A DNA stretch of 13,107 nt from Candidatus Methylomirabilis sp. (GTDB lineage Bacteria > Methylomirabilota > Methylomirabilia > Methylomirabilales > Methylomirabilaceae): the NCBI GenBank assembly GCA_041498975.1, contig JBGQJI010000063.1, forward strand, positions 1 to 13,107, read 5' to 3'. Under the pieces are notes generated by a model. The model saw only the letters and a program-made list of their open reading frames with translations. It was not told where the DNA came from and ran no database searches. Positions within the stretch are counted from its first letter, which is position 1; every line of letters begins with the position of its first letter. The position numbers and the translations under genes are program-made. Shown piece by piece: positions 1 through 13,107 of this stretch.

Positions 1-650
1 CTGGCCTCTTTGCCCTCCCGCTCGCGGGGCTCCTTCGGGAACCCCCAGTGTCGGCTGTCCGGCCGGGCTGCTTCGGCGGCGCGAGGCTGCTGTTCCTCAT
101 CCGAAGTGGGGCTTCTCAGAAAGACAAGGGATCCTGGAATCCGCAGCGGCAATGGAGGAAGCAGGAAGAGGGCGGATGCGAGGGCCAGGACGGGCAACAG
201 GTAACGGGCTTCTCCCGGGGGGGCCATCGGGAAGGCCGTGGCGAGCCGGGCGCCTTCCGCAGCCGCCGCCGCGTCAGCAAAAAGGGCGTCAACCATCGGC
301 TGACCCTGCCGATGCATCACCTCCAGGGCGCTGCCAAGGCGCTCCCGCAGGGCGAGGCGGTGGTCCAGGAGGCGTGCGACCAGCGAGGGGGGAAGAGGGG
401 ACAGGAGGCCGTAAGCGGTGCCAGCAAACGTCACGAAGAGGAGCGCCAGAGCATAGAGTGCGAATGGCAGCGGCGCCAAGCCCCTCAGCAGGACCCAGGG
501 GACCAGGATCAGGTGGGCGAGCAGGGCGAAGCGAACCGCGCGAGAGAGGGCGCGCAGAAGCCTGATCCTGCGGGAGGCCTCCGCCAGCCTTTCGCGCAGA
601 ATAGAGGGGGCGCCCTCTTGTGCCGAGGGGTCTCGGTCATCGCCGCTCAA
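1..650 (-). CDS. Hypothetical membrane protein, 3' end runs off the window
   Basis: Not in the ORF track (no stop inside the window). Manual translation from TTG at 650, 9 nt after the mnmA stop, is open to the window edge: MSGDDRDPSAQEGAPSILRERLAEASRRIRLLRALSRAVRFALLAHLILVPWVLLRGLAPLPFALYALALLFVTFAGTAYGLLSPLPPSLVARLLDHRLALRERLGSALE...YLLPVLALASALFLLPP... About three hydrophobic segments followed by a charged region. Confidence 0.75.
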   Translation of the reverse strand, partial: MSGDDRDPSAQEGAPSILRERLAEASRRIRLLRALSRAVRFALLAHLILVPWVLLRGLAPLPFALYALALLFVTFAGTAYGLLSPLPPSLVARLLDHRLALRERLGSALEVMHRQGQPMVDALFADAAAAAEGARLATAFPMAPPGEARYLLPVLALASALFLLPPLPLRIPGSLVFLRSPTSDEEQQPRAAEAARPDSRHWGFPKEPREREGKEA

Positions 651-659
651 GGCAAGCCC

Positions 660-1754
660 CTACTGGGCGACTGTGGCGCCACCCACCAGTAAATCGGGCT
701 CCAACGCATCGTAGAACACCGCCGCTTGGCCCGGTGCCGGCAGTCGCTGCGGTTCCCTCCAGCGGACTCGTATCCGGCCGCCCGGCAGGGGGACGAGGTC
801 GGCCGTGGCGGCAAGCTGCCTATAACGCACCATCACCCGGGCTGTCCGTTCTTCTGCTAACCGATCCCAGGCGACGAAATTCGCCCTTTCAACTACAAAC
901 TCCCGGCACAGCAGCTCATCCGCTTTGCCCACGACGACCTCGTTGGCTTTAGGGTCCAGCCGAACGACATAAAAGGGGCCATCGCCGCCGATCCCGAGGC
1001 CATTACGTTGGCCGACGGTATACAGCGCCAGACCCTGGTGCTGGCCGAGGATCCTGCCCGCGCTGTCCTTGACGGAGCCCGGCCTGAAACCGTCTCCATG
1101 CCGTTCTCGCAGGAAGGTCCGATAGTCGCCGGTTACAAAGCAGATCTCCTGGCTGTCAGGCTTCGTGGCCACCTTCAGCCCCAGGGCGGCAGCCGCGCCC
1201 CTGACCTGAGCCTTGGTCATCTCGCCTATCGGAAAGCAGGTGCGGGCAAGCTGGGCCTGTGTCAGGCCATACAAGAAATAGGTTTGATCCTTCCTGGGAT
1301 CTCGGGCGCGACGGAGAAGGTGGCGGCCGGCCTTGCCGTCATGCTCGACCCGGGCGTAATGGCCGGTTGCCAAGAGCTCGGCGCCCAGCCCGAGCGCCCG
1401 CCGGAGCAATGAGCCGAACTTCACGCGTTCGTTACAAAGAACACAGGGGTTGGGCGTCCGCCCATCCATGTACGCCCTGGAGAACTCGTCGATCACCTCG
1501 CGGTCGAACTCCTGCTCGTAGTTCAAGACGTAGTGCGGGATCCCAAGCTGGGCGGCCACAAGCCTCGCGTCTTCGACATCCCTCGGAGAGCAGCAGCTAT
1601 CGAAGCGCTCCGGGCCGTTGGTGGCCTTCCTCGCCGACAGAAGTCGGAGGGTGATCCCGACCACCTCCAGCCCCTGCTCCACGAGGAGGGCGGCAGCAAC
1701 CGAGCTGTCAACGCCACCGCTCATCGCCACCACGACTCGTCGCCTGGGCCTCAT
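660..1754 (-). CDS. mnmA: tRNA U34 2-thiouridylase MnmA
   Basis: PP-loop [56 protein letters not shown] at 1754 (preceded by AGGTGA) preferred over GTG at 1763. Confidence 0.97.
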
Positions 1755-1767
1755 GAAAATCACCTGC

Positions 1768-2949
1768 TTATCTGTACGCCAAGGCCGGCTCGGGGTCGCT
1801 GCAACCCCTGGCGGCTCGGATCCGCTCCACTACCGCCGGCAGAAGGTCGAGCACGCCCTCGATCTCGGCCCCTGTCGTCCCGGCGCCTAGGGAGAATCGA
1901 ACAGCCCCCCCGTGGACCTCTGGCCTCCGCCCCATCGCTTCGAGGACATGCGACGGCTCCAGGGAACCCGAGGTGCAGGCGGCGCCGGCAGAGACCGCGA
2001 TCCCCTCCAAATCCAACGCAAGAACCAGAGACTCCTCGTCAGCTCCTCGAAACGAGATGTTCGAGGTGTTGGGCAGCCGCCGTTCCAGATGCCCGTTCCG
2101 CTGCGTCCCCTCGATCCGACTGATGATCCCGGCCTCAAGGCGGTCTCTGAGGAGTCTTAGACGCTGCGGCTCGATCTGCATCGATGCAATCGAGAGCGTC
2201 GCTGCTCGGGCCAAGCCAACGGCGGCCGCCACATTCTCCGTCCCAGCCCGCCGACCCCGTTCCTGCTGCCCCCCATGGATGGTGGGGACCATCCGGGTTC
2301 CGGGCCGAACATAGAGCGCCCCGACCCCCTTCGGCCCGTAGATCTTGTGACCCGAAAGGGAAAGGAGATCGACGCCCAGCGGCTCGACATCGATCGGCAG
2401 GCGGCCGAACGTCTGGACGGCGTCTGTGTGAAAGACGATCCCCCGCTCGCGGGCAAGCCTCCCGACCTCTTCGATCGGAAAGAGCACCCCGGTCTCGTTA
2501 TTCGCGTGCATGAGCGAGATCACCGTGGTATCCGTCCGGAGACTCCGCTCTACGCTCTCGGCATCGATCAATCCCTCGCCGTCAACCGGCACATAGGTCA
2601 CCTCGAAGCCCTGCTCCTCAAGGGACCGGCAGGCGTTGATGACGGCATGGTGCTCCACCGCCGATGTGACGATGTGCCGGCCGCGCTCTCGTGCGGCCCA
2701 GACGGCCCCCTTCAAGGCCAGATTGTCCGCCTCTGTCCCGCTTGAGACAAAGACGACGCTTTCTTTCTCCCGCGCGCCCACCGCGGACGCGACGACCTCG
2801 CGCGCCTCCTCCAGGCCCCGCCTGGCCTCCCTCCCCCAGGCGTGGATCGAGTTGGCATTGCCGAATCGCGTCTCAAGATAGGGCATCATCGCCTCAAGGA
2901 CTTCTGGCCGCATCGGCGCAGTTGCATTGTGGTCGAGATAGATCCTCAT
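1768..2949 (-). CDS. iscS: PLP-dependent cysteine desulfurase (IscS/NifS group I)
   Basis: [30 protein letters not shown] (PLP lysine), [14 protein letters not shown] (catalytic Cys). SD GAGGA at 2954-2958. The symbol is family-level; orthology to iscS versus yrvO/nifS is not resolved. Confidence 0.93.
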
Positions 2950-2964
2950 TGGTTCCTCAAAAAC

Positions 2965-3043
2965 AGGGTATAGGGGTTAGGGTCTAGGGTCTAGTAAGGC
3001 CCTTTTCTTTCCTTAGACCCTGCCACCCCCTACCCCAGACCCT
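2965..3043. repeat. Imperfect inverted repeat built of heptamers (AGGGTCT / AGACCCT), possible terminator or attenuator hairpin
   Basis: Left arm AGGGTAT AGGGGTT AGGGTCT AGGGTCT (2965-2992). Right arm AGACCCT...CCCCCTACCCC AGACCCT (3015-3043). On the minus strand the hairpin is followed by GTTTTT (2964-2959). Confidence 0.75.
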
Positions 3044-3046
3044 CTC

Positions 3047-3469
3047 TTATCGCCCCTCGGCGCTCTGAGCCTCCTCCTCTTCGCGTTTCTGGCCGAGGCG
3101 AACCACCTTGGCCTCCTCGCGCCGCATCTCGCACGTGCCGTTGAGGACCGCCCCGTCGCTCACCACAAGAGTCGGGGTCTTGACGGTGCCGGTGACCTGC
3201 GCGGTCGCCAACAGCTCCACACGCTTTCTGGCCACGATAGTCCCCTCCACCCTTCCGCCGACCACGAGGGATCCCACCTGGATGTCAGCCCTGACCGCTG
3301 CCGCCTGACCGATGATGAGCAGATCGCTCCCGGAGACATCCCCCTCGAACCTTCCGTCGAGTCGAACCGTCCCCTCGAACTGGAGCGTCCCGATGAAGCT
3401 GGTCCCTTCGCCCAAAAAGGCTCGAATCTCTCCGAACTCTTGGGATGGTACCGCCCGCTTCGAGAACAC
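3047..3469 (-). CDS. Bactofilin (polymer-forming cytoskeletal protein, CcmA family)
   Basis: Beta-helix repeats FLGEGTSFIGTLQFEGTVRLDGRFEGDV...LIIGQAAAVRADI...LVVGGRVEGTI...VTGTV...LVVSDGAVLNGTCEM. GTG start with SD AGGGGG. N-terminus MFSKR. Confidence 0.93.
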   Translation of the reverse strand: MFSKRAVPSQEFGEIRAFLGEGTSFIGTLQFEGTVRLDGRFEGDVSGSDLLIIGQAAAVRADIQVGSLVVGGRVEGTIVARKRVELLATAQVTGTVKTPTLVVSDGAVLNGTCEMRREEAKVVRLGQKREEEEAQSAEGR

Positions 3470-3530
3470 ATGTACCCCCTTCTGAAATCGTTTTGTGCCA
3501 GCTTTATCTCACCTCGATGAGGTGCGGCCA

Positions 3531-3560
3531 ACAGTAGCACGTCCAGTCGACGGGTGTCAA
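3531..3560 (-). promoter_or_regulatory. Putative sigma70 promoter for bactofilin (and possibly iscS-mnmA)
   Basis: Minus strand TTGACA (3560-3555), 18-bp spacer ending TGc, TACTGT (3536-3531). Followed by a small palindrome CACCTC-GAT-GAGGTG (3510-3524). Confidence 0.55.
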
Positions 3561-3578
3561 ACCAGCCAATGCGCCGAA

Positions 3579-3604
3579 GGGGGTCGGGCCCCGGCCCGCC
3601 CCCC
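3579..3604 (-). terminator. GC-rich hairpin downstream of the DUF4013-like gene (weak terminator candidate)
   Basis: GGGGG-T-CGGGCC-CC-GGCCCG-CCCCC stem. No strong U-tract, so function is uncertain. Confidence 0.3.
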
Positions 3605-3654
3605 CCGTCGGGTTCCCGCGACAGGCACCCCGCCGCGGGCCGGAATCTCCCCCT

Positions 3655-4347
3655 CTACCCGGCCTCCGAGCACACCCCCCCAAAAAGCCGGGCGCCTGCA
3701 ACCATGAGATAGAACGTGAGGAACGGCCACACCAGGACGCCCAGAAATGGGATGGCTCCAACGAGCCCCGCCGCAATGAACGAGGCCATGGTGAACAGGT
3801 ATGCTGCCACGTACTCCGCAAGCACCTTCCTGATCCTTGACCATACCACCACAGGATTAAGTGCGGCTTCGACGCGGCGCTCTTCGAGGTAGCGAGCGAC
3901 GCCCATCGGGAAAAAGAACCCGAGCGTAAGCCCGGCAAGCATCCCCAGCAGCATCATGACCAGGCCCAGTATCAAGTCTCCCTTTACGAGCAGGCCAAAG
4001 CCGGAGACCACGAACAGAAGGGGGAGGATGCCGTAGACCAGGGCCAAGACAAACACGAGCAGACCCTGCACGCACAGCCCGGGCCAACGCCTCCATTCTG
4101 GCATTGCGTTCTCTCGCGGGATGGCGATCGCCCCCTGAAAGACCTGGAGCACGAAGCCCAGGGCGGGGAAGTTGCCCGCCTGTGCCAGCGGTGCCGCCTC
4201 GAGGGCCAGTTCCCGGGAGATGAGGAAGCCGAGTGCCACGAAGAGCGCTTCCAGGGTAAGGCCGATCGCCCCGCCGATGACGATCTTGGGCATTCGCTCC
4301 CGATCCTCCAGCGGGAAGGCCAATGCCCTTGCCACTCGGTTACGCAT
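3655..4347 (-). CDS. Multi-pass membrane protein, DUF4013-like
   Basis: 230 aa with several hydrophobic helices. ALAFPLEDRERMPKIVIGG, GFVLQV and MPEWRRW segments resemble my recollection of the DUF4013 pattern. Family call not verified by HMM. Confidence 0.7.
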   Translation of the reverse strand: MRNRVARALAFPLEDRERMPKIVIGGAIGLTLEALFVALGFLISRELALEAAPLAQAGNFPALGFVLQVFQGAIAIPRENAMPEWRRWPGLCVQGLLVFVLALVYGILPLLFVVSGFGLLVKGDLILGLVMMLLGMLAGLTLGFFFPMGVARYLEERRVEAALNPVVVWSRIRKVLAEYVAAYLFTMASFIAAGLVGAIPFLGVLVWPFLTFYLMVAGARLFGGVCSEAG

Positions 4348-4361
4348 TCGGGTCGCCGCCG

Positions 4362-4377
4362 TGTTTCACGTGAAACA
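4362..4377. promoter_or_regulatory. parS: parS centromere site (ParB binding)
   Basis: Perfect 16-bp palindrome TGTTTCACGTGAAACA, the consensus chromosomal parS. Confidence 0.95.
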
Positions 4378-4383
4378 ACACGG

Positions 4384-4404
4384 AGTTCATGGTTCAGAGT
4401 TCAG
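4384..4404. repeat. Three tandem heptamers (RGTTCAK)
   Basis: AGTTCAT GGTTCAG AGTTCAG immediately beside parS. Confidence 0.5.
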
Positions 4405-4476
4405 CGCTCGTAGACTAAACCGGATCAATAGGAGACCGATGCCTGTTCGTCAACAACGAACCGTCAACTGCCTTGG

Positions 4477-5316
4477 TTAGCCGCGGCCGCAGATTCGCTC
4501 GTAGATCCGCTCGAGGTCCTCCATGGAGTAGAATTCCACCTCGATCGTCCCGCCTGCGCCTTTTCGAGCGATCTTGACCTTCGTCCCGAGCGCCTGCCGA
4601 AGGGCGTCCTCCGCTGCCCGGACCGACGGGTCGGCGGGCGGGCGGCGAGGCTGAACGCTGCTGCGCCGTCTCAGCCGCCTGACGAGCGCTTCGGTGGCCC
4701 GCACCGACAGGCCAAGCCGAGCCACCTCGTCGCGGGCCTTGAGTTGGTCGGCCGCCCGCTCCAAGCCAAGCAGCGCGCGGGCGTGTCCTTCGGAGAGAGC
4801 GCCCGCGACCAGGTCGGCCCGGACCTGCTTGGGGAGCCTGAGAAGCCTGAGCGCATTCGCCACAGAGGAGCGCTCGCGCCCCAACCGCTTGGCCACCTCT
4901 TCCTGGGTCAAGCCGAACTCTTCCTGAAGCCTGAAATATGCCTCGGCCCGCTCGATCGGATTCAGGTCCTCTCGCTGCAGGTTCTCAACGAGCGCCACCT
5001 CAAGCGCCTCACCGCTGGAGAGCTCTTTCACGACAGCGGGGATCGAGCCCAGTCCCGCCATCCGTGCTGCCCTGAGGCGCCTTTCCCCGGCCACCACCTC
5101 TAGCCGACCCCCCTCCCGGCGGAGGATGATGGGCGAGAGCACCCCGTGGATCTTGATGGAATCCGCCAGCTCCTTCAGCTTGGCATCGTCCATGGAGCGG
5201 CGGGGCTGGAGCCTTCCCGGCGCGACCTCCTCGATGGGAACCTGAATCGCCCCGGAGCGATCGGCTCCGGGGATCAGTGTCTCAAGCCCCCTGCCGAGGG
5301 CTCTGCGCTGTGGCAT
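4477..5316 (-). CDS. parB: Chromosome partitioning CTPase ParB (Spo0J)
   Basis: N-terminal ParA-binding LGRGL, QPRR, GERRLRAA (CTP box), ENLQREDL, HTH TQEEVAKRLGRERSSVANALRLL, SEGHARALL. SD AGGAGA. Overlaps the parA 3' end. Confidence 0.97.
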   Translation of the reverse strand: MPQRRALGRGLETLIPGADRSGAIQVPIEEVAPGRLQPRRSMDDAKLKELADSIKIHGVLSPIILRREGGRLEVVAGERRLRAARMAGLGSIPAVVKELSSGEALEVALVENLQREDLNPIERAEAYFRLQEEFGLTQEEVAKRLGRERSSVANALRLLRLPKQVRADLVAGALSEGHARALLGLERAADQLKARDEVARLGLSVRATEALVRRLRRRSSVQPRRPPADPSVRAAEDALRQALGTKVKIARKGAGGTIEVEFYSMEDLERIYERICGRG

Positions 5317-6061
5317 CGATTATCTCCTTGGCCAGGCGGAGGTAGCTCTCGGCCCCCGATGAGCGGATGTCATACAGAATCACCGGCTTGCCGAAGCTGG
5401 GGGCCTCGCTCAGGCGCACGTTTCGGGGGATCACCGTTCGGAAGACCTGACGCGGGAAGTGGCGCCGCACCTCCTCCTCCACCTGCCCGCAGAGATTGAG
5501 CCTGGAGTCATACATGGTCAGGAGGATCCCCTCTATCTCCAGGCCGGGGTTCAGCCTCATTCGACAGAGACGGACCGCCTCGATGATCCGGGCCAATCCC
5601 TCCAGGGCGTAGTATTCACACTGAAGCGGGATGAGGACGGAGTGTGCGGCGGCCAGGGCATTGACAGTCAGCAGGCCAAGGGACGGCGGGCAATCGATCA
5701 GGATGTAGGCGTACCCTTCAACGCCGGCGCTGAGCGCCTCCCTCAGGCGGGCCTCCCGTCGCGGGCTACCGGCCAGCTCCATCTCCGCCCCGATCAGCCG
5801 GTCCCCCGCGGGGACCAGATCAAGCCCGGGGGCCGAGGTTGGCCGCACGGCCTCGGCGACCTTCGCCTCCCCCGTGAGCAGCTCATAGGCCGCCGGCGCT
5901 GCCTCGTGCTCGACCCCCAGCCCGCTGGTTGCGTTCCCTTGGGGGTCGATGTCGAGGAGGAGCGTCCGCCTCTCGGCCGCCGCGAGGCACGCGGCCAGGT
6001 TCACTGCCGTGGTGGTCTTGCCGACCCCGCCTTTTTGATTTGCGATGGCGATGATGCGCGT
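5282..6061 (-). CDS. parA: Chromosome partitioning ATPase ParA (Soj); start codon non-canonical or uncertain
   Basis: The frame extends upstream of the track's GTG (6004) to RIIAIANQKGGVGKTTTAVN (deviant Walker A). Also DIDPQGNAT, DCPPSLG, QCEYYALEG, IPRNVRLSEAPSFG. In-frame TAA at 6077-6079. Start placed at ACG 6061, 6 nt after GGGAGG. Confidence 0.93.
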   Translation of the reverse strand, partial: TRIIAIANQKGGVGKTTTAVNLAACLAAAERRTLLLDIDPQGNATSGLGVEHEAAPAAYELLTGEAKVAEAVRPTSAPGLDLVPAGDRLIGAEMELAGSPRREARLREALSAGVEGYAYILIDCPPSLGLLTVNALAAAHSVLIPLQCEYYALEGLARIIEAVRLCRMRLNPGLEIEGILLTMYDSRLNLCGQVEEEVRRHFPRQVFRTVIPRNVRLSEAPSFGKPVILYDIRSSGAESYLRLAKEIIDATAQSPRQGA

Positions 6062-6087
6062 CGCCGCCCTCCCTGTTTAGAGGGGTA

Positions 6088-6116
6088 AGGATACCACAGC
6101 CGCAGTCCGGGACAAA
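6088..6116 (-). promoter_or_regulatory. Putative promoter of parAB
   Basis: Minus strand TTGTCC/TTTGTC, 16-17 bp spacer, extended -10 TG-g-TATCCT (6093-6088), just upstream of SD GGGAGG. Confidence 0.45.
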
Positions 6117-6132
6117 GTGGAAAGGGGGGAGA

Positions 6133-6148
6133 TGTTTCACGTGAAACA
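6133..6148. promoter_or_regulatory. parS: parS centromere site (ParB binding)
   Basis: Second perfect TGTTTCACGTGAAACA palindrome, upstream of parA. Confidence 0.95.
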
Positions 6149-6227
6149 CCCGTGCCGCCGTTGATGGGGCGCGGTGCGGGCCAACGGTCGGGGACCGGTG
6201 GCCAGCGACTGGAGGCGGGCCAGACGT

Positions 6228-6893
6228 TCAGGGGGGCGGCTTCTCCGCGACAATCAGGTGGGTTGGTGGAGCACCGGCCTCGATGCCCGGAGCCTCCCGG
6301 ATCGCCGCCCTCAGCCCGAATGCAGCCAGGCGCGGGCGCAGCGCTTGAAGCGATTCCGCCGTGTGTCGACCCACCTGAAGGATCAGTCGCCCGCCGGGCG
6401 ACAGAAGCGGCGCCGCCAGGGACGCCGCGCCCGCCACCCCGCCAACCGCGCGCGCAAAGGCGACCTGATACCTTCCTCGATGCTCGGGGTCGGCGTGGAG
6501 CTGCTCGGCCCTGGCGTGAATACAGCGGACCCGGGTGAGCCCAAGCTGGCGGATGAGGTGGCGGAGGAATGCTGCCCGACGGCGCGCGGCCTCGATCAGG
6601 AGCATGTCGATCTCAGGGTAGCAGATCTTCAGCACCAGACCGGGGAAGCCGGCGCCAGATCCGATATCCACGGCTCTTACCCACGGCTCGGGCTCGAATG
6701 CCGCCCTGTAGCTCAAAGAGCGCAGAAACCCCTCTCGGACGATCGCCTCCTCGGACTTGAGCCCGGTCAGGTTGACCCGCGGGATCCAGCGCAGCAATTC
6801 CGACAAGTACAACTTAAGCTCATCGAGCTGTGCCGGCGTCAGGAGGAGGCCGATGCGATCCAGCCCTCGGCGGAGAAGCTGCTCGCCGCTCAC
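6228..6893 (-). CDS. rsmG: 16S rRNA m7G527 methyltransferase RsmG (GidB)
   Basis: YLSELLRWIPRVNLTG, SAM motif VDIGSGAGFPGLVLKI, LIEA..RRAAFL, RAEQL, ARAV. Canonical position upstream of parAB. Start uncertain (GTG 6893 or GTG 6953). Confidence 0.93.
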   Translation of the reverse strand: MSGEQLLRRGLDRIGLLLTPAQLDELKLYLSELLRWIPRVNLTGLKSEEAIVREGFLRSLSYRAAFEPEPWVRAVDIGSGAGFPGLVLKICYPEIDMLLIEAARRRAAFLRHLIRQLGLTRVRCIHARAEQLHADPEHRGRYQVAFARAVGGVAGAASLAAPLLSPGGRLILQVGRHTAESLQALRPRLAAFGLRAAIREAPGIEAGAPPTHLIVAEKPPP

Positions 6894-6933
6894 CGCGTTG
6901 CGTTCGGCGACCCGGTCGGGGGGAGCGCCCGTC

Positions 6934-8604
6934 CTAGGCTGTCTCCGCTCCACCCGGCGCGAGCTTTCCTCGGCTCTGCAGCCAGTACTGCTGTCCGATC
7001 TGGAGCATATTGTTGACGAGCCAATAAAGGACGAGCCCGGAGGGAAAGGACCAGAACATGAAGGTGAACATGGTCGGCATCAGATAGAGCATCATCTTGG
7101 CCTGCCGCGGATCTCCGGCGGTCGGGGTCATCTTCTGCTGCAGGAACATGCTGGCGCCCATCAAGAGCGCAAGGAGGTTGAAGGGGTAGCTCTTCAAGCC
7201 CCAGATGTCGATGGTGAACAGCGCATCCGGCTGCGAGAGATCCTTGATCCAGAGGAAGCGGGCCCGCCACATCTCCACAGAGCTCGAGAGGGCGTTGTAC
7301 AGGGCAATGAAGATCGGGATCTGCAGTAGCATCGGAAGACAGCCGCCCATCGGGTTGACCCCGTGCTTCTTGTACAGCTCCATCGTTTCCTGCTGCTTCT
7401 TTTGTGGGTTGTTCTTGTATCGCTCCTGCAGGGCCGCGAGCTTCGGCTGGAGGGCCTGCATCGCTTGCATCGATCGCAGGCTCTTCGCGGTCAGCGGATG
7501 GAAGACGACCTTCTGAAGCAGTGAGACGAGGATGATGGCGGCGCCGTAATTGCCGCTGAAGCGGTGCAGAAACCGGAGAAGATAGAGCGCGGGGCGGGCC
7601 AGGATGTCGAACCACCCGAGGTCCAGGAGCTTCTCCAGGTCCGGGCCGGCCGCCTTCAGCCGATCGAGCTCCTTCGGCCCGGCATACAGCGCGAAGCGCT
7701 CGCTCACCTCTCTCGCTGGCTGAATAGTCTGGGCGCGGGCCGCCAGGGCAACGAGGGGCCGCCCCGACGGCCCTTTCCTGACCGTGGCCTCGGCGCCTTT
7801 GCCCGCGGCGGGCATAAGCGCCGCGGCGAAGTACTGGTCCTGAAGCGCTGTCCACGACACCGCGCCGCTGTGGGTGGAAACCCCTTGAAGCTTCTCGACA
7901 TCGTCCGTAACGCGACGACCGTCCACCCAGCTTGTGGGTGGGAGGAGGCGCGCCTGCTGTTTGTCGGGGCTGTCATGGAACCCCGGGCCCCAGGCTATCT
8001 CGGGGGCGATGGTCAGCGGCTTTTGCCCAGTGTTTTTCCAGAGGAGCTGGATCTCGACAAGGTAGCTGTCGCCCTTGAAGGTGAGGCGCTTCGTCAGTTG
8101 AAGCGGGCCGCCCCCCCGCGATGAGAAGACGATCGAGCCGGTCTCGGCCGGCGAGCGCAGGTCGAGGTGTTCCTTGTCGACGTCGAAGTCCGGGGGCGCC
8201 GCCTCCTCCAGTCTCCCGCTCCACGCGAACAGAGGGCCCAATGGGCCGGTCGAAAGAGCTACCAGGTCCACAGCTTGCCCATCCGCGAGCGTATACCGTT
8301 TGACCCGCCAACTCTTCAGCACCCCGCCGCGCGTGGTGAAGATGGCTCTCACGGTTTCGGTCTCGACCACGACCTCTCGCTCCGGCACCCTCGTCTGCGC
8401 TGCTCGGCCCTGCGGTGCAGCCAGCGGAAATGGTGCGACTGCCTGCTGGGGCGTGGCGGACTTCGCTGGCAGAGTCGTCGCGGCCTCCTTCGCCCGGGAT
8501 GGTGGCTCCTCCGGGCGTGGGAGGAAGTACTGGTAGCCGAAGAATATCAAGACCACCAGGATGGTCGCAATTAACGCCCGCTGTTCAGTTGACAAGTCTC
8601 TCAA
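6934..8604 (-). CDS. yidC: Membrane protein insertase YidC (long form with periplasmic domain)
   Basis: N-terminal TM, periplasmic domain (DQYFAAAL, LYAGPKE), GNYGAAII, NPMGGCLPMLLQIPIFIALY, WIKDLSQPD, FPSGLVLYWLVNN. TTG start at 8604 or 8595. Confidence 0.97.
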   Translation of the reverse strand: MRDLSTEQRALIATILVVLIFFGYQYFLPRPEEPPSRAKEAATTLPAKSATPQQAVAPFPLAAPQGRAAQTRVPEREVVVETETVRAIFTTRGGVLKSWRVKRYTLADGQAVDLVALSTGPLGPLFAWSGRLEEAAPPDFDVDKEHLDLRSPAETGSIVFSSRGGGPLQLTKRLTFKGDSYLVEIQLLWKNTGQKPLTIAPEIAWGPGFHDSPDKQQARLLPPTSWVDGRRVTDDVEKLQGVSTHSGAVSWTALQDQYFAAALMPAAGKGAEATVRKGPSGRPLVALAARAQTIQPAREVSERFALYAGPKELDRLKAAGPDLEKLLDLGWFDILARPALYLLRFLHRFSGNYGAAIILVSLLQKVVFHPLTAKSLRSMQAMQALQPKLAALQERYKNNPQKKQQETMELYKKHGVNPMGGCLPMLLQIPIFIALYNALSSSVEMWRARFLWIKDLSQPDALFTIDIWGLKSYPFNLLALLMGASMFLQQKMTPTAGDPRQAKMMLYLMPTMFTFMFWSFPSGLVLYWLVNNMLQIGQQYWLQSRGKLAPGGAETA

Positions 8605-8638
8605 GGTCTCGGGTCTTTCCTGCTCAGCCGGTGGGCTC

Positions 8639-8854
8639 TTATCTCACTGGGTCATATCCGCCCTGGTGCCACGGGTGACATCGGGCGAGACGCCGCGAGG
8701 CCTGTAGCAGGCCTCGCGCGAAGCCGTGCCGGCCGATCGCCTCACGGGCATAGTCGGCACAGGAGGGGTAGAACCGGCAGGCCGGGAAGAGCATCGGGGA
8801 AACGGTCTTCTTGTACAGCAGCAGAGCCCACCTTGCGATGCTGGCCGGCGTCAT
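8639..8854 (-). CDS. yidD: Membrane protein insertion efficiency factor YidD
   Basis: YKKTVSP..PACRFYPSCADYAREAI..HG..RG....RRLARCHPW..GGYDPV. ATG at 8854 overlaps the rnpA TGA (ATGA coupling). Confidence 0.93.
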   Translation of the reverse strand: MTPASIARWALLLYKKTVSPMLFPACRFYPSCADYAREAIGRHGFARGLLQASRRLARCHPWHQGGYDPVR

Positions 8855-9183
8855 CGTGTTGAAGCTGCCCCAGTGTGTTGAGGAGGGAAAAGCGCGCAAG
8901 CCCGACTCAGGAGTTTTGAGAGCTGGTCTCTCATCTCGCGGCGGGTGAGAGCGCCGATCCCTCCTCGGTTGGTGATCACGATGGAAATCCTTTCCGGCAA
9001 CTTGTCGCGATAAACCCGAAACATTTCCCGCGCCTGGCGCTTTGCCCGATTCCTAACGGTTGAGGGCCCCGCACGGACTCCAAAGGCCAACGTGAGCCCC
9101 TGTTTTTTTGTTGACGAAAACCCAGCATAAAGGGTAAAATATATTCCGCTGATGCCCTCTCCAGATCGGCTCGAGCGGCCCAA
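8851..9183 (-). CDS. rnpA: Ribonuclease P protein component RnpA, divergent with uncertain N-terminus
   Basis: RNR motif GPSTVRNRAKRQAREMFR and position between rpmH and yidD. TTG at 9183 is the first canonical start after the rpmH stop; the only alternative is ATG 9318 inside rpmH. Confidence 0.75.
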   Translation of the reverse strand: MGRSSRSGEGISGIYFTLYAGFSSTKKQGLTLAFGVRAGPSTVRNRAKRQAREMFRVYRDKLPERISIVITNRGGIGALTRREMRDQLSKLLSRACALFPPQHTGAASTR

Positions 9184-9259
9184 CCTGGCGGCCCCTGACG
9201 ACCGGGTGCTCCGTCGAGATCGATTGGGGCTGATGTGGTGGCCTGCGGGGGCGGGGGGG

Positions 9260-9394
9260 TTAAACGGCGAGCCTTTTTCGGCCCTTGGCCTTCCTTCGTT
9301 TGATGACGTTCCGGCCATTAGGAGTGCTCATTCGCGTGAGAAATCCATGGGTCCGTTTTCGCTTGCTCTTGTTAGGTTGATATGTCCGCTTCAT
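9260..9394 (-). CDS. rpmH: 50S ribosomal protein L34
   Basis: Manual translation [44 protein letters not shown] (44 aa, below the ORF-track cutoff). SD GAGGA. Confidence 0.98.
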
Positions 9395-9457
9395 GGCCCA
9401 TCCTCATTTGGCAGTTACGGTCCGTTCCGCTTCGTTGGCGTTGGAAAAGCAACGTGG

Positions 9458-9486
9458 AGTATAGCCGTCAGGGCATGTGCTGTCAA
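9458..9486 (-). promoter_or_regulatory. sigma70 promoter of the rpmH operon
   Basis: Minus strand TTGACA (9486-9481), 17 bp, TATACT (9463-9458). One mismatch from consensus. Confidence 0.85.
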
Positions 9487-9559
9487 GCCGCAAATGGTTG
9501 TGGCCACCCGAGCAGGGCATGGGTTTTTCGCTTTCTCTGGTTCTAGCTCAATATCGTGC

Positions 9560-9850
9560 GCAACCATTTGAATTTAAAGTGAGTAGTGGTTTTCCACAGG
9601 TGTGGAAAAGATGTGCGTAAGTGTAGTGCTGGCCTTGTCCACGGTTCTCTTTGGATAGCCTGTAGACTCTTGTTGGTGTTTCATTGGGGTTGCGATGAGT
9701 CCACAACCCATGTGGTGGGTCCATCCCGAAAAAGAGACCGTGTTTTCGCGGTCTCAGGGGTTCATCCACATTTCAAGACAGCCCTATTACTACTCCGATC
9801 TTTTTAAGTTCTAAAGAACAGAAAAATAAGTAAGAGAAGAAGGGGCTGCT
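9560..9850. other. oriC: Probable chromosomal replication origin oriC
   Basis: DnaA boxes (TTWTNCACA): TTTTCCACA 9590-9598 (+, perfect), TGTGGAAAA 9601-9609 (-, perfect), TGTGCGTAA 9612-9620 (1 mismatch), TTGTCCACG 9635-9643 (2 mismatches), TCATCCACA 9762-9770 (1 mismatch). GCCC plus trio-like CTATTACTACTC at 9781-9795, then an AT-rich tract. Genes diverge on both sides and parS sites are nearby. Confidence 0.8.
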
Positions 9851-9871
9851 GTTTAGAGCATCGGGGGATTA

Positions 9872-10972
9872 ATGCATATTCGAGTGCTACGGGATGATCT
9901 CTTCGGCGGTGTAGGACCGATCCAGGGTGTTGTAGAAACCAAGCGAAGCCTTCCAATTCTCTCCCACCTGCTCCTCGAAGCTCTCCCCTCACACCTTTCT
10001 GTTTTCGGTACAGACTTGGATGTCGGAGTCCGTAAGCGGCTTCCAGCGCAGGTCCTCAAAGAAGGCTCGATCGCGCTTTCCGCTAGAAAACTTTACGAGA
10101 TCATTCGAGAACTCCCCGCTGCAATGGTGGAGCTCACGGTTGATTCAGACCTCACAGCAACCATCGCGTGTGGAAGCTCTGAGTTCAGGATGAAAGGCCT
10201 GCCCAGAGATGATTTTCCTTCGATCCGCGAACCCAAGGACAGTTATATCGTCCTCGATCGCCGCCTGTTCCGCGACATGATCCGCCGGACAGTGTTTGCT
10301 GTCTCTTCCGACCAGACCCGCTATACGTTGAATGGGATCCTCTTTCGAGCGACGCCGAAGGAGGTGAGGATGGTTGCCACCGATGGGCACAGGCTCGCCA
10401 TCTCGACGCTGGAGACCGAGGTGACCAAAGAGAGCAGGCCAATCGAGGCGATCATCCCCCGAAAGGCTGCGGCGGAGATGCTGAAACTCTTGAGGGAGGA
10501 GCCCGGCGAGATCGAGATCGAGACGGCGGAGAGCCATCTGTTGTTGAGCTCCGACCAGACGTTGATCGACGCGCGCCTCATCGAGGGGCAATTTCCCAAT
10601 TACGAACAAGTCATCCCCACAACTGCCACCAAGCAGGTCACGTTGAATCGAGAGGCCTTCTTGGCCGGGCTTCGCCGCACATCCACCATCCTCGGTGAGC
10701 GGACCGTCCCCACCACAATGGAGTTGAAACCCGGGAAGCTTCTCCTCAGTTGCGTCAACCTCGACCTCGGCGAAGCGCGGGAGCGCCTTGATGTTGAGTA
10801 TCAGCACGAAGAGATGACGGTGGGGTTCAACGCCCGCTACATCCTCGACTTTTTGAGCGTGGCCGATGGCGAGCAGGTCACCATCCATCTCCAGGACGCG
10901 CTCAGCCCAGCCCTGTTCCGGGCGAAGGACGACAAGAGATATAGCTGCGTCATCATGCCGATGAGGATATAG
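9872..10972 (+). CDS. dnaN: DNA polymerase III beta sliding clamp
   Basis: 366 aa. SLPILSHLL, GTDLD, FAVSSDQTRYTLNG, VATDGHRL, IIPRK, RLIEGQFPNYEQVIP, GFNARYILD, C-terminal IMPMRI. Confidence 0.98.
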   Translation: MHIRVLRDDLFGGVGPIQGVVETKRSLPILSHLLLEALPSHLSVFGTDLDVGVRKRLPAQVLKEGSIALSARKLYEIIRELPAAMVELTVDSDLTATIACGSSEFRMKGLPRDDFPSIREPKDSYIVLDRRLFRDMIRRTVFAVSSDQTRYTLNGILFRATPKEVRMVATDGHRLAISTLETEVTKESRPIEAIIPRKAAAEMLKLLREEPGEIEIETAESHLLLSSDQTLIDARLIEGQFPNYEQVIPTTATKQVTLNREAFLAGLRRTSTILGERTVPTTMELKPGKLLLSCVNLDLGEARERLDVEYQHEEMTVGFNARYILDFLSVADGEQVTIHLQDALSPALFRAKDDKRYSCVIMPMRI

Positions 10973-10978
10973 CGTTGA

Positions 10979-13107
<2,129 letters not shown>

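Follow-up and report, generated by a model that had tools for sequence, protein, structure and literature searches.

Chromosomal partition systems of the ParA/Soj–ParB/Spo0J–parS type are situated near the replication origin, and the locus described here, from a Candidatus Methylomirabilis genome, shares with them the gene order yidC–rsmG–parA–parB, a parS palindrome and the KGGVGKT motif of the ATPase. The sole difference lies in the start codon of parA, the place of which is taken by an ACG triplet. To our knowledge, ACG is absent from the start codons of NCBI table 11. ACG starts do occur in eukaryotic and viral mRNAs, such as those of AAV VP2 and Sendai virus C', and the editing of ACG to AUG in organelles is well known. 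AAV VP2, Sendai virus C' and the plant organelles resemble parA in having ACG at a functional initiation site, but these eukaryotic, viral and organellar cases involve scanning or editing, whereas bacterial initiation directed by a Shine-Dalgarno sequence (SD) is proposed for parA.

Among bacterial genes, infC, with its AUU or AUC start, is likewise a housekeeping gene in which a good SD precedes a conserved non-canonical start codon, and the restraint exerted by IF3 would be expected to act on parA as well. The two genes differ in that the ACG of parA would be mismatched at the second base and the infC codon at the third, and in that infC is subject to IF3 autoregulation, such a loop being neither known nor demonstrated in the case of ParA. 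According to PMC5499595, IF3 rejects non-canonical triplets, infC is autoregulated through its AUU/AUC start, and the synthesis of the T7 0.3 protein is severely reduced by a change from AUG to ACG. The study of Hecht et al. (bioRxiv 10.1101/063800) places ACG in E. coli reporters in a group initiating at 0.1–1% of AUG, and AUC, AUA, AUU and CUG at 1–2% of AUG; it also reports an N-terminal Met, detected by mass spectrometry, at an ACG start in E. coli. The E. coli reporters and the T7 gene 0.3 mutant show that bacterial ribosomes are able to initiate weakly at ACG, with Met. They are, however, engineered or mutant cases, whereas the ACG of parA occurs in nature and has persisted throughout a deep clade. 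In a non-exhaustive literature search, neither a conserved ACG start occurring naturally in a chromosomal gene of bacteria nor any work on start codons in Methylomirabilis was found.

The stretch of DNA analysed, here called the window, comprises 13,107 nucleotides and represents contig C63 in a MAG that is fragmented (241 contigs) and 84.9% complete. Its minus-strand genes follow the order rnpA, yidC, rsmG, parA, parB, a DUF4013 protein gene and a bactofilin gene, with dnaN and gyrB on the plus strand, forming an origin-type neighbourhood (Table 1). The bactofilin and DUF4013 genes lie downstream of parB on the same strand (window 3047–4347). At the other end (window 8851–10972), rnpA (minus) and dnaN (plus) diverge across approximately 550 nt without dnaA between them, and gyrB follows directly after dnaN. 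The gene parB overlaps the 3' end of parA by 35 nt, and 166 nt separate rsmG from the ACG. The product of parA matches the Pfam families AAA_31 (1.2e-57) and CbiA (2.8e-28) and contains the P-loop motif KGGxGK[ST] of ParA/Soj ATPases; parB is found in the same operon and a candidate parS nearby. The palindrome TGTTTCACGTGAAACA is one that we take to be parS, on the basis of the parS consensus. In the protein database, related proteins are named ParA family protein or chromosome partitioning protein of Candidatus Methylomirabilis (NC10).

Table 1. Features of the parA start region and of the adjoining genes, in window positions.
Feature	Position	Strand	Remarks
parB	4477..5316	minus	ATG at 5316; Pfam ParB_N, HTH_ParB, ParB_C
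parA (Soj-type ParA ATPase)	5282..6061	minus	From candidate start ACG to TGA stop: 259 codons plus stop
First canonical start (GTG) in parA frame	6002..6004	minus	Downstream of Walker A
Deviant Walker A motif KGGVGKT	6014..6034	minus	Read from the translation
ATC, alternative near-cognate start	6053..6055	minus	12 nt 3' of SD
ACG, candidate start	6059..6061	minus	Same column as ATG/GTG start of sister clade
Shine-Dalgarno GGGAGG	6068..6073	minus	6 nt 5' of ACG
In-frame TAA	6077..6079	minus	Closes frame 5' of ACG; also in independent assemblies
Extended -10-like box TGgTATCCT	6088..6096	minus	Overlapped by upstream in-frame GTG (6097-6095)
-35-like hexamer TTGTCC	6110..6115	minus	16 nt before -10-like hexamer; conserved CTTTGTYCC block
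parS (assumed)	6133..6148	minus	Perfect 16-nt palindrome; 72 nt upstream of parA start column
rsmG (gidB)	6228..6953	minus	Upstream of parA; GidB 7.2e-34

On the minus strand the start region reads TAA(6079-6077) ACA GGG AGG GCG GCG ACG(6061-6059) CGC ATC ATC GCC ATC GCA AAT CAA AAA GGC GGG GTC GGC AAG ACC, and the conceptual translation of this frame from TAA onward is a stop followed by TGRAATRIIAIANQKGGVGKTT... An earlier note on this DNA had described parA as a frame without a canonical start before its Walker A motif, and the re-read sequence bears this out. Between the in-frame stop and the motif there is no ATG, GTG or TTG, and the first such codon is the GTG at 6004. The TAA is likewise confirmed and excludes an upstream start for the window parA. 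The sole canonical-start ORF of the frame (5282..6004, 240 aa) begins at this GTG and is devoid of KGGVGKT. Also the 6-nt spacing between GGGAGG and ACG, the length of 259 aa counted from ACG, and the strong SD and ATG of parB (AAGGAG at 5329–5324, 7 nt before the ATG) agree with what the note had given, which is correct in all its details. Being a defined codon state and not a matter of chance, the ACG gains its weight by the comparison with related loci.

A protein search covering 41 genomes (the window's own and 40 relatives) found parA in 39. The parA locus was inspected in 30 matches together with the window's own, nine full-length matches of other families being left out. The genus comprised 20 genomes including the window's own, of which one (67% complete) gave no parA match. 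Within the 19 genus genomes with parA, the start column holds ACG in seven (the window's genome, G015, G016, G002, G014, G009 and G005), ATG in 11 and GTG in one. The 11 loci examined in other families of this order are all canonical at the start, with GTG in nine and ATG and TTG in one each; one of these loci is that of G027 (unpublished), on which no conclusion depends. An SD is present 6 nt before the start column in each of the seven ACG-type genome loci (GGGAGG or GAGAGG) and in most ATG-type loci.

The metagenome scan identified 19 further loci with SD–N6–ACG and an identical upstream layout; its pattern demanded RGAGG–N6–ACG and the following codons, and the ACG state was thus preselected in these. 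Together, the 26 ACG-type loci (seven from genomes and 19 from metagenomes) represent 17 distinct upstream haplotypes. A second scan, of genome contigs for ACG followed by the codons of RIIAIANQKGG, gave at least 120 stretches, and 80 loci were read. ATG, GTG or TTG stands directly before the ACG in 67 of them (MTRII...), a canonical start is found farther upstream in 12, and one (L060) is masked at the spot adjacent to the ACG. Only L082 and L113 among these 80 belong to the ACG-type parA group, and the scan is uninformative on independent ACG starts. The ACG of the window is aligned with the start codons of its orthologs, has the same SD spacing, is conserved across species and precedes an ORF under purifying selection.

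In the tree constructed of ParA only, the MRII (ATG-type) rows group as a single clade with strong support and the Thr-type rows are left as an unresolved grade, while the tree of concatenated ParA, ParB and RsmG, the product of a quick search, shows ATG-type (SH-aLRT 100) and ACG-type (91) rows as sister clades. Under either tree the distribution of ACG and ATG would fit a single change. The simplest reading is that the ACG-type clade lost the canonical codon (ATG or GTG) to ACG at its base, since the outgroups are canonical at equal SD spacing. Nested among the ACG-type rows are four database clusters called with MT- or VT-RIIAIANQ (P0003 and P0006 together, P0005, and P0016), and these protein calls suggest that a canonical start at codon -1 was gained separately about three times. 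Clusters at least 85% identical to the window ParA included none with an MRII start. The apparent gains hint that the ACG state is tolerated or suboptimal, not favoured. The history of the locus would consist of one loss of the canonical start, followed by what seem to be three or more independently acquired starts one codon upstream, with the upstream frame repeatedly opened and closed.

Judged from the sequence comparisons, non-canonical initiation of the window parA, at either ACG or ATC, is likely, and SD-directed initiation at the ACG itself is the reading preferred here, with moderate confidence. In the proposed mechanism, the conserved GGGAGG would set the P site of the 30S subunit on the ACG, where the sister clade has ATG or GTG. 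The ordinary initiator tRNA (anticodon CAU) would pair with this codon despite the mismatch at the middle base, and the product would be Met-RIIAIANQKGGVGKT..., of 259 residues, the Met presumably being inserted at the ACG. Initiation would be expected to be inefficient and sensitive to IF3. The change from ATG to ACG would have arisen once, on the branch parting two deep clades of the genus, and have been retained since.

The initiator tRNA of the genome is normal (C1xA72, three G–C pairs in the anticodon stem, anticodon CAU). No dedicated initiator tRNA reading ACG was found among the 28 tRNAs of the MAG, which is 85% complete, and tRNA-Thr(CGU) is an ordinary elongator. With this pair of tRNAs, reading of the ACG would fall to fMet-tRNA, the middle base being mismatched. 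The infC gene of the same genome has an ATC 8 nt behind AAGGAGG (G000:C27, about 20281–20320, minus strand, locus L219), at which it probably starts. The frame of infC also includes a GTG six codons upstream, overlapping the SD. The normal initiator tRNA and the probable ATC start of infC suggest that the usual IF3 logic applies in this organism.

The reading ranked second is initiation at ATC 6055 (or ATC 6052), giving Met-IAIANQKGG..., two residues shorter, with the ACG as a triplet of the 5'-UTR. AUC initiates at a higher level than the ACG group in the E. coli reporters (bioRxiv 10.1101/063800), one NCBI-named relative has been called as MIAIANQKGG... (P0029), and the probable start of infC in the same genome is an ATC. 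Initiation at ATC is nevertheless considered unlikely. The SD is located 12 nt from this ATC but 6 nt from the ACG, and the 6-nt spacing conserved in the genus and the outgroups belongs to the ACG/ATG column, by which the ATC is placed second. The shorter product would also be without the conserved Arg, and its first beta-strand would be shortened. As the ATC 6055 codon also specifies an Ile of RIIAIANQ that is conserved in all relatives, its conservation as such does not separate it as a start. The choice of ACG rather than ATC as the codon used would thus follow from the conserved SD spacing.

Upstream of the SD, most of the genus has a leader of the same order: parS, CTTTGTYCC, 16 nt, TGnTAYCCT, 13–20 nt, SD, 6 nt and the start column. 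Also the parS palindrome is kept 5' of parA in most genus loci. We infer that CTTTGTYCC and TGnTAYCCT are the -35 and extended -10 elements of a promoter. A scan of the region 5900–6400 for promoters and terminators gave no promoter-like and no terminator-like sites; it needs nine of 12 matches, and the candidate -35/-10 pair scores eight of 12 by our own count. All 17 ACG-type haplotypes have TATCCT as the -10-like hexamer, against TACCCT in those ATG-type rows in which the block is present, a difference that amounts to one shared change and is beyond statistical testing. In three ATG-type loci (L011, L013 and L017), parS and the SD are set apart by an extra stretch of approximately 100–130 nt, which contains G/C-rich inverted repeats (CCCCCTTTACGAAAGGGGGA-like) and takes the place of the -35/-10-like blocks. 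The insert may be a small repeat element.

The purine preceding the TG of the -10-like box creates an ATG or GTG, and in 11 of the 17 ACG-type haplotypes this codon lies at position -12 and is joined to the ACG by an open frame. This ATG or GTG 12 codons upstream could accordingly be the true start in the clade (MVSFPFQRGRAAT-RII...), the ACG then encoding an internal Thr. The window copy would have lost its start, having GTG followed by a TAA nonsense codon, and would be made only via leaky reinitiation or readthrough. The A that makes the codon ATG is confined to the ACG clade, gene callers choose the codon as a start (P0001, P0002, P0004 and P0007–P0013), and with no terminator found between rsmG and parA, readthrough transcripts would include it.

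A usable canonical start is, however, absent in three lineages. The window and the sister metagenome lineage L184/L188 have a stop at codon -6 (TAA and TAG, respectively), a position that holds CAA, CAG, GAA, CGA, ATT or TCA in other relatives. In L007/L181 the box is separated from the ACG by 35 nt instead of the usual 36 nt, and the sole in-frame GTGs are situated inside parS, 26 and 29 codons before the ACG, as read in L181 and L082. In L190/L198 the distance is 37 nt and codon -12 is TGA. Selection on parA stays unrelaxed in all three lineages in which the frame is broken. The open-frame haplotypes have no SD before the ATG or GTG at codon -12 but retain the one before the ACG, and the extension is freely variable at residues 4–8 when the called proteins are compared. 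The ATG-type clade keeps the same -10-like box in other frames or with stops, and if the box is a promoter, codon -12 lies outside the mRNA. As the start of the whole clade the upstream codon is quite improbable, although a ParA longer by 12 residues appears to be a real rival for the relatives with an open frame, if not for the window. The near-cognate initiation suggested in the earlier note stands as the best reading of the window parA. The sequence does not distinguish ACG from ATC 6055, and in most ACG-type relatives the open ATG or GTG upstream competes with both.

The parA frame is intact, with 256–266 codons, in all complete copies except L185, an ACG-type metagenome locus in which it is broken after 44 codons; this break may be a contig error or mark a dead copy. 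Pairwise dN/dS values (NG86) of parA among the seven ACG-type genomes range from 0.06 to 0.22, at dS from 0.07 to 0.82, and the median of the ATG-type clade is 0.086. Within the three lineages in which both copies are without a canonical start, the values are 0.079 for L001–L188 (dS 0.18), 0.175 for L190–L198 (dS 0.19) and 0.197 for L007–L181 (dS 0.08). Purifying selection in lineages having no canonical start indicates that ParA is made and needed there. A silent or decaying parA in the window, with the start codon lesioned in a dispensable gene, would agree with ACG being a very poor start in E. coli, with the strong reduction of T7 0.3 protein synthesis by the same change (PMC5499595) and with the broken L185 copy. 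Against the low dN/dS at dS up to about 0.8, also in copies without a canonical start, the intact frames of all other complete copies and the retained SD, it is very improbable.

Recoding of the mRNA by C-to-U editing, which would turn the ACG into AUG as in plant organelles, is more improbable still. Nothing speaks for it directly. The stretch or a part of it (window 5200–6400) is contained in 24 sediment-metagenome runs, none of which is on record as RNA. We know of no C-to-U editing of mRNA in bacteria. Such editing is also unnecessary given the measurable ACG initiation in E. coli (bioRxiv 10.1101/063800).

As independent data for the letters at the start codon, Logan contigs of four runs were compared with the window; one run (X1) is a possible source, and the others (X4, X6 and X8) belong to other studies. 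In each run a contig spans at least 5861–6193 with no differences and has ACG at the start column, and no alternative letters are listed at 6059–6061 or 6077–6079. A variant at 6064 stems from shorter contigs that have five and 11 other letters and resemble a related lineage. The note had allowed for a single T>C change as a recent mutation or a sequencing error, and had named as refuting its reading reads with ATG or GTG at this place or ATG or GTG in all relatives; the independent assemblies and the relatives gave neither result. Although the source genome is a fragmented MAG, an error or a private mutation is rejected, as identical contigs occur in four runs, of which only X1 is flagged as a possible source, and the ACG is common to seven species-level genomes of the genus and 19 metagenome contigs.

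Selection on the ACG codon itself was not demonstrable: among the six full-length ACG-type genome rows, 41 of the 111 four-fold sites (37%) are equally invariant. The invariance of the ACG is thus not significant, the more so as the metagenome loci were preselected for it. That the ACG is a genuine parA start kept by selection throughout the deep Candidatus Methylomirabilis clade is a tentative proposal and rather doubtful. A plausible effect of the putative ACG start would be a lowering of ParA relative to ParB.

A second gene resembling parA was sought in a crude comparison of orthologs between the first 400 kb of G008 and the window's genome (G000). It yielded 134 pairs, 24 of them flagged; parA itself was flagged by the method, and no other convincing case was found among the 134 pairs. 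The comparison spans approximately 15% of a genome and misses genes with any upstream in-frame canonical codon, and it gives weak evidence that the ACG start may be specific to parA. Two of the ORFs encountered deserve mention in their own right. In a minus-strand ORF of G000:C73 (7043–7349, reverse-complement coordinates), homology to G008 extends from the first codon after the stop (KTCAKTQEFL...), far ahead of the canonical starts of both genomes; this may reflect a selenocysteine TGA, the genome having a tRNA-Sec, or a missed start. In a minus-strand ORF of G000:C4 (8618–9977), a CTG aligns with a GTG next to the start of homology in G008. It may represent a further non-canonical start, or else an artefact produced by this crude approach.

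With no normal start codon in the window parA, and ACG as its likely substitute, ParA is misannotated by gene finders. A standard caller would give a 240-residue ParA without Walker A for the window. Among the public gene calls, P0019 (from the position of GTG 6004) and P0030 cut the protein after the P-loop, P0014 and P0015 run it through parS, and others add 12 residues from promoter-like DNA.

If SD-directed initiation at the ACG is correct and upheld by selection across the clade, parA would provide a bacterial ACG start that occurs naturally and falls outside the accepted set of start codons, kept over dS of about 0.5–0.8 in a core chromosome-segregation gene, three lineages having no other option. 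The synthesis of ParA would be weak and dependent on IF3, and would set the ratio of ParA to ParB independently of transcription, with a -10 hexamer (TATCCT) that is nearer to the consensus than the TACCCT of the sister clade as a partial compensation. With the parA of the ACG clade, near-cognate initiation and proofreading by IF3 could then be studied outside E. coli in a clean natural setting.
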